Program-made: the position numbers and the translations under genes
Source of the DNA: a virus
Lineage: Duplodnaviria; Heunggongvirae; Uroviricota; Caudoviricetes
Virus record (IMG/VR): IMGVR_UViG_2877982868_000014
Reading direction: 5' to 3' (one strand)
DNA length: 64,000 nucleotides
Shown: piece after piece, positions 1 through 64,000 of the stretch
Layout of the letters: the number at the start of each line of letters is the position of its first letter
Numbering within the stretch: the first letter of the stretch is position 1
Notes under the pieces: model-generated
The model's input: the letters and a program-made list of their open reading frames with translations, nothing else
Told to the model about the DNA's origin: nothing
The model's database searches: none

Positions 1-738
1 TCACTCACTCTCTTTTAAACCAGTTTTAACTGTTTGTGGTTTTGGGTAAGGCTGGACTTTGAATAGCTTTGTGTTGAGGCGTTTTCTGGCCCTCTTGTTC
101 AGAAACCGGATGTAACGAAACTGACGGAATTTATGAACACTGGCTCTGTCGATATTAGCCCTCAGATGTTCACCTCGCTGTCCGCCTCGTTTAATGGCAT
201 TCCTGCAAATCTCGTGATACCACTCGCCATCAAGTTCATAGAATGTTGATTCGTGGCTGCCTACATAATCAAAATTGCTTGCCTGATACACGACACCAAG
301 ACAGCCACAACGCTCATCTGCAAACGACTGAACCCACTGTACCTGCGGATAAAGCTGCCTGATTAGCTTGAGCGCGTAACTGATTGCCCTTGATTCGGAG
401 TTTCTCGGCATACAGTCATGCAGCCATAACCGGTTAAGCTCCATATATTCACGGTTCCGCGTGCCCGTTACGACGCGTGCACCACTGTTTGGATTAAGGG
501 CATAGCCCCATTGCATTACGCCAACCAGCTCCCGTTCTGAAAATATGCCCAGATGAAGGTAGGAGTTATTTACGAAACGGTGGCTGTAATGTTTATTGAC
601 GATGACCAGTCTGGCCAGCCAGCAACTTATTGTCTCAACCCGCAACTCACGGGAGCCATAACCAACGATATTGTCGTTATAGCGAATAAGTTCAGGCGTG
701 CTGATGATACGGGATGTGACTTGCTTTCTGTTCCCCAC
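1..738 (-). CDS. mom: DNA modification protein Mom (Mu Mom family)
   Basis: 245-aa [47 protein letters not shown]... and ...[26 protein letters not shown] are recognisably Mu Mom. It is the last gene after gin and com, as in Mu. Confidence 0.9.
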
Positions 739-892
739 GACAGGATTTCCTTGTGTATGTGGGGTGCTCTGTGGCGCTCGGAGATGTGATTTGATTGAGG
801 GTTTTACAGCGCGGACATTTTACTTCCAGATAACTGAAACTGGCCCGTGCCAGTAGCTTATTGCAGTGTCGGCACCGTATGTTTCGATACAT
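692..892 (-). CDS. com: Com, zinc-finger translational activator of mom
   Basis: 66 aa from the ATG at 892, preceded by SD AGGAGG (903-908). Two CxxC pairs (CRHC, CPRC) as in Mu Com. The 3' end overlaps the mom start. The ORF-track start at 937 is a TTG with no SD. Confidence 0.75.
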
Positions 893-1090
893 GGCCGCAT
901 AACCTCCTGCTTTGTTGTTGATGCCTTTCTCATGCAATCGATCGACAAAAACGATCGATTCGATTTGTTTAATTGATACAACAAATAGATTGAAAAGTCA
1001 TCAACAATGATTCAGGGCGGTGATTATTTACTTAAAGAAAACGAAGACTTAGGTGGTGAAAACGATCATAAAATGATCATTTTATTGACT
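893..1090 (-). promoter_or_regulatory. com-mom upstream control region with clustered GATC sites in palindromes
   Basis: Four GATC sites (940, 953, 1064, 1075). Two lie in AATCGATCG-N7-CGATCGATT (936-960) and one in the 14-bp palindrome AAAATGATCATTTT (1070-1083). The position corresponds to the Dam/OxyR-controlled Pmom region of Mu. Confidence 0.5.
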
Positions 1091-1162
1091 TTTTATACAG
1101 TGAAGGTAGGATCGCGCGTATATGTAGTATGTTTCAAATCAACAGGATACTACATAAAGGGA

Positions 1163-1190
1163 GGTCCAGATAGTTACAGCTATCTGGACC
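1163..1190. repeat. perfect 11-bp inverted repeat with 6-nt spacer
   Basis: GGTCCAGATAG-TTACAG-CTATCTGGACC. It lies about 100 bp upstream of the plus-strand zinc-ribbon ORF. Confidence 0.8.
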
Positions 1191-1293
1191 TGGAACAAAT
1201 TCGCATCAATGCTTTACTTCGAGCTCGTGTCGTATCCTATGATATTCCCCGGTCTCCTGTAAAGCAGAGATGCATAAAAAGGAGATCTTTATC

Positions 1294-1464
1294 ATGGATA
1301 AAGAGCCTGTTTGCCCTGCCTGTAAGACTCCCTTACAGCTCATCTATCGCCGTTCTCGATCTCAAAATGGCAAGACATACAAACCCCAAAATGCGTCCTG
1401 TTTCAGGATGCTGATATGTCCTGCCTGTTCTCCCCGGAGGGAAAGTACACAAAACGTGCATTAA
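1294..1464 (+). CDS. small zinc-ribbon protein (56 aa), hypothetical
   Basis: ATG at 1294 preceded by AAGGAG at a 9-nt spacing. Two CPAC motifs (CPACKTP...CPACSPR). Followed by the hairpin at 1474-1493. Confidence 0.5.
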   Translation: MDKEPVCPACKTPLQLIYRRSRSQNGKTYKPQNASCFRMLICPACSPRRESTQNVH

Positions 1465-1473
1465 CAAATTCAC

Positions 1474-1493
1474 CCGGCAGGGAAACCTGCCGG
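1474..1493. terminator. hairpin between convergent genes (8-bp GC stem, GAAA loop)
   Basis: CCGGCAGG-GAAA-CCTGCCGG. On the minus strand it is followed by a T-rich tract. The U-tract on the plus strand is weak. Confidence 0.55.
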
Positions 1494-1502
1494 TCGGTAT
1501 TG

Positions 1503-1748
1503 TTACATCATAGTACCGTCAGTTCCGGGCTGAACCGGCTCTGGTTGCTCTACGGCTTGAGGCTCATTCTCCGTGCTGTTTTCAGCCGGAGAATGGCCAA
1601 CCATTCGGGCCAGCACTTCATCAACATATGCGTCGATTTGTGCCTCAAAATCCTTGCGAACCTGCGCCTTCAGCACGCGGTTCACTTCTTCAGAATAAAG
1701 TGCCTGTTTGACAAGCTCTTCAGTAACCGTGCCTTTAATCTCTGGCAT
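1503..1748 (-). CDS. small acidic hypothetical protein (81 aa)
   Basis: ATG preceded by AAGGAG at an 8-nt spacing. Non-repetitive, helix-prone, acidic sequence. The opposite-strand ORF 1416-1877 looks like a shadow ORF. Confidence 0.6.
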   Translation of the reverse strand: MPEIKGTVTEELVKQALYSEEVNRVLKAQVRKDFEAQIDAYVDEVLARMVGHSPAENSTENEPQAVEQPEPVQPGTDGTMM

Positions 1749-1783
1749 GAATATTCTCCTTTTGCAGGTATATTGCCCCGTTA

Positions 1784-1966
1784 TCAGAGCGGGGTCGGGT
1801 CGTTTGGGGATGACGGTGCCTGTGCTGTTTTACTGAGTTTTTCAGCTGCCGCATCATCAATTTTACGGCGAATATAATTTCTGATGACCTTATAACCGCC
1901 GCTCACCAGATATAACGCACTGACCACTGCGCAGAAATAAAGCAGCATTGTATGAACGAATGTCAT
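1784..1966 (-). CDS. small membrane protein (60 aa, one N-terminal TM segment, basic then Pro/Ser tail)
   Basis: ATG preceded by AAGGTAAGG. Hydrophobic stretch MLLYFCAVVSALYLVSGG followed by KVIRNYIRRK. Confidence 0.55.
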   Translation of the reverse strand: MTFVHTMLLYFCAVVSALYLVSGGYKVIRNYIRRKIDDAAAEKLSKTAQAPSSPNDPTPL

Positions 1967-2034
1967 ATAACCTTACCTTTGATATTGACTACATAATTCG
2001 TTATCGGGTAAAAACATCGAAGCGACTGATAACC

Positions 2035-2059
2035 ACTCCTTCGGGAGTATTTTTATTTT
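2035..2059 (+). terminator. intrinsic terminator, plus-strand orientation
   Basis: ACTCC-TTCG-GGAGT followed by ATTTTTATTTT. No plus-strand ORF ends here. Confidence 0.6.
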
Positions 2060-2078
2060 CCTTTATGGGTTAGGTAGC

Positions 2079-2114
2079 TCCCGCCAGCCATATCATGACC
2101 GGCGGGATTTTTTT
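2079..2114 (+). terminator. intrinsic terminator, plus-strand orientation
   Basis: TCCCGCC-N15-GGCGGGA followed by T7. The T-run overlaps the stop codon of the minus-strand esterase gene. Confidence 0.6.
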
Positions 2115-4152
2115 ATTCTGTTACCGCTTTTTTCACTTCCACCACAATGCTGTCAATCAGCACCGGGTAAGTTGCATTTTTTGTGATATCCGTTACGCGG
2201 AGTTTGTCCACCGGGAAAGTTCCTACTGGTGACTGCGTCAGGGTAAACGCGGCACCATCCTGACCATCAATAACCGGAATAACCTGAAGGCTGTTATTTC
2301 CTGCAAAACGGAAGGCCAGCGTATGCCATTCATTATCAAATGCACCAAAGGTTCCCAGTTTCTGGTTATTTGTTGCCACTTTTGCATTGTGGTACATCAC
2401 ATTCAGGTCTTTTGCGTCTGTCTGGATGTAGAACGATGCCAGCAGATTATTCCCTGCATCCCCTGTCAGGGTGACACCCTGCGGCAGAGAGGAAACCGGC
2501 CAGTAAAGCGCCATGACATACTGGTTTGCCACCAGGTCGCCCGGTACTTTAAAACGACAACTGATTAAACCACCATTTTTCAGCAGTTCAGCACCAGTAC
2601 CGGCATCATGATCCAGATACCAGGATGATTTACCTGTTTCCTTGGTCAGTTTCATTGCCTTACCACCTGTGCCTCCTGCATCACTGATAATTTCAGCTTT
2701 ACCGCCAGCCGGCTCCCAGCCCTGGGCTTTCAGATTTCCTTCTGACTCACTGACACGGTAAGACAGCAGTGTTGTGGTTACTGCTTCAGTTTCTGAAGGT
2801 GACGGCACTGGTGCTTCAGTTTCAGAAGATGGAACATCGGCTTTTACTGTGGTTCGCCCCGCATGAGTCAGAACTGCCGTGGCCAGACGGTCGGAAATAA
2901 TCCCACGACGTGCCCATGAACTGAAATGGCTGGCCCGGTCCGTAGATGTCCAGGTGGCGGCACTGTTACGCCACGTTGAGCCGTAATAACCAATGGATTC
3001 AATATCCGGGTCTTCTGCCGGATTGTTGGTGGGTACATTCGCGCCATTTTCATCTGTCATTAATGGGACGAAATGAATGTTTTTATCTGTTTTATTTTTG
3101 TAGCCGTCATAGATTGCCTGGTATGCCTGTTCGTTTTTCTGTTTCCAGAAATACGTGGTATCACCACAAATCCACGGAACGCCAGCAGCACTGCCACCGG
3201 TACACTGTTCCGCCTGTTCAGCCAGGTCTGCGCGGAATTTTTCCACCATCGCCAGAAACAGCGCAGAATGCTCCGTCGGCTTCGCATCAATATCAAACTC
3301 GCCCTGCATCCACACCACAGCAAGCAGGCGGTTTTTCGGGTTCTTCGCCAGTGCCGCTTTTGTCCGGCTGATTAAGTCCTTATACAGCGGCTTATCCACA
3401 CCCCAGCGGGCTGAGTCCTCTGAAGCACCCGTGCTGTCACTGTACGTGCCGTCAGCACCCGCCGTGAATGCAGAACCACCACGGCAGCAGGGAACCAGCA
3501 GAATCCCCGCATCTGCCGGAATAAACGGCAGCAGTTTTTTGGCAATGTGAAGCCCCTGACCCACGGTGCCATATTGCCCTTTAGCCACATCCGCTTTCGG
3601 GTGATTTTTTCCACTCATATCCTGCACATCATGCAGACAGTGGTCGGCCAGAATGATGTCGTTATACTGACAGGCTTTACCTCCCGGCGTGACTGTACTG
3701 CGACGGGCTAACTGCATAATACGCGGTTCGGGGCGGTCATATGTCTCCGGCAGTGGCAGACCTTCACCGTAAGCCATACCGTTTGACTGACCAGCAAGAA
3801 CCACCACGTAATACCAGGAAGGGGAGCTGGAAGCAGTTTCATTTCCTGACGGACGGGTATGTGTTTCAGCATTATCCCAGTCTGACGGTTCAGCAGTACC
3901 GGCAACATCAGCACTTAACGGAATGACCGCACCAATACCCGCTCCGGTAATTTCCACACTCGGATCACCGGATACTGGCCTTACCCACAGGCAATCCCGT
4001 GTATTAAAACTGATGAGACAGTCAGCAAATGTCATTCCTCCTTTTGTTTCGGCCGGAGGAAAGGGAGCCTCAAGAAATGCCGCTGTACCACCGGAAACTT
4101 TAACAGTAAAGTTTCCGGGCATTGATGATAGTTGAACCCATTTGGACGTCAT
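2113..4152 (-). CDS. SASA/DUF303-family carbohydrate esterase (NanS-like sialate O-acetylesterase) with C-terminal lectin-like domain
   Basis: 679-aa ORF. Catalytic-type blocks VVVLAGQSNGMAYG and VVWMQGEFD are typical of the sialate O-acetylesterase family. The C-terminal ~190 aa resemble a LamG/concanavalin-type fold (inference). Mu has no gene between gin and com. Confidence 0.7.
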   Translation of the reverse strand: MTSKWVQLSSMPGNFTVKVSGGTAAFLEAPFPPAETKGGMTFADCLISFNTRDCLWVRPVSGDPSVEITGAGIGAVIPLSADVAGTAEPSDWDNAETHTRPSGNETASSSPSWYYVVVLAGQSNGMAYGEGLPLPETYDRPEPRIMQLARRSTVTPGGKACQYNDIILADHCLHDVQDMSGKNHPKADVAKGQYGTVGQGLHIAKKLLPFIPADAGILLVPCCRGGSAFTAGADGTYSDSTGASEDSARWGVDKPLYKDLISRTKAALAKNPKNRLLAVVWMQGEFDIDAKPTEHSALFLAMVEKFRADLAEQAEQCTGGSAAGVPWICGDTTYFWKQKNEQAYQAIYDGYKNKTDKNIHFVPLMTDENGANVPTNNPAEDPDIESIGYYGSTWRNSAATWTSTDRASHFSSWARRGIISDRLATAVLTHAGRTTVKADVPSSETEAPVPSPSETEAVTTTLLSYRVSESEGNLKAQGWEPAGGKAEIISDAGGTGGKAMKLTKETGKSSWYLDHDAGTGAELLKNGGLISCRFKVPGDLVANQYVMALYWPVSSLPQGVTLTGDAGNNLLASFYIQTDAKDLNVMYHNAKVATNNQKLGTFGAFDNEWHTLAFRFAGNNSLQVIPVIDGQDGAAFTLTQSPVGTFPVDKLRVTDITKNATYPVLIDSIVVEVKKAVTE

Positions 4153-4251
4153 AATAATCAGCCTGTTCCTGAATAAACTGAATTATCATATCCACAGACC
4201 GATAAACGCCATTTTGCGTTAATTCAGTAAAGGCCCAACAAAGAGAGCGTC

Positions 4252-4812
4252 TTATTTTTCCGAAACGCTCGCAGGATAATAACGATAAAGGGTTGAAAGA
4301 CCGATATCAAAAATAAGTGCCACCTGTCTTCGACTGACACCCCCGGCCAGTAAACGCCCGACCTGCTCGTATTGTTCCTGCGTGAGACGGCGGGGTCTGC
4401 CGCCGGTTCGTCCCCTTTCACGGGCAGCTGCAAGACCAGCCCGTGTCCGTTCGACAATTAATTCACGCTCCATTTCTGCCAGCGCACCCATTATGTGAAA
4501 AAAGAAGCGCCCCATGGGGGTTGACGTATCAATGTTGTCAGTAAAACTACGAAAATTTATCCCCTGTTGCTGTAATTCATCTGTCAGCGCAACAAGGTGG
4601 CGCATACTGCGCCCCAGCCTGTCCAGTTTCCAGACCATCAGCGTGTCACCGGGTTTTAGTTTCTTCAGTGCCCGCTTCAGTCCCGGCCGCTGTGTCGTTT
4701 TACCACTCATTTTGTCTTCAAAAATCTGCTCACATCCTGCACATTCCAGCGCATTTCTTTGTAAACCTGTGTTCTGGTCATTTGTTGATACGCGTATATA
4801 GCCAATCAGCAT
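4252..4812 (-). CDS. gin: Gin/Hin/Pin-family serine DNA invertase
   Basis: 186 aa. MLIGYIRVSTNDQNTGLQ... carries the catalytic Ser motif, with a C-terminal HTH. Adjacent to the gix site at 4867-4892. Confidence 0.93.
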   Translation of the reverse strand: MLIGYIRVSTNDQNTGLQRNALECAGCEQIFEDKMSGKTTQRPGLKRALKKLKPGDTLMVWKLDRLGRSMRHLVALTDELQQQGINFRSFTDNIDTSTPMGRFFFHIMGALAEMERELIVERTRAGLAAARERGRTGGRPRRLTQEQYEQVGRLLAGGVSRRQVALIFDIGLSTLYRYYPASVSEK

Positions 4813-4866
4813 GTATTTACCTTCCTTAAAAAGAGGTGGAAAGGCCTTTTAAAGCAGATATACGGC

Positions 4867-4892
4867 ATCCCTGAAACCTCGGTTTACGGGAT
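4867..4892. other. gix-type recombination site (gin-proximal)
   Basis: ATCCCTGAAACC-TC-GGTTTACGGGAT. Imperfect dyad resembling Mu gix/hix sites. The central TC matches its partner at 6293-6318 in inverted orientation. Confidence 0.75.
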
Positions 4893-5246
4893 ACGGTAAA
4901 CAGGGCCGCGAATGCCCTGCCATCAAACGGTACGGCTGTTGCAGCAAGCAGGCTGGCAAATGCCCGCAGAATCAATGGTGTCGCCTTTGACGGCACGCAG
5001 GATATAAACATTACGTCAGGAATGCCGGAATCAACGGCCAATCAGCGTTATGTTACAGGGGTAAGACTGGGAGCGCAGGCATTAAGCGGCGGACTGGAAT
5101 ATAATTACTCCCTGTCATCAGGAAATGTGATTACCGGTTTTAAGACTAACGGAGACTGGGAAATGCGTGGTGGTGATGACCGTGTTTATTACAGACAGAT
5201 ACAATATTGTATTAATGGGCATTGGGTATCCGCTGCAAGTATTTAA
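4881..5246 (+). other. silent alternative tail-fibre C-terminal cassette (S'v), promoterless in this orientation
   Basis: Open frame from the gix core: GLRDTVNRAANALPSNGTAVAASRLANARRINGVAFDGTQDINITSGM...YYRQIQYCINGHWVSAASI. It is homologous to the expressed end GLRETVNKAADALPSGGTAVAANRLATPRNINGVPFDGTQDINITSGM... Inversion would keep the reading frame. Confidence 0.7.
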
Positions 5247-5367
5247 TTAACGGGGGCATAGCACACAGCAGCCAGCATCTGAAATATGCGTTATTTCAGA
5301 CAAGCATTGCCTGTATATGGCGATAGTATTATTCCTGTTTTTATCATTGATTTACATGGTGATGTTT

Positions 5368-5889
5368 ATGCAACTGATTAATGTCAAACGATATTACCCG
5401 AAAGACAAACCCTATGGTGAGGATGTTCAGTATTTCCAGAGTGAGGACGGAAGGGATTTTTATGAATCTATCCCGCTTTTCACAAAGAAATACAAACTCT
5501 GTATTTCGCCTGTAACGGGTATTATCTGCTCTGTTGCTGAAGATGTCTCTGCTTTATATCCGGCAGGTTTTACTGTTGTTGAAGTGGACGAACTGCCGGA
5601 AGGTGTGAATATTGACGGTAACTGGCAGTTTTCTGATGGCCTGATATCAAAGGTGCCGGTAAACTGGAAGACGGTTGCTGAAAAGCGTCGCTCATCGCTG
5701 CTCCAGGAAGCCAACGAAACCGTGGATGACTGGAAAACAGAATTAAAACTGGACATGATTAGCGATGAAAATAAATTACAGCTGACGCGCTGGATGGCGT
5801 ATATCCGACAGCTTAAAGAAATGCACTTTAATGATATTGCCAGTGAGGGGCATTACCAGGCGATTCCCTGGCCGGAAAAACCGGAATAA
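5368..5889 (+). CDS. tail fibre assembly protein (Mu U / Tfa family), coupled to the silent cassette
   Basis: From MQLINVKRYYPKD... Motifs ISDENKLQLTRWMAYIRQL and the C-terminal WPEKPE are typical of U/Tfa chaperones. Currently antisense to the late operon. Confidence 0.8.
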   Translation: MQLINVKRYYPKDKPYGEDVQYFQSEDGRDFYESIPLFTKKYKLCISPVTGIICSVAEDVSALYPAGFTVVEVDELPEGVNIDGNWQFSDGLISKVPVNWKTVAEKRRSSLLQEANETVDDWKTELKLDMISDENKLQLTRWMAYIRQLKEMHFNDIASEGHYQAIPWPEKPE

Positions 5890-5923
5890 TTCAGAGGGTG
5901 CATTCAGCACCCTTTTCTGTGGT

Positions 5924-6835
5924 TTACACTGAACTTACCGATCTCCAGGCATTATTAATATAAATCTGAACCGGGCGATAATAGACCCCACCGATATTGT
6001 CCGCAGACCGGGAGCCGGTTTCCTGCACGTTAATACCGGAAAGCATACAACCGGAAGGTGCGCTGTAATTCCATGATATTTCATTGCCTCCGGGTGAATG
6101 ATAGCTCTGTGCTCCAAGCTGAACATTCTGTACATACCGGCCATCTGCGGTTGACTGCGTCATTCCTGACGTGATGTTGATATCCTGCGTTCCGTCAAAA
6201 GGAACGCCATTAATATTTCTTGGGGTGGCGAGTCTGTTTGCTGCCACGGCGGTTCCACCCGATGGCAGGGCATCAGCAGCCTTATTTACCGTTTCCCGTA
6301 AACCGACGTTATCGATAAAAGCGCCTTTATCCGGAATGTCTGCGCCGTTCTGCTCCCTGCGCAGGTAACGGTTATCACCTTCGCTCCTGCTGTAAACATC
6401 CAGATTATTACGGGCGGTTTCCGCATTCTCCAGGTCGGCAAGGTTCTGATCCTTCGCCAGGGCATTAACGTCAGCGGGACCAAGACTGTTTTTTGTGGCA
6501 AGCGTCCCCAGACCAAGATAACCACGGGCCAGACGCTGGGCTTCCGCACCGGCATCAGCAATTTCTTTCAGGTTGTTTTTCCGGGAAAAGGCATTCGCAG
6601 CGATAATGGCTTTAATGGACAGCGTAAGCTGGTTTAACTGCGCCTTATCCGGCTGAATACTGGCTTCAGCCAGAATATTCAGCAGTTCGGCCTGGAGAAT
6701 ATTCAGCCAGTCCTGACCAATCCAGCTGATACCTTTTTGTCCGTCACCTTCGGTAAACCAGGTGGTGGTATTACTCTGCGCCGGAGCCAGTTCAGGCATA
6801 TTCGCCACGCCGGAATTATTATCAACATGGAACAT
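5924..6835 (-). CDS. tail fibre protein S (constant part plus currently joined variable end)
   Basis: Start MFHVDNNSGVANMPELAPAQ... at 6835 (TAATG overlap with the upstream gene). The gix site lies at codons V195/G196 of the ORF-track numbering. Confidence 0.85.
   Translation of the reverse strand: MFHVDNNSGVANMPELAPAQSNTTTWFTEGDGQKGISWIGQDWLNILQAELLNILAEASIQPDKAQLNQLTLSIKAIIAANAFSRKNNLKEIADAGAEAQRLARGYLGLGTLATKNSLGPADVNALAKDQNLADLENAETARNNLDVYSRSEGDNRYLRREQNGADIPDKGAFIDNVGLRETVNKAADALPSGGTAVAANRLATPRNINGVPFDGTQDINITSGMTQSTADGRYVQNVQLGAQSYHSPGGNEISWNYSAPSGCMLSGINVQETGSRSADNIGGVYYRPVQIYINNAWRSVSSV
6293..6318. other. gix-type recombination site inside S
   Basis: TTCCCGTAAACC-GA-CGTTATCGATAA. 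Inverted relative to 4867-4892, with 13 consecutive identical bases in one half-site. Confidence 0.7.
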
Positions 6836-7395
6836 TAAATAGTCTCCTCTTCGTGACTGTTTGCATATACGTAAATAAACGTCTGCCATGCAGGCTTATA
6901 ACGGTTCAGAATACATTCCAGCGCACCACCCTCATAAATACGCAGCGGGGTGAGAATATCATCCAGCACATTCATATTCCGGTAGCCGGTTTCACTGTTT
7001 ATCGTGACAATACTGACCCACTGTGAATCCGGTGATGGCTGAATATCTATTTCATAACCAAACTCTGCCGCAAACCGGATATAAAATTCACGGTTAAGAG
7101 AGGGTTTCATCCGGTATTTATTCCCTGCATAACGCTGACGTTCCTGAATGGTTGCGCCGGTCATATCACATTCCGGTAACCCCAGATAACGCTCCCAGTC
7201 TTCCAGCAGCAGACGGGATGAATCAGGAAAACGTTCTGCCAGCATCTGGTTACCGGTCCAGGAAACACGCTCCGTGGAATGACTGAGGCCCAGGCACAAA
7301 GCTGCAAGAACGGATGACGGCCGCTTATCCCATGCCAGCCCGTCAGGCAGCAACTGCAACAGGGCGCGCTGATGCGGGGTCAGGGTTACAGCCAT
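6835..7395 (-). CDS. baseplate/tail protein, Mu gp48-like (DUF2313-type)
   Basis: 186 aa. Positioned between the baseplate J-like gene and S, with overlapping stop/start codons. Confidence 0.75.
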   Translation of the reverse strand: MAVTLTPHQRALLQLLPDGLAWDKRPSSVLAALCLGLSHSTERVSWTGNQMLAERFPDSSRLLLEDWERYLGLPECDMTGATIQERQRYAGNKYRMKPSLNREFYIRFAAEFGYEIDIQPSPDSQWVSIVTINSETGYRNMNVLDDILTPLRIYEGGALECILNRYKPAWQTFIYVYANSHEEETI

Positions 7396-8471
7396 GTGAT
7401 TTCCCCCACAGTCAGCAACTCTGTATCTCCGGCCATCACGGACTTCAGCGGACTGCGAACTTCAAAATCCTCCAGTCCTTTCACCCCTGCAACAGCCCGC
7501 CAGAATGATGAAGGCAATACAAGTCCACCCGGCCGCGATTCGTTATAAAGCAGGTCCGTTAATGCCTGTTTTACGGCAGCCTGATTTTCCGGCGTTTTGG
7601 GTACAATCCTGATCTCAAACGCCACCGGCTTATTGGTCAGCTTAAACACGCTGATTGTCGGCCCAAGTGGCTGACCAACGGGCTGGCCCGTCGCCGGATC
7701 ATCATGACTGCGGATATAATCCGCCACCCGCTTCACATCACCTTCTCCGGGGAAAATGTCAGGGTTATTATCCTGAACAAAAGTCACACCAACACTACCC
7801 GCCTCAGGCCATTCAGGCTTACACCATGCCCGCGTCACGCCCGGTACTTCCCGTGCCCAGCGTTCAAAATCATACTGTGTTCCCCCTGATGGCGGGTTCT
7901 GTACCCGGAATACCAGCCTGGACAGCAACTCCGGCACCGTTTCCACATCCGCACCACCGGTGAGTCCCGTGCCGGTAACCGTGGCTGTCTGGTTGATGCC
8001 CGCCTGTGGCGTGATAAAGGACAGGCGGGTTCCGGTCGGGGTATTTCCGGCGCGCCCCGCACTTTCCGCCTCCACATTAACATTCAGTGTTCCGGCTTTT
8101 CCGGTCGCAGAGCCGGTGATGCGGTACACAACACCATCGCTTCGCTGAAGGAGTACGCCTTCCGTGATCCCTGCATCCGTGGTCAGCATCAGTTGTACCG
8201 GTCCGTCAGCGCGGGAAGCCGGTTTACGGATGACACCCCAGAATGCGCAGTGTTTCAGGAGTTCGGCTTCATCAGCTTCTGTCGGAATTATCTGCCGGGA
8301 GATCCAGGCCAGATGTTCATGCTCCTGTGCTGACAGACCCGCCAGTGCATACGCAATGGCATTCAGGGTGGTTTCATTCACGCCCGGCTGCGAACCGGGC
8401 AGGCGCTGGCTGATATCCTGTTGTGTCTGTGTGATCAGTTGCGCCAGTGGTAAGGGCTGATAAGGCATCAT
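7386..8471 (-). CDS. baseplate J-like protein (Mu gp47-like)
   Basis: 361 aa. Recognisable baseplate J family sequence and synteny. Confidence 0.8.
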   Translation of the reverse strand: MMPYQPLPLAQLITQTQQDISQRLPGSQPGVNETTLNAIAYALAGLSAQEHEHLAWISRQIIPTEADEAELLKHCAFWGVIRKPASRADGPVQLMLTTDAGITEGVLLQRSDGVVYRITGSATGKAGTLNVNVEAESAGRAGNTPTGTRLSFITPQAGINQTATVTGTGLTGGADVETVPELLSRLVFRVQNPPSGGTQYDFERWAREVPGVTRAWCKPEWPEAGSVGVTFVQDNNPDIFPGEGDVKRVADYIRSHDDPATGQPVGQPLGPTISVFKLTNKPVAFEIRIVPKTPENQAAVKQALTDLLYNESRPGGLVLPSSFWRAVAGVKGLEDFEVRSPLKSVMAGDTELLTVGEITWL

Positions 8472-8905
8472 TCCCCCTTCATATCAGCATAAAAAATCAT
8501 CGGATGTCTGCTTCCGTCCGGCAGGGTGATTTTCACGGAAAGCGAAAGGCGATCATGCCCCACACGCATGGCATGACATACCACGGATGTGGCAACACCG
8601 CTTTTATGCAGCCACGCCAGCGCTTCATCAGCATAGGCCTGTGCACGGCTGACCACGGAGGACAGCGTCTTTTCACGGCTTAACAGCCAGAGACGGGAGC
8701 CAATGGGGCGCTCCCGGAAACTGTCTCCCCACCATCCCCGACGGTCACGGGTGCCGTCAGGGATTTCATCGGAATCCAGCGCCCGCCTGTCCGTAAACAG
8801 TGAAATAATGACCGCAGTCAGCAGGCTGTTATCCGTCAGAAGATCTGCGCCGTTCAGTTGCAGGGAACCACAACCCTGATCCCAGACGACAGCAATATCA
8901 GCCAT
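8468..8905 (-). CDS. baseplate protein, Mu gp46-like
   Basis: Start MADIAVVWDQGCGSLQL... at 8905. The upstream part of ORF 8468-9118 overlaps gp45 and was discarded. Confidence 0.75.
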   Translation of the reverse strand: MADIAVVWDQGCGSLQLNGADLLTDNSLLTAVIISLFTDRRALDSDEIPDGTRDRRGWWGDSFRERPIGSRLWLLSREKTLSSVVSRAQAYADEALAWLHKSGVATSVVCHAMRVGHDRLSLSVKITLPDGSRHPMIFYADMKGE

Positions 8906-9512
8906 TCTCTGGTCCTCCCGTTTTGCTGCCTTCACCGTTATCGTGATGCACATGACCTGAATAGGTGATCCCGGCAATAACCGCTTCGGACATCGTGAAC
9001 GCCCCCTGTGATCTTCCGGTGCCGTCAATGGACACATTGCCTTTGACATGCAGGTTCTTATCCACTGTGATATTACCGGTAAAGTGAGCCTCCGGTGTAT
9101 CCACCTGAACACCTTCATCGGCGTAAATCTCCAGCGTCTTACAGGTCACAATGATCCGGCCGTTCTTTGTCAGACGTATACGGTGCCCCTCATGGTGATA
9201 CACGCCGGTATCTCCGGCGGTAAGTCCGGTCGGGCGACTGCGGCGGTCTTCCACCACAAGCACCACGGCCTGATCCCGTTGTCCGCCAGCACAGGCCAGA
9301 AAAACTTCCGCACCAGGCAGGGGGACGCTGATTTGCCCGTACTGCTGGGGGCGTTCAACGTCATCAAAGGTTTCACCATCCATACCGGTGATTTGCACAT
9401 TCTGGATTTTCAGCGTGTCCGTTGTGCCGGTCAGTACACCACGCCCGAACAGCAGACGAACACCCCGCATCACGGGGGCCAGAAGGCGGCTGATGACTTC
9501 GTCATTCATCAT
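8898..9512 (-). CDS. baseplate spike/assembly protein V-like (Mu gp45-like)
   Basis: 204 aa, in the position of Mu gp45. Confidence 0.75.
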   Translation of the reverse strand: MMNDEVISRLLAPVMRGVRLLFGRGVLTGTTDTLKIQNVQITGMDGETFDDVERPQQYGQISVPLPGAEVFLACAGGQRDQAVVLVVEDRRSRPTGLTAGDTGVYHHEGHRIRLTKNGRIIVTCKTLEIYADEGVQVDTPEAHFTGNITVDKNLHVKGNVSIDGTGRSQGAFTMSEAVIAGITYSGHVHHDNGEGSKTGGPENG

Positions 9513-10626
9513 TGAATTTAATCCCCTGTTTTTTCATCTGTGCCCGCACGAAGGCGTCCACGTCACCCGCATTTCCGCTTCCGCTGTTTCCCGGCTCTGC
9601 CGGAACAATAAAGCCGTCACGGGGTGCCAGAATCAGACGGGTGGTTTCGCCGTGATTTGCATCCAGCGAAAACTCCACCTGACAGACAAGAAGATCACGC
9701 TCTTCCACTCCGGTGCGGGGAGCCGTGACAGCCGTCAGCAGGTTGATATCCCACAACTGGCCGTTCTCCCGAAACCAGTGCCGCACGGTGGCTGTCAGGC
9801 GCACAGAGCGGGCAACCGCCCGGCGCATTTCCCGGACAGCCCTCTGGCGTGCACCGTCTGCATCAACAGCATGATCCGCCAGCACAATTTTCGGTCTGTA
9901 ACGGTGGATGGCACTGTCTGTCACCGTACCAACTGGTGCGGCCAGCGTTCCGGCTGTCAGTGCATCCCCGGCATGACCACCACCACGCCCGTGCCCCCGT
10001 ACACGGTATTCACTGTGGCGCAGACGGTGATCCACGTTGTGATCCAAATCCAGCAGATTTTCGCCCAGCGTCAGCGTGTCGCCACGCTGACTGCCGGCCT
10101 GAGTGAAAACCAGTTCACCGGCGGCATTACTGGTTACCAGGACGCCTCTGTGTCTCGCGGCCCGTGTCAGCGCATCTGCCACGGTTTCTGAATTTTCCAG
10201 TGTGAAGGTGGAAAAGGGCCGGGCTGCCGTTGCATCATTTACCTGCCAGCGCACCGTGACCCCGAACGGAGCACACAAATCTGAAGCAATGTGCTCCAGC
10301 GTGCGGTTCCTCCACTGGCTGCCCGGATGAATGGCTGAACAGTCCACCAGGTCACCGGTTTTATCCCGTCCGCTGAGCGTGATCTGAAAACGCGTGGCGC
10401 TGATGCGCTGCCGGACCTGATCCAGCCAGCCAGTGATCACAGGCTGACCGTCAATGCGCAATTCCAGAGACTGACCGGCACGGACGGATGACGGAAGGCG
10501 TACACCGGGCATCATTACCCCCAGTTCAAAGGAGCCCGCCAGATGTTCAAGAGAGCGACGAACACTCACCGTCAGCCAGCCGGAAAAAATCTCACCGCCC
10601 AGATACAGTTCAACCCTGCTGCTCAC
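9502..10626 (-). CDS. baseplate hub protein, Mu P (gp44) / gpD-like
   Basis: 374 aa, in the position of Mu gp44. Confidence 0.75.
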   Translation of the reverse strand: MSSRVELYLGGEIFSGWLTVSVRRSLEHLAGSFELGVMMPGVRLPSSVRAGQSLELRIDGQPVITGWLDQVRQRISATRFQITLSGRDKTGDLVDCSAIHPGSQWRNRTLEHIASDLCAPFGVTVRWQVNDATAARPFSTFTLENSETVADALTRAARHRGVLVTSNAAGELVFTQAGSQRGDTLTLGENLLDLDHNVDHRLRHSEYRVRGHGRGGGHAGDALTAGTLAAPVGTVTDSAIHRYRPKIVLADHAVDADGARQRAVREMRRAVARSVRLTATVRHWFRENGQLWDINLLTAVTAPRTGVEERDLLVCQVEFSLDANHGETTRLILAPRDGFIVPAEPGNSGSGNAGDVDAFVRAQMKKQGIKFNDE

Positions 10627-11980
10627 TAATCACCTCCACTGAATGGCCTCCGGGAATGAACAGCGGATCAACAATACCGTTACGGCGCACAAAACGTTGC
10701 CAGCCGGTACTGTTCCCGGTGGCACGGTACAGGGTCACCAGTGCAGGCTCGGTGGTACGTACAGTCACTACTGTTGCACCGGGTAGCTGAACTCCCCGTG
10801 TATTCAGATCCTCTGTCAGTGCCAGTCTGGCATCACGAAGCGTCAGCGCCGTGGCGGTATACCCCTGCCCGGACAGTGTCATCACCTGCCGTTCGAGCGC
10901 TTCGCTTAAGTCACGGTTAATGCGCTGAAGATCAACTGAACTTTCCAGCCAGACAGGCCAGGTACGGTGGGCTGCGTCACTGTCCGGCAGGGTTTCCTGA
11001 CTGAGAACCTGATCCAGCAGTTTTCCCACGGTCTGTGCCTGGGCCACCACGGCAGCACTCTGCATTACCGCCCGTATCAGACGAATATTCTTTTGTGCTG
11101 CCGGTGTCAGACCGATGAGAGTCTGCGGATTATCCTGCTCATCCAGCACGTAACGCAGGGAAGATAATGTCCTGTACAGTTGTGGCATTCCCTGAGAGAC
11201 GGCGGATGTCGTCCGGCCGATACTGCCACCGGGCCGGGTATTCAGGCCTCCTGAAGACAGTGACGGCAGCGATGGCAGGGTGATCAGGGCACTGAAAAGC
11301 CCCGCAAAAGATGAGGCCATGCGGGAAGGTGCTGTCAGTAATGCCGTGGCATTCCCTTTCAGCGCCGTGAACGTGGCAGTAAAGGCACTGATATCCTGTA
11401 CAATCCCCATGCCGGAAACGGCATTTTCCAGGGCGGACACCTTATCACTGATGGTTTCGGTCATTGCCTGGACATCGTGCATTCCGTCAGAGATCACCGT
11501 CCAGCCCGCTTCCAGGGTTTCAAAAACCTGCCCGAGCGCGGTGGTACTCTTCTGCTCCAGAATGGCGGCCGTGTCCTGTGTGACAGCAGGTGCGGTATCA
11601 TCACTTACCGGCGTGACATTAATGGTGAACTCAACCACGCCCTGTTCAGCGGCGTTATAACGACTTTCAAAGCTGTTTATCAGCACATTTAACGTGCCGT
11701 AATCCGGGTGAAGCAGCTCCCCGGCACCGGGAGCACGAAGGGCATCACGCAGACGATTTCGCTGCGTCTGAACATCATCCCCCATCACAAGTACACTGAA
11801 CGTAAATTCAGCCAGTTTAGGTCCCAGATCGTCTGCCCCACCGGTTTCCCGTAACGGATATTCCCGACGGACAATGTTTCGCCCGCCACGTTCGCGCTGC
11901 TCACGCCAGACGAGGAACGGCACACCACGGAACGCACCACGACCGTCACCAGAGGCCATAATTCCCTCCGTTCCAGACAT
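10610..11980 (-). CDS. DNA circularisation protein N (Mu gp43-like)
   Basis: 456 aa. N-terminal FRGVPFLVWREQRERGGRNIVRREYPLR is typical of Mu N. The start could instead be the ATG at 11959. Confidence 0.75.
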   Translation of the reverse strand: MSGTEGIMASGDGRGAFRGVPFLVWREQRERGGRNIVRREYPLRETGGADDLGPKLAEFTFSVLVMGDDVQTQRNRLRDALRAPGAGELLHPDYGTLNVLINSFESRYNAAEQGVVEFTINVTPVSDDTAPAVTQDTAAILEQKSTTALGQVFETLEAGWTVISDGMHDVQAMTETISDKVSALENAVSGMGIVQDISAFTATFTALKGNATALLTAPSRMASSFAGLFSALITLPSLPSLSSGGLNTRPGGSIGRTTSAVSQGMPQLYRTLSSLRYVLDEQDNPQTLIGLTPAAQKNIRLIRAVMQSAAVVAQAQTVGKLLDQVLSQETLPDSDAAHRTWPVWLESSVDLQRINRDLSEALERQVMTLSGQGYTATALTLRDARLALTEDLNTRGVQLPGATVVTVRTTEPALVTLYRATGNSTGWQRFVRRNGIVDPLFIPGGHSVEVISEQQG

Positions 11981-14021
11981 TCACATCCAGTCCGTGACCG
12001 GACGTGTCATCAATATCAATACTGCGAGCCTGCCACCCTTCCGGGGCAACCAGCTCCACACGGGCAGAGGCTTTTTGTACCGCCTGTCCACTGCTTTCAT
12101 CATCACTGCCCCGTAATTTCTGCCAGGCTTCAGTCAGCCATCCCCCCAGATAGTTACCGAGATAGCTGCCCACCGTAGAACCAATGGCAATCCCCACAGG
12201 TCCGGCTGCCGCCCCCAGCGCACCACCGGCAATACTGCCTGCAAGAGAGCCGACCGCTTCTCCCTTGTCTGTGGCACTGGCGCTGCCATCCAGCAGAACC
12301 GGGGCTGCCATCGCGCCAGCCCACAGGGCACCGCCACCCAGCCGGCCGGCCAGTCCACCGGCACTGCGGAAAAAGCCGGAGAAACGCCCCAGCCCCATGC
12401 GGCTACCGACAGACGAAAGTAACCCACCGGCGCGCCCCATCATGCGCCCCCAGAACCCTGCCCCACCAGAAGAGGGAGACGGTGGCACTGGGGACGGTGG
12501 CAGGGGAGGCGTGACCGGTCTTCCGCGCCCCGGTCCGCGTTTCCTGCGGCCCCGCCCCTGACGTCCGCCTGAGGAAGTATCGGTCGCGCCGGTGCCGGAC
12601 AGTCCTCCTGTGGGCCAGTTTGTTACAAGTACTGGCTGAACGGCTGCCGGATTTACCCCGGTAAGAAAGTTTATAAAACGTTGCCCTCGTCCCTGAGATG
12701 TGCCTGGTGGTGTTCCGGCCGGAGGAGAGCGCCGGAAAGGTGAAGTCAGGAAGGCCGCCGCTGATAATCCGTATCCCAGCAATGCAGCACCCGGACGTAT
12801 AATCCCCATTCCGACAGCCCGCGCCATTTTCAGGGCACGGGTGGCGAGATACATGTACAGCAGGTATTTCGCGGCGGTCTGTGCCCCCTGACCAATGCGA
12901 TCCAGCGCATCACCATAGCCCGCATCCCGCAGAGCCTGAAGCGTGTCGCGTACCTTTCTGATCGCCTGATAAAACCCTGTCACTGCATCACGGGCATACT
13001 CAAAGCCCTGGTTCATGGCTGATGCCGTGCTTTCCGCCAGGGAATGGTAACTGCCATCAGATTTGGCACTGTCAACCCATGAAAGAAATCCCCTGAGATT
13101 ACCCTTCAGTTTTTCAAATGGCCCACTGTCCATCACATCCCGGGCAAACTGATCCCAGACGTCACCCATCATGGCCGTCAGGCCACTCCAGGAATTCATT
13201 GCGTCCTTTTGTGCTCCCCTGGCCTGTTCCGCCAGCGTCTGAAATAACAGGCGAATACTGTCCGGCCCAAGCAGCCCTTTTTCACCAAGTTTTCTGACCA
13301 CTTTCTGGTCCACACCCAGACGATCAGCCAGCACGCGGTAGGCATTAATGCCGTAGGTGGCAAGAATATTTGCATCCGCCGCCTGAATACTGCCTCTTGC
13401 ATACATCTGTTTCAGTTGCAGGGATGCCCCCTGTGCATCGGACAGTGACCAGCCGCCCACGGCACCCTGATCCTGAAGCATGGTGACAAAATTTCGGGCC
13501 TCCCTGTCACTCATACCAAAGCCCAGACTGGACGTATATTCCTGCATGACGCCAGCCAGCCCCCAGGTGGTTTCCTTCGCATTCTGTATTGCCCACCTGC
13601 GGACATCATCAGTTTTCGCCCGATCCCCTTTGTAAAGGGAGTTCAGGCGAATCATATAGGTTTCCATCTCCGCTGCCGGGCGAATAAATCCCCGGTTAAA
13701 GCCATATACAGCAGCACCACCGGCCAGCATTCCGTAAAGATTGCTGATCCGCCCGATGGTGCCGGTAATACTGCCCTGAAGACGGTCAAAATCAGAAGTG
13801 ACATGGCGGATACTGCCCCGCACCCCGGCCAGCGTGCGCTGCATCCTGCTTCCGAGTACATCTGTTTCCTGCCCGGCACGGCGGGCCGCATTTCCCAGAC
13901 CACCCAGCCCCGCCTGGCCGGAGCGTGAGAATGCCCCCAGCTCCTGAGACCACTGGCGGGATTTGGCTGAGATATTGCCGAGCAAATCAACTATCAGAGA
14001 TGCTCTGAGATTTCGGGCCAT
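11946..14021 (-). CDS. tail tape measure protein (Mu gp42-like)
   Basis: 691 aa. Gly-rich, membrane-like C-terminal half. Located downstream of the chaperone pair. Confidence 0.85.
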   Translation of the reverse strand: MARNLRASLIVDLLGNISAKSRQWSQELGAFSRSGQAGLGGLGNAARRAGQETDVLGSRMQRTLAGVRGSIRHVTSDFDRLQGSITGTIGRISNLYGMLAGGAAVYGFNRGFIRPAAEMETYMIRLNSLYKGDRAKTDDVRRWAIQNAKETTWGLAGVMQEYTSSLGFGMSDREARNFVTMLQDQGAVGGWSLSDAQGASLQLKQMYARGSIQAADANILATYGINAYRVLADRLGVDQKVVRKLGEKGLLGPDSIRLLFQTLAEQARGAQKDAMNSWSGLTAMMGDVWDQFARDVMDSGPFEKLKGNLRGFLSWVDSAKSDGSYHSLAESTASAMNQGFEYARDAVTGFYQAIRKVRDTLQALRDAGYGDALDRIGQGAQTAAKYLLYMYLATRALKMARAVGMGIIRPGAALLGYGLSAAAFLTSPFRRSPPAGTPPGTSQGRGQRFINFLTGVNPAAVQPVLVTNWPTGGLSGTGATDTSSGGRQGRGRRKRGPGRGRPVTPPLPPSPVPPSPSSGGAGFWGRMMGRAGGLLSSVGSRMGLGRFSGFFRSAGGLAGRLGGGALWAGAMAAPVLLDGSASATDKGEAVGSLAGSIAGGALGAAAGPVGIAIGSTVGSYLGNYLGGWLTEAWQKLRGSDDESSGQAVQKASARVELVAPEGWQARSIDIDDTSGHGLDVNVWNGGNYGLW

Positions 14022-14023
14022 AC

Positions 14024-14184
14024 TTACTGCTTCGTTCTGATGATTTTTTCTGTCTGTCGGCAGTGCCGGTAAAGTTGCGACAGGGGGAGGTTAAGCGCCC
14101 ATTCCGGGCCACTTTTTGTCACCATCCCCAGGATAATTGCCGCTTCTTCAATCTGATCCCGACACTGCGCCTGATCGCCCCCGG
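14024..14184 (-). CDS. frameshift extension of the tail assembly chaperone (reached by a -2/+1 shift)
   Basis: The second ORF is open in the +1 (= -2) frame and overlaps the end of the first. The mRNA motif CGGGGGC (G5 run at 14178-14182) allows tRNA-Gly to re-pair after a -2 slip. Confidence 0.5.
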
Positions 14185-14624
14185 TCAGCTGCCAGCTTTC
14201 CGGCAAGCGCGGTATCCAGCAGGCTGACCGCTGCCATCAGGCGGGAGAGATCGCGCTCGCTTAACTGTCCAATCTGACGGGGTGACAACGGACCTTCAAT
14301 GTCTCCCACTGCGGCAATCTGACGGCGCAGCAGTGCAACACCGCGTAACGACGGAGACGCTATCAGCATCGGGCCATTGTTTGTCTCCACCACGCGCTCG
14401 GCTTCTGCTTCTGCGTCAATACTGTCTTTCGCTGTCAGTTCCCGGAACGTGACACGATATTCACGGGTCTCACCAAACGGCAGACCATCAAGCAGATCCA
14501 CATATCCCTTTGCCAGTTGCTCTGTCAGCCCGGCAGTGCGTGGATCAGCCCCCTCAAGTGCTTCCCGGATTGCCTCCATCACGGCTGCCTCGGAAACTGC
14601 CGTTTTTTTCTTACGTGTGGTCAT
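14148..14624 (-). CDS. tail assembly chaperone (Mu gp41-like)
   Basis: Positioned between the tube and tape measure genes. ATG at 14624 has an AGGA upstream; an alternative GTG at 14642 overlaps the tube stop codon. Confidence 0.7.
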   Translation of the reverse strand: MTTRKKKTAVSEAAVMEAIREALEGADPRTAGLTEQLAKGYVDLLDGLPFGETREYRVTFRELTAKDSIDAEAEAERVVETNNGPMLIASPSLRGVALLRRQIAAVGDIEGPLSPRQIGQLSERDLSRLMAAVSLLDTALAGKLAADRGRSGAVSGSD

Positions 14625-14638
14625 TTTATTTTTCCTGA

Positions 14639-15004
14639 TCACTGAACACGGGTACTGGTGGCGCTGGCGAACTTCACGGAGATCTCCCCGCCACCGTCAA
14701 GCGAGGCCGGTTCACTGCTCCAGGCCTTCGTCATCATGTGGACTTCGCCGGTATCCGCCACAAACTCGATAGTGACAGCAGTCCAGTTGTTGATTTCATC
14801 GGCGGCTGGTGAACCTTCTCCGCCTGCCGGAAATTTGCAGTCCAGCGTCGCTTCACGTGGTTTCTGGCGGTAACCATAGACTTTCGCGCCTTTCACCACT
14901 TCACGTTCAAAACCTGACGGAGAAAATGTAGCCCCCTCAAGCGTCTCGTATTCCTGACCGTTCACACGGATAGTGGCCGTGCCCTGATACTGTTTTCCGC
15001 TCAT
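14639..15004 (-). CDS. tail tube protein (Mu gp40/M-like)
   Basis: 121 aa, immediately downstream of the sheath gene. Confidence 0.8.
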   Translation of the reverse strand: MSGKQYQGTATIRVNGQEYETLEGATFSPSGFEREVVKGAKVYGYRQKPREATLDCKFPAGGEGSPAADEINNWTAVTIEFVADTGEVHMMTKAWSSEPASLDGGGEISVKFASATSTRVQ

Positions 15005-15012
15005 GCCTTACC

Positions 15013-16512
15013 TCACAAAATGAAACGGATCTGTGCTGCCAGGAAGCGGAACTGGTTAACCAGATCCGGCGTGCATAACACGTCAAGACGGTTTCGATCT
15101 GACGCATTACGCTCCACAAGCAGATTCTTTTTAAAGGTGTCCAGATTTTCGACCAGCCCGAGTTCCACCCACTCTTCACCCAGCGAAATTAACTGAAGCT
15201 TCATGATCTCCGGCGTCACGATATTCTGACCGGCACGAACGGGCGTCCCGTCATCAGCCAGTTTATGGCGCGGAAAACGTTGTGTGATAAAAGTACGCAG
15301 GGAATAACGCAGCCAGGAGAGGGTGTAGATGGTTTCCACATCCAGATAGCTGGGATCACTTTCGCCGTACACGTTCTGGCGATACATGGTCACCTGACGT
15401 TCGATCTGAACCACATCACCGGCAGCCACACTGACCGTGGCAATCCCTCCCCACAGCAGACTGTTACGCTCTTCACGCGTCAGACGATCGGCCGGGGCCG
15501 GGGCCATGCGTGACGGAAGCGCCAGCGTCTGAAGCGGACGCGCAGGATCTGCCCCCAGAGACGGCGCACAGGTGGCGCAGACCGCCGCTGCCCAGAGGTA
15601 ATCCGGTTCAGGGGCTTTGGGAATGAATGTGCAGGTCGCCAGAAAATCATTGCGTTTTGCCCCGAATGCCTGCACCTCACCAAACGTGCCGGTATGCGCC
15701 ATCCACAGCACACCGTCAGACATTTTGGCCGGTCCCCAGCGTTTCAGAAGCTCATCACTGATGATTTTCAGGTTTGCATCATCCTTATAGGGCATGACGA
15801 CATAGTTGTACTGGCGATCGCCCATACCCGCCACGCTTCGGGTGATATCCGGGTTAGTGGCTTTTGTTTTGGGATACCCAAGTTCAATGGTCAGTCCACC
15901 CGGTGTGGTTTCTCCGTCATGATAATTAACACGGATATCATGTACGGAACATTCACCGGTAAAACGGGCATTAATTCCCATACTTCCCTTGAGTCCGCTG
16001 GCGTTATCTGCTACCTGACCTGCATAAGCACTGAAGGGCGCATCAGCATCGGCATTAATAACAGAGACCAGAGCGTCAATAAGCTCCTTACCCTTCTGCC
16101 CTTTCGTGACAGCCAGCAGATAACGCCGACCGCCGATATAAATGTGCAGAACACCATCCTGAGAGGCGGTGCCAATTATATTCATGAGACATGCCTGAGC
16201 CTGACCGGTGCCGCTCCCCTGAGCAATGGCATACAGTTCAGCATCAGGATTGATGGCGATAAATTCCGCCACCATCAGGGCAATCATGGAGCCGCGCCCC
16301 CAGAATTCTGTTGCCTGAGACGCACGGGTGATCCTGACCGGAACATCCAGAACACCGGCACCGTCCACGGCATTCTCTTTCATTCTCGCCTGACCAAACA
16401 GCAGCACACACTGACGCTGTGCCGGAGTGCCGGTGACAGCCATGGAGTTATTAAACTCAACCTCAATCAGCGGTATACGGCGGTCATTACCGATCCCGTC
16501 AAAATTAATCAT
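15013..16512 (-). CDS. contractile tail sheath protein (Mu gp39/L-like)
   Basis: 499 aa, in the position of Mu gp39. Confidence 0.85.
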   Translation of the reverse strand: MINFDGIGNDRRIPLIEVEFNNSMAVTGTPAQRQCVLLFGQARMKENAVDGAGVLDVPVRITRASQATEFWGRGSMIALMVAEFIAINPDAELYAIAQGSGTGQAQACLMNIIGTASQDGVLHIYIGGRRYLLAVTKGQKGKELIDALVSVINADADAPFSAYAGQVADNASGLKGSMGINARFTGECSVHDIRVNYHDGETTPGGLTIELGYPKTKATNPDITRSVAGMGDRQYNYVVMPYKDDANLKIISDELLKRWGPAKMSDGVLWMAHTGTFGEVQAFGAKRNDFLATCTFIPKAPEPDYLWAAAVCATCAPSLGADPARPLQTLALPSRMAPAPADRLTREERNSLLWGGIATVSVAAGDVVQIERQVTMYRQNVYGESDPSYLDVETIYTLSWLRYSLRTFITQRFPRHKLADDGTPVRAGQNIVTPEIMKLQLISLGEEWVELGLVENLDTFKKNLLVERNASDRNRLDVLCTPDLVNQFRFLAAQIRFIL

Positions 16513-16754
16513 TGCGGTTTCTCCTTATCGGATGCCGGTTGGGCGACCGGTTTTTCTGTCGCAGTCGTTGCATCCGCAGATACAGCCGGAGCCTCTTCAG
16601 CGGATTTTTCAGCCTGAATGACATCGCCGTCATCAAGACGCCGACACCAGAACGGCGTAAAGGGCTTTTCCTCCCCCTCCTGTGCCAGCAGGCGCATTGT
16701 GTCGGGATCACGAATCAGGCGTCCCGGCGCGGGTTTGATAAAGATGGTTTTCAT
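16509..16754 (-). CDS. Mu gp38-like small protein (DUF2635-type)
   Basis: 81 aa, in the Mu gp38 position. Start and stop codons overlap or abut those of the neighbouring genes. Confidence 0.65.
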   Translation of the reverse strand: MKTIFIKPAPGRLIRDPDTMRLLAQEGEEKPFTPFWCRRLDDGDVIQAEKSAEEAPAVSADATTATEKPVAQPASDKEKPQ

Positions 16755-17315
16755 TTACAGTTCCTCCGGCGGTTCGACCGCCGTTGTCGTGTTCCCCGGC
16801 AAATCAATATGTGCCTCAAACGGCGGCGTACCGGGCGGCTCCACAAAGGTTTCGTAATGACGCAGGAAGTCGTCCAGCGAGCTGATATCGGTCAGCGGTG
16901 CGATCATTTCCTCGCAGGAGAAATAAAGCGCATACATCACCGCACCACTGTCCGCCTGGGTTTCGGTGTAACCGTTGACCGCCTTTTCAAAGTAAAGCGG
17001 TGAGGTTTTTTCTGTTCTGAAGCCGTTAAGCACGGCAATCAGCCGGGCCACAATCTGATACAGTCCGGGACGGCTGGCCTCACGCCCGTTGAGCATGTCG
17101 CCGATGACGTAGAACACCCAGTGACTGACCAGGCGACCACGGGTACGGCCTTCACCGGCACCCAGCCAGGCAACGTAGATCGCCGGGGCGTTAATCAGCA
17201 TGCTGCGCAGTACGCCGTCGCTCCAGTCGCCGGGATGCGTGTCAACAGACACAAGTTCATTCCCGAAATACTCACGGATACGGGCGATGTATGCCTGTTC
17301 GGTTTCCGTAATCAT
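16755..17315 (-). CDS. Mu gp37-like head-tail/tail terminator protein (DUF1834-type)
   Basis: 186 aa, in the Mu gp37 position. Confidence 0.7.
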   Translation of the reverse strand: MITETEQAYIARIREYFGNELVSVDTHPGDWSDGVLRSMLINAPAIYVAWLGAGEGRTRGRLVSHWVFYVIGDMLNGREASRPGLYQIVARLIAVLNGFRTEKTSPLYFEKAVNGYTETQADSGAVMYALYFSCEEMIAPLTDISSLDDFLRHYETFVEPPGTPPFEAHIDLPGNTTTAVEPPEEL

Positions 17316-17731
17316 ATGAAGCCCTTCTGGTTGCGCCCGAATACCGCTGCATCAGACTGAACCTGTGGTAAATCCCCGGATTCAGGGGCCGCACCGTTCG
17401 TATCCACACCGACCGGCACATTGCCGTTCATGACATCTTTCAGCCAGGCCAGCGCTTCACGGTAACGGTCACGCGCCTGATCGGAGGCTCGCTGATCGCA
17501 CAGGTAATAAAAGGCAATCGCGCAACAGTGCTGAACAAGAACGGCCGGAATAACCTCCAGCGGCAACGTGTAACGGGCGGACAGATAGCTGTCGATAAGG
17601 GCTGACGCATCTGTCAGCGCCCGGTTCAGCTTGCGCGTGTCCGGCTCATCCGAACGGGGCACAGCCAGTAACGGCCTGAGCAAATCCTCGCGGTAACGCG
17701 CCCGCATATCGGTTTCAGTGGCGTAATTCAT
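17312..17731 (-). CDS. Mu gp36-like head-tail adaptor (DUF1320-type)
   Basis: 139 aa, in the Mu gp36 position. Confidence 0.7.
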   Translation of the reverse strand: MNYATETDMRARYREDLLRPLLAVPRSDEPDTRKLNRALTDASALIDSYLSARYTLPLEVIPAVLVQHCCAIAFYYLCDQRASDQARDRYREALAWLKDVMNGNVPVGVDTNGAAPESGDLPQVQSDAAVFGRNQKGFI

Positions 17732-18087
17732 GCGCGGGCCTTTTTCGCCTGTTTCGCTTTGTTACCGGTCTTTTTCCGGGGAGCATCCTGTCCGGCTTCA
17801 GCTTCGGCTAAATCTGTACCGGCCACTGCATGAACCACACCCGCCACGCTCCCCGCATCATCAGCAGACGTCTGTAGTATTCGCACAGTGAGGCATGGCT
17901 CCGCCTCCAGTCGGGCAAGCTGCTCCGGGGTGACCTCAACCTGCTGACGTCCACGCGTGAACAGGAACCCCGCACGACGAAACGCCGAACGACTGCAACG
18001 CACTTCTGCCAGCACCGTGACAGAATTGTCACCACTGACCTGAAGACCTGAATCATCTGTTGCTGCCACAGTGTGATGTTCATTCAT
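17728..18087 (-). CDS. Mu gp35-like head-associated protein with Lys-rich tail
   Basis: 119 aa, directly downstream of the major head gene. Confidence 0.6.
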   Translation of the reverse strand: MNEHHTVAATDDSGLQVSGDNSVTVLAEVRCSRSAFRRAGFLFTRGRQQVEVTPEQLARLEAEPCLTVRILQTSADDAGSVAGVVHAVAGTDLAEAEAGQDAPRKKTGNKAKQAKKARA

Positions 18088-18130
18088 ATTTGCCCTCCGC
18101 AGGGGCCGGGCCGTAAACCCGGCTCACCGT

Positions 18131-19078
18131 TTACAGATAATCCGCGACAACCAGCTCCAGCTTGCCCTTCATCTCGTTAGAGACGGTTGCGTTTCCGTCT
18201 GCGAACAGTTCACGCTCCAGCAGCTGCACCGCCTGTTTTTCCAGCGAGGTGGGGACAACAATATGGGTGGGTTTGATGCCGAGTTTGCGGCCACCGTCAG
18301 CGGTAAACTCACGCATGGCTGACCAGCCATGCCACAGCGCATCCAGCGTCAGCGGTGACTGCATCATGTAGGCCATCTGCCAGAAGCCGTAGCCCACATT
18401 GCGACGGGCGGAAGCACCGAACACAAATTCGTTATCGGTGAATGCGCGACCTTCATCGACTTTGGTCTGGGCAACCAGTTCAGCCTTACGGCGATCCTGA
18501 TAAATCAGCGGTTTGATTGCGCGTGAACAGTCGAGCAGATACCAGGCAGGACCGCTGTAATCCGCCTGTGCACCGACAGAGCCGGTTTTTGCCACAAACA
18601 TATTGCTGACCATCTGCGCATCACCGGAGCCATCCACTTTGGGGTAAACCGGGTGTTCGGTATCAAAGAAGTTCTGGCCGTCATAGCAGGCCGCACTGAT
18701 CCCGTCACCCAGTGCAGCAAAGACCAGTTCATCCGGTTGTGCCGCCGCAGCGCGCCCCATCTCCTGGAACAACGGGGAGTAGATGCCAAGATTGTCGTCT
18801 TCGAAGTCATCGCGGCTAATGGCGACGGTGCCTTCGAAGGTTTTGTTCACGATGGCGTAGCCATAGGCTTTCATCTTCTCGATGACGCGGGAGCCGATCC
18901 ACTCACGGAACTGCGGGAACTGCCCCAGCCAGCCGTAGGTGTTGGATTTCGACGTGGACGGCACGGTCATCGCAATTTTCTGGTACTGCGACGGAGCCAT
19001 GGACATCCCGGCCTGAAAATCAGAACGGTAGCCCGTCATCAGGGCGGTGATCATCGCCGGTGTAATCGGGGTAGGCAT
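18131..19078 (-). CDS. major head subunit (Mu T, gp34-like)
   Basis: 315 aa. Recognisable Mu gpT-family sequence, downstream of I. Confidence 0.85.
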   Translation of the reverse strand: MPTPITPAMITALMTGYRSDFQAGMSMAPSQYQKIAMTVPSTSKSNTYGWLGQFPQFREWIGSRVIEKMKAYGYAIVNKTFEGTVAISRDDFEDDNLGIYSPLFQEMGRAAAAQPDELVFAALGDGISAACYDGQNFFDTEHPVYPKVDGSGDAQMVSNMFVAKTGSVGAQADYSGPAWYLLDCSRAIKPLIYQDRRKAELVAQTKVDEGRAFTDNEFVFGASARRNVGYGFWQMAYMMQSPLTLDALWHGWSAMREFTADGGRKLGIKPTHIVVPTSLEKQAVQLLERELFADGNATVSNEMKGKLELVVADYL

Positions 19079-20202
19079 TATTGCATTTCCTCTTTCATTT
19101 TCAGGAACTCGGCTTCGGTTTTACCCAGCAGACGGGCGGCGGCGATATCTTCAGCCGACAGCGCAGCGGTGGCGGTCTTTTTATCCGGCACGGTTACGGT
19201 GTCGGTCTGAAGAGTAGTCAGAGCCGCAACCGGCTGACGGGCGTCAAGCTGTGCAGAAAGTGCCGCAACACCAATCTGTTGTCCGAGTCCTTCCATGTAT
19301 CCGCGTTCGCTTTTGAAAATGCGTCCTTCGGACTCGGCCTTATCCAGCAACTGCTCCAGCGTGGTGCTGCCGTGCTGTGCCGACAGCGCGACATATTCGG
19401 TACGCAGGGCGTTATACGTCTCAACGGGCACATATTTCGTCAGATCAATAGTGCCGCCAGTTGGTGTGCCTTTTGCGGTTTCCAGCTCTGCCGACAAACT
19501 GGCGACCTGTGTTTTCAGGTTGTCGTGTGCATCCGCACGGGTTTTGATCCCGGTGAGGGCAGACAGCGCCGCCGTGCCCAGCTCCGGCGTAAATTCGTCA
19601 CCGTCAGCCACGGTCAGACCGAGCGCCGTCAGCAACTGGCGTAATTGCTCATTCATGGAGGTATCCTTTAAAGGAGGGTTTAAGGCGTTATAAAGGTCAT
19701 CCGCCGACAGCGCGGCGACAGGATTCATGCCGGTCAGACCGGGGTCACCGGTAATAGCCAGCATCCGAAGTTCGACAGGTTCGCCGGTGTTCTCGTCATA
19801 GCCAATCACCGGTGAAAACCAGGGGAATTCGTTATTACGCAGATGTTCAAGGGCCGGAGGGTTCCACTTCGGGCGCACCTCGAAGCCACGCTCTTCACTG
19901 AAGCGAAAATTCTCCGGTGAGGCCATCACAAAACCGGCAGCCGGTGCCTGATGCCCCTTAATCAGGGTCTGGTGGTTGTAGTCAATTTTCACCGGCTGAT
20001 TGAGCGCCACAACCCGGGAGACCATGCGCTCAACGGCTGCATGGTTGATCAGCCAGCCCTCGGCCGGTTTTTCCGGGCGACCGTCACGGGCCTTTACCCG
20101 ACCGGCTGGCATGATCTGACACCAGTCACCGTCCCCGTCTGCGGACAGGCTGATGGCATTCAGAATGGCATAAGCAAGTTTGGGCGTGTTTTTCGTCTTC
20201 AT
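19078..20202 (-). CDS. head protease/scaffold (Mu I, gp32-like)
   Basis: 374 aa. N-terminal protease-like region, then an Ala-rich coiled-coil scaffold-like C-terminus. Confidence 0.8.
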   Translation of the reverse strand: MKTKNTPKLAYAILNAISLSADGDGDWCQIMPAGRVKARDGRPEKPAEGWLINHAAVERMVSRVVALNQPVKIDYNHQTLIKGHQAPAAGFVMASPENFRFSEERGFEVRPKWNPPALEHLRNNEFPWFSPVIGYDENTGEPVELRMLAITGDPGLTGMNPVAALSADDLYNALNPPLKDTSMNEQLRQLLTALGLTVADGDEFTPELGTAALSALTGIKTRADAHDNLKTQVASLSAELETAKGTPTGGTIDLTKYVPVETYNALRTEYVALSAQHGSTTLEQLLDKAESEGRIFKSERGYMEGLGQQIGVAALSAQLDARQPVAALTTLQTDTVTVPDKKTATAALSAEDIAAARLLGKTEAEFLKMKEEMQ

Positions 20203-20378
20203 TCCGGCAGCATAAGCCGGGAATTTTCAGGGCGGGTTTTGCGGGATTTCAGGAAGTGCTTCCAGGGGAAAAATACAAAGGCGCTTCACGCAGATTTTAA
20301 AGCCCGTTAAATACAGGTTAGAAAATCACGACACGCGCCTGAAGGGGGTAAGGTAATGCATTTGCATACCTTAAACAA

Positions 20379-20852
20379 TTAAGGCGTTTCTGTGGCCTTT
20401 TTAAAGCGTTTTCTGATTTCGTCCATGATCTCCTGCTCTGCCACCTGATCAAAGCCCATATACGGACGTGCACCAATGGCCGCCGGTCCAGGCGGCATAC
20501 CTGGCAGGCCACCCCACTGATGAATGGCCGCATAAGGCTCATTTGATCCAATCAGCGCCCAGGTATCGCCATAATCCGTGGTCAGGCGTCGGGCCAGATC
20601 GCCGTTCAGCGTCAGGATTTTGCCGGGCATGTATCCCTTACGGGTACGCCACTTGCGGTAAGGATCTGACCAGTCATGCCAGCGTTCGCCGTCCGGCTCT
20701 TTTTCCTGTTCAAACGCCATTTCTGACGATGACAGAAGACTCGCCGCCACACTGCGGGCCAGGTCTTTCCCTCCACCCACAAACTGAAGCCGGGCAAAGA
20801 CCCGCTGGAGACGCGTAACGTCAACAACGACAGCGGCATCAATGGATGACAT
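20379..20852 (-). CDS. virion morphogenesis protein (Mu G, gp31-like)
   Basis: 157 aa, in the Mu G position. Confidence 0.75.
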   Translation of the reverse strand: MSSIDAAVVVDVTRLQRVFARLQFVGGGKDLARSVAASLLSSSEMAFEQEKEPDGERWHDWSDPYRKWRTRKGYMPGKILTLNGDLARRLTTDYGDTWALIGSNEPYAAIHQWGGLPGMPPGPAAIGARPYMGFDQVAEQEIMDEIRKRFKKATETP

Positions 20853-20892
20853 ATTGCCTCCGCATAAAGGATGAATATAAAATAAACAGGCG

Positions 20893-20972
20893 GTCAGTGT
20901 ACGCTTAACTGGTAAAGTCGGTGCCTGCCTCCGGGTGGATCATGTATGCGGGTTCAACCCCCGCCACTGACC
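20893..20972 (+). other. tRNA-like element / degenerate tRNA pseudogene, antisense to the late operon
   Basis: 7-bp acceptor-like helix GTCAGTG/CACTGAC (extendable to 9 bp). Directly adjacent T-arm GCGGG-TTCAACC-CCCGC. D-arm-like GCTT-AACTGGTA-AAGT with the GG. No anticodon stem can be folded. Confidence 0.35.
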
Positions 20973-20973
20973 G

Positions 20974-22305
20974 TTAATCAATATCTCCTTCCAGTACCTC
21001 AAGCATTCCACCCCGGATATCCGATTTCAGCTTATCCATATTGATAACCCGGTAAGCATTCACAATCACATCCAGTTTATCCGGCTGACGCTTCAGGCTG
21101 TACGGCGCATTAACGGCAATCTGCACACTGCTATCCTTACTTTCCACGATATACATCAGATTGTTGTGGCGTTTGTCCCACAGCACCGCTTTTGGCTTTG
21201 CCAGCATTGCCGGTAATCGACCGAAATCCTCCGGCGTCAGGGCGATACCGTCATTCTGATGTTTCATGCTGTCCGCATGGAGCACATTTTTACCGCTCAT
21301 CGCCAGCAGGCGGGCCGGTGGCGTTCCCGTCCGGCTTTCCACCGCCTGCGCAATACTTTCGGTCATAAAGCCCAGCGTGCGGATATCGTTACCGCCTCGC
21401 CGGGTTTTCATGATGTTTTTTGCCCAGATGCGGAACGCCAGCTGCCGCTCCGGGCTGTTGTTCATCTCCTGCACCACCATTTCCCGCAGCGCCGGGCTTT
21501 TCACCTCGATCAGTTTACGGATCAACGCCTGGTCTGTGCCGAACGCCGCCGAGCCGGGGTTATATGACCAGCCCACATCCGGTGTCATGGTTCTGGTGCC
21601 ATCTGAATATGTGGTCACCGGCATTTCTCTGACTTCTCCGGTCTGCTTATCCACGCCAGCCTCAACATTGCGGGTGGAAAGATGATCCTGACCGGATGAA
21701 ACAGACAGCCCCATCGCATCCAGACGGGCCTGAGACAATGGCCGGACACGGCAGCGGCAGTTCCAGCCATTGGGTGGGTAGTGTGTATTCCAGAACGGAT
21801 CGTCATAGCGGAATACCAGCCCGTTAAGGGCGGAATGCGCCGGGCGGGTGCGGCTGTCCATCACCGCCACATACTGCCAGAACGGATGCGTGTCCGTGTT
21901 GTTCATCATCTGCGTGTAACGCCCGGCATTGTAAGCCACGCGGGTGTTCACGTTGTAAATCAGCGCCAGACGGCGGGGACTGCCCAGTTGCACTTCTTCT
22001 GCGTTACCGGCGCTGTCCACCACAATCTGCTTTCCCCACCATCCCAGCTTTTGCAGGCGGGGTGTCAGTGTGCGGATAAATGCTTTCTGTGAAATCCCCT
22101 CATCAACAGCACGCTGCACTTCCGCCTGTAGTGTGGTCAGTACGTCCAGGCGTGCCGCTTTTGCCGCCGTGAATGAACGGGCATGAACATCCGCGTCTGT
22201 TTCGAACCAGTTCCAGCTGATATGCGCCCCTTTGGCGCGGAAGTATGCCACCGCCTCTTTTGAGGGAAGCGTGGCGGCATAACCTAAATCAATCCCCTGT
22301 GCCAT
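20974..22305 (-). CDS. head morphogenesis protein (Mu F, gp30-like)
   Basis: 443 aa, downstream of and overlapping the portal gene. Confidence 0.8.
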   Translation of the reverse strand: MAQGIDLGYAATLPSKEAVAYFRAKGAHISWNWFETDADVHARSFTAAKAARLDVLTTLQAEVQRAVDEGISQKAFIRTLTPRLQKLGWWGKQIVVDSAGNAEEVQLGSPRRLALIYNVNTRVAYNAGRYTQMMNNTDTHPFWQYVAVMDSRTRPAHSALNGLVFRYDDPFWNTHYPPNGWNCRCRVRPLSQARLDAMGLSVSSGQDHLSTRNVEAGVDKQTGEVREMPVTTYSDGTRTMTPDVGWSYNPGSAAFGTDQALIRKLIEVKSPALREMVVQEMNNSPERQLAFRIWAKNIMKTRRGGNDIRTLGFMTESIAQAVESRTGTPPARLLAMSGKNVLHADSMKHQNDGIALTPEDFGRLPAMLAKPKAVLWDKRHNNLMYIVESKDSSVQIAVNAPYSLKRQPDKLDVIVNAYRVINMDKLKSDIRGGMLEVLEGDID

Positions 22306-23887
22306 CCAGCATCCCCTTCATTTCCGCAGCAAACATGGCATCACTGAGCAGCGTCATCAGGCGGGAATCATCCATTTCACGGTAAAGGGCAGGCAGGTCT
22401 GCCAGTGCCTCCGCCAGCCCCCGCGTTCTGATGGCTTCAATGACCGGCTCCAGTACCGGGTCGATGGCCTCCTGTAACCGGCGGGCAGGCACCGCGTCCC
22501 CCATGTCGTCCAGTTCATCTCGGGGGCTGCTCTTCGCTTCCGGCAGTCTGGCAGCCAGCGCTGTCTGCTCTGTCTTCTCCTGTTTTTCCGGTGGCATCTC
22601 TTTGTCTGTCTGAGCAGGTTCATTGCCACTCTGACGGACACGGAAGATGGCTTCACCGGGGGCAGGCTGTGGAATACCGGTCTGCTCCCGTACCCAGGGA
22701 TCAGGAATATCCATCCCCGTACTGAGCTGCATCACCGCACTGGTGATTTTGGTGATATCCCCCGGCTCTTTTGTCTGGAAACAGATACGCGGCAGGCGAC
22801 GGATATCTATGGCGTGGGCGGTGTTCAGGGCATACAGCGGATACACCAGATCGCGGTTCAGCGTGGCGGCCAGCTGACGTAAATCAGAATCCCTGATTTC
22901 CCGGCGCACCTCGTTATGCACTTCACCCAGCGAGCGCGCGCCCTTGTCTCCGGCTTCCGTGGTCAGCGTGCCGCCGAGGATAGCTTTGGAGATGGAACGC
23001 TCCCCCCACGAAATCATGGTTTCAAACGGATCGGCCTGACCGTTCGCTGCCGCCTGAAACTCCAGCGACATCCCGGCCGGGATGATCCCGCCTGTACGTC
23101 GACCGATATCCATCACCGCCCGCATCAGGGCGCTTTTCTGCTCCGGTGTTGCCCCGGACGGGTATTTCCCGACCTTCATCGGCAGGCCGTACACCTCCAG
23201 AAATTCAGCCAGATCACGCACGGAATAGTTTTTGAAAATGAACGGCCAGATAAGCGTCCTGACAAGCCCCGTTGCGCCGCCGTAACCGGTGCGTGAACGT
23301 GACTGATGCACTATCCAGCCAAAGGGCTGAAACGCCACCCCGGCATGGCTGCCGTCACGCAGCCGCAGTTCGCTCAAATCATCCGGGTTAAGGCAGAAAT
23401 GCCCGCTGTCACGCCAGCGGATGGCGCGGATGATGTGCATTTTACCGAGCATCCCGTGCTCAATCTCCATACAGGAATAGCCCTTCAGGATGGCATCGGT
23501 GGCATCAAACAGCATGGCATCAAACCAGTCGGCGGAATGAAGATATTCGTCGAGCATTTCCGCGTCCTTTTTCTCATTCGCGCTGGCGTTCGGTGGCGGC
23601 TCAATACTCCAGGGCACGCCCTGAATGGCAAGACGTCGCTTGCCCAGCTCTGCAAAAAGGTGGGTATCCTTTTCTTCAATGTCAGCGGCCAGATCGGACT
23701 GGGCAATCAGATCGCCACGTTCAGCCCCGCGAAGGCACTGCGCCGCCCGGTTCGGGGTGATACCCGAGGCCGGATGTTCAATATAACGGCTGGCAATCTG
23801 CGGAATATCCAGCACGGCACTCTGCATCTCCGGGTCAAAGGAGAAAGGTTTTCCGTCAAGATCAATTATGCGTCCCACTACCAGCAC
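22289..23887 (-). CDS. portal protein (Mu gp29-like, DUF935-type)
   Basis: 532 aa, downstream of the large terminase gene. Confidence 0.85.
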   Translation of the reverse strand: MLVVGRIIDLDGKPFSFDPEMQSAVLDIPQIASRYIEHPASGITPNRAAQCLRGAERGDLIAQSDLAADIEEKDTHLFAELGKRRLAIQGVPWSIEPPPNASANEKKDAEMLDEYLHSADWFDAMLFDATDAILKGYSCMEIEHGMLGKMHIIRAIRWRDSGHFCLNPDDLSELRLRDGSHAGVAFQPFGWIVHQSRSRTGYGGATGLVRTLIWPFIFKNYSVRDLAEFLEVYGLPMKVGKYPSGATPEQKSALMRAVMDIGRRTGGIIPAGMSLEFQAAANGQADPFETMISWGERSISKAILGGTLTTEAGDKGARSLGEVHNEVRREIRDSDLRQLAATLNRDLVYPLYALNTAHAIDIRRLPRICFQTKEPGDITKITSAVMQLSTGMDIPDPWVREQTGIPQPAPGEAIFRVRQSGNEPAQTDKEMPPEKQEKTEQTALAARLPEAKSSPRDELDDMGDAVPARRLQEAIDPVLEPVIEAIRTRGLAEALADLPALYREMDDSRLMTLLSDAMFAAEMKGMLDGTGD

Positions 23888-25542
23888 CCCCGATCAAATT
23901 CATGATATGCCTCATCGTCATCACGATAACCGCCCTCCATGGCCCGCGACCGCTCCGGCAGCGCCTGACAGGCTGATTCATCCAGGATGAAACCCTCCAT
24001 GTATGACGCCCGGTTTGCCATACAGAGCGCCACGGCAAAATCACCATGGCGGCGGGCGTTCACAGCCGTTGCGTTCTGGTCCTTCGTGCGCCCCTTGTCG
24101 ATTTGCGGGATACCGTTCACCACCTTCACATGGCGCAAATCATCAAGCGTGGTCTGATGGCGGGCGACGAGGATATTCTGATCCTCAAACTCGGCCTTCA
24201 GTTTTGGCATCCACTCGCCATACCACTTCGGCGATAACATCACGCAGTCGATGATGTCCGGGCCAAAGGCCAGCAGCGCGGCTTCGGCCAGATAGCCGCC
24301 GTTACCGGTGGCGTCGAACGCCGCACCGACCAGCGCCGGAACGCGGGTCAGGATGTACATCATCACCTGCTCCTGCTGGGCATACGGCAGGTTGCGCAGC
24401 TCCACGCGAAACACCTCGCGTTTTGCCAGGGATTCAGTGATTTCCAGCAGCACAAAGCAGGACAGGTCTCCGGTGCGGGCAAAGTCTTCCCCGAAGCTGA
24501 AGCGGGAACGGGGATTTAACGCCTCTAAAAGCGGTTTTAAATGTTCTTCACACCAGGTTAAAACCTCCGATTCACGCAGCCATGCGGCACGGCTGATGAA
24601 GTCGTCCGGGGCTTCAAACGTCAGAATCGGGATGTCGCGGATCATCGCCATTTCAATAAGCGCGTGAGGAATATAGGCACCGCCGGATTTTTTCGGGATA
24701 CAGCCGTATTCCTCGTCGGCATCCTCACGGGTCGGGGCGTTTTTGTAGAGATCATCACGCCACTTCTGCTCGCTTTCCGGTGACCATTCGCGGCCGGTGA
24801 CATAACAGATACGACGGTACAGCCCGTCCGCAATGGCATCATCCAGGGTAATGCGGTGGACGCTGTAATCCTTGCGCCCCTCGCGGGCTTCCTGAATGTA
24901 CTGATTAAACAGATTATCGACGCCGTTATGCGTGGAGATAATACGCACGCGCGCGCCCCACATGGTAAGCGCCATTGCCGCCTTGAGAAGCTCATCCAGT
25001 GACTCGTGGAACGCGGCTTCATCAATCACCACATCCCCCTGAAGGCCGCGCAGGTTTGACGGACGGGAAGACAGTGCCTGAATTTTGAATCCACTGTTCG
25101 GAAAGCGGATCATGTAGGTCAGAATTTCTTCTTTTTTATCCCGATCCCAGAAGGTCTGCTCATACACATCAGCATCTGCCAGCTGGTTAAAGGCACGGGA
25201 GAACAGTGCGCAGGCAGAAATATATTCCAGCGCCATCTCCTGCTTTGACCCCACATAAAACACATTGCGGCCACCACGCCGCTTCGGTTTTGCAGCGGTA
25301 ATGACGTTACGCCCGGCTTCCGCCCAGGTAAGCCCGGTGCGGCGGGATTTTTCCGCGATGCAGACCTCGCTTTCATCCTCAAACCAGCGGGCCTGATAAT
25401 CCAGAAACACCGGCATATCACCGGGCAAATCAAGGCTGTCCGGCACATCCACGCCCAGCAGGGCTTTTTCACCGGCCAGATCAATTTTGCGGGTGGAGAC
25501 GGTATTCGTCAGTAAGGGTGAGAGTTCTTCGGCGTTATTCAT
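23878..25542 (-). CDS. terminase large subunit (Mu gp28-like)
   Basis: 554 aa, in the Mu gp28 position. Confidence 0.85.
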   Translation of the reverse strand: MNNAEELSPLLTNTVSTRKIDLAGEKALLGVDVPDSLDLPGDMPVFLDYQARWFEDESEVCIAEKSRRTGLTWAEAGRNVITAAKPKRRGGRNVFYVGSKQEMALEYISACALFSRAFNQLADADVYEQTFWDRDKKEEILTYMIRFPNSGFKIQALSSRPSNLRGLQGDVVIDEAAFHESLDELLKAAMALTMWGARVRIISTHNGVDNLFNQYIQEAREGRKDYSVHRITLDDAIADGLYRRICYVTGREWSPESEQKWRDDLYKNAPTREDADEEYGCIPKKSGGAYIPHALIEMAMIRDIPILTFEAPDDFISRAAWLRESEVLTWCEEHLKPLLEALNPRSRFSFGEDFARTGDLSCFVLLEITESLAKREVFRVELRNLPYAQQEQVMMYILTRVPALVGAAFDATGNGGYLAEAALLAFGPDIIDCVMLSPKWYGEWMPKLKAEFEDQNILVARHQTTLDDLRHVKVVNGIPQIDKGRTKDQNATAVNARRHGDFAVALCMANRASYMEGFILDESACQALPERSRAMEGGYRDDDEAYHEFDRGCW

Positions 25543-26123
25543 CAGGCTTTACCCAACAGAATCCCCTTAATACGGGACTCAAGCTGTTCACTCATCCCGT
25601 CCACGCCGCGCAGCTCGTCGGTGACCGCGTTTGCCATCTCTTCAGCAAATGCGGCCCGGATTTCTTTTTCACGCTTAATGCTGCGCTCGGCGGCACTTTC
25701 CGCACGCTGTGCTGACAGGAGGATGTCTTTGATGAGGCGCATATCCACGTCGCTGTCGCTGTTCAGAGATTCGGTCGCGGCACGCAGGCGGCGGTACATC
25801 AGGGCGCGGGACATTTCCAGAATCAGCGCTGTGGTTTCACCGGTTGGCTTGTCCCCCAGTTCGGCCATCATGGCTTTTGTCTGCTCGCGTAAATCACGCA
25901 GGTTACGGGCAATCAGCTCATTACGGGAGGCTTCCCGGCTGATGGCCGCCGGTGAAAGCTGCTGCTCTTCCGGCAGGCCCGCCTCTCGGATCAGACGGTT
26001 GATTTCCTCGCGGATCTGGACCTGCGTCAGACGTTTTTCACGCAGCATTTCCAGCAGCGGCTTACGGATGCTGTCGGGGAGCAAATCCACCTTGCGTACA
26101 CGACCACGCGTCGGCTTGTCCAT
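25542..26123 (-). CDS. terminase small subunit candidate (Mu gp27-like, DUF3486-type)
   Basis: 193 aa. N-terminal HTH-like region. Directly upstream of the large subunit with an ATGA-type junction. Confidence 0.7.
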   Translation of the reverse strand: MDKPTRGRVRKVDLLPDSIRKPLLEMLREKRLTQVQIREEINRLIREAGLPEEQQLSPAAISREASRNELIARNLRDLREQTKAMMAELGDKPTGETTALILEMSRALMYRRLRAATESLNSDSDVDMRLIKDILLSAQRAESAAERSIKREKEIRAAFAEEMANAVTDELRGVDGMSEQLESRIKGILLGKA

Positions 26124-26125
26124 CG

Positions 26126-26416
26126 TTACCCCCTTGCGCGTGGTTTCTTCACACCCGGAACGCAGGCCCGGCCTTCCGCCACATCCTGCCCACGACCGGT
26201 CAGTTCCGCGATGAAATAACCGTTAATCAGAACGCGTTTGCGCACCAGTCCCTGCTCGGCAAGCCAGGCAATGTGGGTGTGAACGGTGTCGCGGGACACG
26301 CGGTGGCCGTAATCATCCAGACAGTCCTGGAGCACGGATTCACCCAGTTCACCGTTGTAATCTGCCAGCGACCGCAGAATGACCAGACGCTGATCTTCAG
26401 TAATGAAATCACTCAT
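26126..26416 (-). CDS. Mu gp26-like small winged-helix-like protein
   Basis: 96 aa, in the Mu gp26 position. Confidence 0.55.
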   Translation of the reverse strand: MSDFITEDQRLVILRSLADYNGELGESVLQDCLDDYGHRVSRDTVHTHIAWLAEQGLVRKRVLINGYFIAELTGRGQDVAEGRACVPGVKKPRARG

Positions 26417-26721
26417 TGCGTTTTTTTCCTTACAGCCTGCTCCAGCAGCAGTTCGTTCTGATAGGAGACAGAGCGGAGCGTGGCGTTCGTGGTTTTCAGT
26501 TCACCCCGCAGGGTCACGATTTCCACATTCAGACGGTTGACCTCGGCTTCTGTCGGCAGTGACGACAGGCGGGTTTCCACCTTCTCAACGCGGTCGGAGA
26601 GTTTTTCAAAGGCCTCGCGGGGGACAAACGTTTTGCGCATCAGCGCCATGAATATCCCGCCAGCGGTTGCCGTCGCCGAAAGGATCGGCACAACATAATC
26701 TTTAACGATGCTGACCCACAT
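26413..26721 (-). CDS. membrane-anchored coiled-coil protein (Mu gp25-like, DUF2730-type)
   Basis: 102 aa. N-terminal TM segment (VVPILSATATAGGIFMALM), then coiled coil. Confidence 0.65.
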   Translation of the reverse strand: MWVSIVKDYVVPILSATATAGGIFMALMRKTFVPREAFEKLSDRVEKVETRLSSLPTEAEVNRLNVEIVTLRGELKTTNATLRSVSYQNELLLEQAVRKKTQ

Positions 26722-26929
26722 TACGGGCCTCCATGATGTTCTGGCAGTTCACACAACGGATGGCATCAGGCACAGCAACAAGACGTGCGGCGGGGATCTC
26801 TCCACCACAGTCCGCGCAGACACGTCTGCCCGGCGTATCCACTGCCTGGCGCTTACGTGTCAGCCGGTTACAAAGGGCGCGTTCTGATCCCCGCTCCATC
26901 ACAGCCTGAGCACGATCTGAATCATCCAT
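26702..26929 (-). CDS. TraR/DksA-family C4 zinc-finger protein
   Basis: 75 aa. CADCGGEIPAARL...CVNCQ four-Cys motif typical of the phage TraR family. Confidence 0.75.
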   Translation of the reverse strand: MDDSDRAQAVMERGSERALCNRLTRKRQAVDTPGRRVCADCGGEIPAARLVAVPDAIRCVNCQNIMEARNVGQHR

Positions 26930-26938
26930 ACCTTTTCC

Positions 26939-27310
26939 TTACTTCGTTTTTCCTGCCGGAACAGCAGGCGTTCCGGCCATATCAGTAAATTCATGTTGTC
27001 GCCGCGTCTCCAGACGACGAATACTGGCCTTGTCCACGTTGCAGTTCTTGATCACCGCCAGCAGTTGCAGGTTGTAAGTGACCGATGCCCCAAACGTGAA
27101 CGGCTCCGGCGCAGGAGGGACTAGGCAGTCAGCCAGCCATTCAGCGGGGATCGGCACCGGCTTCACAGGCACGTATTTCACAGACGGCCCGGCGCACCCG
27201 ATCAGCCACATCATCAGGAACAGGGGCAGAGGCCGCAGGCACTGCTGCCAGCGACCGGCGGACAACGCTCTGCTGCCCCTCGCTGTGCTGAATGTTCTGT
27301 TGTTTTTCAT
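26939..27310 (-). CDS. o-spanin (outer-membrane lipoprotein subunit)
   Basis: From MKNNRTF... Signal-like LPLFLMMWLIGC with lipobox Cys, Pro-rich mature part. The 5' end overlaps the i-spanin gene out of frame. Confidence 0.6.
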   Translation of the reverse strand: MKNNRTFSTARGSRALSAGRWQQCLRPLPLFLMMWLIGCAGPSVKYVPVKPVPIPAEWLADCLVPPAPEPFTFGASVTYNLQLLAVIKNCNVDKASIRRLETRRQHEFTDMAGTPAVPAGKTK

Positions 27311-27530
27311 TCGTGGCCGCCTCACTGATTTGTGAAATGAGTTGCAGGGTGTGCTGCTGATTTGCCAGCACCTGACGCGCCTCATCCCGCTCACGCACAA
27401 GCACCTGATTATTGTCTTCAAGGCGCTGCGTCTTCTGGTGCATTCCCCATATCGCGGCAACCAGTACAGCGATAATCCCCAGCGCCGCCATGCACGCCCC
27501 GGCAATCAGGGCCGGTAAGGCATTATTCAC
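27141..27530 (-). CDS. i-spanin (Rz-like), start uncertain
   Basis: N-terminal TM segment (ALIAGACMAALGIIAVLVAAIW), then coiled coil. Candidate starts are the GTG at 27530 or the ATG at 27491. The ORF-track start at 27662 overlaps lys and was discarded. Confidence 0.6.
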   Translation of the reverse strand: MNNALPALIAGACMAALGIIAVLVAAIWGMHQKTQRLEDNNQVLVRERDEARQVLANQQHTLQLISQISEAATNEKQQNIQHSEGQQSVVRRSLAAVPAASAPVPDDVADRVRRAVCEIRACEAGADPR

Positions 27531-27603
27531 CGCAGCCACAGGACACCCCGTAACAGCAGTACCGCACACAGCAGCGCTATCATGATCGGTCGCCAGAAGC
27601 GGT

Positions 27604-28104
27604 TCAGACTTTCGGCAAATCGTAGCGACATAACCATTCATCCGCCGAACGGCGGGCCTCAAGGCCGGGGAGCTTCACCCCCTTTGAATAAATCCAGCGG
27701 ATATACTGCTTACAGGACGCGGGCATCTGCCCGGCATTGATCAGGCGCAGAAGCGTGGAGTTGCGAAAGTTCGTTTCACCGGCCCAGAAGATCCACGAAG
27801 CCAGCGCCACCGTCTGACCACGGGTAAGCGGCACCTGAACACGCCGATCAATGGCCGCAAAGGCCCATTTCATGTCCTTTTCCAGTAGTTCCAGGCATTC
27901 TTCATCCGTCAGGGTCATACCCGGTTTCACATCCGGGCCGGTATGGCCGTAACAGATGGTGGGTGTACCGGTGGGATCGATATACGTGGAGTTTTCTTTC
28001 CCTTCCCAGTAACCGGTGTAATGCGTGGCAATCGTGAACGTCCCGGCACCGGCCAGAACAAGGGCAATCAGCTTTTTACGCAGTGGTGCGGGGAGTTTTG
28101 GCAT
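27604..28104 (-). CDS. lys: SAR-type endolysin (T4 lysozyme family, Mu gp22-like)
   Basis: 166 aa. Gly/Ala-rich N-terminal signal-arrest-release-like segment LIALVLAGAGTFTIA. Catalytic E-8-D-5-T pattern in WEGKENSTYIDPTGTPT. Confidence 0.85.
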   Translation of the reverse strand: MPKLPAPLRKKLIALVLAGAGTFTIATHYTGYWEGKENSTYIDPTGTPTICYGHTGPDVKPGMTLTDEECLELLEKDMKWAFAAIDRRVQVPLTRGQTVALASWIFWAGETNFRNSTLLRLINAGQMPASCKQYIRWIYSKGVKLPGLEARRSADEWLCRYDLPKV

Positions 28105-28175
28105 TGTTACGCTGTCTCATGATGTTCTCTGAGTCAGCGTAACGGTGAAGGAAAGGCGGCAGGCTTTGCGGAATA

Positions 28176-28601
28176 TCAGAAAAGTGGCGGTTGTGTTCTT
28201 GCCAGATGCAGACGGCGCTGTTCACGTATGACGGTATAAATCTGGGTTTCTGACATCCGGTAATGGCGGCGAAGGGATTCAATTTTCTCGCCCCGGTCCC
28301 AGCGCGAAAATATCTCATTGTTTCGCAGCTCGGCAAAGAGAGATTCCCCGACCGGCAGGTAATAACCCCGTCCGCCCATATAGGCTGCCTGAGCCGCAGC
28401 CACCTTGCGTGCCAGTTTGCCGGCCAGTACCGGCTCAATCCCCTGACGCTGAAGTTCTGCGCCGGTGACTTCAACCAGTTCTGACAGGGTCCGCGGCCAG
28501 TTCTTTTTGAGAACATCATCAGGGATGTCATCAAGGCGGTCGATAAGGGCGTGCAGTTGCTCACTGTCACCACCAAACATGCTCATCTGAGTTTCTGCCA
28601 T
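28176..28601 (-). CDS. mor: Mor/C-family transcription activator
   Basis: 141 aa. C-terminal HTH region ...IESLRRHYRMSETQIYTVIREQ is typical of the Mor family. GGAGG SD. Confidence 0.8.
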   Translation of the reverse strand: MAETQMSMFGGDSEQLHALIDRLDDIPDDVLKKNWPRTLSELVEVTGAELQRQGIEPVLAGKLARKVAAAQAAYMGGRGYYLPVGESLFAELRNNEIFSRWDRGEKIESLRRHYRMSETQIYTVIREQRRLHLARTQPPLF

Positions 28602-28635
28602 ATCAGCCTCCGGTTCTCGCGTTCCCGGTAAGTTT

Positions 28636-28664
28636 AAAATAAAAATCCCGCGTTGTGGCGGGAT
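28636..28664 (-). terminator. intrinsic terminator between gemA and mor
   Basis: Minus strand: ATCCCGC-CACAAC-GCGGGAT followed by TTTTTATTTT. Confidence 0.65.
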
Positions 28665-28670
28665 TTGGGG

Positions 28671-29180
28671 TTAACGGGGAAGTGATTTTTCATACTGCCT
28701 GCAAACGGCGTCATACCCCATCAGCGTGCGTTCGGGCATTCCCATCGCGGCCAGCATTTTGCGGCGGTGCCATCGCTTGAGACGCTCCAGCACATCTGAG
28801 GCCAGGGCGGGGTGTTGCTCCAGCCACTGCCAGTTTGCCACACCTTCGCCGCCGTTTTGCGCGGCCGTCTGCGATTTCACCCAGCGGTTAAGGGCGGTTT
28901 CCGCACCATCAGAGATAAAGCCCTGCCGGTGCATCACCTTCCAGATGGCGCGAATTTTAGCGGTCACCGTACCCGGTTTTAAGGCCCGGTTAACCGGGTT
29001 CTGACGCACTTTAAAACCGCGTTTTTTGAAAACATCCAGCACGCGGGATAACTCATCCGGTGACATATCCCGGCAGCTGGTTTTGCCGGTGACCGCCAGT
29101 AGTACGGATGTGTAGGTTTCATCATCCAGGGCAAGCTCGCGTTTTGCCACATGAATGGCAGATATCAGTTTCCCTCTCAT
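28671..29180 (-). CDS. gemA: GemA-like regulatory protein (Mu gp16, DUF1018-type)
   Basis: 169 aa. Recognisable GemA-family sequence, positioned just before mor. Confidence 0.8.
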   Translation of the reverse strand: MRGKLISAIHVAKRELALDDETYTSVLLAVTGKTSCRDMSPDELSRVLDVFKKRGFKVRQNPVNRALKPGTVTAKIRAIWKVMHRQGFISDGAETALNRWVKSQTAAQNGGEGVANWQWLEQHPALASDVLERLKRWHRRKMLAAMGMPERTLMGYDAVCRQYEKSLPR

Positions 29181-29473
29181 GCTGTATCAACACTCCTGCG
29201 GATATGATAGGTATTATTTTCCCGATCGAGCTGAACCCGATACTCCGGAGGAATCACAAAAATATTAAAACCATCATCAGTTTTTATTCTTGAGTAGCAT
29301 TCCCCCTTATGATATCTGGCCAGTGCATTAATCAGAGAAGTCGCAGCCTGCCCAATCAGGTATTTTTTATGAAAAATACTGATAACTTTCCGGCACAGCC
29401 ATCGTGTAATGACGAATGCACCGAAAAAGGATGTGATATATAAATACCAGAACAACTGCGAACTACTGTCCAT
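29177..29473 (-). CDS. hypothetical membrane protein (one N-terminal TM segment)
   Basis: 98 aa, with the hydrophobic stretch LFWYLYITSFFGAFVITRWL. AT-rich gene whose ends overlap both neighbouring genes. Confidence 0.55.
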   Translation of the reverse strand: MDSSSQLFWYLYITSFFGAFVITRWLCRKVISIFHKKYLIGQAATSLINALARYHKGECYSRIKTDDGFNIFVIPPEYRVQLDRENNTYHIRRSVDTA

Positions 29474-29660
29474 TATCTTTCTCCTTATTCAGTCTTCTGC
29501 GGCATTCGGCACAGTCATCAGGGCTTTCAAATGTATCCGGCTCGCGATTATGAGCCAGATATAACCACCGTCCACATATACTGATATTTTCGCCTGTTTT
29601 AAAAAAATGATGCTTCCTGGCCATTAGTGGCCGCGCCCATCCAGCGGGTAGACTATTCAT
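29463..29660 (-). CDS. hypothetical small Cys-containing protein
   Basis: 65 aa. ICGRW...DDCAECRR is a possible zinc-binding motif. Confidence 0.45.
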   Translation of the reverse strand: MNSLPAGWARPLMARKHHFFKTGENISICGRWLYLAHNREPDTFESPDDCAECRRRLNKEKDNGQ

Positions 29661-29988
29661 TTGCTTTATCCTCCATGCTGGACAGAATCATATGTATTAA
29701 TGTCGGGCGTGGAGATATACGCATTTCATTAAGCGTCTGAAGGGCAGCAACAGCTGCCTGTTTATCGGTGCCTTTGGCAATTTCAGCAAGAGAATGCACA
29801 ATCCATAATGGGCTTAACGCTACGGCTGAATGCAGAATCATGTCATCCATAATAATTTCTGGCATATCCCGTTTGTCACATTCTTTATCCATAAAAGAAA
29901 CGATTTTTTCTGCATCTTCCGGTTTCATGCCTCCGGCGATGAGAATTTTACGATATTCATAAGACGATCTTAATTCAATACTCATCAT
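29653..29988 (-). CDS. hypothetical protein
   Basis: 111-aa ORF in the co-oriented early operon. No family recognised. Confidence 0.5.
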   Translation of the reverse strand: MMSIELRSSYEYRKILIAGGMKPEDAEKIVSFMDKECDKRDMPEIIMDDMILHSAVALSPLWIVHSLAEIAKGTDKQAAVAALQTLNEMRISPRPTLIHMILSSMEDKANE

Positions 29989-30000
29989 TCACCTGCCTGT

Positions 30001-30369
30001 TTAATCAGTTTCCAGTGCTTTGCTACGGGCAACAGCCTCACACTCAAAAAATACCGACTCCGGCACACGCTCCTTTAATTCACGAACAAGAAAATCATTA
30101 ACGAGTTCATGACGTCTTATATTTCTTTCCTTTTCCTCCTGGCGCAATACAGCAAGGCGGTATTCAACAGTCCGGCGTTGTTTCTGAAAGACAGCCAGTG
30201 CTTTTCTGGCAGAGTTACGCAATGTATCATCGCCACAGGGTTCGTATTCAAGCTGAAATTTAATCTCTTCAATGGTTTCTTTTATTTTTGCCAGCAAGCT
30301 AAGACAGTCGCTGATTGTCTTCAGTTTTTCATTATCAATATAACTTCTCACGCATTCACCTCCCGTCAT
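30001..30369 (-). CDS. hypothetical coiled-coil protein
   Basis: Start MTGGECV at 30369 forms an ATGA overlap with the upstream gene's stop codon. Confidence 0.5.
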   Translation of the reverse strand: MTGGECVRSYIDNEKLKTISDCLSLLAKIKETIEEIKFQLEYEPCGDDTLRNSARKALAVFQKQRRTVEYRLAVLRQEEKERNIRRHELVNDFLVRELKERVPESVFFECEAVARSKALETD

Positions 30370-30677
30370 TCCGGTAAAGCTGAAATATGGCACCAGTGCG
30401 TCACCTGTCCGTCCTCATCTTCAAGGCAGGCTCCGGTTTCTTCATCAATAAAAAAGCCTTCATACCCCATATGGCCGATGCGCAGTTCCTGTTGGTCACC
30501 ATACTGAACAATCAGCACGACAGCCTCCATATCAGGCGGGAAAGCATCATTCAGTGAATGCCAGGGATAACCGCGCAAATCCCCGAAATAAACACCGGTC
30601 AGCGTTCCGCCACAGACCGGCATTCCGACGGCACACACAAGGGGTTCATCTGATTCAACAAATAATGTCGTTATCAT
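30366..30677 (-). CDS. DUF551-like phage protein
   Basis: 103 aa. C-terminal ...QVTHWCHISALPE resembles the conserved THW-x-PLPEPP end of DUF551. Confidence 0.55.
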   Translation of the reverse strand: MITTLFVESDEPLVCAVGMPVCGGTLTGVYFGDLRGYPWHSLNDAFPPDMEAVVLIVQYGDQQELRIGHMGYEGFFIDEETGACLEDEDGQVTHWCHISALPE

Positions 30678-31225
30678 GGCATTAATTCCCGTAATACAAC
30701 ATCTTCGGCAGTCCGACGACGGTGATAAATAAAACTCACCGTGCCCTCGGATAATTCAAATTTCTCGCCGATTTCCCTAAAGGTAAGACGCCGTGGTGAT
30801 TCAGCATCCCGTAATTCACGAATAAGATGAACATCATCGTCAGGTATGCGGGTAAAAGGCAGTAATTCTCCGTATTTTTTCATGCTTACGCCAATATATC
30901 GCGCCCGATTGTGGACAGAATCCCGGTCTCGCCCCAGATATTCTCCTATTTGCTTACCGGTCATCGTCCTGGCATTTTTTCGGATAAATTTATCTTCATC
31001 AGGTTTAAATCTGAGGCGTTTGCATTTGAGCAACTCCGGGTAAGTACCGCGTAATAAAACAATCCGGTTATGTACACCCCAGAAACTTCTTTTTATCCTG
31101 ACAGCAATATCCTTAACCGGGGTGGATGGATAAAGCGCAATCAGCAGCGCATCTTCTTCAGGTGTCCATGCGCGAACATGAGCGGGTGCACGGCCTTTTC
31201 TCCCCATGGGTTGTAATTTCATCAT
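30674..31225 (-). CDS. putative DNA-binding protein with repeated Myb/SANT-like HTH units
   Basis: 183 aa. WTPEEDALLIALY, KPDEDKFIRKNARTMTGKQIGEYLGR and LTFREIGEKFELSEGTV look like three HTH repeats. Confidence 0.5.
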   Translation of the reverse strand: MMKLQPMGRKGRAPAHVRAWTPEEDALLIALYPSTPVKDIAVRIKRSFWGVHNRIVLLRGTYPELLKCKRLRFKPDEDKFIRKNARTMTGKQIGEYLGRDRDSVHNRARYIGVSMKKYGELLPFTRIPDDDVHLIRELRDAESPRRLTFREIGEKFELSEGTVSFIYHRRRTAEDVVLRELMP

Positions 31226-31228
31226 GCA

Positions 31229-31744
31229 TCACCCCCCGACTCGCTTTTCGGCAGCATAAAACTCATCAGACAGAATTTCGGTCATTTTCCGTTTTGCGGA
31301 ATCATCTTCGCACTGAAGGTAAATAACATCGTCAACGCAGAACCACTTCACGGGACCATGCAATATTGCTGAGAAGTCAATACCCAGCCAGAACAACAGT
31401 GCATCGGTTCTGGCATACGTGACGGGCGAATATTCACGCCACAGACTGTTAAGTTCGTCAGAGGCAACGCGCAGGGCTTTGGGAATACGTGATGTGCGCG
31501 GTGTGCAGCTCCAGCCATTCGACGCAGTCGGTTTTCGCCATAAGTCGCGATGAAAAGGATATTTGTCATCCATAAAGCGCAGCCCTTTAAAACAAAAGCC
31601 ACTGATACCGGATACAAATACCGACCGGCACGCAACATTCAGCACGGCCTCAAGGCGTTTTGCCTCATCCTTAACTTTCTGGCAGTCCTGCTGATATTTT
31701 TGCCACGCGGCCAGCGCGGAAGGGTTTGATGTTTTAAAGAACAT
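31229..31744 (-). CDS. hypothetical protein
   Basis: 171-aa ORF. Possible distant paralogue of 32281-32823 (shared KYQQ, WRK and F/LxWL patches). Confidence 0.5.
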   Translation of the reverse strand: MFFKTSNPSALAAWQKYQQDCQKVKDEAKRLEAVLNVACRSVFVSGISGFCFKGLRFMDDKYPFHRDLWRKPTASNGWSCTPRTSRIPKALRVASDELNSLWREYSPVTYARTDALLFWLGIDFSAILHGPVKWFCVDDVIYLQCEDDSAKRKMTEILSDEFYAAEKRVGG

Positions 31745-32277
31745 TACGCCACCTCCGCAGATATCCCGGCAGGTGCAGCCGTCCGGTCAACAATCAGGTA
31801 ACGCAGAACATGTTCGGTGATATTCCAGCCGCTTAAACCGCAGATAATGACACCCAGGCGAATGTCGATATACGCCATCACAAACTGGGGCACGCCTTCT
31901 TTCATGGCCTGCTCATCAACTTCAACCACCACATAAACGGTTTCGCAGGTCAGTACGCCCTGAGCAAATTCCCACGCCATCGACGGAATATCATGCCCCT
32001 CAATCCACGGCAGGGATTTTCTGAAGCTGCACCACTGAACATCATCAGCCGCACCTTCCTGGCTGCATTTGCGACGAACCGGCTGCACCGGGCGGGGACG
32101 CGGAATATCATAAAAACCGTTACATTCCGTCAGCACCCCGGCATCGACCGCATCACGCAAAAAATAAACCATCGAGGATGGCGGCATATTCATTTTTTCA
32201 GCCAGAATGCCGCAGGTCAGACGCCCGTAAATACTCAGCCAGTTTTTAACCCCTTCAAGCACTTTTGCATCAATCAT
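31744..32277 (-). CDS. hypothetical protein with N-terminal winged-helix-like region
   Basis: 177-aa ORF whose ends lie within a few bases of both neighbouring genes. Confidence 0.5.
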   Translation of the reverse strand: MIDAKVLEGVKNWLSIYGRLTCGILAEKMNMPPSSMVYFLRDAVDAGVLTECNGFYDIPRPRPVQPVRRKCSQEGAADDVQWCSFRKSLPWIEGHDIPSMAWEFAQGVLTCETVYVVVEVDEQAMKEGVPQFVMAYIDIRLGVIICGLSGWNITEHVLRYLIVDRTAAPAGISAEVA

Positions 32278-32280
32278 GAA

Positions 32281-32823
32281 TTATTCCTCCGTCAGCGCCA
32301 CATATTCAGAATGTTTAATTTCCTGGCATTCTTCAGGAATACACCCTTTTATTTCCCTGCCATAAGCGCCTACTTTAAACACCACGCACAGGGCATCACG
32401 GGAGAGCGACGGGGTCCACCAGGAGTCCGTGTTAAACATGGAGGGGATTCTCATTACCCCCAGCTTTTCACAGAGCCAGACAAGGAAATCAGGACGCTTT
32501 CTTAACTCGCGTTCAGCGGCTTCAATCATTGCGGCAATCGCCGGTCCTTCAGGGCATGACTCATCAGGTCTGGCAATAAAGCACGGTCCGTCCCCGATAA
32601 AAGCCACATCATCGCGCTTACGCCAGCCCGCAGGCAGAGCACCAGAAAAATAAAACTCACTGATTACGTCCATGGCAAACGGCTTTAAGCGCAATCCGGC
32701 AGCGCCTGTATTTTTCAGTAATGCCCGAAGAATACTGTTGCGTAGCGGTAAAACAGTCTGTTGATATTTGGTGAAATATTTATTTGTCTGCACACGGTCT
32801 AATTTGAAATAAAAATATGCCAT
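32281..32823 (-). CDS. hypothetical protein
   Basis: 180-aa ORF, the first gene downstream of gam. Confidence 0.5.
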   Translation of the reverse strand: MAYFYFKLDRVQTNKYFTKYQQTVLPLRNSILRALLKNTGAAGLRLKPFAMDVISEFYFSGALPAGWRKRDDVAFIGDGPCFIARPDESCPEGPAIAAMIEAAERELRKRPDFLVWLCEKLGVMRIPSMFNTDSWWTPSLSRDALCVVFKVGAYGREIKGCIPEECQEIKHSEYVALTEE

Positions 32824-32920
32824 ATATCCTGTTCCTTATTTTCAGTTTACAGGCGCAGGCAGTCCCCTGACGCGAGCGCCATACTTAAAACGATGTGATA
32901 TTTAAAGATTTAATGCGGTG

Positions 32921-33451
32921 TTATTTATTCAGTCCGGCGTCCTGTTCAAAAGGCTCGACATAAAAACTTTCAGCGCCTTTATTCACCTTAATACCGGCAA
33001 TGCCTTTCACTGCATCCGGCTCCGCTAGGACCGCTTCCTTGTTCACTTCCTCTTTCGTGCGGATGAATCGCTCAAGCCCCATACGGCGCAGCATTTCAAT
33101 CACACCTTCCACATCACGGCTGACGCTGCATGATGGATTTCCCAGCCGCCATGACACTGTTCCGGTGGTCAGATTGGCTGTTTTGGTTTTGCCGCCGTTC
33201 GTCAGCTCATCGCGGTTGGTTTTGCACCAGTCCTGAATCCCCTTAAAAAGCACTTTGATTTCTTTTTTAAGGTTTTCAATCTGCGGCGTATAACGGGCGG
33301 TGATTTCTGCCACTTCATCATTCATCGCCGTTTCCAGCCGTAGCGCCTCTCGCTGAATATCGCCCAGGGTACGGATATCGCGGCTGACTTCTTCGCGGGT
33401 CTGCGGTGCAGCCTCGGCTGCGGCCTTTAATTTTGTAACACGTTTAGCCAT
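32921..33451 (-). CDS. gam: host-nuclease inhibitor Gam (Mu Gam family)
   Basis: 176 aa. ...LGDIQREALRLETAMNDEVAEIT...WCKTNRDELTNGGKTKTANLTTGTVSWR...RFIRTKEEVNKEAV closely parallels Mu Gam. Confidence 0.9.
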   Translation of the reverse strand: MAKRVTKLKAAAEAAPQTREEVSRDIRTLGDIQREALRLETAMNDEVAEITARYTPQIENLKKEIKVLFKGIQDWCKTNRDELTNGGKTKTANLTTGTVSWRLGNPSCSVSRDVEGVIEMLRRMGLERFIRTKEEVNKEAVLAEPDAVKGIAGIKVNKGAESFYVEPFEQDAGLNK

Positions 33452-33462
33452 TTTGTTTTTCC

Positions 33463-33756
33463 TTATTGCAGTGTGCCTGATGCTTTATGCACGCGGTGGC
33501 GTTTAATGATGGCATCCGCCCCAAAAGCCTGTACAGATGCCTGAAATTCCGCTGAGAGAAACTGAATAATTTCAGGACTGTGATACTGGAGAATACTTGC
33601 ATAAACGCCACAGAGTGACGTCGGCCTGTTATTCGTATCACGTTCTGTTTTTACATCCACACCAATCTTTTCATGCACTTCAACACAGTCATTGCCTGCC
33701 GGTTTTTCGTCATGCGAAACATGCTTAAATTCAAAAATAACGCGTACTTTGCTCAT
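33463..33756 (-). CDS. hypothetical small protein, tandem paralogue 2
   Basis: Start MSKVRVIFEFKHVSH at 33756 with AGGGG upstream. Paralogous to 33761-34033. Confidence 0.55.
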   Translation of the reverse strand: MSKVRVIFEFKHVSHDEKPAGNDCVEVHEKIGVDVKTERDTNNRPTSLCGVYASILQYHSPEIIQFLSAEFQASVQAFGADAIIKRHRVHKASGTLQ

Positions 33757-33760
33757 GGAA

Positions 33761-34033
33761 TTACCCCTGCTGATTAAATTCATTACCTTTAATAACCCCG
33801 GAACGCATGCTCATATCTTTCATGAGCGCACTGGCTTTCATTGCCACAAGTTCAGCAAAGTCTCTGCTTTCCGCGAGCATAACCACCCCAAAAATCATGG
33901 CGGGTCCATCACCTTTCTGCTTTATCCCGGTTGAACGTATGTCCAGACTTACCCCCATGCGCACTGTTCCATCAGCGTTTTTATGGATAACGTGCTCCTT
34001 GTATTCGAAAATAATGCGTACGACTTTACTCAC
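33761..34033 (-). CDS. hypothetical small protein, tandem paralogue 1
   Basis: 90 aa. MSKVVRIIFEYKEHVIH... Confidence 0.55.
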   Translation of the reverse strand: MSKVVRIIFEYKEHVIHKNADGTVRMGVSLDIRSTGIKQKGDGPAMIFGVVMLAESRDFAELVAMKASALMKDMSMRSGVIKGNEFNQQG

Positions 34034-34311
34034 CCTCTGGTCCTCGTTCTGTTTGGATAACTGACCCGGCGTCTGACCTCACGGCAGAACCGAATCATGG
34101 CATTAAAGGCTTCTTCCTCCGTCACCGCTTCCGGTATCCCCGGAACCAGTAACTGCTCCTGTTCATCACGTCCATGACGCGCCATAACCTCAATCACATG
34201 CCGTACCGTGGCAGGCTTTCCGGCAACTATCGGCAATGCACCTTCCGGCAGGACGTAACCAAACTCAATAAGACCACTCGACCACGCCCATGCAATGAGA
34301 TTTTTTTTCAC
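34030..34311 (-). CDS. hypothetical early protein
   Basis: 93-aa ORF in the early operon. Confidence 0.5.
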   Translation of the reverse strand: MKKNLIAWAWSSGLIEFGYVLPEGALPIVAGKPATVRHVIEVMARHGRDEQEQLLVPGIPEAVTEEEAFNAMIRFCREVRRRVSYPNRTRTRG

Positions 34312-34312
34312 C

Positions 34313-34567
34313 TCACACCTCCCAGTAAACCGTGCAGCCGCTGATGCGGGTGGCCTTCACACGGCGGCGCAGGCCGTTGGTCTGTATGGTGATTTCAATT
34401 TCACCGGTTCCCTGCACGTTGCCTACCGGCGGCGTGGTTTTCAGTGCAAAACGTTGCGGATAGCGCTTACTGCGTTCCAGTACCGCACCGGCAAGTTCGG
34501 TCAGACGGCGCGCGCTGTTCAGGGAGTCGAATAAATTCATTTTGTTACCGCAGGATTGCATATTCAT
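34313..34567 (-). CDS. hypothetical early protein
   Basis: The ATG at 34567 has a GAGGTG SD. The ORF-track start at 34579 abuts the upstream stop codon. Confidence 0.5.
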   Translation of the reverse strand: MNMQSCGNKMNLFDSLNSARRLTELAGAVLERSKRYPQRFALKTTPPVGNVQGTGEIEITIQTNGLRRRVKATRISGCTVYWEV

Positions 34568-34579
34568 ATAACACCTCAT

Positions 34580-34807
34580 TTAGCTGACTTGTTTCGCACC
34601 AACAGAACGGCATATTCCGCTGTAAACGTCTGTCGCACCTTCGCGATCAAGTCCGGCAGATATCACCATTCGTGTGCGGTCATTAAATTCAAAAAGAAAA
34701 TCGCCACATTCTTTATTTTCGGCCAGTGAAATCACCTTCACGTTATCGAAATTAACCAGGTAAAAGCGTCCGTAAATATCAGGAATATTAAATACCGCCA
34801 TAATCAC
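34580..34807 (-). CDS. hypothetical early protein
   Basis: 75 aa. The start overlaps the stop codon of B. Confidence 0.5.
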   Translation of the reverse strand: MIMAVFNIPDIYGRFYLVNFDNVKVISLAENKECGDFLFEFNDRTRMVISAGLDREGATDVYSGICRSVGAKQVS

Positions 34808-35736
34808 ACCTGTGAGAGTAATTCAGGGTTGGTATAAACCTCTTTAAAGGCCGCATTAATATGTTTTTCTGTCAGCGCCGCGCCTTCACCGCTGGCGGTG
34901 AGCCACGCCTGGTTAAGCGTATGTGTCAGAACGCGTAACGCTCCCGGCTTTTCAGCGATAGCCTGCATGACGGCCAGCTCGGCCTCACCACTGATCCCCC
35001 ACGCCCTGGCAATGGCCAGCACATCCGCCTTTTTGGCCTTGCGAAGTTGTTTTGTACGGGCAAGACGGCTGAACAGGCGCGATAAATCATCAAAGGCGCG
35101 GCGTCCACCTTTAAACAATCCGCGCGGGTTACCAATAAGCACCATCCCGATCCCCGTGGCGTCCTGAATTGCCCGGAGTTGCTCCAGACCGTCAATACCA
35201 AGATGATCCGCCTCATCCACAATCACCAGTCCACGCGTTCCCATCAGGCGACGGCGGATGGCGCGGGATAATGCCCCTTTGTTCGCGCGGGTGTAATCAA
35301 TCCCCAGCGCATCGGCCAGCTCCAGCAGACACTCCGTGACGCTGGAGTGCGCGGGTGACAGGGTGATCATCCAGGTGTTTGGTTGCTCCTGGCAGTAATT
35401 ACGGGCAGTGGCCGTTTTACCCACACCCGGTACGCCCACAATAACGTTAATACAGCCCATCAGACGAACCGCCTGAAACAGTGCGCGCAGCTCCTGGACT
35501 GTCTGCGTTTCCACAAACTGCGGCGGTTCCGGCAGTGCGCTTTGTTTATTCCAGTTCTCATACCAGGAACGCAGGGAAGCAGCCACAGCAGCGTTATCGC
35601 CTTTATATTTTCCCTTACGGAAAGCCGATAATGTGCCGTCGGAAATTCCCGCCTCTCTGGCGATGGCATACTGCGTCAGTACGCCGCCATCAATAAGTTC
35701 ATCAATGGTCTTGATTACATCGTTAATATCAGTCAT
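34804..35736 (-). CDS. B: MuB-like AAA+ ATPase, transposition target DNA activator
   Basis: 310 aa. N-terminal HTH, Walker A GVPGVGKT, Walker B LVIVDEADHL. Directly downstream of the transposase gene. Confidence 0.88.
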   Translation of the reverse strand: MTDINDVIKTIDELIDGGVLTQYAIAREAGISDGTLSAFRKGKYKGDNAAVAASLRSWYENWNKQSALPEPPQFVETQTVQELRALFQAVRLMGCINVIVGVPGVGKTATARNYCQEQPNTWMITLSPAHSSVTECLLELADALGIDYTRANKGALSRAIRRRLMGTRGLVIVDEADHLGIDGLEQLRAIQDATGIGMVLIGNPRGLFKGGRRAFDDLSRLFSRLARTKQLRKAKKADVLAIARAWGISGEAELAVMQAIAEKPGALRVLTHTLNQAWLTASGEGAALTEKHINAAFKEVYTNPELLSQV

Positions 35737-35807
35737 ATTATTAACCTCTCATTTGATACCTTGTTTAATCAAATAACCTGAGTCGCCGCTCGGGTTATTT
35801 TTTTATT

Positions 35808-37898
35808 TCAGGCCAGCGGGTCATTTTCTTTTAATTTCGCTTCCAGCAACTGCAATCCCCGCTGGAAATTACGCTCGTATTCTTCATCAGGTTCATCGTC
35901 AGCGACCGGTTGCTGAACGGTCACCGTATTACCCACAGGGCGGTATATGTTTTCCAGCCAGGGCTCCTGCGGCTTGTGCTCCAGCACGTTGACAACCTCA
36001 TCCTCGGCATCACGGATTTTTTCCTCTGCGCGTTTACGCATGCCTTTAAGGCGTTGCTGCTGTTTGTAGTATTCCGCGCTAACCGGGAAGGCTTCGCGTT
36101 TATTACCGTCCCATACCGCCTCGCAAATCACGCTGCCATCCAGGCGACGTACGGTAATTCGTTCGGCATCATGAATGTCATAGCTGATAAGCACCTTACG
36201 ACCATGCTCGTCACGCAGCTCGGGCGCGTAGTAAATATTATTCAGCCAGCGTATTTCACAGCGTCTTACAGGGCGTTCCACCATCGGCCGGAACATATCC
36301 CGCAGCTCAACATCGGACAGCCATTCAATTTCCGTGTCCTCTTCCGCCAGGCGTTTTTTTCTGAACTCCGCCGGGCTGTAATGCTTGCCGTTCGGCTTCA
36401 CCGGTAATTCATCGTGCGGCCGGTTGTTGTACCACTCAACACCGTCACGAATGGCATCAATCAGTTCAGACCAGGACGGTAAATCACGCATCGCTGACTG
36501 CTGCCGGGCGTTCAGCCGTTTGCCCTGTTGCAGGGCAGTAAATGCCGAGCGTAAATCGCGGTTGGTTTTGCGTAACGTCTCGCGATCTGCACCTTTCCCG
36601 AAATAGGTGCGGTATTTACGGGCTATGCGCATCGGTAATGTGCGGTTAAGCCGTTCGATAATGCCTCGTCCCTGCGGATTACCGGCAATCCCGGTCGGGT
36701 GATTAATCCCCAGTCGCGGCAGTATCCCCACAACCTCCTTATCCAGGATGTCGGCGGTTTCCCCGGAGCCGTTATCCGAGTAATACAGAAACGGTTTGCC
36801 GTGATGGCGAATGCCGTGCTGTATGGCACCGGCTACGGCGAAAACATTTTCAGCCAGGTCAAGGCTCCAGCCCACCACAAAGCGCGTGCCACCGTCGATA
36901 ACAAAGGTCACTTCCGGTGCAAATGGCCGACCGTGAACCGGGTGTGCGCATTTCAGCTTCATGCCGTGACCGTCACCAATCCAGACATAATTCACCGGCA
37001 TTCTGGACCAGTCGCGGCGCGTGAATCCCTCAAGCTGGCGGTATTCACTGCCGGTCACCCGGCCTTTTTGTTTCACCACTTCCGGCAGTTTCTTCATTGC
37101 GCGGCGAATGGTGTCATAAGACGGCATGATATCGAGCATATAAGGCTCATCAGCGTGCCGGTGCTGCCATTCAGCGACAAAATCCTCGTAAGCCTCGGTC
37201 ATTGGTCGGCCGTTTGACTGGCGATACTGCGCCAGAAATTCGGGCAGCCAGTTAATATCTTCGGCTTTTATTTCCTGGCGCTTACCCGGTGCCAGTAAAA
37301 GCAGGCGTTCAGCGGCGTTCTGCGCCTTGTTAAAGGCCGCAATCCAGCGTTTCAGCGTTATTTCACTCAACGCACGGCTGTTTCCCTTTTTGGCGTTCGC
37401 CGTCTCAACCATTGCCACAATGCGCTCGTCCAGTTGCGAACGTGCCAGGTTGTCAACGATAAACCGGATAGCTTTCGCACAGCTGAAACCGGGTTGTTGC
37501 GCGACTTTCATCACTTCGCTGACGATCGCAATTCGTGCATCAGCCACCTGGCGCTGGTTTTCAGTCAGGGCATTAAGGCGTTCAACCATCAGTTGTGGTG
37601 ATCCGCGATATGCCTCCACCGCATCAACCACGGCAGGCGAGCGTCTGGCCTTTGTCACCACCGGAGCCGGTGATTCATCAGCTTTTTGCGTCATCAGTTG
37701 AAGGGCATAACGTTCACGCAATACTTGTTGCGCGCCAGAAGGCAAACAATCGATATTAAATTCGATTGCTTTTGTCCCCTTACGTTTGCGTAACATGGCT
37801 GCATTTCCCGCAGCTGCTTTTGTGAGTCGATGGCGAATGTTATGTTCCATCATTGGTAAATCAGGAAGACCAACACATTCTTTTGCTGTTACCCACAT
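35808..37898 (-). CDS. A: MuA-like DDE transposase
   Basis: 696 aa. DDE candidates in WIGDGHGM, YYSDNGSGE and GRGIIERLN. N-terminal DNA-binding domains and an acidic C-terminus. Confidence 0.9.
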   Translation of the reverse strand: MWVTAKECVGLPDLPMMEHNIRHRLTKAAAGNAAMLRKRKGTKAIEFNIDCLPSGAQQVLRERYALQLMTQKADESPAPVVTKARRSPAVVDAVEAYRGSPQLMVERLNALTENQRQVADARIAIVSEVMKVAQQPGFSCAKAIRFIVDNLARSQLDERIVAMVETANAKKGNSRALSEITLKRWIAAFNKAQNAAERLLLLAPGKRQEIKAEDINWLPEFLAQYRQSNGRPMTEAYEDFVAEWQHRHADEPYMLDIMPSYDTIRRAMKKLPEVVKQKGRVTGSEYRQLEGFTRRDWSRMPVNYVWIGDGHGMKLKCAHPVHGRPFAPEVTFVIDGGTRFVVGWSLDLAENVFAVAGAIQHGIRHHGKPFLYYSDNGSGETADILDKEVVGILPRLGINHPTGIAGNPQGRGIIERLNRTLPMRIARKYRTYFGKGADRETLRKTNRDLRSAFTALQQGKRLNARQQSAMRDLPSWSELIDAIRDGVEWYNNRPHDELPVKPNGKHYSPAEFRKKRLAEEDTEIEWLSDVELRDMFRPMVERPVRRCEIRWLNNIYYAPELRDEHGRKVLISYDIHDAERITVRRLDGSVICEAVWDGNKREAFPVSAEYYKQQQRLKGMRKRAEEKIRDAEDEVVNVLEHKPQEPWLENIYRPVGNTVTVQQPVADDEPDEEYERNFQRGLQLLEAKLKENDPLA

Positions 37899-37908
37899 AC
37901 ATCCCCCA

Positions 37909-38175
37909 TCAAGCCACTTCTCTGGCGTCCACCTGGTATCTGCTGGGCCAGATTACAGCAGGTTCAACCCCTATTTTTTCGGCGATGGCGGCTTCGTATT
38001 TACGGCACTGGCGGTAAAACACATTGCGCATTGATCCGCTTTTTAATCCTAACTCCCTTTCCAGTTCAGGGAGGTCTGTGCCTTTGTTTTCAAGGGCTGC
38101 ATATACCGCTTTAGCAGACCAGTCACACCCCTCTCGAACAAACAAATTATTCGATGCTTGTCTGGATACCCTCAT
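37909..38175 (-). CDS. ner: Ner-like early repressor (Ner/Nlp family)
   Basis: 88 aa. ...KIGVEPAVIWPSRYQ matches the conserved Ner C-terminal motif. It is the first gene of the early operon. Confidence 0.8.
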   Translation of the reverse strand: MRVSRQASNNLFVREGCDWSAKAVYAALENKGTDLPELERELGLKSGSMRNVFYRQCRKYEAAIAEKIGVEPAVIWPSRYQVDAREVA

Positions 38176-38331
38176 TGTGTGATCCTCTCATGTTTACCTG
38201 AACCGATAATCAAAACCGGTTATCGATTTAGGTAAATCATAATCGCAAAATAATTCGATATCAACGGTTTTTTGCGAGCATATCGAAATTAAATGCGATG
38301 TCGATAATTTCTTTGTTTTATAGGGGGTTAT
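38176..38331. promoter_or_regulatory. divergent repressor/early promoter-operator region
   Basis: 156-bp AT-rich gap between ner (minus) and the repressor gene (plus). Five copies of the hexamer CGATAA/TCGATA in both orientations (38204, 38220, 38254, 38281, 38301), including CGATAA-N10-TTATCG. Confidence 0.6.
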
Positions 38332-38943
38332 ATGGATAAGGCAGAAAAAACCGTATCCAGTGCGGAACGGTTTATTGATATGGAAGGAATAAACCGATTT
38401 TCAGAACGCTTAGCTATGGCTATGGGAAACATGACAAACGTCGAACTGGCGACCCTTTGTGGACTATCTGAAGCCACAGTAAGAAATTACAGGAAGGGGA
38501 AAAACTTCCCTCCTTTGGATAAACTGGCCTTAATAGCTAAAGCCTGTAATTGTTCACTCGAATGGTTGGCCACAGGCAAGAACGAAGATGAATGCGGAAA
38601 AATCGAAAACAATTGCGATTCAGGTTCGGGTATTGATCAGGCGCTTAGCTCTCTAAGCCCCCAAGAGAAGCAATTAATCCTTACATTCATCAGGCGAGAA
38701 GGTACTAATAACCTTGTCAGGCTGGCAGCAATGAATACATCTACAATCAGCCAGGATGCGGTAGAAAGCATCATTGATGCCTTGCCATTACGTCCCGTAC
38801 TAAAAAATGCAATAAAGATAGGAATGGCGGGAAGTGAAGAAACAGACAAAGAGATTTTGCGCGTTATTGAGAAGTACAACTCGAGCAATAACGCCACCCA
38901 GGAATCAGGGGCAGTGACAGTAAAGAAAAATGTTGTTGGTTAA
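38332..38943 (+). CDS. phage repressor, XRE-type HTH
   Basis: 203 aa. HTH TNVELATLCGLSEATVRNYRKG. Transcribed toward the left end, the position of Mu c. Confidence 0.75.
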   Translation: MDKAEKTVSSAERFIDMEGINRFSERLAMAMGNMTNVELATLCGLSEATVRNYRKGKNFPPLDKLALIAKACNCSLEWLATGKNEDECGKIENNCDSGSGIDQALSSLSPQEKQLILTFIRREGTNNLVRLAAMNTSTISQDAVESIIDALPLRPVLKNAIKIGMAGSEETDKEILRVIEKYNSSNNATQESGAVTVKKNVVG

Positions 38944-39135
38944 GCGCCATCGCTATCATGAGGTGGTGCTGTAAATACATATAGAGATCATATGACTCAT
39001 CCCAAGATAATCACGCTATTGAATAGTAATTCATGATGATTATCATACTGATTATAGTTAGATCGATTATGTGAGCATTTTGGCAGTTTGAAGATGTTTT
39101 GAAGATGTTTTGAAGAAGATTTTAAGGGTAAATTA

Positions 39136-39300
39136 GCAGTATCAAATGTGTCGCCGTTTTTTGATCTTTTGACTATTTGTTGAGCAGTCGGTATCAAAAA
39201 GAGTTTTCCGTCCGAAGTATACATCACCTGTTTTATTTCAGCATCTTACAGGTGATTTCACCTCCTTTCACTAAAACCCTTGTCGGTATCAAATGATTCA
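39136..39300 (-). repeat. Mu-type left end with three transposase-binding-like repeats
   Basis: TTTGATACCGAC at 39282-39293 and 39187-39198, variant ATTTGATACTGC at 39136-39147 (minus-strand reading). Terminal dinucleotide TG at 39300. Confidence 0.7.
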
Positions 39301-39767
39301 CCTGGTTACAGGCAATCCATGCCCCGGCGCTGGATCGCGGCGCGGCTCTTGGCGCACTGATGCGTCTGGAACATCCCAACGCTAGTGCCGAAGCGGCGCT
39401 GACGATGCTGGCGCAGTTATCCCCGGCACAATCCGGCGAAGCGCTGCACGGTTTGCTGGCGCTGGCCCGCCATCAACTGGCCTGTCAGCCGGCATTTATC
39501 GCCGGTTTCAGCAGTCATTTAAATCAACCAAGTGATGCCGATTTTATCAATGCCCTGCCCGATTTACGCGCGGCGATGGCCTGGCTACCGCCACGAGAAC
39601 GCGGGACACTGGCGCATCAGGTGCTTGAACATTATCAACTGGCGCAACTTCCCGTTTCGGCGCTGCAAATGCCGTTGCATTGCCCACCACAAGCCATTGC
39701 ACATCATCAACAACTCGAACAGCAGGCACTGGCATCGCTGCAAAACTGGGGAGTTTTCCATGTCTGA
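39301..39767 (+). pseudogene. yehM: yehM 3' fragment, truncated by the Mu-like prophage
   Basis: Frame open from the junction (...WLQAIHAPALDRGAALGALMRLEHPNAS...NWGVFHV). Its end overlaps the yehP start as in the E. coli yehLMPQ operon. No upstream part is present. Confidence 0.75.
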
Positions 39768-40896
39768 ACTGAACGATCTTCTGACCACCCGTGAGCTACA
39801 ACGCTGGCGATTAATTCTTGGCGAAGCGGCAGAAACGACGCTTTGTGGGCTGGATGACAACGCCCGGCAGATAGACCACGCGCTGGAGTGGCTGTATGGG
39901 CGCGATCCTGAACGGCTCCAGCGTGGTGAACGCTCCGGTGGATTAGGTGGCTCAAATCTCACCACCCCTGAGTGGATCAACAGTATTCACACGCTGTTTC
40001 CGCAACAGGTGATTGAGCGGCTGGAAAGCGATGCCGTACTGCGCTACGGCATTGAAGATGTGGTGACGAATCTCGACGTGCTGGAACGTATGCAGCCTTC
40101 TGAAAGCCTGCTACGCGCCGTTTTGCACACCAAACATCTGATGAACCCCGAAGTACTGGCTGCCGCCCGCCGGATAGTGCGCCAGGTTGTTGAAGAAATT
40201 ATGGCTCGACTGGCAAAGGAAGTTCGTCAGGCTTTTTCTGGTGTCCGCGATCGCCGTCGCCGCTCATCTATTCCACTGGCGCGAGACTTTGATTTCAAAA
40301 GTACTCTTCGCGCCAATCTGCAACACTGGCACCCGCAACACGGCAAGTTGTATATCGAATCCCCCCGCTTTAACAGCCGAATTAAGCGCCACAGTGAACA
40401 ATGGCAACTGGTCTTACTGGTTGATCTAAGCGGATCGATGGTCGATTCGGTGATCCACTCTGCGGTAATGGCGGCCTGTTTGTGGCAGTTACCCGGCATT
40501 CGTACCCATCTGGTGGCGTTTGACACCAGTGTCGTTGATCTCACGGCAGACGTTGCCGATCCGGTAGAGTTATTAATGAAAGTACAGTTGGGCGGCGGGA
40601 CCAATATCGCCAGTGCCGTGGAGTATGGGCGGCAACTTATTGAACAACCAGCAAAAAGCGTCATTATCCTCGTGAGTGATTTTTATGAAGGGGGTTCATC
40701 ATCATTGCTGACGCATCAGGTGAAAAAGTGTGTCCAGAGCGGCATCAAAGTGCTGGGGCTGGCAGCGCTCGACAGCACCGCAACGCCTTGCTATGACCGC
40801 GATATGGCCCAGGCGCTGGTTAATGTTGGCGCACAAATAGCCGCAATGACACCGGGTGAACTGGCTACCTGGCTTGCGGAGAATTTGCAGTCATGA
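39760..40896 (+). CDS. yehP: YehP, von Willebrand factor A domain protein
   Basis: 378 aa from MSELNDLLTTRELQRW. MIDAS-type LLVDLSGSM. Confidence 0.88.
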   Translation: MSELNDLLTTRELQRWRLILGEAAETTLCGLDDNARQIDHALEWLYGRDPERLQRGERSGGLGGSNLTTPEWINSIHTLFPQQVIERLESDAVLRYGIEDVVTNLDVLERMQPSESLLRAVLHTKHLMNPEVLAAARRIVRQVVEEIMARLAKEVRQAFSGVRDRRRRSSIPLARDFDFKSTLRANLQHWHPQHGKLYIESPRFNSRIKRHSEQWQLVLLVDLSGSMVDSVIHSAVMAACLWQLPGIRTHLVAFDTSVVDLTADVADPVELLMKVQLGGGTNIASAVEYGRQLIEQPAKSVIILVSDFYEGGSSSLLTHQVKKCVQSGIKVLGLAALDSTATPCYDRDMAQALVNVGAQIAAMTPGELATWLAENLQS

Positions 40897-43130
40897 ATTC
40901 ACTACGTCCGGAATTATTAGAACTCACGCCGCAGGCCCTGACGGCGTTAAGCAATGCCGGTTTTGTTAAGCGCAGCCTTAAGGAACTGGAAAATGGCAAC
41001 GTCCCGGAAATCAGCCATGAGAACGGCGCTTTAATCGCCACCTTCAGTGACGGTGTCCGTACCCAGCTGGCGAACGGCCAGGCACTGAAAGAGGCTCAGT
41101 GCACCTGCGGGGCTAGCGGCATGTGCCGTCATCGCGTGATGCTGGTGTTAAGTTATCAGCGACTTTGTGCCACCACCCGGCCCACGGAAAAAGAAGAAGA
41201 GTGGCAGCCTGCAATCTGGCTGGAAGAACTGGCTACCCTGCCCGATGCCACCCGCAAACGTGCACAGGTGCTGGTCGCTAAAGGCATCACCATTGAGTTG
41301 TTCTGTGCGCCTGGCGAAATTCCCTCAGCCCGCTTACCGATGAGTGATGTGCGTTTTTATTCCCGCAGCAGCATTCGCTTCGCCCGCTGTGATTGTATTG
41401 AAGGCACACTTTGCGAACATGTCGTACTGGCTGTGCAGGCCTTCGTCGAGGCCAAAACTCAGCAAGCGGAATTTACTCATTTAATCTGGCAGATGCGCAG
41501 CGAACACGTCACATCATCTGACGACCCGTTTGCCAGCGAAGAAGGCAACGCGTGTCGTCAATATGTTCAGCAATTAAGCCAGGCATTATGGCTTGGCGGC
41601 ATCAGCCAGCCGCTTATTCACTACGAGGCCGCTTTCAGCCGCGCGCAGCAAGCGGCGGAACGCTGCAACTGGCGCTGGGTGAGTGAATCGCTACGGCAAC
41701 TGCGCGCCAGCGTTGATGCCTTCCACGCCCGCGCCAGCCACTATCATGCAGGAGAATGCTTACGTCAGCTTGCGGCATTAAACAGTCGATTAAATTGCGC
41801 ACAAGAGATGGCCCGGCGCGACAGTGTTGGTGAAGTTCCTCCTGTGCCGTGGCGCACGGTCGTTGGCTCTGGCATTGCCGGAGAAGCAAAGCTTGATCAT
41901 CTGCGGCTGGTGTCTTTAGGTATGCGTTGCTGGCAGGATATTGAGCATTATGGTTTACGCATCTGGTTTACCGATCCCGACACCGGCAGTATTTTGCACC
42001 TTTCGCGCAGTTGGCCGCGAAGTGAACAGGAAAACTCACCGGCAGCTACGCGTCGGCTGTTTAGTTTTCAGGCTGGCGCACTGGCGGGTGGGCAAATTGT
42101 TTCACAAGCAGCAAAACGCAGTGCCGATGGCGAGCTGCTGTTAGCTACCCGCAACCGCTTAAGCAGCGTTGTGCCGCTGTCGCCTGATGCCTGGCGAATG
42201 TTGAGCGCGCCGTTACGCCAGCCGGGCATTGTGGCTTTGCGGGAATATTTACGCCAGCGTCCCCCCTCCTGCATACGGCCTCTTAATCAGGTCGATAACT
42301 TATTTATTCTGCCGGTCGCTGAGTGTATTTCGCTCGGTTGGGATAGCAGCCGCCAGACGCTGGATGCGCAGGTAATCAGCGGCGAAGGTGAAGATAATCT
42401 GCTGACGTTATCACTGCCAGCCTCAGCCAGCGCGCCTTATGCCGTTGAACGCATGGCGGCGCTTTTGCAACAAACAGACGACCCCGTGTGTCTGGTTTCT
42501 GGCTTTGTCAGTTTTGTTGATGGGCAATTGACACTGGAACCACAGGTAATGATGACAAAGACTCGTGCCTGGGCGCTGGACGCAGAAACTGCGCCTGTGG
42601 TGGCATCACTACCTTCTGCCAGCGTTCTGCCTGTGCCGTCTACTGCTCATCAGTTGCTGATGCGCTGCCAGGCATTACTTATTCAACTGCTCCATAACGG
42701 CTGGCGCTATCAGGAACAGAGTGCTATTGGTCAGGCAGAGTTGCTGGCGAATGACCTCACCGCGGTGGGTTTTTATCGGCTGGCACATGTATTGGGACAA
42801 TTTCGTAATACAGAAAGCGAGGCACGGGTAGAAGCAATGAATAACGGTGTTTTGCTGTGCGAACAATTATTCCCCCTGCTTCAGCAACAAGGATTGAACC
42901 GCCCCGGGTTTCCTGGAGAGTGTTTTATCTGTGAACTCAGGCTGCCAGATCATCGTTTCCGATGGAAGCATAATAAGCTTTTTCTGCTTCTGCCGGAGGA
43001 GCATGGCCCAGCCTTCCCAGCAATCGTCGATTGTTATACCAGTCCACCCACGTTAGTGTGGCCAGTTCCACTTCTGCACGGTTTTTCCAGCTCTTACGGT
43101 GTATTACCTCCGCTTTGTAAAGACCATTGA
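40893..43130 (+). CDS. yehQ: YehQ (SWIM zinc-finger protein) with a 78-codon IS629-derived C-terminal extension
   Basis: SWIM-like motifs CTCGASGMCRHRV and CDCIEGTLCEHVV. Native sequence ends at ...LLQQQG (42893). The stop codon is destroyed by IS629 at 42895 and the frame runs on to 43130. Confidence 0.8.
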   Translation: MNSLRPELLELTPQALTALSNAGFVKRSLKELENGNVPEISHENGALIATFSDGVRTQLANGQALKEAQCTCGASGMCRHRVMLVLSYQRLCATTRPTEKEEEWQPAIWLEELATLPDATRKRAQVLVAKGITIELFCAPGEIPSARLPMSDVRFYSRSSIRFARCDCIEGTLCEHVVLAVQAFVEAKTQQAEFTHLIWQMRSEHVTSSDDPFASEEGNACRQYVQQLSQALWLGGISQPLIHYEAAFSRAQQAAERCNWRWVSESLRQLRASVDAFHARASHYHAGECLRQLAALNSRLNCAQEMARRDSVGEVPPVPWRTVVGSGIAGEAKLDHLRLVSLGMRCWQDIEHYGLRIWFTDPDTGSILHLSRSWPRSEQENSPAATRRLFSFQAGALAGGQIVSQAAKRSADGELLLATRNRLSSVVPLSPDAWRMLSAPLRQPGIVALREYLRQRPPSCIRPLNQVDNLFILPVAECISLGWDSSRQTLDAQVISGEGEDNLLTLSLPASASAPYAVERMAALLQQTDDPVCLVSGFVSFVDGQLTLEPQVMMTKTRAWALDAETAPVVASLPSASVLPVPSTAHQLLMRCQALLIQLLHNGWRYQEQSAIGQAELLANDLTAVGFYRLAHVLGQFRNTESEARVEAMNNGVLLCEQLFPLLQQQGLNRPGFPGECFICELRLPDHRFRWKHNKLFLLLPEEHGPAFPAIVDCYTSPPTLVWPVPLLHGFSSSYGVLPPLCKDH

Positions 43131-43827
43131 TGCTCTCAGCCATCGCGTTGTCATACGAGTCGCCTGTACTCCCTGTTGATGCCAGTAATCCGGCTTCTTT
43201 TAGTCGCTCCGTATAGGCTAGTGACACATACTGAGAGCCTTTATCGCTGTGATGGATGGTGCCAGACGGACGACGGGCCCACAACGCCTGCTCCAGCGCA
43301 TCCAGCACGAATGTCGTTTCCATAGACGATGAGACCCGCCACCCCACGATGTATCCGGCAAACACATCAATGATAAACGCCACATAGACGAAGCCCTGCC
43401 ATGTGCTGACGTAAGTAAAATCAGCCACCCACAGCTGGTCAGGTCGTTCTGCCACGAACTGACGGTTTACGCGGTCGCCTGCGGCAACGGCTTTCCGGCT
43501 GATGGTCGTACGGACCTTTTTACCCCGGAGAACACCGGCAAGTCCCATAACCGCCATGAGACGTGCCACTGTACATCTGGCCACCCTGATTCCTTCCCGT
43601 AACAACTGACGCCAGACTTTACGCACACCGTACACCTGATGATTTTCATCGTATACGCGCTGTATCTCTCTCTTCAGCCAGTCGTCGTGCTGCGCACGGG
43701 CACTGCGTTTATCCGGATGATGTCGCTGTTGCTGACAATGGTAATACGTTGACGGGGCAATATGCAGTTCGCTGCATACCGGTCCGACCCCGTACTGCTC
43801 ACGCAGCTTATCCAGCAGTGGCATCAT
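42937..43827 (-). CDS. IS629 OrfB (DDE catalytic subunit)
   Basis: 296 aa. Overlaps orfA at the A6 run (43827-43832), the usual IS3-family -1 frameshift window. Confidence 0.9.
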
Positions 43828-44150
43828 TTTTTCCAGAGGCGGTCGAACTCCGCCTTCGCAAAATAAGCGGAAGCCTGGCGAAGGATATCGTTACTGCGGC
43901 GCAGTTCACGATTTTCACGTTCCAGCTCTTTCAGACGCTGACGTTCAGCGCTGGTGAGCCCACCATCACCGCCCCCGGTATCCCGCTCATGCTGGCGAAC
44001 CCAGACACGCAGAGTCTCCGGCGTACAGCCAATCTTTGGGGCAATGGAACAAATTGCCGCCCACTGTGAGTCATATTCATCCTGACTTTCCAGAACCATA
44101 CGAATCGCCCGCTGACGGACTTCGGGGGAAAAACGAGTATTTTTAGTCAT
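43824..44150 (-). CDS. IS629 OrfA (HTH transposase subunit)
   Basis: 108 aa. [30 protein letters not shown]... is recognisably IS629/IS1203 OrfA. Confidence 0.9.
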
Positions 44151-44333
44151 CCTGTTTACCTCTTTCTCAGGGAGTTTAGTCTCCAGGATTTCCGGGGCGG
44201 TTCAGATGAAATAGTGCTTTTTACTAAGAGTTCTACTCCAGTTCCGGACTGCTCACGCCACGGTATTAGGCATATCCTATATAGCCCCTGGTGAGAGTCA
44301 CCAGTTCCTTGATTAAATAAAATGGAGTTTTAC

Positions 44334-44795
44334 ATGAAGGCTTTCAATAAGCTGTTTTCCCTTGTTGTTGCATCTGTTCTGGTTTTTTCTCTTGCTGGCT
44401 GCGGTGACAAAGAAGAATCGAAGAAATTCAGCGCCAATCTGAACGGCACTGAAATTGCCATTACCTATGTCTACAAAGGTGACAAGGTGCTTAAGCAATC
44501 TTCTGAAACCAAAATTCAATTTGCCTCCATTGGTGCTACCACCAAAGAAGATGCTGCCAAGACACTTGAGCCGTTAAGCGCCAAATACAAAAACATCGCG
44601 GGTGTTGAAGAAAAATTAACCTATACCGATACCTACGCGCAGGAAAACGTGACTATCGATATGGAAAAAGTGGATTTTAAAGCCCTGCAGGGTATTTCAG
44701 GAATCAACGTTTCTGCTGAAGATGCCAAAAAAGGTATCACTATGGCGCAAATGGAACTGGTGATGAAAGCCGCTGGTTTTAAAGAAGTGAAATAA
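44334..44795 (+). CDS. yehR: YehR lipoprotein (DUF1307)
   Basis: 153 aa from MKAFNKLFSLVVASVLVFSLAGC, with a lipobox. Confidence 0.88.
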   Translation: MKAFNKLFSLVVASVLVFSLAGCGDKEESKKFSANLNGTEIAITYVYKGDKVLKQSSETKIQFASIGATTKEDAAKTLEPLSAKYKNIAGVEEKLTYTDTYAQENVTIDMEKVDFKALQGISGINVSAEDAKKGITMAQMELVMKAAGFKEVK

Positions 44796-44801
44796 TCTGT
44801 C

Positions 44802-44827
44802 GGCGGCCATGTTTGCGCATGGCCGCC
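44802..44827. terminator. hairpin between convergent yehR and yehS
   Basis: GGCGGCCATG-TTTGCG-CATGGCCGCC, a 10-bp stem with no clear U-tract. Confidence 0.4.
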
Positions 44828-44836
44828 ATACCCGTC

Positions 44837-45307
44837 TTAGCTTTTCTTCACATGCTGGCGCGCTGCCAGTCCACGCAGAAAATAACGTAAAAATTGATCG
44901 CCGCATTCGCGGAAGTTTTTATGATCCGGTGCACGCATCATCGCCGTAATTTCCGGCATCGAAACGCGGAACTGCTGTTCGGTGAGGATCGCCAGAATGT
45001 CATCGGTTTTCAGCGAAAACGCGATGCGTAATTTTTTCAGCACGATGTTGTTATTAATGCGACGTTCCGGCTCCAGTGCCGGAGCAGACTCATCCTTGCC
45101 GCGTTTTTCATAAATCAGGCCATTGAGGAATGACGACAAAACAATGTCCGGACAACGCTGAAAACCCTCTTCGTCTTCTTTACGTAGCCAGACGGCGATC
45201 TGTTCCGCGGTGGCTTCGACATTACCCAGCGCCAGTATACGCACCAGGTCATTATTATTGGCTTTCAAAATGTAGCGCACGCTGCGCAGAATATCGTTAC
45301 TTAGCAT
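44837..45307 (-). CDS. yehS: YehS (DUF1456)
   Basis: 156 aa from MLSNDILRSVRYILKANNNDL. Confidence 0.85.
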   Translation of the reverse strand: MLSNDILRSVRYILKANNNDLVRILALGNVEATAEQIAVWLRKEDEEGFQRCPDIVLSSFLNGLIYEKRGKDESAPALEPERRINNNIVLKKLRIAFSLKTDDILAILTEQQFRVSMPEITAMMRAPDHKNFRECGDQFLRYFLRGLAARQHVKKS

Positions 45308-45353
45308 GAGGCCTTCAGGTGTTGATGAGGCAAAAAGCCATTTTAGCAGTCTT

Positions 45354-55593: not shown

Positions 55594-56234
55594 TTTTCAG
55601 AATACCTCTCCCGTTTACTCAGTTGTTCAGGCAGATGGTGAAGCAGTTCACCGTTGCCGCAGTATATGGCGGCATGATTGGCCACCGATGCGCCAAAGCA
55701 GCACAGCAGGATATCGCCCGCCTGTGCAGAGGACAGGGGCACCCGGTAAAAACCAGTCGCCGCCATATTGTCCAGGTAAAGGTTCTGACCGTTGCGCCAC
55801 CAGTCATCCTCACGCTCAAAATCCGGCAGCGTTATCCCCGCCAGATGGTATGCATCCCGGAACAGGGTGTAACAGTCCGTCACCCCGTGCTCAAAACGAC
55901 GCCCGGTCAGGTGCGGCACACAGCGGAATTTGTGAATTTCCCCCCGGCAGACCAGCCACCAGGGCAGGGCACTCTTTATCTGCAGCCGCCGGTCGGCCTC
56001 GCTCAGCCAGGGCAGACCACCAGGGTGGCTGTGAACCAGCGCCACAATCTCCCCCTGCATCTCTGCCTGCAGCCAGTCTTCCGGCGCAATACGAAAATAC
56101 GCCTCCGGCTCTGCGGAGATATTCACGCAGGGCTGGTACCGTTCGCCCTCCGGGGTGCCTATCACGAAGCCGCACGACTCCGCAGGCGCACACCGCCGGG
56201 CATGCACCAGAATCGCTGATTCAGTCTGTGTCAT
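55491..56234 (-). CDS. K: tail assembly protein K (MPN/NlpC-P60 type)
   Basis: Start MTQTESAILVHARRCAP at 56234. HSHP motif and NlpC/P60-like Cys region. The upstream part of the ORF was discarded. Confidence 0.88.
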   Translation of the reverse strand: MTQTESAILVHARRCAPAESCGFVIGTPEGERYQPCVNISAEPEAYFRIAPEDWLQAEMQGEIVALVHSHPGGLPWLSEADRRLQIKSALPWWLVCRGEIHKFRCVPHLTGRRFEHGVTDCYTLFRDAYHLAGITLPDFEREDDWWRNGQNLYLDNMAATGFYRVPLSSAQAGDILLCCFGASVANHAAIYCGNGELLHHLPEQLSKRERYSEKWQRRTHSVWRHRHWHASAFTGICNDLAAASACT

Positions 56235-56244
56235 AAAACAGGAT

Positions 56245-56943
56245 TTACTGCGAAAGTTTATTGATGGAAAGGAAACCGCCAAAATTAGCCACCATGCCGC
56301 GCATCTCACACCCGCGCATGCATTTACTGCATCTGTCCTTCCGGATATCCGTGGTGGGGTTGTCGAACTCATCCGCCACTGCCGGACCGTTATACCCGCA
56401 TTCATCGCCCCGGTAATCCCACATACAGGTGTTCGCCAGCATGATGCGACCGGGAAACAGCGCCCCGTCCGTCTCCGTCGGTGTCGCCAGCACAAACGAG
56501 GCCGTCATGGCCGTCAGCGATGACATCTGCTCCACCACCCACCGGTCCGTCAGCTCCTGCTCAGGGTCTGCCTCAGGATTGCCTGCCACAAAATTCACCG
56601 CATCCAGAAAACGGGCATACACCCGGCGGCGGACCACCGTGGCCCCCACCAGGCTCTGCAGGTCCTCCGCCATCCCGGTGACCAGACCAAACAGATTCGA
56701 CACCGTCAGCGACGGTCTGGCACTGCTGCCCTTCCCGTTCATCTCAAAGCCACTGCCGTCAATCGGGTATGCCTGATATTGCCGCCCCTGCCAGGTAACC
56801 GCCTCCCCTTTTTCATTCAGCTCATTGCAGAAAAAATACCGCTCACCGCCCTGCGCCGTCAGGTCGATTTCCCAGAGTACCACCCGCGGTGACTGCTCTG
56901 ATTTAACCGACTCGTTCAGACTTTCTTCGTGAATATCCTGCAT
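56245..56943 (-). CDS. L: minor tail protein L
   Basis: 232 aa, colinear with lambda L including the C-terminal Cys cluster. Confidence 0.9.
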   Translation of the reverse strand: MQDIHEESLNESVKSEQSPRVVLWEIDLTAQGGERYFFCNELNEKGEAVTWQGRQYQAYPIDGSGFEMNGKGSSARPSLTVSNLFGLVTGMAEDLQSLVGATVVRRRVYARFLDAVNFVAGNPEADPEQELTDRWVVEQMSSLTAMTASFVLATPTETDGALFPGRIMLANTCMWDYRGDECGYNGPAVADEFDNPTTDIRKDRCSKCMRGCEMRGMVANFGGFLSINKLSQ

Positions 56944-57272
56944 CAGTTCACCACCTGCTTAAACTCCGCGCTGAACTCAACGCGCAACATCCCGACCCGC
57001 GCAGACCACCCGGCACAGGTCACCTTTATCTGCCGGTATGCATAGGGTGGCTTCCACAAAAATGCCTTCCAGCCTCCGTGCTCTGCCAGGAACGCTTCCA
57101 GATGCCGGGCCTCCTCCCGGGTCACGGAAAGCGTCACACGGTATGTTTTCAGGTCAGCATTCAGCCCTGCCGCCATACGCTGTGAGTACCCGTCACCAAA
57201 ACGCACTTCACGCACCGATGGCTGCGAGTTCACCTCCATATCCGGCTTCACTTTCCAGCGAAAGGTTTTCAT
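56943..57272 (-). CDS. M: minor tail protein M
   Basis: 109 aa, in the lambda M position. Confidence 0.88.
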   Translation of the reverse strand: MKTFRWKVKPDMEVNSQPSVREVRFGDGYSQRMAAGLNADLKTYRVTLSVTREEARHLEAFLAEHGGWKAFLWKPPYAYRQIKVTCAGWSARVGMLRVEFSAEFKQVVN

Positions 57273-59923
57273 CGCCCGCTCCCCGATAACATACCGCCAT
57301 CACGCAACTGCAGCCGGAGCTCATCCTGCGCCCCCTTGCGGGCCATGTCATACACCGCCTTCATCAGCTGCGGCCCCGCCTGTCCGTTGGTGCCGTCGTT
57401 CTGAATCACCACGTGATTGTTCTGATTAAAATTAATACCTTCCGCCCGCCGCATCTGCGCCGGACTTCCGGCACCACCCACATAACCACCTTCCGCATAG
57501 CCGCGCATCAGACGGTAAAGATTCCCCACACCTATCCGGCTGGTTGCCTCTTTCGTGAAAACAAACTCCCCGCGGTGAACTATCCCCGCAGGCTCATATT
57601 TGCCGCCCGTCCCCGTAAATCCTCCGGTCGCGAAATGGAAGTTCGCCGCCGCAGCCTGAATGGCCGTCCCCGAGGAAGCAGATGCACCACCACCGAAAGC
57701 ACCGCCAATGGCGCTGCCGATACGCCCGACAATGCCCACCATGGCCTGTTTAAGCAGGATTTCTGTCATCATGGACAGCACCGAACGGGTGAATCCCCGC
57801 CAGTCTGCCTCTGCACCGGTCAGCATCGCCGCCATATTCTGTGCAATACCGTCAAAGGTCTGCGTGGCAGCACTTTTAACCTGCGAAAAACTGTCCGTCG
57901 CACTTTCCGCCCACTCGCCCCAGCCGGACTTCAGCCCGGCCATCCAGCTTCCACGAAGCTGCTCCTCCGCAGACCTGGTGTTCTTCAGTGCCGATGTGGC
58001 CTTCGCCAGCGCAGCCGGATTATCACCGTACACGTCCCGAAGACGCTGCGCTTCAGACTCCCGCTGCGCCTGACGGTCAGTGAGACCGCGGGCTTTTGCG
58101 CTGATGGCGGCCTGCTTCGCGCTCTGCTGCTCTTCAAACCGCACCGCCTGCTGTGCCAGCTCATTCAGGCGTTTCTGGTATTCAACCTTGTCGCCCAGCT
58201 CAGCCAGCTGGCGTTTGTACTCCAGCGTCTCGTCTTTATGCGCCAGCAGGGATTTTTCCTGCTCAGATAACTGTCGTTTCGTGGCAGCCTCTTTCAGGAC
58301 CGCATACTGACTTTCCGCCTTCCATAAATCACGGCGCTGCCGGCTGATTTTCTCATTCGCACCGCTGTGTTTTTCCAGCGTCCTGAGCTCAGCTTCAAGG
58401 GCAAGCAGAGCCTCTCTTGCCTGCTCCTCTTCCCTCTCCCCGGCAGAGCGCGTTTTCGGTGATGTATGCTTTTTACCTGTCAGCTCTTCAGCCAGACGGC
58501 TGACGGCTTCCTGCTGCCCCGGACCTTTGCTGACGCCTGTTGCACGCGAACGGTTGATGTACCCCATTTCCCCCTGGCGTATACGCGCATCCCGTTCCGC
58601 AATGGATTTTCTCAGCGCCAGTTCATCACGTTTTGTTTTCTCAATAAATACGCGGTTCTCTTCTGCCAGTTCACCAAACAACGCACCAACGCCGGGCACA
58701 TTCTTTGTCGTTTCCCAGGCTGACTGAATAAATTCAGCCAGCGCCAGATCCCCCTGCACAAGCAGCAGCTTCACCTGTTCAACGGTTCCTGCCACCACGT
58801 CAGTGATCAGACTGAGTGCCCCCAGTGTATGATCACCTATCCATGCCCATGCGTCAGAAGTCCAGGTTTTAACATCGTCCCAGATTTTTTCCACCGGCGT
58901 GGCCGCTTTATCAAGTTGCTCCAGACGTGCATTCATGACATCCGCAAACAGGGACATCGCCTCCGTCACCGCAGCCTGTTTACCTTTCGTGCGCTCAAGC
59001 TCATCAATATGGCGTAACTGGGAAACGCTCAGGAAGTTATACTGCTGATTCAGGGAGGCCAGCGCCTTCACCGGATCTGCTGCAATCCCTTCAAAGGCTT
59101 TTTCCACCTTCCCGGCATCGTCCCCCACCGTCTGCAGCCATCTCTGAGAGGTTTCCCCCATGATCCGTAGCTGCCCGGCGGTATATTTCCCGCTTTCTGC
59201 CAGACGGGCCAGATTTTCTGCCGCCTGTCTGATACCACCACCGGCTTCATCGCTGATCACCCCGGCCATTTTCCACAATTCTGCCGTTGTGGTGGCAGCA
59301 GCCCCTCCGGTCAGGGTCAGTGAACGCAATAAGGCCCGGTCAGCCTGCTCTGCCTGCCAGGCGGCGGCAGCAAGCGCGGCCAGTACGGCAACCCCGCCAC
59401 CTGCCGCCACACGGGCCACCGACATAAATCGTCCCAGCTCACCGGCATTCCGGGCATTTTCAGCCAGTGCATTTGCCGTATCTGACAGCGACTCCTCTGA
59501 TGATTCAGAGGCATCCCTGATCCCGAGAAGTTCCTCCTTCAGCAGGGTAAGCAGGCTGAGCGGTCCACCGAATGAATCGCTGATCTGCCCCCCCTGCTGC
59601 AGCATGATAAGGAAGGGATTCTGACCACCGGCAAGCTGAGTGACAATATCCGTGAACTGTGCGGGCAGTGTGCGCATGGCAGCCTTATACTGTCCGACTG
59701 ATATCCCGGCTTTTTGTGCAGCCAGCGCCTGTCGGCTCAGACTCTGCTCAGCAGCATCAGCCTGTTTTCTGAAAGACTGACTGACTTTCCCGGACATCAA
59801 ATCAGCAAGCGCACTGGTTTCACCCAGCTCTTTTTTTACCCGCGCTGCCTCTTCAGAAAAACGGGCAGAATCCAGTGTCAGCACGGCTGTCAGATCGGCA
59901 AAATTACCTGCCATCGTGGTCAC
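57269..59923 (-). CDS. H: tail length tape measure protein H
   Basis: 884 aa. Long stretches parallel lambda H (...SLSRQALAAQKAGISVGQYKAAMR..., ...HRGEFVFTKEATSRIGVGNLYRLMRGYA...). Confidence 0.92.
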   Translation of the reverse strand: MTTMAGNFADLTAVLTLDSARFSEEAARVKKELGETSALADLMSGKVSQSFRKQADAAEQSLSRQALAAQKAGISVGQYKAAMRTLPAQFTDIVTQLAGGQNPFLIMLQQGGQISDSFGGPLSLLTLLKEELLGIRDASESSEESLSDTANALAENARNAGELGRFMSVARVAAGGGVAVLAALAAAAWQAEQADRALLRSLTLTGGAAATTTAELWKMAGVISDEAGGGIRQAAENLARLAESGKYTAGQLRIMGETSQRWLQTVGDDAGKVEKAFEGIAADPVKALASLNQQYNFLSVSQLRHIDELERTKGKQAAVTEAMSLFADVMNARLEQLDKAATPVEKIWDDVKTWTSDAWAWIGDHTLGALSLITDVVAGTVEQVKLLLVQGDLALAEFIQSAWETTKNVPGVGALFGELAEENRVFIEKTKRDELALRKSIAERDARIRQGEMGYINRSRATGVSKGPGQQEAVSRLAEELTGKKHTSPKTRSAGEREEEQAREALLALEAELRTLEKHSGANEKISRQRRDLWKAESQYAVLKEAATKRQLSEQEKSLLAHKDETLEYKRQLAELGDKVEYQKRLNELAQQAVRFEEQQSAKQAAISAKARGLTDRQAQRESEAQRLRDVYGDNPAALAKATSALKNTRSAEEQLRGSWMAGLKSGWGEWAESATDSFSQVKSAATQTFDGIAQNMAAMLTGAEADWRGFTRSVLSMMTEILLKQAMVGIVGRIGSAIGGAFGGGASASSGTAIQAAAANFHFATGGFTGTGGKYEPAGIVHRGEFVFTKEATSRIGVGNLYRLMRGYAEGGYVGGAGSPAQMRRAEGINFNQNNHVVIQNDGTNGQAGPQLMKAVYDMARKGAQDELRLQLRDGGMLSGSGR

Positions 59924-59957
59924 CTCCTGAAATGTCCTCTGATACCATCAATAACTG

Positions 59958-60317
59958 TCACAACCTCCTTCCCTCCTCCCCGAAACGGACTCCACCGGCG
60001 AGGCCCGCCGCCTTCTGCATCAGTACATCATTTTCGTCCGGCGTCTCCGCCTGTCCTTCCTCTGCCTCCGGAGCGAACAGGCTGAAATCCGCCGGATGCA
60101 TATCCGGATCGCAAAAAAACAGGCTGAGTACGGCGTACATCAGCCCGGAAAAATGCATATCCAGCTGGGTATCCTGAAAATAATGCGTGCAGTAAAAACG
60201 TCGCCAGTCGGCATATTCGGTGGATGTCATCCCGGCAAGCATGGCGCGCCAGTCGGCTCTCCCCATCTCACGCGCCAGTTTCAGGACAAAGTTCAGCTCG
60301 CCTTCGAATGCTTTTTT
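59958..60317 (-). CDS. T: T segment of the G-T tail assembly chaperone (-1 frameshift product)
   Basis: Slippery A AAA AAG at 60311-60317 in the G frame. The -1 frame continues KKAFEGELNFVLKLAREMGRADW... to the stop at 59958. Confidence 0.8.
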   Translation of the reverse strand, partial: KKAFEGELNFVLKLAREMGRADWRAMLAGMTSTEYADWRRFYCTHYFQDTQLDMHFSGLMYAVLSLFFCDPDMHPADFSLFAPEAEEGQAETPDENDVLMQKAAGLAGGVRFGEEGRRL

Positions 60318-60715
60318 GATGTTACCGGCTCAGTCGCTTCTGTTTTCCCGGTTGGTTCAGGATCGGCATCGTGCCGGTTATCCAGCATACCTGAAAGATA
60401 AAGCACCCGGTTCGTTGCCTGATTCAGTGCATCAGCAGGCCATCCCAGCATCACTTCACGGCGGATCTGCTGCATCTCTGTCTCCGGAGAGGCCAGAGTG
60501 CCTTTGAGGGAATGGGAATGCCATAGCGACATCGCCACAAGCAGGGATGCCGTTTCCAGATATCGCTGGTTAATGTGCACGACATCATGCTTCGTTGTCT
60601 CCTGTTGTTCTGCGTCTGAAACAAACTTTATATAATCAAACCGCTGCAGCGCAGACAATTCGGAAAGCGTGACGGACACACCGTTATATTCAAATTGTTC
60701 TGTTTTCAGAAACAT
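60293..60715 (-). CDS. G: tail assembly chaperone G
   Basis: 140 aa, upstream of H. Contains the slippery site near its 3' end. Confidence 0.85.
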   Translation of the reverse strand: MFLKTEQFEYNGVSVTLSELSALQRFDYIKFVSDAEQQETTKHDVVHINQRYLETASLLVAMSLWHSHSLKGTLASPETEMQQIRREVMLGWPADALNQATNRVLYLSGMLDNRHDADPEPTGKTEATEPVTSKKHSKAS

Positions 60716-60728
60716 GTATTACCTCCGT

Positions 60729-61481
60729 TTACCCTGCAGCGCCCGCTTCAGTAACGGTGACTTCAGCCACTGCGGCGAACTGACCATTTCCGCTCACCAC
60801 AGGGATCTGCACCTTACCTGTCGCCACGCCGTTTACCGTAATTGTCATATCTTTCACACTAATGGTGGCTTTCGACGGATCGGCGGAAACCGCTCTGAAC
60901 GTCTTGTCGGTTGCACTTTCCGGCTCAAAAGAAACCGTCAGGGTGGTTGTTTTCCCTTTTGCCACCGTACCGGATGTCGGTGTCACCTTAATTGCAGTGG
61001 CCGGCGTAATTTCGCTGCGTTCTTCCGCCACGGAAGGTTTGCCCACGTTAGTGACTTTCACCGTGCGGGTGATCACTTCTTTCGCCGTCACGGCCTTACC
61101 GATACTGCTGACCCAGCCACGGAACACATCCACCGTGCCATTTGGGAAACGGATTTTATAGGCCCGCACATCCCCGCTTTCAAACCAGCCTATAAGCCCT
61201 TTCTGACCTTCTTCTCCCGGTTTCCAGGCCAGCGTAAAACTGGTATCTCCTGCAGACTTCTGCCCCTGCCCGGTCGCGGTCCAGTCCGCGTCTTCATCAT
61301 CCAGGTAGTTATCATCGTAGGGTTCTGCCGTCATCTCGCCCGGCGTCAGATCCTTCACCTTAGCCAGTCGCTGCCAGTCATCGTCTGACAACGGGTTTGC
61401 ATAAGCATCACCCTTGCCGTTGTAAACCCACAGAGTGGTACCGGCACCTTTTACCGGCTCAAGGGGATTTGGTGTTGCCAT
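60729..61481 (-). CDS. V: major tail protein V with C-terminal Ig-like domain
   Basis: 250 aa. ...[23 protein letters not shown]...[42 protein letters not shown] closely parallels lambda V. Confidence 0.92.
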
Positions 61482-61488
61482 ATCGTCC

Positions 61489-61887
61489 TCACATCTCGTA
61501 GGTAATTTTCCACAGGAGATCTGCCGATCCCCACATCATAAACTCATCATCCCGGCGGTAGTCATACCCCTGAAGATTCATCTTCAGCAGTAATGCACTG
61601 AGCCCGGGAACTGCCTCCAGCGCAGGAAGAATTTTTTCTTCCATCCACATATCCAGTGCCGAGTCCGGTTCTTTTGCCCTGAGAAAAACCTCAATATGCA
61701 GTGTCGCCTCCCAGGTTCCCTCATCAACGAACTCGTCAGCAGCAGACGCATCTGTCAGGTAAACAGCAACAGCAGGCAGTTCCTGTTCATCAATAAAAAC
61801 CGGGCGACCGTCAAACCAGCTCACCCTCTCAGAAATATTTTCTTTCAGGGCAGACAGAACTGCCGCCCGTATTTCACGGTGTTTCAT
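61489..61887 (-). CDS. U: tail terminator protein U
   Basis: 132 aa. [14 protein letters not shown]...GYDYRRDD...ITYEM parallels lambda U. Confidence 0.9.
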
Positions 61888-61899
61888 ACACCCTCCCAG

Positions 61900-62529
61900 T
61901 CATTTTCTTTTCAGCACCAGGCGTAACTGATGCGTCATGGCTTTCATCATCTGCGCCGGTAATTTTTCCCGGTACATCCGGTCCCGTTCACGTTCAAAGG
62001 TTTCTGCCAGCGGTCCGGCAGTCGTAATCTTCACCACTTCGATCGGCAGACGGTGGCGTTTCGGCCTCCCTTTGCTGTCCGCGCCGGTGGATGATGATGC
62101 CCACGGCATACGCTGCATCACATGCCAGCGTCCGTTAGCCAGCCGGGTGATAAAGGCGTCCGGGATCCGTCTTTTCCCCACAATCAGCACACTGCCGCCC
62201 CCTTTCAGGGCCGCACGCTGTCCTTTCTTTCTCCGTTTTCTGCGGGAAAGTCGAACGCGGGCCTCCCCCAGTTTGATGGCGGGCAGGTTGCCGGTATTGA
62301 TGTAAACCTTTGCGTAAACCTTATCCGGTCGTGCCGGACTTAACCGGATGCGGGCACGGATAAGACGACGGGGAACGGCCAGCTCCCTGGCAACTGAAGA
62401 GGCCGTTTTCGCAATAATGGCCCCCGCCACTCGGTTCAGTGTCGTGGCAGAGGCCCGGGGAACGGCACGGCGATCAATTGCATCCAGATTTTTCATGGCC
62501 TGCGCCAGACCTTTTATTGCCATACTCAT
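61900..62529 (-). CDS. Z: tail completion protein Z
   Basis: 209 aa. ...RRKRRKKGQRAALKGGGSVLIVGKRRIPDAFI..NGRWHVMQR parallels lambda Z. Confidence 0.88.
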   Translation of the reverse strand: MSMAIKGLAQAMKNLDAIDRRAVPRASATTLNRVAGAIIAKTASSVARELAVPRRLIRARIRLSPARPDKVYAKVYINTGNLPAIKLGEARVRLSRRKRRKKGQRAALKGGGSVLIVGKRRIPDAFITRLANGRWHVMQRMPWASSSTGADSKGRPKRHRLPIEVVKITTAGPLAETFERERDRMYREKLPAQMMKAMTHQLRLVLKRK

Positions 62530-62807
62530 TCCTGTTCGACAAAAATCCGGGGTTTACCGTTGTACGTGTCATAACGGGTCACCGTCAGTGTGCGCCCCGC
62601 AAACACAACAACATCATGACGGGCCGGACGGTACCGGGCTGAAAACACCACCAGTGACAACTGGCTGCCCGAAAGCGCCCCCATCTCCGCGGACTCTTCC
62701 TCCGGCATCACGTCGTACACGACGCCGTTAATCTCCGCCTGTTTGCCCATCACCCGAACGGTCGCCACGTCCATCCGGCAACACATTCGCGTAAACAGAT
62801 CAGACAT
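62526..62807 (-). CDS. head-tail joining protein (functional FII position, family uncertain)
   Basis: 93 aa, located between the DUF2190-like gene and Z. Not similar to lambda FII by eye. Confidence 0.5.
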   Translation of the reverse strand: MSDLFTRMCCRMDVATVRVMGKQAEINGVVYDVMPEEESAEMGALSGSQLSLVVFSARYRPARHDVVVFAGRTLTVTRYDTYNGKPRIFVEQE

Positions 62808-63126
62808 TGATTTTTACCGCCACAGTGGCGCTGTTTGCAGGGGCATTTTCCCAGGCTACCCCCGCTGCCACCGCACCGTCTGCAGCCAGCTGCACAACCC
62901 CGTCCTTCAGATAAACCACCGCGCCGGACTGAATGTCGTCAGCAGACTGTTTGGGCAGCAGGAACACGCCTTCGGCAAAACCGTCACCGGCCTCACCGGC
63001 AGGAATATCGGTAATGGCCACGGCCACCATACTGCCGACCACCACCGCAGCACCGCTCAGGATGGTCTGATCTCCGGCATTCACCAGTTCAATGGTGGTA
63101 CCGTCCTGTACAAAATTTTTCGCCAT
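62800..63126 (-). CDS. DUF2190-like head accessory/decoration protein
   Basis: 108 aa. Gly/Ala/Val-rich beta-type sequence directly downstream of the capsid gene. Confidence 0.6.
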   Translation of the reverse strand: MAKNFVQDGTTIELVNAGDQTILSGAAVVVGSMVAVAITDIPAGEAGDGFAEGVFLLPKQSADDIQSGAVVYLKDGVVQLAADGAVAAGVAWENAPANSATVAVKINV

Positions 63127-63172
63127 AATGCTGTTTCTCCGGACAGCCCCTGTGGGGCTGTTTTTCAGGCAT

Positions 63173-63191
63173 AAAAAAAGCCCTTTCGGGC
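63173..63191 (-). terminator. short intrinsic terminator/attenuator after the capsid gene
   Basis: Minus strand: GCCC-GAAA-GGGC followed by T7. A second hairpin CAGCCCC-TGT-GGGGCTG lies at 63144-63160. Confidence 0.45.
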
Positions 63192-63213
63192 AGTGATTGT
63201 GATAACGCGGTTA

Positions 63214-64000
63214 TCAGGCCACCGACGAACGCACCAGCCCGCGCCAGTCAAGTGGTGCCACTCCGGCATCAATACGGATTTTTGTGGCAATGCCGTCAGT
63301 GGTGAAACCTTCCTGCTGATCAATGTATGGCGTGTCCACACCATCCAGCCAGGCCACTTCAATGGTGTCAGTGCCCTGTGCCGCCGCCAGATACCAGGTT
63401 TTCGGGTCTGCCGCATCAAGACGCGCTTCTGCAATCACCTCAGCAAAGTTCTGGATAGGGTTAATGACACCGGCGTTTGCATCCGCCCCTTTCACACTGG
63501 CCGATTTGATGGTCTGGTTCGCCACCGTCTCCAGTGCCACCGGTACCAGCATAAAGGCCGGACGGATATTCAGGGCACGATCGCCTTCTTTCTGCAGGCG
63601 CATCATCTGACGGGCCGCATCCAGTCCGGAAACGGAGATCCCCCCGGTGGCAATATTTTTGTGATCGGCATGGAACAGCGCCTTACCGTCGGACAGTTTC
63701 GGGTTATCCGTCAGCACCTTGTAGACCAGGTCACCAATCGTTGCCTTCGCCGCACGCCCCATCTTCATCGGCACGTCCACCAGCATATTCAGATCATCAT
63801 TGATAATGGCCTGGCGGGTGATGGAGAAAATCTCCCCGTAAGTGGCCAGTGCAATGGTCTCCTTGCGATCTGAGGTGGTGATGTATTTATACTCCGCCCC
63901 CTCACGAACCTGGCGCAGAGAACCAAAACCGCCCATCCCCACGCGATACGCTGTTTTGAAGTCTGACAGGCGTCCCTTACGGGTCCACTTCTGGAAGGTT
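63214..64000 (-). CDS. major capsid protein, C-terminal part (5' end beyond the window)
   Basis: The frame stays open to the window edge upstream of the listed ATG at 63942. HK97-fold-like capsid sequence in the head-gene position. Confidence 0.7.
   Translation of the reverse strand, partial: TFQKWTRKGRLSDFKTAYRVGMGGFGSLRQVREGAEYKYITTSDRKETIALATYGEIFSITRQAIINDDLNMLVDVPMKMGRAAKATIGDLVYKVLTDNPKLSDGKALFHADHKNIATGGISVSGLDAARQMMRLQKEGDRALNIRPAFMLVPVALETVANQTIKSASVKGADANAGVINPIQNFAEVIAEARLDAADPKTWYLAAAQGTDTIEVAWLDGVDTPYIDQQEGFTTDGIATKIRIDAGVAPLDWRGLVRSSVA

Follow-up and report, generated by a model that had tools for sequence, protein, structure and literature searches.

A probable NanS-p-type esterase cassette in the gin-com interval of an Sp18-type Mu-like prophage, with an N-terminal domain specific to the phage type

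In phage Mu, the end of gin (35673) and the start of com (35768) are separated by a spacer of 94 bp. In the stretch of DNA analysed here (64,000 nucleotides, in the following 'the window'), the same slot holds about 3.36 kb, that is 3359 bp if com is read from the ATG at 892, as annotated by PGAP, or 3314 bp if it is read from an upstream TTG at 937, as in the sequence-only reading of the window. This raises the question of which genes fill the slot, how they are related to known phage cargo and what they could do for the phage or its host. A sequence-only reading had proposed that a slot empty in Mu is filled here by four extra genes, suggesting a transferable moron; the filled slot and the four open reading frames were found as described.

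The prophage is a Mu-like prophage of the Sp18 type, and the host is E. coli O157:H7. Sp18 is an intact prophage for which spontaneous induction and packaging were described (PMC2669165). The annotation of Sp18 in strain Sakai (ECs_4993-4996) has included the cassette since the genome was published in 2001, and a literature search found no paper that deals with ECs_4993 or with a Mu-borne NanS-p. The gin gene shares 74.6% DNA identity with Mu gin over 4423-4811, and the G+C content of the cassette is similar to that of the adjacent gin and mom. Overall, we consider it probable that the region from 1503 to 4152 is a NanS-p-type cassette (esterase with jelly-roll, DUF1378, DUF826), homologous to the cassette between stx and the lysis genes of lambdoid Stx phages and acting by the mechanism proposed below.

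Table 1. Features of the gin-com interval and its borders (window coordinates; a dot marks features given no strand)
Feature	Position	Strand	Basis
mom	1..738	-	Pfam Mom E 4.5e-77; 79.9% amino-acid identity to Mu Mom
com, downstream cassette boundary	692..892	-	Pfam Zn_ribbon_Com; PGAP coordinates
Inverted repeat AATCGATCG-N7-CGATCGATT, two GATC sites, just upstream of com	936..960	.	
ECs_4996-like gene, frameshifted	1007..1464	+	PGAP 'frameshifted'; phrog_26524
Hypervariable 12-bp-stem hairpin within the ECs_4996-like ORF	1162..1191	.	three alleles
G+C-rich hairpin between the convergent DUF826 and ECs_4996-like ORFs	1474..1493	.	fold -21.9 kcal/mol, z -3.6
DUF826 protein, 81 aa, acidic	1503..1748	-	Pfam E 2e-15; phrog_311
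DUF1378 protein, 60 aa, basic, single hydrophobic N-terminal helix	1784..1966	-	Pfam E 1e-38; phrog_494
Stable 13-bp hairpin directly 3' of the esterase stop codon	2079..2107	.	fold -23.2 kcal/mol, z -4.5
Esterase ORF, 679 aa	2113..4152	-	SASA + DUF6645
C-terminal jelly-roll, lectin-like domain, aa 459-679 (DUF6645), with stop codon	2113..2778	-	phmmer to PDB 6YP6 NanS-p, E 3e-112
SGNH/SASA sialate O-acetylesterase domain, aa 113-428	2869..3816	-	phmmer to PDB 3PT5 NanS/YjhS, E 5e-118
Disordered linker, aa 79-112, with 'ASSSPS'	3817..3918	-	pLDDT ~40 (AF2)
Esterase N-terminal domain, aa 1-78, predicted small beta-barrel in place of DUF1737	3919..4152	-	AF2
gin-esterase spacer, 99 bp	4153..4251	-	no predicted intrinsic terminator on - strand
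gin-type serine DNA invertase, upstream cassette boundary	4252..4812	-	Pfam Resolvase E 6e-51 + HTH_7

Its domain matches identify the 679-aa product as a sialate O-acetylesterase of the NanS-p type. Profile searches, from which a SASA-family relationship had been asked, gave SASA at aa 116-312 (Pfam, E 5.5e-12) and DUF6645 at aa 524-642 (E 4e-70). The NanS structure 3PT5 was matched by residues 104-428, and the catalytic blocks as defined in PMC10462455 (block I, GQSN; block IV, RSSH/RASH) are present as GQSN 121-124 and RASH 406-409; the profile, the structure match and blocks I and IV together identify a NanS-type catalytic domain. In the C-terminal part, residues 459-674 match the NanS-p jelly-roll 6YP6, and four binding-site aromatics are kept (Y545, Y550, Y575 and F646, corresponding to Y510, Y515, Y540 and F611 of vb_24B_21), which together with DUF6645 identifies the lectin-like domain of NanS-p. 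Thus the earlier description, a NanS-like esterase that ends in a lectin-like domain, was borne out (E ~1e-112 to 1e-118 for the two structures). So was its kinship with the NanS-p cargo of lambdoid Stx phages, with 78% amino-acid identity to the NanS-p of Stx2-1717 across aa 102-673 and 77-81% DNA identity to Stx-phage nanS-p across 2124-3818. For chromosomal NanS, identity to the catalytic domain is about 65%, a value that we estimated from the phmmer alignment and that no tool returned. According to the review PMC8065619, NanS-p proteins of EDL933 and O104:H4 have Neu5,9Ac2 esterase activity, allow growth on Neu5,9Ac2 and remove O-acetyl groups from mucin glycans. The window protein would be expected to act on Neu5,9Ac2 or on O-acetylated mucin glycans as well, given 78% identity to a family with assayed relatives. 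No interruption of the frame was seen in the genomes inspected, where it is annotated as intact; a hydrophobic N-terminal segment or signal sequence was not found in it.

What is new is the N-terminus, where an unrelated, predicted beta-barrel of about 80 aa stands instead of the capsid-binding DUF1737 of lambdoid NanS-p. The sequence-only reading had left the first ~100 aa unrecognised, and so they stayed in the Pfam search of the N-terminal domain, which gave no match; DUF1737 itself had no Pfam match in the window protein (Stx2-1717 gp44, E 1e-15), hhalign against DUF1737 gave a probability of 0.15%, and in BLASTP against the Stx2-1717 NanS-p aa 1-101 gave no alignment. AF2, run on an alignment of seven sequences, modelled aa 1-78 with a pLDDT of about 80 as a barrel that appears generic and cupin-like; in fold searches, neither a decoration protein nor a tail protein matched it significantly. 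A HMMER search of 1.84 billion representatives gave five matches. Four were N-terminal fragments of such proteins, two of which continue into the esterase domain; the fifth, a repeat protein, was regarded as spurious. The domain was seen only fused to NanS, and every readable context, in E. coli and Salmonella, was a Mu-like prophage. The junction to Stx-phage-like sequence lies just upstream of YY(V/F)VVLAGQSN, behind a linker that carries SSSPS, and the recombination breakpoint to other esterase alleles falls at the end of this linker, i.e. at the linker/esterase boundary. One locus (L016) is identical as far as ...SSSPSWYYV and divergent beyond, and sliding identity falls at about 3800.

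Downstream of the esterase, the description of the 60-aa peptide as having a single hydrophobic segment and of the 81-aa protein as acidic was confirmed (pI 9.3 with the segment at the N-terminus, and pI 4.4, respectively). Both families, DUF1378 and DUF826, also sit between nanS-p and S in Stx phages, and the 81-aa protein shares 47% identity with the DUF826 portion of Stx2-1717 gp45. The fourth frame is different. It encodes a zinc ribbon (CxxC...CxxC) on the + strand, ending at 1464, with 64 aa from 1270 or 56 aa from the ATG at 1294, which has its own AGGAG ribosome-binding site. Although the frame exists, it is not an independent cargo gene, since PGAP reads 1007-1464 as one frameshifted gene. 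In Sakai the corresponding ECs_4996 is intact with 154 aa, the difference here being an indel of 1 nt, and the gene is frameshifted in many other strains too. In two NanS-less Mu-like loci (L062, L063), a homologue with 43% identity stands next to com in divergent orientation. The zinc-ribbon frame is therefore the tail of a frameshifted backbone gene of the com-mom neighbourhood, outside the NanS cassette.

As to transcription signals, no terminator was predicted on the - strand between 3168 and 5000. Matches to sigma-70-like promoters were no commoner than in shuffled sequence; a single weak consensus match (ATGACG/TATCAT, 4152-4125) lies at the 3' edge of the gin-esterase spacer. An autonomous promoter/terminator pair, as implied by the term moron, was thus not demonstrated. 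The hairpin behind the esterase has a U-run on its + strand side only, and the one at 1474..1493 is likely a bidirectional terminator. In the hairpin within the ECs_4996-like frame, stem changes are compensatory among the three alleles. The inverted repeat upstream of com is placed where Mu Pmom has its Dam/OxyR-controlled region.

The distribution of the cassette follows the phage lineage. Among IMG/VR loci, it was present in 26/26 with a Mom at least 97% identical and in 0/~54 with a Mom at most 83% identical; Mu, D108 and SfMu-type relatives are without it. The complete-genome counts cited for fixation are 232, 204 and 43, the first two being the complete E. coli genomes with Sp18-type com-mom and with Sp18-type N-terminal DNA, respectively. 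Among complete E. coli genomes, ~4% carry the cassette, and STEC and bovine isolates make up most of these. Two divergent prophages that were inspected, HH35 and FORC_069, also carry the cassette. It is thus fixed in the gin-com accessory slot of the Sp18 lineage and is not sporadic cargo. The notion of an occasional moron does not fit this distribution, as absence was seen only in distant lineages and not among close relatives; uniform carriage by related phages, half of what had been named beforehand as speaking against that notion, is found within the Sp18 lineage.

Within the lineage, the N-terminal barrel stays with the Mu backbone, and esterase, jelly-roll and DUF1378 are exchanged as a block. 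The exchanged alleles differ from each other as much as do the nanS-p copies that these genomes contain, and the C-terminal domain falls to as low as 38% identity; all divergent alleles retain the three-domain architecture and both small genes. Recombination partners are many, because the number of nanS-like places in the matching E. coli genomes has a median of 3 and reaches 12; a donor of the alternative alleles was not found among sequenced phages. The protein is therefore built like a tail fibre, with a lineage-specific N-terminal domain of ~80 aa, a predicted beta-barrel, and an exchangeable rest.

The following mechanism is proposed. The enzyme would be made in lytic growth; since no terminator is predicted between gin and the esterase, the late tail-fibre/gin transcript probably continues into its gene. 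It would remain cytoplasmic, as it has no signal peptide, and reach its substrate only at cell lysis. Neu5Ac could then become available to surviving lysogens and/or mucus could be conditioned for the phage. The N-terminal domain would substitute for the capsid-binding DUF1737.

A different role of this domain, tentative but to be taken seriously, is that it binds the particle of the Mu-type virion, so that the esterase decorates the phage and serves adhesion to, or movement through, O-acetylated sialomucus, or modifies a receptor; a later cleavage of the linker would be possible, as proposed for phi24B gp84. This NanS-p homologue is an abundant virion protein, whose N-terminal DUF1737 assembles into hexamers on the hexons of the capsid and for which cleavage at SSP-containing linkers was proposed (bioRxiv 10.64898/2026.04.10.717836). 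It is exactly DUF1737 that is replaced here, with the junction just before the catalytic motif and SSSPS in the linker; the predicted barrel was seen only in NanS fusions, in Mu-like prophages where the context is readable, and is kept with the backbone while the catalytic part is swapped. Also, a free enzyme would have no need of an ordered N-terminal domain. On the other hand, the predicted barrel is generic and resembles no decoration or tail protein significantly, Mu itself has no such protein, and the findings on phi24B come from one preprint, on a podovirus whose capsid is different. Nor do alleles of the N-terminus vary together with the major capsid protein: phages with a 60%-identical N-terminus have a capsid protein 97-98% identical, and the capsid protein is 91% identical both in a NanS-less phage and in a phage with a 100% identical N-terminus. 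That the barrel is an unrecognised virion anchor, and that an anchor swap retargeted the same enzyme from lambdoid capsids to an unrelated virion, is an analogy that we regard as doubtful. If true, this would argue that NanS-p proteins serve primarily in phage structure or mucus interaction and not as morons that benefit the lysogen.

The opposite emphasis, a classical lysogenic-conversion moron expressed as an autonomous unit from the repressed prophage and giving the lysogen access to Neu5,9Ac2 regardless of the lytic cycle, seems rather unlikely to us. NanS-p alleles do give EHEC growth on Neu5,9Ac2, but nanS-p of Stx phages is a late, induction-dependent gene (both PMC8065619). The cassette lies in the accessory right end, which varies among Mu-like phages, including replacement of Mom by methyltransferases in some of them (H99; PMC3299994), and there are stable hairpins behind both the esterase gene and DUF826; yet a convincing promoter of its own was not found, its G+C content is like that of its neighbours gin and mom, and an enzyme without a signal peptide has no obvious route from an intact lysogen to an extracellular or periplasmic substrate. 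Improbable, too, is a target other than mucin sialic acid, i.e. another O-acetylated glycan of the bacterial host (O-antigen, capsule, colanic acid) whose modification aids adsorption or release. This was raised for NanS-p in the review PMC8065619, and the divergence of the C-terminal domain between alleles would be expected if glycan specificity changes. However, the same four aromatic binding residues are kept, and the enzyme is close to chromosomal NanS (the ~65% of our estimate) and to NanS-p enzymes with demonstrated activity on Neu5,9Ac2 (78%). Finally, decaying passenger DNA with no current function could be suspected from the frameshifts in the adjacent ECs_4996-like gene, here and elsewhere, but is very hard to reconcile with an intact esterase frame, conserved catalytic and binding residues, and an architecture and two small genes kept in all divergent alleles.

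A NanS-p cassette acting at lysis, which remains our preferred reading, bears on how these enzymes are studied. They are counted as EHEC fitness factors of lambdoid prophages. Here the same cassette is fixed in temperate phages of a second, unrelated type, where it recombines blockwise among highly divergent alleles and only the N-terminal domain is phage-type-specific. With the 2026 preprint on the capsid-binding lambdoid N-terminus, this makes a clean natural experiment on whether NanS-p serves the particle or the lysogen. Studies that delete all nanS-p genes of a strain should cover the Mu-borne copy.

Compared with known systems, the closest is the NanS-p of lambdoid Stx phages (933W L0105/z1466; phi24B gp84, i.e. 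vb_24B_21; Stx2-1717 gp44). Both have SASA/SGNH and DUF6645 domains, the same catalytic blocks and binding aromatics, no signal peptide, and small genes of the DUF1378/DUF826 families next in line. They differ in the N-terminus, DUF1737 (capsid-binding in phi24B) versus the predicted ~80-aa barrel, and in the carrier, here a transposable Mu-type myovirus. The location differs as well, between gin and com and not beside lysis genes, whereas the Stx-phage genes lie in the lambdoid late region (after Q/stx, before holin S) under the Q-antiterminated pR' promoter, a control that the Mu-borne copy is not under.

E. coli NanS (YjhS) is a single-domain protein, periplasmic by its signal sequence, with its gene in the nanCMS operon. 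Its catalytic domain (PDB 3PT5) is homologous along the whole length (E 5e-118), and the window protein differs in being phage-borne and in having additional N- and C-terminal domains. The right ends of Mu, D108 and SfMu share the flanking genes, their order and their orientation with the window (Mom ~80%, Gin ~74% identical). In contrast to the 94-bp spacer of Mu, with three GATC sites and the C-protein site TTATGCCCCAATAA, the 3.36 kb here end in a two-GATC inverted repeat upstream of com, and the C-site consensus (TTAT-N6-ATAA) is absent from the window. Modular tail fibres and tailspikes combine a conserved N-terminal anchor with an exchangeable C-terminal enzyme; an example is gp63.1 of phage G7C, a tailspike with an SGNH deacetylase. 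As in these, the N-terminal part is kept with the phage backbone and the catalytic/binding part is swapped at a linker. Unlike them, the gene lies outside the tail operon, downstream of gin, and a virion role here would be by analogy.

All open reading frames that the sequence-only reading had listed between gin and com-mom are present in the window, and they are indeed additional to Mu, the gin-com interval measuring approximately 3.36 kb here vs. 94 bp in phage Mu. By Pfam, the flanking genes encode Mom, Com and a Gin-type invertase, and between them lie a 679-aa protein with SASA and DUF6645 domains, a 60-aa DUF1378 protein and an 81-aa DUF826 protein. Neither Rfam nor PADLOC gave matches for the gin-com region or its small proteins, and NCBIfam had nothing above its cut-offs.

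The large protein matches two solved structures, E. coli NanS/YjhS (crystal structure 3PT5, E 5e-118) over residues 104-428 and the C-terminal domain of NanS-p (6YP6, E 3e-112) over residues 459-674. With NanS-p of Stx2 phage 1717 it shares 78% identity (residues 102-673), and window DNA at 2124-3818 is 77-81% identical to many Stx phages. The NanS-type SGNH blocks could be located (GQSN at 121-124, RASH at 406-409), and Y545, Y550, Y575 and F646 are the counterparts of the four carbohydrate-binding aromatics proposed for the phi24B protein. The earlier link to NanS was thus right, the protein being of NanS-p type, and judged by homology its assignment as a sialate O-acetylesterase is strong. 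As the protein has no N-terminal hydrophobic segment, it has no Sec signal. The NanS-p esterases of EDL933 and O104:H4 are active on Neu5,9Ac2, on which they also allow growth, and de-O-acetylate mucin glycans (review PMC8065619).

Regarding the two small genes, Stx phages likewise encode DUF1378 and DUF826 proteins in the interval from nanS-p to the holin gene (PMC10462455), and thus the esterase, DUF1378 and DUF826 genes form one cassette, common to two unrelated phage types. In phage 1717, the gene after nanS-p has a DUF826 domain, 47% identical to the window DUF826 protein. The possibility that Stx2-1717 gp45 is a simple DUF1378-DUF826 fusion was ruled out, as BLASTP of DUF1378 against the N-terminal half of gp45 gave no match.

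A 56-aa zinc-ribbon reading frame in opposite orientation (1294-1464) had been counted as an independent fourth cargo gene. This had to be abandoned: in the PGAP annotation it is part of 1007-1464, one frameshifted gene, of which it forms the tail. The intact 154-aa counterpart is ECs_4996 of E. coli O157:H7 strain Sakai, the two states differing by a 1-nt indel. A 43%-identical homologue is found divergent from com in L062 and L063, two Mu-like IMG/VR loci without a NanS gene. Therefore, the ECs_4996-like gene is to be counted with the backbone genes around com-mom and not with a cassette acquired from lambdoid phages.

A split in the ECs_4996-like gene has the same position in the window lineage (1294-1300) and in the distant L062 lineage (~6438), just before the zinc-ribbon part, between ...SLSW and M(D)KEPVCP; in Sakai and L063 the gene is fused. 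The downstream zinc-ribbon part has its own AGGAG ribosome-binding site. These could be two sometimes-fused genes, or frameshifting could recur at one site. The same reading frame contains a hypervariable hairpin with three alleles, which show compensatory stem changes and indels among loci with flanks ~97-100% identical. These indels shift the reading frame, and the longer variants (L013, L061) carry a tandem duplication of the segment with the hairpin. The hairpin may act as a terminator, mark a recombination junction or represent a small palindromic element. The whole DUF826-com interval (window 893-1502; equivalent in L006, L007 and L008-L061) is itself a variable slot, with 20 distinct versions of 463-933 bp in 49 loci. 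Some versions contain other small reading frames, for instance in the genomes HH35 (86 aa, + strand) and FORC_069 (66 aa, - strand); Pfam and PADLOC gave no matches for the small reading frames of this interval.

Repeat and hairpin features of the gin-com region
Feature	Position	Location and remarks
Inverted repeat AATCGATCG-ACAAAAA-CGATCGATT	936-960	two Dam (GATC) sites; 45-70 nt upstream of com ATG
Hypervariable hairpin, 12-bp stem	1162-1191 (context 1149-1275)	within ECs_4996-like ORF
Hairpin, 13-bp stem region	2079-2107	directly 3' of esterase stop codon; U-run on + strand side only

To describe the distribution of the cassette, IMG/VR loci were searched with Mom as anchor, independently of NanS. 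Where Mom was at least 97% identical, the cassette was present in 26 of 26 loci, with a gin-com gap of 3.3-3.7 kb; at Mom identities of at most 83% it was present in 0 of ~54, and the gap was 97 bp where a Mu-type gin was present. Among 5,426 complete E. coli genomes, Sp18-type com-mom was found in 232, Sp18-type N-terminal DNA in 204, the whole 3.4 kb at megablast level in 166 and an alternative esterase allele in 43. Both divergent genomes inspected, HH35 and FORC_069, have the same gene order, with an N-terminal allele 61% identical. Altogether, the cassette is therefore a fixed feature of the Sp18-type phage lineage and not sporadic cargo. The proposed transferable moron has support only in part: the cassette is fixed in its lineage, one of the four genes lies outside it, and no autonomous expression is evident. 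GenBank has listed the cassette as ECs_4993-4995 since the release of the Sakai genome, and our literature search found no paper that discusses it. In Sakai the carrier prophage is Sp18, which undergoes efficient packaging (PMC2669165).

Across loci, com and mom are 94-100% identical while parts of the cassette vary independently. Four loci (L016-L019) match the window at 95-99% identity from gin to the end of the N-terminal domain. Their identity falls to 46-72% from ~3800 to 1800 (esterase, C-terminal domain and DUF1378), the C-terminal domain having 38-45% amino-acid identity, and returns to 97% at DUF826. In the protein, the breakpoint coincides exactly with the linker end, where ...ASSSPSWYYV is common and the sequence beyond differs. 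Thus, the N-terminal domain moves with the Mu backbone and the catalytic and binding block is exchanged, an architecture also known from tail fibres. Recombination partners are near, since matching genomes hold a median of 3 and a maximum of 12 nanS-like sequences and the Mu-like prophage of the window strain sits within a lambdoid prophage. Sequenced phages yielded no donor of the L016-type esterase allele; an apparent integrase-linked copy was rejected, being a truncated Mu-like remnant.

The surrounding lambdoid prophage occupies window ~39100-64000, where a truncated gene for tail assembly protein T (~39113-39295) precedes genes for tail, head and terminase, and the sequence left of the window. 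The lambdoid tape-measure gene is on the other side of the Mu-like insertion, left of window position 1 and beyond the window. GenBank Stx phage records LC727881 and LC727895 also hold an inserted Mu-like phage of the same type.

Concerning expression, the intact three-domain enzyme and the two conserved small genes are encoded in the orientation of gin and the late genes. No intrinsic terminator was predicted between gin and the esterase gene, and stable hairpins occur 3' of the esterase gene and of DUF826. Because of its one-sided U-run, the former looks like a terminator of opposite-direction transcription (antisense to DUF826 and DUF1378), not of the esterase gene. The Mu C-protein site TTAT-N6-ATAA had no exact match in the window, its one-mismatch matches were not at relevant promoters, and the late-operon upstream regions inspected showed no defensible shared motif. 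Sigma-70 promoter matches were at chance level, and no promoter was identified for the cassette. As there is neither a C-site nor a shared late motif, the timing of expression is what we infer: the cassette would be expressed during lytic growth by read-through, the enzyme would be released at lysis, and mucin sialic acids would then be de-O-acetylated, with the jelly-roll domain assisting. The gin-com spacer of Mu carries three GATC sites and the C-protein site TTATGCCCCAATAA, whereas the inverted repeat upstream of com occupies the equivalent place in the window. As the whole window lacks the C-site consensus, Sp18-type phages may regulate mom differently from Mu.

The unusual part of the protein is its N-terminus. 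Lambdoid NanS-p proteins start with DUF1737, which is absent here: neither BLASTP nor profile comparison showed residues 1-101 to resemble it. When 1.84 billion representative proteins were searched exhaustively with the N-terminal domain by HMMER, five matches resulted. Four are N-terminal pieces of proteins like this one, two of them extending into the esterase domain; the fifth, a repeat protein, was judged spurious. One of the four, from Salmonella enterica and 29% identical, is likewise encoded shortly after the invertase gene of a Mu-like prophage. The domain had no matches in GTDB species-representative genomes, and a word-indexed protein search returned only fragments, from E. coli, Shigella and Salmonella. 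AlphaFold modelling of the whole protein from the single sequence was uninformative (pLDDT 33). In Salmonella enterica GCA_037428405.1 (L116, 9426-9910), the invertase and NanS-like genes are separated by two extra small reading frames, one of 58 aa and one of 87 aa that has a weak Xre-like HTH match; the contig ends inside the esterase gene, and the cassette is readable up to there.

According to a 2026 preprint (bioRxiv 10.64898/2026.04.10.717836), virions of Stx phage phi24B contain the NanS-p homologue gp84 in abundance; its DUF1737 forms hexamers on capsid hexons, and cleavage is proposed at SSP-containing linkers. The most interesting reading remaining, which we rate as less probable than not, is that the window esterase could likewise be tethered to the virion, through its own N-terminal domain. 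Exactly DUF1737 has been lost in the Mu-borne protein and another domain gained, an SSSPS motif is found in the linker, and the domain stays with the backbone while the remaining protein is swapped. It is moreover seen only in NanS fusions, always in a Mu-like prophage where the context is readable. However, no co-variation was seen between the N-terminal alleles and the major capsid protein, and a phage without NanS has a 91%-identical capsid protein; in the window, the capsid protein is encoded at 18131-19078. Nor does the domain have a fold match to known decoration proteins. Compared with known systems, the protein is a NanS-p whose N-terminal domain differs and whose carrier is a Mu-type phage.

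What the first reader, a model, noticed from the sequence alone, without database searches (positions are those of the whole stretch)
1784..2114. Two orphan plus-strand intrinsic terminators next to a small membrane-peptide gene: candidate sRNA / type I toxin-antitoxin-like arrangement
Between the esterase stop (2113) and the start of the 60-aa TM peptide (1966), the plus strand carries two strong terminators in tandem: ACTCC-TTCG-GGAGT+ATTTTTATTTT at 2035-2059, and TCCCGCC...GGCGGGA+T7 at 2079-2114. No plus-strand ORF ends there. A promoter-like TTGACT (1985-1990) with TAAAAA 18 bp downstream could start a 35-95 nt transcript ending at these terminators. That transcript would be antisense to any esterase-to-peptide read-through mRNA. 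A small hydrophobic peptide with an adjacent antisense RNA is the signature of type I TA modules. A simpler alternative is that these terminators insulate the esterase from antisense read-through out of the zinc-ribbon gene, whose own hairpin (1474-1493) has a poor U-tract.
Basis: inference. Interest (0 to 1): 0.55.

Follow-up and report, generated by a model that had tools for sequence, protein, structure and literature searches.

The report
Known prophage small RNA (EcOnc37)
The two hairpins belong to a roughly 94-base Hfq-bound small RNA gene, already catalogued as EcOnc37 in the Mu-like prophage of E. coli O157:H7, and nothing supports the proposed toxin-antitoxin pairing with the neighbouring membrane peptide.

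Summary
The plus strand of 1985-2114 carries a TTGACT-18-TAAAAA promoter-like site, a weak UUCG hairpin with a U-rich tail, and a strong GC hairpin plus T7 that overlaps the esterase stop codon.

The sequence is identical to prophage Sp18 of E. coli O157:H7 Sakai. There, this strand of this intergenic region is a published Hfq-crosslinking peak, EcOnc37 (Tree 2014). I map it to window 2053-2123. Published RNase E-CLASH reads (Waters 2017) contain window 2056-2094.

Across 46 distinct sequences downstream of related esterase genes (lambdoid, P2-like and Mu-like prophages), all 46 have an antisense hairpin plus T-run touching the esterase stop. 43 also match the promoter pattern, while the RNA body diverges. 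The same slot holds Northern-validated sRNAs: PasC and PasA in EPEC, and EcOnc33 in Sakai.

The type I toxin-antitoxin reading is not supported:
- The sRNA occurs where no DUF1378 gene exists.
- It does not overlap the DUF1378 ribosome-binding site or coding sequence.
- It shows no above-chance pairing to the DUF1378 start region.

The feature is real but already known. Its targets are unknown.

The parts
1979..1990 (+). TTGATA followed by the -35 hexamer TTGACT (1985-1990) of the sRNA promoter. It lies 13-24 nt upstream of, and antisense to, the DUF1378 start codon.
   Evidence: Sequence. TTGAC is invariant in 17 divergent representatives. 43 of 46 distinct homologous regions match the promoter pattern. 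In PasC the published 5' end lies 35 nt after the start of the equivalent TTGACA.
2009..2014 (+). A-rich -10-like element TAAAAA, 18 nt after the -35. It is non-canonical because it has A instead of T at the last position.
   Evidence: Sequence. The two A columns 2012-2013 are invariant and 2010-2011 nearly so. The simple promoter scan did not call it because it requires a T at position 6.
2020..2114 (+). Predicted sRNA of about 94-95 nt, equal to EcOnc37 of Sakai prophage Sp18. The 5' end is inferred from promoter geometry. The 3' end lies in the T-run.
   Evidence: Window 1960-2125 is identical to Sakai Sp18. Hfq-CRAC peak EcOnc37 is 5077340-5077410 on the minus strand, found in 5 of 5 datasets with a terminator flagged. 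CLASH read halves map to 2056-2094 and 2062-2090 on the plus strand.
2035..2048 (+). Stem-loop 1: a 5-bp stem with a UUCG loop, read as an internal structure or weak first terminator.
   Evidence: -6.6 kcal/mol. Variant L076 carries two changes that re-form a hairpin in a shifted register, ACTAC...GTAGT (by inspection). The hairpin is degraded in the P2-like copy.
2049..2078 (+). U-rich single-stranded linker AUUUUUAUUUUCCUUUAUGGGUUAGGUAGC, a likely Hfq contact and candidate pairing region.
   Evidence: It is included in both CLASH read halves and in the Hfq peak. ATGGGT is shared with the P2-like and D/E variants.
2079..2114 (+). Intrinsic terminator of the sRNA: hairpin 2079-2107 plus T7 at 2108-2114. 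The T-run overlaps the esterase stop codon.
   Evidence: -14.7 kcal/mol. An equivalent hairpin plus T-run is present in 46 of 46 distinct homologous regions, with different stem sequences.
2053..2123 (+). Published Hfq crosslinking peak (EcOnc37) converted to window coordinates.
   Evidence: Conversion: window position + Sakai NC_002695.1 position = 5079463, derived from the CLASH read sequences. Independent support comes from strand-specific Hfq reads for intergenic region ECs4993...ECs4994.
2071..2114 (-). The same hairpin read on the sense strand, forming the 3' end structure of the esterase mRNA. It is a 13-bp stem with two G-U pairs and has no U-tract after it.
   Evidence: -23.2 kcal/mol; 0 of 200 shuffles fold as well. 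An intramolecular RNase E-CLASH hybrid ECs4993 3'UTR::ECs4993 (count 51) maps here.
2113..4152 (-). SASA/DUF6645 carbohydrate esterase (NanS-p-like; ECs4993). The sRNA unit is attached to the 3' end of this gene.
   Evidence: Pfam PF03629 and PF20350. Annotation.
1784..1966 (-). DUF1378 protein, 60 aa, with an N-terminal hydrophobic helix (ECs4994). It is a neighbour of the sRNA gene, not a demonstrated partner.
   Evidence: Pfam PF07125, E = 1e-38. PHROG 494, unknown function. Hydropathy 1.83 over residues 4-22.

Best explanation
Window 1985-2114 (+) is a self-contained small-RNA gene. It is the copy of EcOnc37 carried by the Mu-like prophage (Sakai Sp18 type) of E. coli O157:H7.

Proposed mechanism:
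1. A promoter with a near-consensus -35 (TTGACT) and an A-rich -10-like element starts transcription around 2020. This start is inferred.
2. The RNA has a short single-stranded 5' end, a small UUCG stem-loop and a U-rich linker.
3. It ends at a GC-rich intrinsic terminator whose U-tail overlaps the stop codon of the convergently oriented esterase gene.
4. The RNA binds Hfq in lysogens. This is shown by published crosslinking.
5. Like its positional counterparts PasA, PasC and EcOnc33, it most likely acts as an Hfq-dependent base-pairing regulator of mRNAs in trans. This is inferred by analogy.
6. It is also perfectly complementary to the esterase-DUF1378 junction of any sense transcript, so it could act in cis on that mRNA. 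This too is inferred.

The first hairpin is an internal element or a leaky terminator. The second is the real 3' end. The unit belongs to the 3' end of the esterase gene and is not paired with the DUF1378 peptide.
For: - The sequence is identical to Sakai Sp18.
- Tree 2014 Table S2 lists EcOnc37 in Sp18 on this strand, in 5 of 5 Hfq-CRAC datasets, with a predicted terminator. Table S1B lists strand-specific Hfq reads for intergenic region ECs4993...ECs4994.
- Waters 2017 CLASH reads annotated EcOnc37 contain window 2056-2094 and 2062-2090 on the plus strand. These fix the peak at window 2053-2123.
- The promoter and terminator are conserved while the body diverges: 46 of 46 terminators and 43 of 46 promoter matches, with invariant TTGAC, AA, stem core and T-run at 50% mean identity.
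- The same slot holds validated sRNAs. PasC is 79 nt and ends 2 nt from the esterase stop. PasA has forms of 85 and 236 nt, and the long form ends at the esterase stop. Both were confirmed by Northern blot and are Hfq-dependent.
- The EcOnc51 peak maps onto the equivalent terminator in Sp12.
- An EcOnc33 CLASH read matches the lambdoid 'variant B' esterase-DUF1378 spacer. EcOnc33 runs at about 71 nt on a Northern blot.
Against: - EcOnc37 itself has no published Northern blot or mapped 5' end. The start at about 2020 and the 94-nt length are predictions.
- The -10-like element lacks the usual final T.
- All EcOnc37 CLASH hybrids I read are single reads with poor FDR, so no target is established.
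- Sequence similarity to PasA, PasC and EcOnc33 is not significant by BLAST. The relationship rests on position and architecture.
- The hairpin is more stable on the sense strand (-23.2 against -14.7 kcal/mol), so part of its conservation could serve the esterase mRNA.
Confidence: 0.82

Rival explanations
1. Type I toxin-antitoxin module. DUF1378 would be a membrane toxin. The plus-strand RNA would be its antitoxin, pairing with a long 5' untranslated region of the DUF1378 mRNA, as in tisB/istR-1.
For: - DUF1378 is 60 aa with one hydrophobic N-terminal helix.
- The RNA is divergent from DUF1378 and would be fully complementary to positions -54 to -148 of any read-through mRNA.
- The esterase-sRNA-DUF1378 trio travels together in Mu-like, P2-like and many lambdoid prophages.
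Against: - The sRNA unit is kept where no DUF1378 gene exists: Sp12, EPEC PP2 and PP5.
- DUF1378-like genes exist without the unit (L064-L067).
- The RNA does not overlap the ribosome-binding site or coding sequence.
- Duplex energies with the start region are no better than shuffles in 11 variants.
- DUF1378 is not in PHROG or NCBIfam toxin categories; its function is listed as unknown.
- Counterpart RNAs PasA and PasC have many trans partners on Hfq.
Confidence: 0.05
2. Pure insulation. The hairpins would be only terminators that stop antisense transcription from entering the esterase gene (for example from the ECs4996-like gene at 1007-1464), and the short RNA would be an inert by-product.
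For: - Both hairpins have T-tracts only on the plus strand and sit exactly at the esterase 3' end.
- The hairpin after the plus-strand gene (1474-1493) has a poor U-tract.
Against: - A promoter-like site is conserved at a fixed distance upstream of the terminator in 43 of 46 variants.
- The unit is present in lambdoid and P2-like contexts where the annotated neighbouring genes show no convergent gene in that position.
- The RNA is bound by Hfq in 5 of 5 datasets, and counterparts are abundant Hfq-dependent sRNAs.
Confidence: 0.06
3. The sense-strand function is primary. The GC hairpin would be chiefly a 3' stabilising or RNase-processing stem-loop of the esterase mRNA, and the antisense RNA would act mainly in cis on the esterase-DUF1378 junction rather than in trans.
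For: - On the minus strand the stem is 13 bp with two G-U pairs, at -23.2 kcal/mol, against -14.7 on the plus strand where these positions are A-C mismatches.
- The D/E variants share the A-C/G-U asymmetry.
- An intramolecular RNase E-CLASH hybrid (count 51) maps to the sense hairpin.
- PasA RIL-seq partners include the 3' ends of the esterase mRNAs.
Against: - The T-run (T5-9) is conserved only on the antisense side (by inspection of the sequences).
- Most variants have perfect Watson-Crick stems that do not discriminate between strands.
- A sense-strand role does not explain the conserved antisense promoter.
- This reading can coexist with the main explanation rather than replace it.
Confidence: 0.07

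Closest known systems
EcOnc37 (Tree et al. 2014, Mol Cell; Hfq-CRAC candidate sRNA in Sakai prophage Sp18)
   Same: It is the same locus, strand and sequence. The window is identical to Sakai over 1960-2125, and the published peak and CLASH reads map to 2053-2123 and 2056-2094.
   Different: Nothing differs in sequence. The publication gives only a peak and a terminator flag. It gives no Northern blot, no 5' end, no promoter, no targets and no listed homologues.
PasC and PasA of EPEC E2348/69 (Pearl Mizrahi 2021; Zhu, Shabalina and Storz 2026 preprint), with their EHEC homologues EcOnc51/52
   Same: - They are antisense sRNAs located immediately downstream of a SASA esterase gene.
- They have a TTGACA -35 followed by an A-rich -10-like element.
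- Their intrinsic terminator has a T-run that touches the esterase stop.
- They are Hfq-associated and 79-85 nt long.
   Different: - There is no significant sequence similarity outside the promoter and terminator.
- Their esterase C-terminal domain is only about 37% identical to this one.
- They are followed by the holin gene, with no DUF1378.
- They sit in lambdoid rather than Mu-like prophages.
- PP2 and Sp12 carry two tandem units.
EcOnc33 (Sakai prophage Sp6; about 71 nt on Northern blot)
   Same: Its CLASH reads match the 'variant B' spacer found between an esterase gene and a DUF1378 gene in the viral loci, which is the same gene arrangement and the same promoter-terminator layout as here.
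   Different: The RNA body and the terminator stem sequence are different (GCCGCCGG/CCGGCGGC). Global identity is about 51%.
Type I toxin-antitoxin loci with divergent antitoxin RNAs (tisB/istR-1, zorO/orzO, shoB/ohsC); compared from general knowledge
   Same: A small hydrophobic peptide gene lies next to a divergently transcribed small RNA with its own promoter and terminator.
   Different: - No overlap with, or above-chance complementarity to, the peptide's translation start region.
- The RNA and the peptide gene occur independently of each other.
- The peptide lies in a phage late or cargo operon.
AsxR/AgvB anti-sRNAs (Tree 2014)
   Same: They are prophage-encoded, Hfq-bound, antisense-oriented short RNAs located next to the same esterase gene in Stx phages.
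   Different: They lie upstream of the esterase (AsxR is 282 bp 3' of stx2AB), are 51-60 nt long, and share a conserved 3' region of about 42 nt that is absent here.

Membership tests
EcOnc37 (specific catalogued sRNA) | Same genomic locus and strand as the published Hfq-CRAC peak | tested here: met
   Window 1960-2125 is identical to Sakai Sp18. The peak converts to window 2053-2123 (+) using CLASH read sequences.
Hfq-dependent trans-acting sRNA | Own promoter | tested here: inconclusive
   The TTGACT-18-TAAAAA site is conserved across divergent variants. No 5' end has been mapped for this RNA, and the -10 is non-canonical.
Hfq-dependent trans-acting sRNA | Rho-independent terminator with a poly-U tail | tested here: met
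   Hairpin of -14.7 kcal/mol plus U7. It is conserved in 46 of 46 variants.
Hfq-dependent trans-acting sRNA | Binds Hfq in vivo | tested here: met
   Taken from published data, not a new experiment: 5 of 5 Hfq-CRAC datasets, and strand-specific reads for intergenic region ECs4993...ECs4994.
Hfq-dependent trans-acting sRNA | Regulates mRNAs through a seed region | not testable with these tools
   Only single-read CLASH hybrids exist (ECs4627 5'UTR and ECs2098). There is no functional test.
PasA/PasC sRNA family | Position: antisense, terminating at the stop codon of a SASA esterase gene | tested here: met
   The T-run at 2108-2114 overlaps the stop at 2113-2115. PasC ends 2 nt from its esterase stop.
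PasA/PasC sRNA family | Recognisable sequence homology of the RNA body | tested here: not met
   blastn-short finds only 7-8 nt words. Global identity is 55-58%. Rfam has no match.
Type I toxin-antitoxin | Small hydrophobic membrane peptide | tested here: met
   DUF1378 is 60 aa, with hydropathy 1.83 over residues 4-22.
Type I toxin-antitoxin | Antitoxin RNA complementary to the toxin mRNA at or near its translation start or a defined standby site | tested here: not met
   The RNA starts about 54 nt upstream of the ATG. Duplex energy with positions -35..+30 is within the shuffle range in 11 variants. Complementarity exists only to a hypothetical long 5' UTR.
Type I toxin-antitoxin | Toxin and antitoxin genes always occur together | tested here: not met
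   The sRNA occurs without DUF1378 in Sp12, PP2 and PP5. DUF1378-like genes occur without the unit in L064-L067.
Type I toxin-antitoxin | Peptide is toxic when expressed without the RNA | not testable with these tools
   This needs an expression experiment.

The most novel reading that the evidence does not exclude
In lysogens, EcOnc37 might pair with the esterase-DUF1378 junction of leaky sense transcripts. That pairing would trigger cleavage or block a standby site, keeping the DUF1378 membrane peptide silent. The arrangement would then be a type I TA-like safeguard that travels with the esterase cassette between Mu-like, P2-like and lambdoid phages. In this reading the hairpin is used on both strands.
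Probability: 0.06. Interest if true: 0.6.

Novelty: already known. Interest (0 to 1): 0.22.

Why it matters
The scan picked out, from sequence alone, a real regulatory RNA gene of an EHEC prophage. That supports the value of orphan terminator plus promoter signatures as a search cue.

There is little new biology, because the RNA is already catalogued as EcOnc37. This analysis adds three modest points:
- An exact anatomy for EcOnc37: promoter, predicted start, internal stem-loop and terminator.
- Evidence that EcOnc37, EcOnc33, EcOnc51/52, PasC and PasA occupy one conserved slot at the 3' end of NanS-p-type esterase genes. The slot keeps its promoter and terminator while the RNA body changes. 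It moves with the esterase into Mu-like and P2-like prophages.
- A hairpin that looks usable on both strands.

The targets of EcOnc37 remain unknown. They could connect the Mu-like prophage to host regulation in O157:H7.

Tried and rejected
- Rfam at permissive E-values over 900-2400 gave only chance-level hits.
- A distant BLAST of the spacer against the phage collection found only two Stx-phage records that carry an inserted Mu-like phage.
- Full-text searches for EcOnc37, ECs4993/4994 and guessed Sp18 coordinates found nothing. The coordinate offset between Sakai genome versions was solved from CLASH read sequences instead: 127 nt here and 142 nt at Sp5.
- Duplex prediction between the sRNA and the DUF1378 start region was no better than shuffles. 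This argues against trans pairing.
- blastn-short against PasA, PasC and EcOnc33 gave no significant similarity.
- RNAalifold on the 17-sequence alignment recovered only the 6-bp terminator core, because loops and arms are misaligned between subfamilies. Per-sequence folding was used instead.
- One phrase search of the CLASH supplements failed on term formatting.
- I considered treating hairpin 1 as a true first terminator. It was rejected as the main 3' end because the Hfq peak and reads lie downstream of it and it folds at only -6.6 kcal/mol.

Full report
**Where the window comes from.** The first 5 kb of the window is the right end of a Mu-like prophage of E. coli O157:H7. On the minus strand lie:
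- mom (1-738) and com (about 692-900);
- a DUF826 gene (1503-1748);
- a DUF1378 gene (1784-1966);
- a 679-aa SASA/DUF6645 esterase (2113-4152);
- a Gin-type invertase (4252-4812).

These assignments come; mom and com from my reading of the ORF translations and the RefSeq 'Com family' and (in Sakai) 'DNA modification protein' annotations. The region is 100% identical to several O157:H7 genomes and 98.4% identical over 4.2 kb to prophage Sp18 of strain Sakai. Window 1960-2125 is identical to Sakai. The window plus strand corresponds to the Sakai minus strand. The spacer 1967-2112 lies between ECs4993 (esterase) and ECs4994 (DUF1378).

**Observation check.**
- ACTCC-TTCG-GGAGT lies at 2035-2048 and is followed by ATTTTTATTTT. 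It folds at -6.6 kcal/mol.
- TCCCGCC...GGCGGGA lies at 2079-2107 and is followed by T7 at 2108-2114. It folds at -14.7 kcal/mol. The T-run overlaps the esterase stop codon.
- TTGACT lies at 1985-1990, with TAAAAA 18 nt downstream.
- T-tracts follow the hairpins only on the plus strand.

**Published evidence for the RNA.** Tree et al. 2014 (PMC4104026) list an orphan Hfq-crosslinking peak, EcOnc37. It lies in Sp18 on the minus strand at 5077340-5077410, appears in 5 of 5 datasets, and has a predicted Rho-independent terminator. No Northern blot was done. Their Table S1B separately ranks the intergenic region ECs4993...ECs4994 57th among intergenic regions by Hfq reads. Almost all of its reads fall in the column that, by comparison with ssrA, tufB and AsxR, corresponds to the minus strand.

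Their coordinates refer to an older genome version. At Sp5 the offset to the current version is 142 nt. For Sp18 I fixed the offset from actual read sequences. Waters et al. 2017 (PMC5286369) report RNase E-CLASH hybrids annotated EcOnc37. The EcOnc37 halves of those reads are TTTATGGGTTAGGTAGCTCCCGCCAGCCA and TTTTCCTTTATGGGTTAGGTAGCTCCCGCCAGCCATATC. These are window 2062-2090 and 2056-2094 on the plus strand. The offset is therefore 127 nt, and the Hfq peak is window 2053-2123 (+).

So a plus-strand RNA covering the U-rich linker and the second hairpin exists in vivo and is bound by Hfq. It extends past hairpin 1, so hairpin 1 is at best a leaky terminator.

**Comparative evidence.** I collected 63 viral loci through DUF1378 and 80 through the esterase C-terminus. 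To these I added Sakai Sp5 and Sp12, EPEC PP2 and PP5, and a P2-like prophage. Among the 151 sequences held (150 loci and the window), the sequence downstream of the esterase stop falls into 46 distinct variants.
- All 46 have a T-run of 5-9 next to the stop on the antisense strand, preceded (in all but one variant, L062, where the folding routine returned no hairpin) by a GC-rich hairpin of -11 to -22 kcal/mol.
- 43 match TTGAC-N16-19-A-rich hexamer at 60-105 nt from the T-run. By my reading, the three failures are two PasC-type regions whose A-rich element is AGAAAAT, and one sequence in which no TTGAC was visible in the stretch printed.

In an alignment of 17 representatives with 50% mean column identity, the invariant columns are TTGAC (window 1985-1989), AA (2012-2013), the stem core GCC/G..GG and the T-run. 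Stem sequences differ between subfamilies while pairing is kept. Examples are TCCCGCC/GGCGGGA, GCCGCCGG/CCGGCGGC, CCGCCAGCG/CGCTGGCGG and AGCCAGCG/CGCTGGCT. This is the pattern expected of a transcription unit whose promoter and terminator are under selection while its body diversifies.

**The slot holds validated sRNAs elsewhere.** Table S6 of Pearl Mizrahi et al. 2021 (PMC8550237) gives coordinates for two EPEC sRNAs.
- PasC is 79 nt and ends 2 nt from the stop of a SASA esterase gene.
- PasA has a major 85-nt form and a minor 236-nt form. The minor form ends at the esterase stop.
- Both are antisense to the esterase, confirmed by Northern blot and Hfq-dependent.
- EcOnc51/52 are named as their EHEC homologues.

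The published PasC 5' end lies 35 nt after the start of its TTGACA, which fits that hexamer being a -35. With the 142-nt offset measured at Sp5, the EcOnc51 peak converts onto the terminator abutting the Sp12 esterase stop. An EcOnc33 CLASH read (Sp6; about 71 nt on a Northern blot) matches the 'variant B' spacer, which lies between an esterase gene and a DUF1378 gene in the viral loci. [quoted passage not shown]

By BLAST, the window RNA resembles only the P2-like and 'D' variants. It does not resemble PasA, PasC or EcOnc33. It is therefore a positional and architectural counterpart of those RNAs, not a demonstrable sequence homologue.

**Anatomy and likely mechanism.**
- With the -10-like element at 2009-2014, transcription should start near A2020/A2021, giving an RNA of about 94 nt (inferred).
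- The predicted fold has a free 5' end of about 15 nt, then the UUCG stem-loop, a 30-nt U-rich linker and the terminator.
- This matches the usual layout of Hfq-dependent sRNAs (general knowledge).
- By analogy with PasA and PasC, which have many RIL-seq partners, the most likely role is trans regulation of host or prophage mRNAs in the lysogen.
- The EcOnc37 CLASH hybrids I saw are single reads with poor FDR, so no target can be named.
- The RNA is also fully complementary to the esterase-DUF1378 junction of sense transcripts, so a cis effect is possible but untested.

**Type I toxin-antitoxin hypothesis.** DUF1378 does have one hydrophobic N-terminal helix. The other defining features fail:
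- The sRNA unit occurs without DUF1378 in Sp12, PP2 and PP5.
- DUF1378-like genes occur without the unit.
- The RNA begins about 54 nt upstream of the start codon.
- Predicted duplexes with the start region are within the shuffle range in 11 variants.
- DUF1378 has no assigned function in PHROGs or NCBIfam.

I put this reading at about 5%.

**Insulation hypothesis.** Protection from read-through out of the plus-strand gene at 1007-1464 cannot explain conservation in the lambdoid and P2-like loci I examined, where the annotated neighbouring genes show no convergent gene in that position. It also does not explain the conserved promoter.

**An open detail.** Hairpin 2 is more stable on the sense strand. 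It forms a 13-bp stem with two G-U pairs at -23.2 kcal/mol, because the two A-C mismatches of the plus strand become G-U pairs. A 51-count intramolecular CLASH hybrid maps to the sense-strand hairpin. The stem may therefore also serve as the 3' structure of the esterase mRNA. This is compatible with the main explanation.

**Verdict.** The RNA is already catalogued as EcOnc37 and belongs to a known kind of prophage sRNA. The toxin-antitoxin interpretation is not supported. Interest is low to moderate.

Noticed in passing
window 1162-1191: A perfect 12-bp inverted repeat (AGGTCCAGATAG..CTATCTGGACCT) lies inside the ECs4996-like ORF, with a T-rich tail on the minus strand. Sakai has a different sequence at the same place that still forms a 10-bp hairpin (CCCAGCATAG..CTATGCTGGG) followed by TTTCACTTTTAT. 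The flanks are near-identical. It looks like a covarying minus-strand terminator for the esterase-DUF1378-DUF826 genes, embedded antisense in a coding region.
   Followed up: partly
window 1007-1464: The plus-strand 'zinc-ribbon gene' is the C-terminal part of an ECs4996 homologue (PHROG 26524). Here it is split by a 1-nt deletion near 1299 relative to Sakai's intact 154-aa gene. RefSeq marks it as frameshifted in an identical genome.
   Followed up: yes
window 2071-2114, minus strand: Hairpin 2 is much stronger on the sense (esterase mRNA) strand, at -23.2 against -14.7 kcal/mol, because two A-C mismatches become G-U pairs. A published intramolecular RNase E-CLASH hybrid (count 51) maps to it. 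The stem may be used on both strands.
   Followed up: partly
window 930-965: A GATC-rich palindrome (AATCGATCGACAAAAACGATCGATTCGAT) lies just upstream of com/mom. It resembles the Dam-methylation-dependent control region of the Mu mom operon (from general knowledge).
   Followed up: no
L002 4848-7052 (E. coli JNEC-KY174, P2-like prophage): The esterase, sRNA unit and a 50-aa DUF1378 gene are inserted as a block between lysC and the tail genes of a P2-like prophage. The spacer is 71% identical to the window. The cassette evidently moves between unrelated phage types.
   Followed up: partly
L068 4950-5190 and L070 2765-3045 (Sakai Sp12, EPEC PP2): Two promoter-terminator units lie in tandem behind the esterase gene: PasA, then a second unit ending at the esterase stop. 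PP5 has a single unit (PasC) that combines the PasA-type promoter and 5' part with the distal-type terminator. This suggests recombination between units.
   Followed up: partly
window 1474-1493: A strong 8-bp GC hairpin with a GAAA loop (about -17 to -18 kcal/mol on both strands) lies between the convergent DUF826 and ECs4996-like genes. It has poor U-tracts on both sides.
   Followed up: no
window 48204-48232: This is the only other match in the 64-kb window to the pattern TTGAC-N17/18-[TG]AAAA[AC]. It is on the plus strand and I did not examine it. It may be chance.
   Followed up: no

What the first reader, a model, noticed from the sequence alone, without database searches (positions are those of the whole stretch)
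4867..6318. Asymmetric Gin-invertible segment: two alternative fibre tips but only one tail-fibre assembly gene
Inverted gix-like sites (4867-4892 and 6293-6318, both with a central TC) bracket about 1.4 kb. In the present orientation S is fused to a 123-aa tip ending at 5924, and no tfa/U gene follows it. The only U-family chaperone (5368-5889) lies on the other strand behind the silent alternative tip (4881-5246), so it would be co-expressed only after inversion. Mu and P1 carry a chaperone for each orientation (Sv-U / U'-S'v). The two tips are homologous through ...DGTQDINITSGM and again at the extreme C-terminus (YYRPVQIYINNAWRSVSSV versus YYRQIQYCINGHWVSAASI). Three explanations are possible: one orientation yields chaperone-less fibres, the expressed tip folds autonomously, or a U gene has been lost.
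Basis: partly seen in the sequence, partly recalled or inferred. Interest (0 to 1): 0.55.

Follow-up and report, generated by a model that had tools for sequence, protein, structure and literature searches.

The report
One-chaperone invertible phage tail-fibre switch
A Mu-like prophage of E. coli O157:H7 carries a compact DNA-inversion switch that swaps two tail-fibre tips but has only one fibre-assembly chaperone gene, and comparison with relatives suggests that this one chaperone serves both tips rather than one state being defective.

Summary
Two gix-like 26-mers (4867-4892, 6293-6318) bracket a 1,428-bp segment beside an intact Gin homologue. S is now fused to tip A (stop at 5924). A silent tip B (4881-5246) and the only Tfa gene in 64 kb (5368-5889) lie on the other strand. 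Closed E. coli genomes hold both orientations (181 versus 26), so the switch works.

The asymmetry is not a local accident. All roughly 210 RefSeq E. coli copies and 30 IMG/VR copies of this Sp18-like family have one tfa. Tip A is under purifying selection (dN/dS about 0.1).

A lineage that lost gin and the silent tip is locked with tfa antisense to S. It has still inserted into three different host genes, and its tfa remains intact and constrained.

The closest outside homologue of this Tfa (Rac-SA53, 51%) directly follows a tip-A-like fibre. The same Tfa type occurs with five different tips.

My best explanation (about 0.5) is that tfa is an orientation-independent transcription unit that serves whichever tip is expressed. 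It has a 55-121-nt leader, its own Shine-Dalgarno sequence and a hairpin shared with S. No promoter was identified, so expression is inferred.

This is a new variant of a known kind and of moderate interest.

The parts
6835..7395 (-). gp48/YmfQ-family baseplate wedge gene, immediately upstream of S (context)
   Evidence: Pfam Phage_Mu_Gp48 at 2e-22. RefSeq annotates it as a YmfQ family protein.
6307..6838 (-). Constant N-terminal part of tail-fibre gene S (Sc), outside the invertible segment
   Evidence: 48% identical to Mu S residues 1-191, PDB 5YVQ_A, at 1.5e-48. phrog_1833 tail fibre at 2e-165 for the whole S.
6293..6318 (.). S-proximal gix-like crossover site, inside the S reading frame
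   Evidence: The reverse complement TTATCGATAACGTCGGTTTACGGGAA matches Mu gix at 22/26 positions. It is one of only two such sites in 64 kb.
5924..6306 (-). Tip A, the variable C-terminal tip now fused to S (the expressed state). The end coordinate includes the stop codon at 5924-5926.
   Evidence: It lies in frame with Sc. It is 60% identical to the SfMu gp52 tip, 66-72% to the Rac-SA53 tail1 tip and 47% to P2-like H tips. dN/dS is 0.08-0.12 against relatives.
5893..5915 (.). GC-rich hairpin between the convergent stop codons of S/tip A and tfa. It is a candidate two-way terminator.
   Evidence: The terminator scan flags it. Folding energy is -16.5 kcal/mol on the plus strand and -14.7 on the minus strand, with z-scores of -3.8 and -3.0. 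Hairpins of different sequence occupy the same place in M18 and in the O91 strain.
5368..5889 (+). tfa, the only tail-fibre assembly (U-family) gene. It is antisense to S in the present orientation.
   Evidence: Pfam Caudo_TAP at 1.9e-18, phrog_136 at 3e-57, and PDB 5YVQ_B (Mu U) at 1e-15. It is 51% identical to Rac-SA53 tail2. It is the sole Tfa in the window.
5247..5367 (+). 121-nt leader between the tip B stop and the tfa start. It has its own Shine-Dalgarno sequence (GGTGA) and a perfect dyad, CTGAAATA-TGCGT-TATTTCAG, at 5279-5299. I propose it as the site of an independent tfa promoter or control element, but no promoter was identified.
   Evidence: The last 95 nt or so are conserved in the gin-less lineage, where the flanking DNA is unrelated. 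Family leaders are 121, 79 or about 55 nt, against 2-12 nt in Mu, SfMu, P2, 186 and Rac-SA53. Only weak sigma-70-like matches were found.
4881..5246 (+). Tip B, the silent alternative tip, which has no start codon of its own. It would be fused to Sc after inversion.
   Evidence: 54% identical to tip A and 59% identical to the Mu S tip (PDB 5YVQ_A residues 436-503, 2e-21). It is expressed as an S fusion in O157 strain Z869 and other genomes.
4867..4892 (.). gin-proximal gix-like crossover site
   Evidence: ATCCCTGAAACCTCGGTTTACGGGAT matches Mu gix at 19/26 positions. Its central TC is inverted relative to the other site.
4252..4812 (-). gin-like serine DNA invertase
   Evidence: Pfam Resolvase at 5.8e-51 plus HTH_7 at 1.7e-14. 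74.6% identical to Mu Gin over 181 aa.
4879..6306 (.). The invertible segment (1,428 bp), measured between the central dinucleotides of the two sites
   Evidence: An in-silico inversion at these coordinates matches 26 closed E. coli genomes end to end, for example O157:H7 Z869 at 99.2% in one piece. The present orientation matches 181 genomes.

Best explanation
This is a compact, one-chaperone version of the Mu G-segment host-range switch. A Gin-family invertase recombines two gix-like sites, one of which lies inside the tail-fibre gene S. Inversion fuses the constant part of S to either tip A or tip B.

Unlike Mu, P1 or e14, the segment carries a single tfa gene. I propose that this tfa is its own transcription and translation unit. 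Its features are a 55-121-nt leader, its own ribosome-binding site, and a hairpin shared with the convergent S gene. On this view Tfa is made in both orientations and folds or caps whichever tip is expressed. All the tips share the Mu-S-type C-terminal domain.

Shown here:
- the sites, the genes and the single tfa;
- natural inversion;
- family-wide conservation of the layout;
- purifying selection on tip A and on tfa;
- spread of a lineage locked with tfa antisense to S.

Inferred here:
- that tfa is transcribed independently of the S operon;
- that one Tfa acts on both tips.
For: 1. The switch is real and active. The gix sites and Gin are present. Both orientations occur in closed genomes at 99% identity or more.

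2. One tfa is the rule for the whole family.
- Every RefSeq E. coli copy spans the same length.
- None of 30 IMG/VR family loci has a second tfa, although classical two-tfa segments with a 54-56% identical Tfa exist elsewhere.

3. Tip A is functional. dN/dS is 0.08-0.12 over dS 0.27-1.8, with no stop codons.

4. A gin-less lineage is locked with tfa antisense to S.
- It lost gin and most of the silent tip.
- Its members share one deletion junction, 96-97% identical over 423 nt.
- It is inserted in three different host genes.
- It carries either a tip-A-like tip or tip D.
- Its tfa is intact, with dN/dS of 0.11-0.16.

5. The Tfa type fits tip A. Its nearest outside relatives (Rac-SA53 and more than 40 IMG/VR loci) sit directly downstream of tip-A-like fibres.

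6. Tfa proteins are not tightly tip-specific.
- This Tfa clade is found with tips A, B, C, D and E in mosaic combinations.
- The near-identical Tfa C-termini of Mu U and SfMu gp51 serve a B-like and an A-like tip respectively.

7. The family-specific long leader with its own Shine-Dalgarno sequence, and the hairpins between the convergent stop codons in all variants, fit a separate convergent unit.
Against: - No convincing promoter was found upstream of tfa. Only weak sigma-70-like matches (8.5-10.5 of 12) lie in the 3' end of the silent tip or its remnant. The region as a whole has 8 such matches against 4.4 expected by chance.
- The three leader types share little sequence.
- No motif shared with the phage's late-promoter regions was seen, and the Mu C box TTATN6ATAA is absent from the window.
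- Purifying selection on tfa in the locked lineage could partly reflect alleles imported by recombination from invertible relatives.
- O91-type prophages have a 97% identical tip A but only a 64% identical Tfa. This shows no tight co-evolution of tip A and Tfa.
- No expression or protein data were available.
Confidence: 0.5

Rival explanations
1. Tip A, and tip D in relatives, folds without any Tfa. The tfa gene serves only the tips that lie upstream of it on the same strand (B, C, E) and is silent in the present orientation.
For: - tfa is always co-linear with tips B, C or E and always convergent with A or D.
- No promoter for tfa was identified.
- Tip A is 97% conserved between prophages whose Tfa is only 64% identical.
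- The tfa-antisense orientation is the commoner one.
Against: - Every homologous tip outside the family (SfMu gp52, P2-like H, Rac-SA53 tail1 and more than 40 IMG/VR loci) is followed within 2-12 nt by a tfa.
- The nearest relatives of this very Tfa are paired with tip-A-like fibres.
- In the gin-less lineage, which has no tip left for tfa to serve in cis, tfa stays intact with dN/dS of 0.11-0.16.
Confidence: 0.22
2. The present orientation cannot supply its own Tfa. Virions made in this state either lack working fibres (an 'off' state) or depend on Tfa supplied in trans. The trans source would be sister copies that flipped during lytic replication or other prophages in the cell.
For: - tfa is antisense to the late S transcript here.
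- O157 strains carry many lambdoid tfa genes. This is background knowledge and was not tested here.
Against: - The locked gin-less lineage cannot flip, yet it is found inserted in three different host genes with different tips.
- Tip A is under strong purifying selection.
- About 85% of genomes sit in this orientation.
- Lambdoid Tfa N-terminal, fibre-binding domains are unrelated to this one. Only distant matches were seen.
Confidence: 0.1
3. A second tfa (the U equivalent for tip A) was recently deleted from this particular prophage, which is therefore a decaying relic.
For: The segment (1.43 kb) is about 0.5 kb shorter than would be needed for two tips plus two tfa genes. Mu, SfMu, P1 and some IMG/VR relatives have two.
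Against: - The same layout and length are present in all family members examined, which are divergent.
- Only 34 nt lie between the two stop codons, and there is no tfa remnant.
- The literature predicts Sp18 to be intact and reports its DNA as efficiently packaged (PMC2669165).
Confidence: 0.03

Closest known systems
Phage Mu G segment (Sc, Sv-U / U'-S'v, gin), with SfMu and D108
   Same: - The gene order is the same: gp47, gp48, S, invertible segment, gin, then com and mom.
- One crossover site lies inside S.
- The gix cores are 19-22/26 identical to Mu gix, and Gin is 74.6% identical to Mu Gin.
- Sc is 48% identical to Mu S residues 1-191.
- Tip B is 59% identical to the Mu S tip.
- The Tfa belongs to the same Pfam family.
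   Different: - The segment is 1.43 kb against about 3 kb in Mu.
- The tips are about 122 aa against about 330 aa.
- There is only one tfa, about 30% identical to Mu U and U'.
- A 121-nt leader precedes tfa, against a 2-nt gap in Mu.
- A NanS-p-like esterase cassette lies between gin and com/mom.
Sp18, the Mu-like prophage of E. coli O157:H7 Sakai, and its relatives
   Same: This is the same prophage family. The FORC_044/Sakai-type copies share Gin, Tfa (98%) and tip A (97.5%). [quoted passage not shown]
   Different: Sakai-type copies carry tip C instead of tip B upstream of tfa, with a 79-nt leader. I found no published statement about the single tfa or its consequences.
Escherichia phage Rac-SA53 tail1/tail2 and P2/186-type H-G (K-tfa) pairs
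   Same: These phages carry the closest outside homologue of the Tfa (51% to Rac-SA53, 39% to 186). The Rac-SA53 Tfa is paired with the closest outside homologue of tip A (66-72%).
   Different: These pairs are not invertible. The fibre and tfa genes run in the same direction, 2-12 nt apart, and each tip has its own tfa.
Other invertase-switched fibre loci: P1 C segment, e14 P segment (pinE), the Pantoea tailocin locus and carotovoricin Er
   Same: A serine invertase swaps the C-terminal tips of a fibre (P1 shows two Tfa matches; Pantoea; carotovoricin as described in PMC13195805).
   Different: P1 carries a tfa for each orientation. The Pantoea locus is described as potentially encoding an additional chaperone. 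That e14 has two tfa genes is my own recollection and was not checked here. I could not read the carotovoricin Er primary paper (PMC100113 is not held), so its chaperone arrangement is unchecked.

Membership tests
Gin/Hin/Cin/Pin serine DNA invertases | Resolvase-type catalytic domain plus a C-terminal HTH_7 domain, with close similarity to a characterised invertase | tested here: met
   PF00239 at 5.8e-51 and PF02796 at 1.7e-14. 74.6% identical to Mu Gin over 181 aa. The N-terminus MLIGYIRVSTNDQ holds the conserved serine.
Gin/gix inversion system | Two 26-bp gix-type sites in inverted orientation with identical central dinucleotides | tested here: met
   The sites at 4867-4892 and 6293-6318 match Mu gix at 19/26 and 22/26 positions. 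The central TC is in inverted orientation. They are the only two such sites in 64 kb, and none of 100 shuffles gave two.
Gin/gix inversion system | The segment is found in both orientations in nature | tested here: met
   181 closed E. coli genomes match the present orientation and 26 match the in-silico inverted one. These include O157:H7 strains at 99% identity or more in each state. IMG/VR holds about 15 tfa-antisense and about 5 tfa-sense loci.
Gin/gix inversion system | Fis-dependent recombinational enhancer (sis) in the 5' part of the invertase gene | not tested
   The first 120 nt of gin are about 79% identical to Mu gin. I did not map Fis sites, and enhancer function needs an experiment.
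Mu/P1-type G/C segment architecture (Sv-U / U'-S'v) | A tail-fibre assembly gene downstream of each alternative tip, so that each orientation co-transcribes tip and chaperone | tested here: not met
   The segment and the whole window hold only one Tfa. 34 nt separate the tip A stop from the tfa stop. The antisense ORF is not conserved. Mu and SfMu have two.
Mu/P1-type G/C segment architecture (Sv-U / U'-S'v) | A crossover site inside the fibre gene, so that a constant N-terminal part is fused to alternative C-terminal parts | tested here: met
   S reads in frame through 6293-6318 into tip A. In Z869 and others the same Sc is fused in frame to tip B.
Tail-fibre assembly proteins (Pfam Caudo_TAP, Mu U / P2 G / lambda Tfa) | Sequence membership in the family | tested here: met
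   PF02413 at 1.9e-18 (cut-off 22.1 bits, score 67.3). phrog_136 at 3e-57. PDB 5YVQ_B (Mu U) at 1e-15.
Tail-fibre assembly proteins (Pfam Caudo_TAP, Mu U / P2 G / lambda Tfa) | The protein is required for folding or trimerisation of the cognate fibre tip and binds it | not testable with these tools
   Only indirect evidence is available: homologous tips elsewhere always have an adjacent tfa, and tfa is under purifying selection.

The most novel reading that the evidence does not exclude
The Sp18-like phages have reduced the Mu host-range switch to a minimal cassette. One 'universal' Tfa is transcribed convergently to the fibre gene from its own orientation-independent promoter, and the two units end at a shared hairpin. 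This Tfa chaperones at least five interchangeable about-120-aa tips (A-E) through their common C-terminal domain. Chaperone supply would then be uncoupled from the inversion state, which has not been described for any invertase-controlled fibre locus.
Probability: 0.45. Interest if true: 0.5.

Novelty: new variant of a known kind. Interest (0 to 1): 0.42.

Why it matters
Invertible fibre segments are the textbook example of phage host-range bet-hedging. The accepted design pairs each alternative tip with its own chaperone.

A widespread family, found in roughly 4% of complete E. coli genomes including many STEC, manages with one chaperone. If that holds up, chaperone specificity lies in the conserved distal domain rather than in the variable receptor-binding surface. 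Chaperone expression can also be uncoupled from the switch.

This is useful for engineering phages or tailocins with swappable short tips and a single helper gene. It also bears on predicting the host range of Mu-like prophages that move genes among pathogenic E. coli.

It does not overturn anything. It refines a known mechanism and gives a clear, cheap experiment.

Tried and rejected
- Promoter search upstream of tfa. The consensus scan and my own scan across ten variants gave only weak sigma-70-like matches. I do not count them as evidence.
- Test of the leader dyad CTGAAATA-N5-TATTTCAG as a phage activator box. It occurs only once in the window.
- Search for the Mu C box TTATN6ATAA, which I confirmed in the Mu and SfMu Pmom regions. 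It is absent from the whole window. Inspection by eye of the Mor-lys intergenic region, the com upstream region and other gaps showed no motif shared with the tfa leaders.
- Rfam search over 4100-7000. Nothing was found.
- Hidden second chaperone antisense to tfa. A 130-codon open stretch exists here but collapses to 67 codons or fewer in O91- and M18-type alleles, so I rejected it.
- A second Tfa elsewhere in the window. None was found.
- The genome contigs survey. It returned only distant relatives. Several (Photorhabdus, Symbiopectobacterium, Sodalis, Arsenophonus) looked like invertase-tip-tfa remnants but were degraded, so I did not use them.
- Literature. No paper discussing a single-tfa invertible segment turned up. 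One search call failed on term length. The carotovoricin Er primary paper is not held.
- I did not run structure prediction. A monomer model of a trimeric tip would not tell whether it depends on a chaperone.
Full report
**What the window is**

Bases 4200-6900 are 100% identical to E. coli O157:H7 strain Z1813. There the region belongs to a Mu-like prophage inserted in puuB. The phage's late genes lie on the minus strand, in this order:
- gp47 (7386-8471) and gp48 (6835-7395);
- tail-fibre gene S (6838->5924);
- a gin-like invertase (4812->4252);
- a 679-aa DUF6645/SASA esterase;
- DUF1378 and DUF826 genes;
- com and mom.

This is the Sp18 family of O157 Sakai. [quoted passage not shown]

**Checking the observation**

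The inverted repeat is real. Its arms, 4875-5053 and 6132-6310, are 179 nt long and 75% complementary.

The two 26-mers are ATCCCTGAAACC-TC-GGTTTACGGGAT and, on the other strand, TTATCGATAACG-TC-GGTTTACGGGAA. They match Mu gix (TTATCCAAAACCTCGGTTTACAGGAA) at 19 and 22 of 26 positions. A degenerate core pattern finds exactly these two sites in 64 kb, and none of 100 shuffles gave two.

The invertase has the Resolvase and HTH_7 domains and is 74.6% identical to Mu Gin.

S reads in frame through the right-hand site into a 122-aa tip, which I call tip A. The silent tip B (4881-5246, plus strand) is 54% identical to it.

The ORF 5368-5889 (plus strand) is a Tfa. It matches Pfam Caudo_TAP at 1.9e-18, phrog_136 at 3e-57 and Mu U in PDB 5YVQ at 1e-15. 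It is the only Tfa in the window.

Only 34 nt, holding a hairpin, lie between the stop codons of S and tfa. A long antisense open stretch inside tfa is not conserved in relatives.

Mu and SfMu do have a tfa behind each tip, 2 nt downstream.

**Does the segment invert?**

I built the inverted version in silico, with the crossover at the central dinucleotides (4879-6306), and searched complete E. coli genomes.
- The present orientation is matched over at least 80% of the query by 181 genomes.
- The inverted orientation is matched by 26 genomes.
- The inverted set includes O157:H7 strain Z869 at 99.2% in one piece, where PGAP annotates S-tip B followed by tfa.

Both states therefore exist in near-identical prophages. 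The inner half-sites are identical, so these comparisons cannot place the exchange point more precisely than the shared core.

**Is the single tfa a local defect?**

It is not. Every family member I inspected has the same layout:
- Sakai-type FORC_044;
- an O91:H21 strain at about 83% DNA identity;
- CP55_Sichuan;
- a Mu-like insertion inside an Stx2c phage.

In a spread listing of all RefSeq hits, every full-length hit spans the same length as the query.

In IMG/VR, 30 family loci (Tfa at least 60% identical) have no second tfa. Three more distant loci (Tfa 54-56% identical) are classical two-tfa segments. More than 40 Rac-SA53-like loci have a fibre gene and tfa running in the same direction.

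**Is tip A functional?**

Tip A has no stop codons in any lineage. Its dN/dS is 0.10 against the Stx2c-phage copy (dS 1.08), 0.12 against O91 (dS 0.27), and 0.08 between those two (dS 1.8). The orientation without a co-transcribed chaperone is also the commoner one, at 181:26 in RefSeq and roughly 15:5 in IMG/VR.

**Would tip A be expected to need a chaperone?**

Its homologues elsewhere are the SfMu gp52 tip (60%), P2-like H tips (47%) and Rac-SA53 tail1 (66-72%). Each is followed within a few nucleotides by a tfa.

Tip A and tip B both align with the distal domain of Mu S that was crystallised with Mu U (5YVQ). According to North et al. 2019, as summarised in PMC9608196, the Mu Tfa binds the distal fibre through its N-terminal domain, drives trimerisation through its C-terminal domain, and stays on the virion.

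**Which tip does this Tfa 'belong' to?**

The closest phage homologue of the window's Tfa is Rac-SA53 tail2 (51% identity over the full length). It sits directly behind the tip-A-like tail1. The same pairing recurs in more than 40 IMG/VR contigs.

Within the family, the Tfa clade is combined with five tips in a mosaic way:
- tip B + Tfa + tip A (this window);
- tip C + Tfa (98%) + tip A (Sakai type);
- tip C + Tfa (96.5%) + a tip A variant that is 80% identical;
- tip B (88%) + Tfa (64%) + tip A (97%) (O91 type);
- tip E + Tfa + tip D.

Outside the family, Mu U and SfMu gp51 have near-identical C-termini, yet they serve a B-like and an A-like tip respectively.

Tfa proteins of this kind are therefore not tied to one tip. 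All these tips share the motifs RYV..(V/I)(R/Q)LG, G.(V/M)(L/I)(T/S)G and YYR(P/Q)(V/I/L)Q..(I/L)(N/D)G.W.

**The most informative relatives**

E. coli M18, M3, M1, CI5, JE86-ST02 and S1-CAM-01-A, plus seven IMG/VR contigs, lack gin and most of the silent tip. In these the order is the DUF6645 gene, about 300 nt, tfa on one strand, and then S on the other, converging on it.

The stretch upstream of tfa contains a truncated remnant of a tip 3' end followed by the same about-95-nt leader as in the window. The junction region is 96-97% identical over 423 nt in all of them. They therefore descend from one deletion that locked the segment with tfa antisense to S.

Since that deletion the lineage has done three things:
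- It has diverged by 3-4% in this non-coding stretch.
- It has come to carry either a tip-A-like tip (JE86-ST02) or tip D (M18, CI5).
- It now sits in three different interrupted host genes: a type I restriction R subunit gene, xdhA, and at citF. This is the signature of separate Mu-type transposition events.

Its tfa is intact, with dN/dS of 0.11-0.16 among the three (dS 0.22-0.43).

A phage permanently in the 'chaperone-antisense' state is therefore transmissible and still keeps its tfa under constraint.

**Interpretation**

Together these results argue that tfa is used in the present orientation, and so must be transcribed from the plus strand independently of the S operon. Three anatomical features fit this:
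- Family members have a 121-, 79- or about 55-nt leader with its own Shine-Dalgarno sequence between the upstream tip and tfa. Mu, SfMu, P2, 186 and Rac-SA53-type loci have 2-12 nt.
- Every variant has a stable GC-rich hairpin between the convergent stop codons, although the hairpin sequence differs (-14.5 to -16.5 kcal/mol).
- The leader is retained in the deletion lineage, where the flanking DNA is unrelated.

What I could not show is the promoter itself. Only weak sigma-70-like matches occur. The leader's perfect dyad at 5279-5299 is unique in the window. The Mu C box is absent from this phage, which has a single Mor/C-like activator. I saw no shared late-promoter motif. Rfam finds nothing. 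Independent expression is therefore an inference from comparative data, and I put the shared-chaperone model at about 0.5.

**Rivals**

An autonomous tip A (0.22) remains possible. tfa is always co-linear with tips B, C or E and convergent with A or D, and tip A does not co-vary with Tfa. However, this rival does not explain why the locked lineage keeps tfa.

An 'off' or trans-complemented state (0.10) is hard to square with the locked lineage and with selection on tip A.

A recent loss of U (0.03) is contradicted by the family-wide layout and the absence of any remnant.

The remaining probability covers arrangements I have not thought of.

**Comparison with known systems, and novelty**

Functionally this is a Gin/gix host-range switch of the Mu G-segment kind. 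It meets the tests for the invertase, the sites, the in-frame fusion and natural inversion. It fails the defining architectural feature of 'a tfa for each orientation'.

The element as such is already known as the invertible region of Sp18. The single shared chaperone, the convergent layout and the locked derivative lineage are not described in any paper I could find. I could not read the carotovoricin Er paper.

I class it as a new variant of a known kind, of moderate interest. It gives a clear testable prediction and has some engineering value, but it involves no new principle.

Noticed in passing
window 2113-4152 (-), with 1784-1966 (-) and 1503-1748 (-): A 679-aa protein with a sialate O-acetylesterase (SASA) domain and a C-terminal DUF6645 domain (phrog_143) sits between gin and com/mom, where Mu has nothing. 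Small DUF1378 and DUF826 genes follow it. From my own recollection (not checked here), this looks like the NanS-p-type esterase cassette of Stx/lambdoid prophages, here carried as cargo by a Mu-like phage.
   Followed up: partly
L041 (E. coli M18), L043 (CI5), L044 (JE86-ST02); IMG/VR L059-L063, L065, L070: A sub-lineage of the same prophage family has lost gin and most of the silent tip through one shared deletion. It is locked with tfa convergent to S and is found in three different interrupted host genes. STEC2017-197 (L045) instead has a frameshifted invertase. SCU-171 (L046) has a fragmented S.
   Followed up: yes
window 5279-5299 (+): A perfect dyad, CTGAAATA-TGCGT-TATTTCAG, lies in the tfa leader. 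It is conserved in the type-1 leaders, including the gin-less lineage, and is unique in the window. It has no T-run, so it is not an obvious terminator. Its role is unknown.
   Followed up: partly
window 28176-28601 (-) and the whole prophage (about 1-39,100): The prophage has a single Mor/C-family activator gene just upstream of the lysozyme gene (27604-28104). It has no TTATN6ATAA box (the Mu C-binding motif seen at Mu and SfMu Pmom) anywhere in 64 kb. Its late-promoter recognition must therefore differ from Mu's.
   Followed up: partly
window about 38,950-39,531, and upstream of position 1 in the source genome: The prophage interrupts puuB. The 3' fragment is at window 39121-39531 and the 5' fragment lies beyond the window start. 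The putrescine utilisation operon is therefore split in this strain.
   Followed up: no
window about 44,243-47,227 (ycjM, ycjN): RefSeq annotates the host genes ycjM (frameshifted) and ycjN (internal stop) as pseudogenes in the identical O157:H7 genome.
   Followed up: no
window 4826-5011 (-) and 1007-1464 (+): RefSeq calls a 61-aa 'hypothetical protein' antisense to the silent tip and across the gix site (4826-5011). It is probably spurious. A plus-strand ORF between DUF826 and com (1007-1464) is annotated as frameshifted.
   Followed up: no
IMG/VR loci L115, L124, L130: These are classical two-tfa invertible segments. One tfa is 54-56% identical to the window's and the other is P2 G-like. 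They show that this Tfa clade also occurs in the standard Mu-type architecture.
   Followed up: no
L007 (LC727881, Stx2c-converting phage): A member of this Mu-like family is inserted inside an Stx2c-converting lambdoid phage genome. It has the same one-tfa segment and a tip A variant that is 80% identical.
   Followed up: partly

Follow-up and report, generated by a model that had tools for sequence, protein, structure and literature searches.

The variable early segment between gam and gemA in an Sp18-type Mu-like prophage of Escherichia coli joins a linked gene module to small-protein cassettes

Nine co-oriented, tightly packed genes occupy positions 29177–32823, on the minus strand, of the window (the whole 64,000-nt stretch analyzed, from IMG/VR record IMGVR_UViG_2877982868_000014). 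They form a mosaic of a linked module (o1–o4) and small-protein cassettes (o5–o9) between gam and gemA and, judged by sequence, the block belongs to an Sp18-type Mu-like prophage of E. coli, forming the variable, non-core part of its early operon. Its sequence is not new: annotated E. coli prophages match it at 98.8% identity, strain M7638 has the same arrangement, and the block corresponds to the semi-essential early region of a Mu-type phage, which is ordinary and has been catalogued before. The finding is an annotation of a known kind of region and not a new system. On balance, we favor reading the block as the distal half of a Mu-type semi-essential early operon, in which a putative DNA-acting module stands beside cassettes whose products may bind host proteins.

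Position and organization of the block

The early genes follow the order A (35808–37898), B (34804–35736), gam (32921–33451), block, and gemA (28671–29180), all on the minus strand, which places the block distal to A and B within the early operon, at the position of the Mu-type semi-essential early region. Two of its genes, o2 and o3, have orthologues in that region of Mu (gp11 and gp12). The upstream anchor, gam, encodes a Mu Gam-like end-protection protein (57% identity to Mu Gam; phrog_491, E = 3.5e-70), and the downstream anchor, gemA, matches the Pfam GemA model at 106.6 bits and is 43% identical to Mu GemA.

Junctions within the block vary between overlaps of up to 11 nt and gaps of up to 14 nt, the o9 stop and the gemA start overlap by 4 nt, and a GGAG/AGGA-type Shine-Dalgarno site lies upstream of all nine start codons. 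A sequence pattern search found no excess of internal promoters or terminators within the block. Directly after gemA, pattern matching identified a terminator-like hairpin (28643–28666, minus strand; a 9-bp stem and then a run of T), which probably marks the 3′ terminus of the early transcript. The nine genes would be transcribed with A, B, and gam from the early promoter, and would be translationally coupled, with transcription probably stopping at this hairpin. The initial annotation had described ten co-oriented, packed ORFs; co-orientation and packing hold, but there are nine genes, not ten, because this is what both the ORF list and the RefSeq annotation of the 98.8%-identical E. coli prophage give. 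Its remark that 29.2–30.4 kb is AT-rich is borne out, the GC content being 0.422 at 29177–30393 and 0.468 over the full block, but 0.555 in the late region.

A linked module shared with Mu-group phages

The module comprises, in this order, a DUF5420-like gene (o1), gp11 (o2), gp12 (o3), and a three-repeat HTH gene (o4), an arrangement retained among Mu-group phages of Escherichia and Salmonella. The module is predicted to pair two DNA-binding proteins, o2 and o4, with two remotely related copies of a single alpha/beta fold, o1 and o3.

The 177-aa product of o2 (31744–32277, minus strand) is a homologue of Mu gp11 (67% identity, E = 3e-81) that has a Gp11_C domain preceded by a putative winged HTH at the N-terminus. 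The Gp11_C domain matches Pfam PF25754 at 136.6 bits (E = 3.5e-40; threshold 27 bits), residues 90–167 covering the full-length model (1–78). For the N-terminus, the best PDB profile matches are the wHTH domains of CodY and Lrp/AsnC; these matches, at E = 0.8–1.8, are weakly consistent with the winged-helix-like protein proposed initially.

The product of o4 (30674–31225, minus strand; 183 aa, pI 10.1) carries three tandem repeats, putatively HTHs of Myb/SANT or sigma-r4 type, in agreement with its first description as a triple Myb/SANT HTH protein. It matches phrog_323, ‘transcriptional regulator, D5-like’ (E = 2e-58), and is related to Mu gp9 (32% identity, E = 2.5e-8), its three internal repeats aligning with the two of gp9. 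Its Pfam HTH scores fall just below the cut-offs (Sigma70_r4, 23.5 vs 24.1 bits; Myb, 16.6 vs 24.4 bits).

Between gam and the gp11 homologue lies a variable slot, filled here by o1 (32281–32823, minus strand; 180 aa). This protein scores 12.2 bits against Pfam DUF5420 (PF17457; E = 0.17) and its close relatives 15–15.6 bits. Since o1 lies below the gathering threshold of 26 bits, we treat it as a divergent relative and not as a formal member. A profile of the o1 family recovers PF17457-bearing proteins at E = 3.5e-61 to 1e-32, and strain RM9245 as well as IMG/VR loci carry a canonical DUF5420 gene in the same genomic slot. The o1 protein is colinear with canonical DUF5420 members over its whole length and shares their N-terminal YFK and C-terminal IKHSE(Y/F)(V/I)A motifs, but is only 23–24% identical to them. 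A DUF5420-like gene immediately precedes the gp11 homologue in each of the 46 IMG/VR loci that are long enough to show it, even where another gene replaces gam. One IMG/VR locus carries two DUF5420 copies.

The 171-aa o3 protein (31229–31744, minus strand) is a full-length homologue of Mu gp12 (53% identity over 168 aa, E = 4e-63 by BLASTP); precomputed PF26885 assignments are carried by 46 of its 46 homologues. It is also a probable remote relative of o1 and DUF5420. The suggestion that these two proteins of ∼175 aa might be paralogous found no support from BLASTP or narrow profiles, but gained it from a broad DUF5420 profile (in hhalign, 158 colinear columns at E = 1.6e-4 and a probability of 50%), a parallel order of secondary-structure elements, and overlapping Foldseek target lists, the AF2 model of o3 being of moderate confidence (pLDDT 63). 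The two proteins thus appear to share one alpha/beta fold, as remote copies without a solved analogue. None of the ORFs had been assignable in the initial annotation; this stands for function but not for family, given that o2 and o3 correspond to Mu gp11 and gp12 and o4 resembles gp9.

Small-protein cassettes

The cassettes are predicted to encode an acidic protein (o5), small unclassified proteins, a zinc-binding protein (o8), and a membrane-anchored protein (o9). The o5 product (30366–30677, minus strand; 103 aa; phrog_6925, E = 2e-52) is very acidic, with a pI of 4.05 and 18 acidic vs 2 basic residues. It had been called DUF551-like; o5 itself has no DUF551 match at E up to 10 (threshold 22 bits), and the likeness survives, weakly, through a 96%-identical orthologue with a sub-threshold score of 14.6 bits (E = 0.062). 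For o6 (30001–30351, minus strand; phrog_6158, E = 4e-56), we follow the RefSeq start, a GTG with a strong RBS, which yields 116 aa; the ORF list gives an alternative reading of 130 aa from 30393. Its PDB sequence matches are all weak and sub-threshold, to helical or coiled-coil proteins, the best of them being with designed coiled-coil and TPR proteins. The 111-aa o7 protein (29653–29988, minus strand; phrog_1988, E = 6e-45) is confined to Mu-like phages: tblastn detected it nowhere but in SfMu and Yersinia Mu-like phages, where a 34%-identical counterpart lies in the same region.

The small Cys-motif protein noted earlier is o8 (29463–29660, minus strand; 65 aa; phrog_2358, E = 4e-34), whose H-C-C-C motif (H18, C29, C50, and C53) is indeed invariant among distant homologues, suggesting that it is probably zinc-binding. 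Its relatives occur in 185 phage records, 153 of them from Pseudomonas phages (Pbunavirus/PB1-like in the records examined), and also in Sf11 and Wifcevirus. In the two records examined for gene context, BrSP1 and Sf11, the homologue sits among early small genes.

The last gene, o9 (29177–29473, minus strand; 98 aa; phrog_17269, E = 1e-68), combines an N-terminal hydrophobic segment with a deeply diverged C-terminal domain. The segment is conserved and aromatic-hydrophobic (Kyte-Doolittle maximum 1.34) and is probably a membrane segment, which makes the single-TM protein proposed initially plausible. The gene exists in two alleles: that of Sakai shares 50% identity over its length, residues 1–29 being almost invariant, and nucleotide identity drops to 0.52–0.54 between flanks that are 97–100% identical. 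Between the alleles, dN/dS is 0.04 in the N-terminal and 0.13 in the C-terminal part. Among the cassettes considered below as effector candidates, o5 is marked by its acidity, o8 by being shared with early arrays of lytic Pseudomonas PB1-like phages, and o9 by its probable membrane anchor and two alleles.

Distribution and mosaicism

The block was found in 232 of 5426 complete E. coli genomes (about 4%), mostly STEC, and at a coverage of at least 80% in 136 of the 5426, the Sakai Sp18 relative included. Among near-identical E. coli prophages, o1, o5 together with o6, o6–o9, and the o9 allele are swapped at gene boundaries. Natural prophage variants lacking o1, o5, o6, o8, or o9 exist, an indirect sign that these genes may be dispensable for the element. 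Across 23 other species, the gam–gemA interval measures about 0.05–2.9 kb, compared with 3.7 kb here, and has just gp11 in common with the block; this is the sole block gene encountered in other genera, in Kluyvera and Pantoea loci. Most block families are confined to Mu-like elements. Synteny with Mu, boundary swaps, and the range of interval lengths agree with the view in the initial annotation that this is the equivalent of the highly variable semi-essential early region of Mu.

About 4% of complete E. coli genomes therefore harbor the prophage that carries the block, with all nine genes annotated just as hypothetical or DNA-binding proteins. The separation of a conserved module from swappable cassettes, with mapped breakpoints and natural knock-outs, offers a basis for assigning the early accessory functions of Mu and, equally, for testing counter-defence.

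Possible functions

Classical Mu genetics mapped accessory functions (arm and cim) to this early part without assigning them to genes; gp11 and gp12 may be linked to arm and cim. Under the reading we favor, the module would most likely act on DNA or transcription, boosting or tuning phage replication and immunity, and the cassettes would most likely bind host proteins, in host takeover, exclusion, or counter-defence. Tentatively, at least one gene (candidates o5, o8, and o9) may encode a new counter-defence or host-takeover effector, and/or the strictly linked DUF5420-gp11-gp12 module may act on DNA as a new system of three parts, built on a fold lacking a solved relative.

That the block serves in anti-defence or host takeover is a plausible hypothesis. 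That the whole block is an anti-defence island, with most genes inhibiting restriction, Gabija, retrons, or CBASS and an arms race behind its variability, we regard as rather unlikely. Such an island would fit the AT-rich segment, the hypervariable cassettes swapped at gene boundaries, the strong acidity of o5, which recalls DNA-mimic anti-restriction proteins, and the occurrence of o8 in early small-gene arrays of unrelated lytic phages. A further point in its favor comes from a Pseudomonas Mu-like phage, where the products of the neighboring genes gam and gemA interact with RecBCD and with Gabija (PMC12407980). Against it, the libraries searched gave no similarity to known defence or anti-defence proteins; the search of defence HMM sets proposed initially returned, for PADLOC defence-system models, only chance-level matches (E = 0.02 or worse), placing no block gene in these systems. 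In addition, dN/dS points to purifying, not diversifying, selection, and most families are limited to Mu-like elements. The module genes o2, o3, and o4 show conservation with Mu, and their DNA-binding or regulatory appearance is unlike that of swappable cargo; the conserved module, HTH protein included, looks more like a set of phage-intrinsic DNA-binding accessories.

If all genes were of that intrinsic kind, the block would serve only replication, transposition, or regulation (arm/cim-like), with no part in host conflict and with variability reflecting neutral mosaicism. Two predicted DNA-binding proteins, conservation of the module with Mu, and the location in the operon of transposase A, B, and gam are in line with this, but we consider it improbable as an account of the whole block, as o5–o9 (small, acidic, zinc-binding, or membrane-anchored by prediction) are unlike replication factors, o8 is present in non-transposable lytic phages, and o1, o5, o6, o8, and o9 are missing from natural variants.

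It is very improbable that some ORFs are not genes at all, but reading frames arisen by chance or remnants decaying within an AT-rich spacer: although only o2 among the nine has an above-threshold Pfam match and o9 has a pN/pS of 0.65 (computed from very few differences), all nine match PHROG families (E = 4e-34 to 9e-106), each has an RBS, pN/pS is below 1 throughout (0.07–0.65, indicating purifying selection; gam 0.15, gemA 0.23), dN/dS between the o9 alleles is 0.16 with synonymous sites saturated, and gene boundaries are kept in dozens of loci.

Comparison with known systems

Mu-like phages, for example those of Pseudomonas (Cazares et al. 2014, as cited in bioRxiv 10.1101/2024.10.15.618418), have regions of genomic plasticity and accessory-gene hotspots, in which accessory cassettes amounting to a few per cent of the genome are exchanged at fixed sites between conserved anchors, as in our block. 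The block differs in its gene families, and no anti-CRISPR or characterized accessory function was identified in it.

Prophage Sp18 of E. coli O157:H7 Sakai and its STEC relatives belong to the same prophage family, mostly 98–99% identical in this region, with the block genes annotated as hypothetical proteins. Sakai Sp18 itself differs in having a 61-aa ORF in place of o5 and o6 and the other deep o9 allele.

In phage Mu, the semi-essential early region from gam to gemA (gp11–gp15) differs from the block in several respects. The interval is 1.9 kb in Mu and twice as long here (3.7 kb); in the block, a DUF5420-like gene is added upstream of gp11, o5–o9 take the place of gp13, gp14, and gp15, and there is no antisense gene; and the HTH protein of the block has three repeats and is encoded downstream of gp12, whereas gp9 has two and is encoded upstream of gam. 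The two regions nevertheless share position, strand, operon, and anchors, a gp9-type HTH-repeat protein, and the order gam-gp11-gp12-…-gemA, with identities of 57, 67, 53, and 43%, respectively.

Gene content and organization of the gam–gemA interval

The evidence splits the block between gam and gemA of this Sp18-type Mu-like Escherichia coli prophage (29177-32823 (-)) into two parts: a module of linked genes, conserved among Mu-group phages, and a set of swappable small-protein cassettes. In transcription order, transposase A (35808-37898 (-)) comes first and B (34804-35736 (-)) second, followed by five small ORFs (-) and by gam (32921-33451 (-)), which directly precedes the block; gemA (28671-29180 (-)) directly follows it. 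The initial annotation had counted ten ORFs in this interval. The ORF list has nine, as does an E. coli prophage of 98.8% identity in its RefSeq annotation; they are named here o1 (next to gam) to o9 (next to gemA). In the stretch of small ORFs that separates B from gam (34313-34579 (-) and 33463-34033 (-)), u4 weakly resembles Mu Kil (E 3.6e-4, 33% over 39 aa), and the adjoining u1 and u2 show weak mutual similarity (33% over 55 aa, E 0.03).

The block is as tightly packed as first described, with neighbouring genes overlapping by at most 11 nt and separated by at most 14 nt. A GGAG/AGGA-type site precedes all nine starts, all nine proteins match PHROG families (E 4e-34 to 9e-106), and pN/pS, calculated against the most divergent ungapped alleles from related loci, is 0.07-0.65 across the block genes, comparable to gam (0.15) and gemA (0.23). 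The AT-richness noted earlier was also confirmed, with a GC content of 0.422 at 29177-30393 and 0.468 over the whole block versus 0.555 in the late region. Within the block, promoter-like and terminator-like matches were not above their frequency in shuffled sequences, and a repeat scan returned none beyond chance. Just 3' of gemA, a hairpin with a 9-bp stem and a T-run (28643-28666 (-)) is terminator-like by pattern matching. From this sequence organization, we infer that the block genes and their neighbours would form a single, translationally coupled early transcript. Outside the prophage, in the host flank ∼4.5 kb past its repressor end, lies an ALIL pseudoknot (43753-43869 (-); 121.5 bits against Rfam RF01497), which is the frameshift element of an insertion sequence of the IS3 family.

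Family assignments

With 67% identity and a Pfam Gp11_C score of 136.6 bits, o2 (31744-32277 (-), 177 aa) is orthologous to Mu gp11, and its N-terminal 50 residues show a weak wHTH likeness (best PDB profile matches CodY and Lrp/AsnC, E 0.8-1.8). Similarly, o3 (31229-31744 (-), 171 aa) is the Mu gp12 orthologue, at 53% identity, with PF26885 present in its homologues. Three tandem HTH repeats in o4 (30674-31225 (-), 183 aa) are alignable with the two repeats of Mu gp9; this protein matches phrog_323 (E 2e-58), and its Pfam HTH scores fall slightly under the cut-offs. Direct comparison of o1 (32281-32823 (-), 180 aa) with Pfam DUF5420 (PF17457) yields an E-value of 0.17, and an o1-family profile recovers PF17457-bearing proteins with E-values down to 3.5e-61.

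Among the smaller proteins, o5 (30366-30677 (-), 103 aa) is strongly acidic (pI 4.05); the DUF551 likeness proposed for it is present but sub-threshold. A relationship between Gp11_C and o5/DUF551 received no support (hhalign P 0.21). The o6 gene (30001-30351 (-), 116 aa) begins at a GTG codon preceded by a strong RBS, and o7 (29653-29988 (-), 111 aa) has no relatives outside SfMu and the Mu-like phages of Yersinia, where they occupy the same region. The small Cys-motif protein reported previously is o8 (29463-29660 (-), 65 aa), in which H18, C29, C50, and C53 are indeed invariant. Its relatives are found in 185 phage records, 153 of them from Pseudomonas phages (those examined being Pbunavirus/PB1-like) and others including Wifcevirus and Sf11. 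In both records examined (BrSP1 and Sf11), the homologues sit among early small genes.

None of the nine proteins had a significant match in PADLOC or NCBIfam, and no hit reached E 0.04 in a PDB sequence search with single sequences of o1-o7 and family profiles of o8 and gp11. Literature searches on Mu gp11/gp12, DUF5420, ECs4953-4959, and arm/cim turned up no data on function.

Cassette variation among E. coli prophages

Of 5426 complete E. coli genomes, 232 carry the block, and 136 of these cover ≥ 80% of its length; the carriers are mainly STEC, with relatives of Sakai Sp18 among them. Between near-identical E. coli prophages, block differences coincide with gene boundaries. Sakai encodes a 61-aa ORF in place of o5 and o6, OkiPb01678 has two additional small ORFs at the o4-o5 junction, RM9245 carries a canonical DUF5420 gene in the exact o1 slot, and strain 600029 lacks o1 and has genes resembling Mu gp13/gp14, together with an antisense gene, in place of o6-o9.

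The last gene, o9 (98 aa), exists as two ancient alleles, represented by 29177-29473 (-) in the window and by 1302-1598 in the compared locus L003, with 50% amino-acid identity. Their nucleotide identity is 0.52-0.54 within flanks that are 97-100% identical, and the pair has a dN/dS of 0.16 with saturated synonymous sites. The hydrophobic N-terminal 29 residues are nearly invariant, whereas the C-terminal part is deeply diverged.

The DUF5420 fold family and its linkage to gp11

The possible paralogy of o1 and o3 raised by the initial annotation divides the methods. BLASTP and narrow-profile hhalign were negative, but secondary structure, Foldseek, and broad-profile hhalign are in favour. The AF2 model of o1 is confident (pLDDT 90.3, pTM 0.82) and that of o3 moderate (pLDDT 63); the order of secondary-structure elements is identical in both, and their Foldseek lists against BFVD share seven targets. 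Searching the full library with the o1/DUF5420 HMM profile recovered 119 cluster representatives. Only the 123-sequence profile built from that search gave a positive o1-o3 hhalign result, at a marginal 50% probability (E 1.6e-4), with 158 colinear columns aligned to the gp12 family. In this alignment, the N-terminal (Y/F)FK and C-terminal EI(K/L)(H/S)(S/D)EF motifs coincide. A remote DUF5420-superfamily member (200 aa), whose sequence ends in EIKKSEFIAISEE followed by a tail, is encoded at 3968-4570 of the non-Mu phage contig L079, flanked by terminase large subunit and portal genes; the fold family therefore extends beyond transposable phages. L079 was the one non-Mu locus retrieved by the P0100 scan, and the P0113 scan retrieved nothing.

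A DUF5420-profile search of IMG/VR returned 47 loci, 46 of which extend far enough for a neighbour check. A gp11 homologue lies directly downstream of the DUF5420-like gene in all 46, and gam lies upstream in 41. No gam homologue was detected upstream in L061, L063-L065, and L067; in L061 and L064, the two inspected, an unrelated 212-aa gene occupies the gam position, and L061 carries two DUF5420 genes in tandem. DUF5420 and gp11 occur without gp12 in several Mu-proper-like phages, whereas Mu itself has gp12 and lacks DUF5420.

A Gam-profile scan of one genome per species identified 23 loci in other taxa, where gam and gemA are ∼0.05-2.9 kb apart, versus 3.7 kb in the window. The only block gene shared with any of these loci is gp11, in those of Kluyvera, Pantoea, and an Enterobacteriaceae bacterium. 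A 168-aa ORF upstream of gp11 in Kluyvera-type loci was rejected as a DUF5420 relative on testing, and a MazG-like assignment was dropped, as Pfam gave no support. In a Mu-like prophage of Rodentibacter sp. (L008, 9738-10295), the gam-gemA interval contains a YfbR-like 5'-deoxynucleotidase (HD domain, Pfam E 3e-8), showing that nucleotide-metabolism cargo can fill the same slot.

Functional interpretation and comparison with Mu

The initial observation of the block was largely correct: the evidence supports describing it as a variable early accessory region of Mu type, but its proposed anti-defence cargo received no direct support. The linked module probably contains two DNA-binding proteins, alongside two copies of an unexplored fold, and we think that it serves phage-intrinsic DNA or regulatory functions. 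The small-protein cassettes are better candidates than the module for host-interaction or counter-defence roles. A host-conflict reading remains plausible because, in a Mu-like phage of Pseudomonas, the flanking genes gam and gemA have been linked to RecBCD and to the licensing of Gabija (PMC12407980). The region is already catalogued, in a common prophage and with each block gene in a PHROG; useful for follow-up are the linkage among DUF5420, gp11, and gp12 and the natural variants of the cassettes that were mapped.

The regulatory genes beyond the block also differ from those of Mu, in which mor and gemA overlap and C is encoded separately. The window holds a single Mor/C-family activator (28176-28601 (-)), directly upstream of lysozyme (27604-28104 (-)). 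It is nearer to Mu C than to Mu Mor (38.7% identity, E 5e-28, and 25.8% identity, E 2e-10, respectively), and the strong terminator-like hairpin at 28643-28666 (-) separates it from gemA, suggesting that the regulatory cascade may be simpler than that of Mu.
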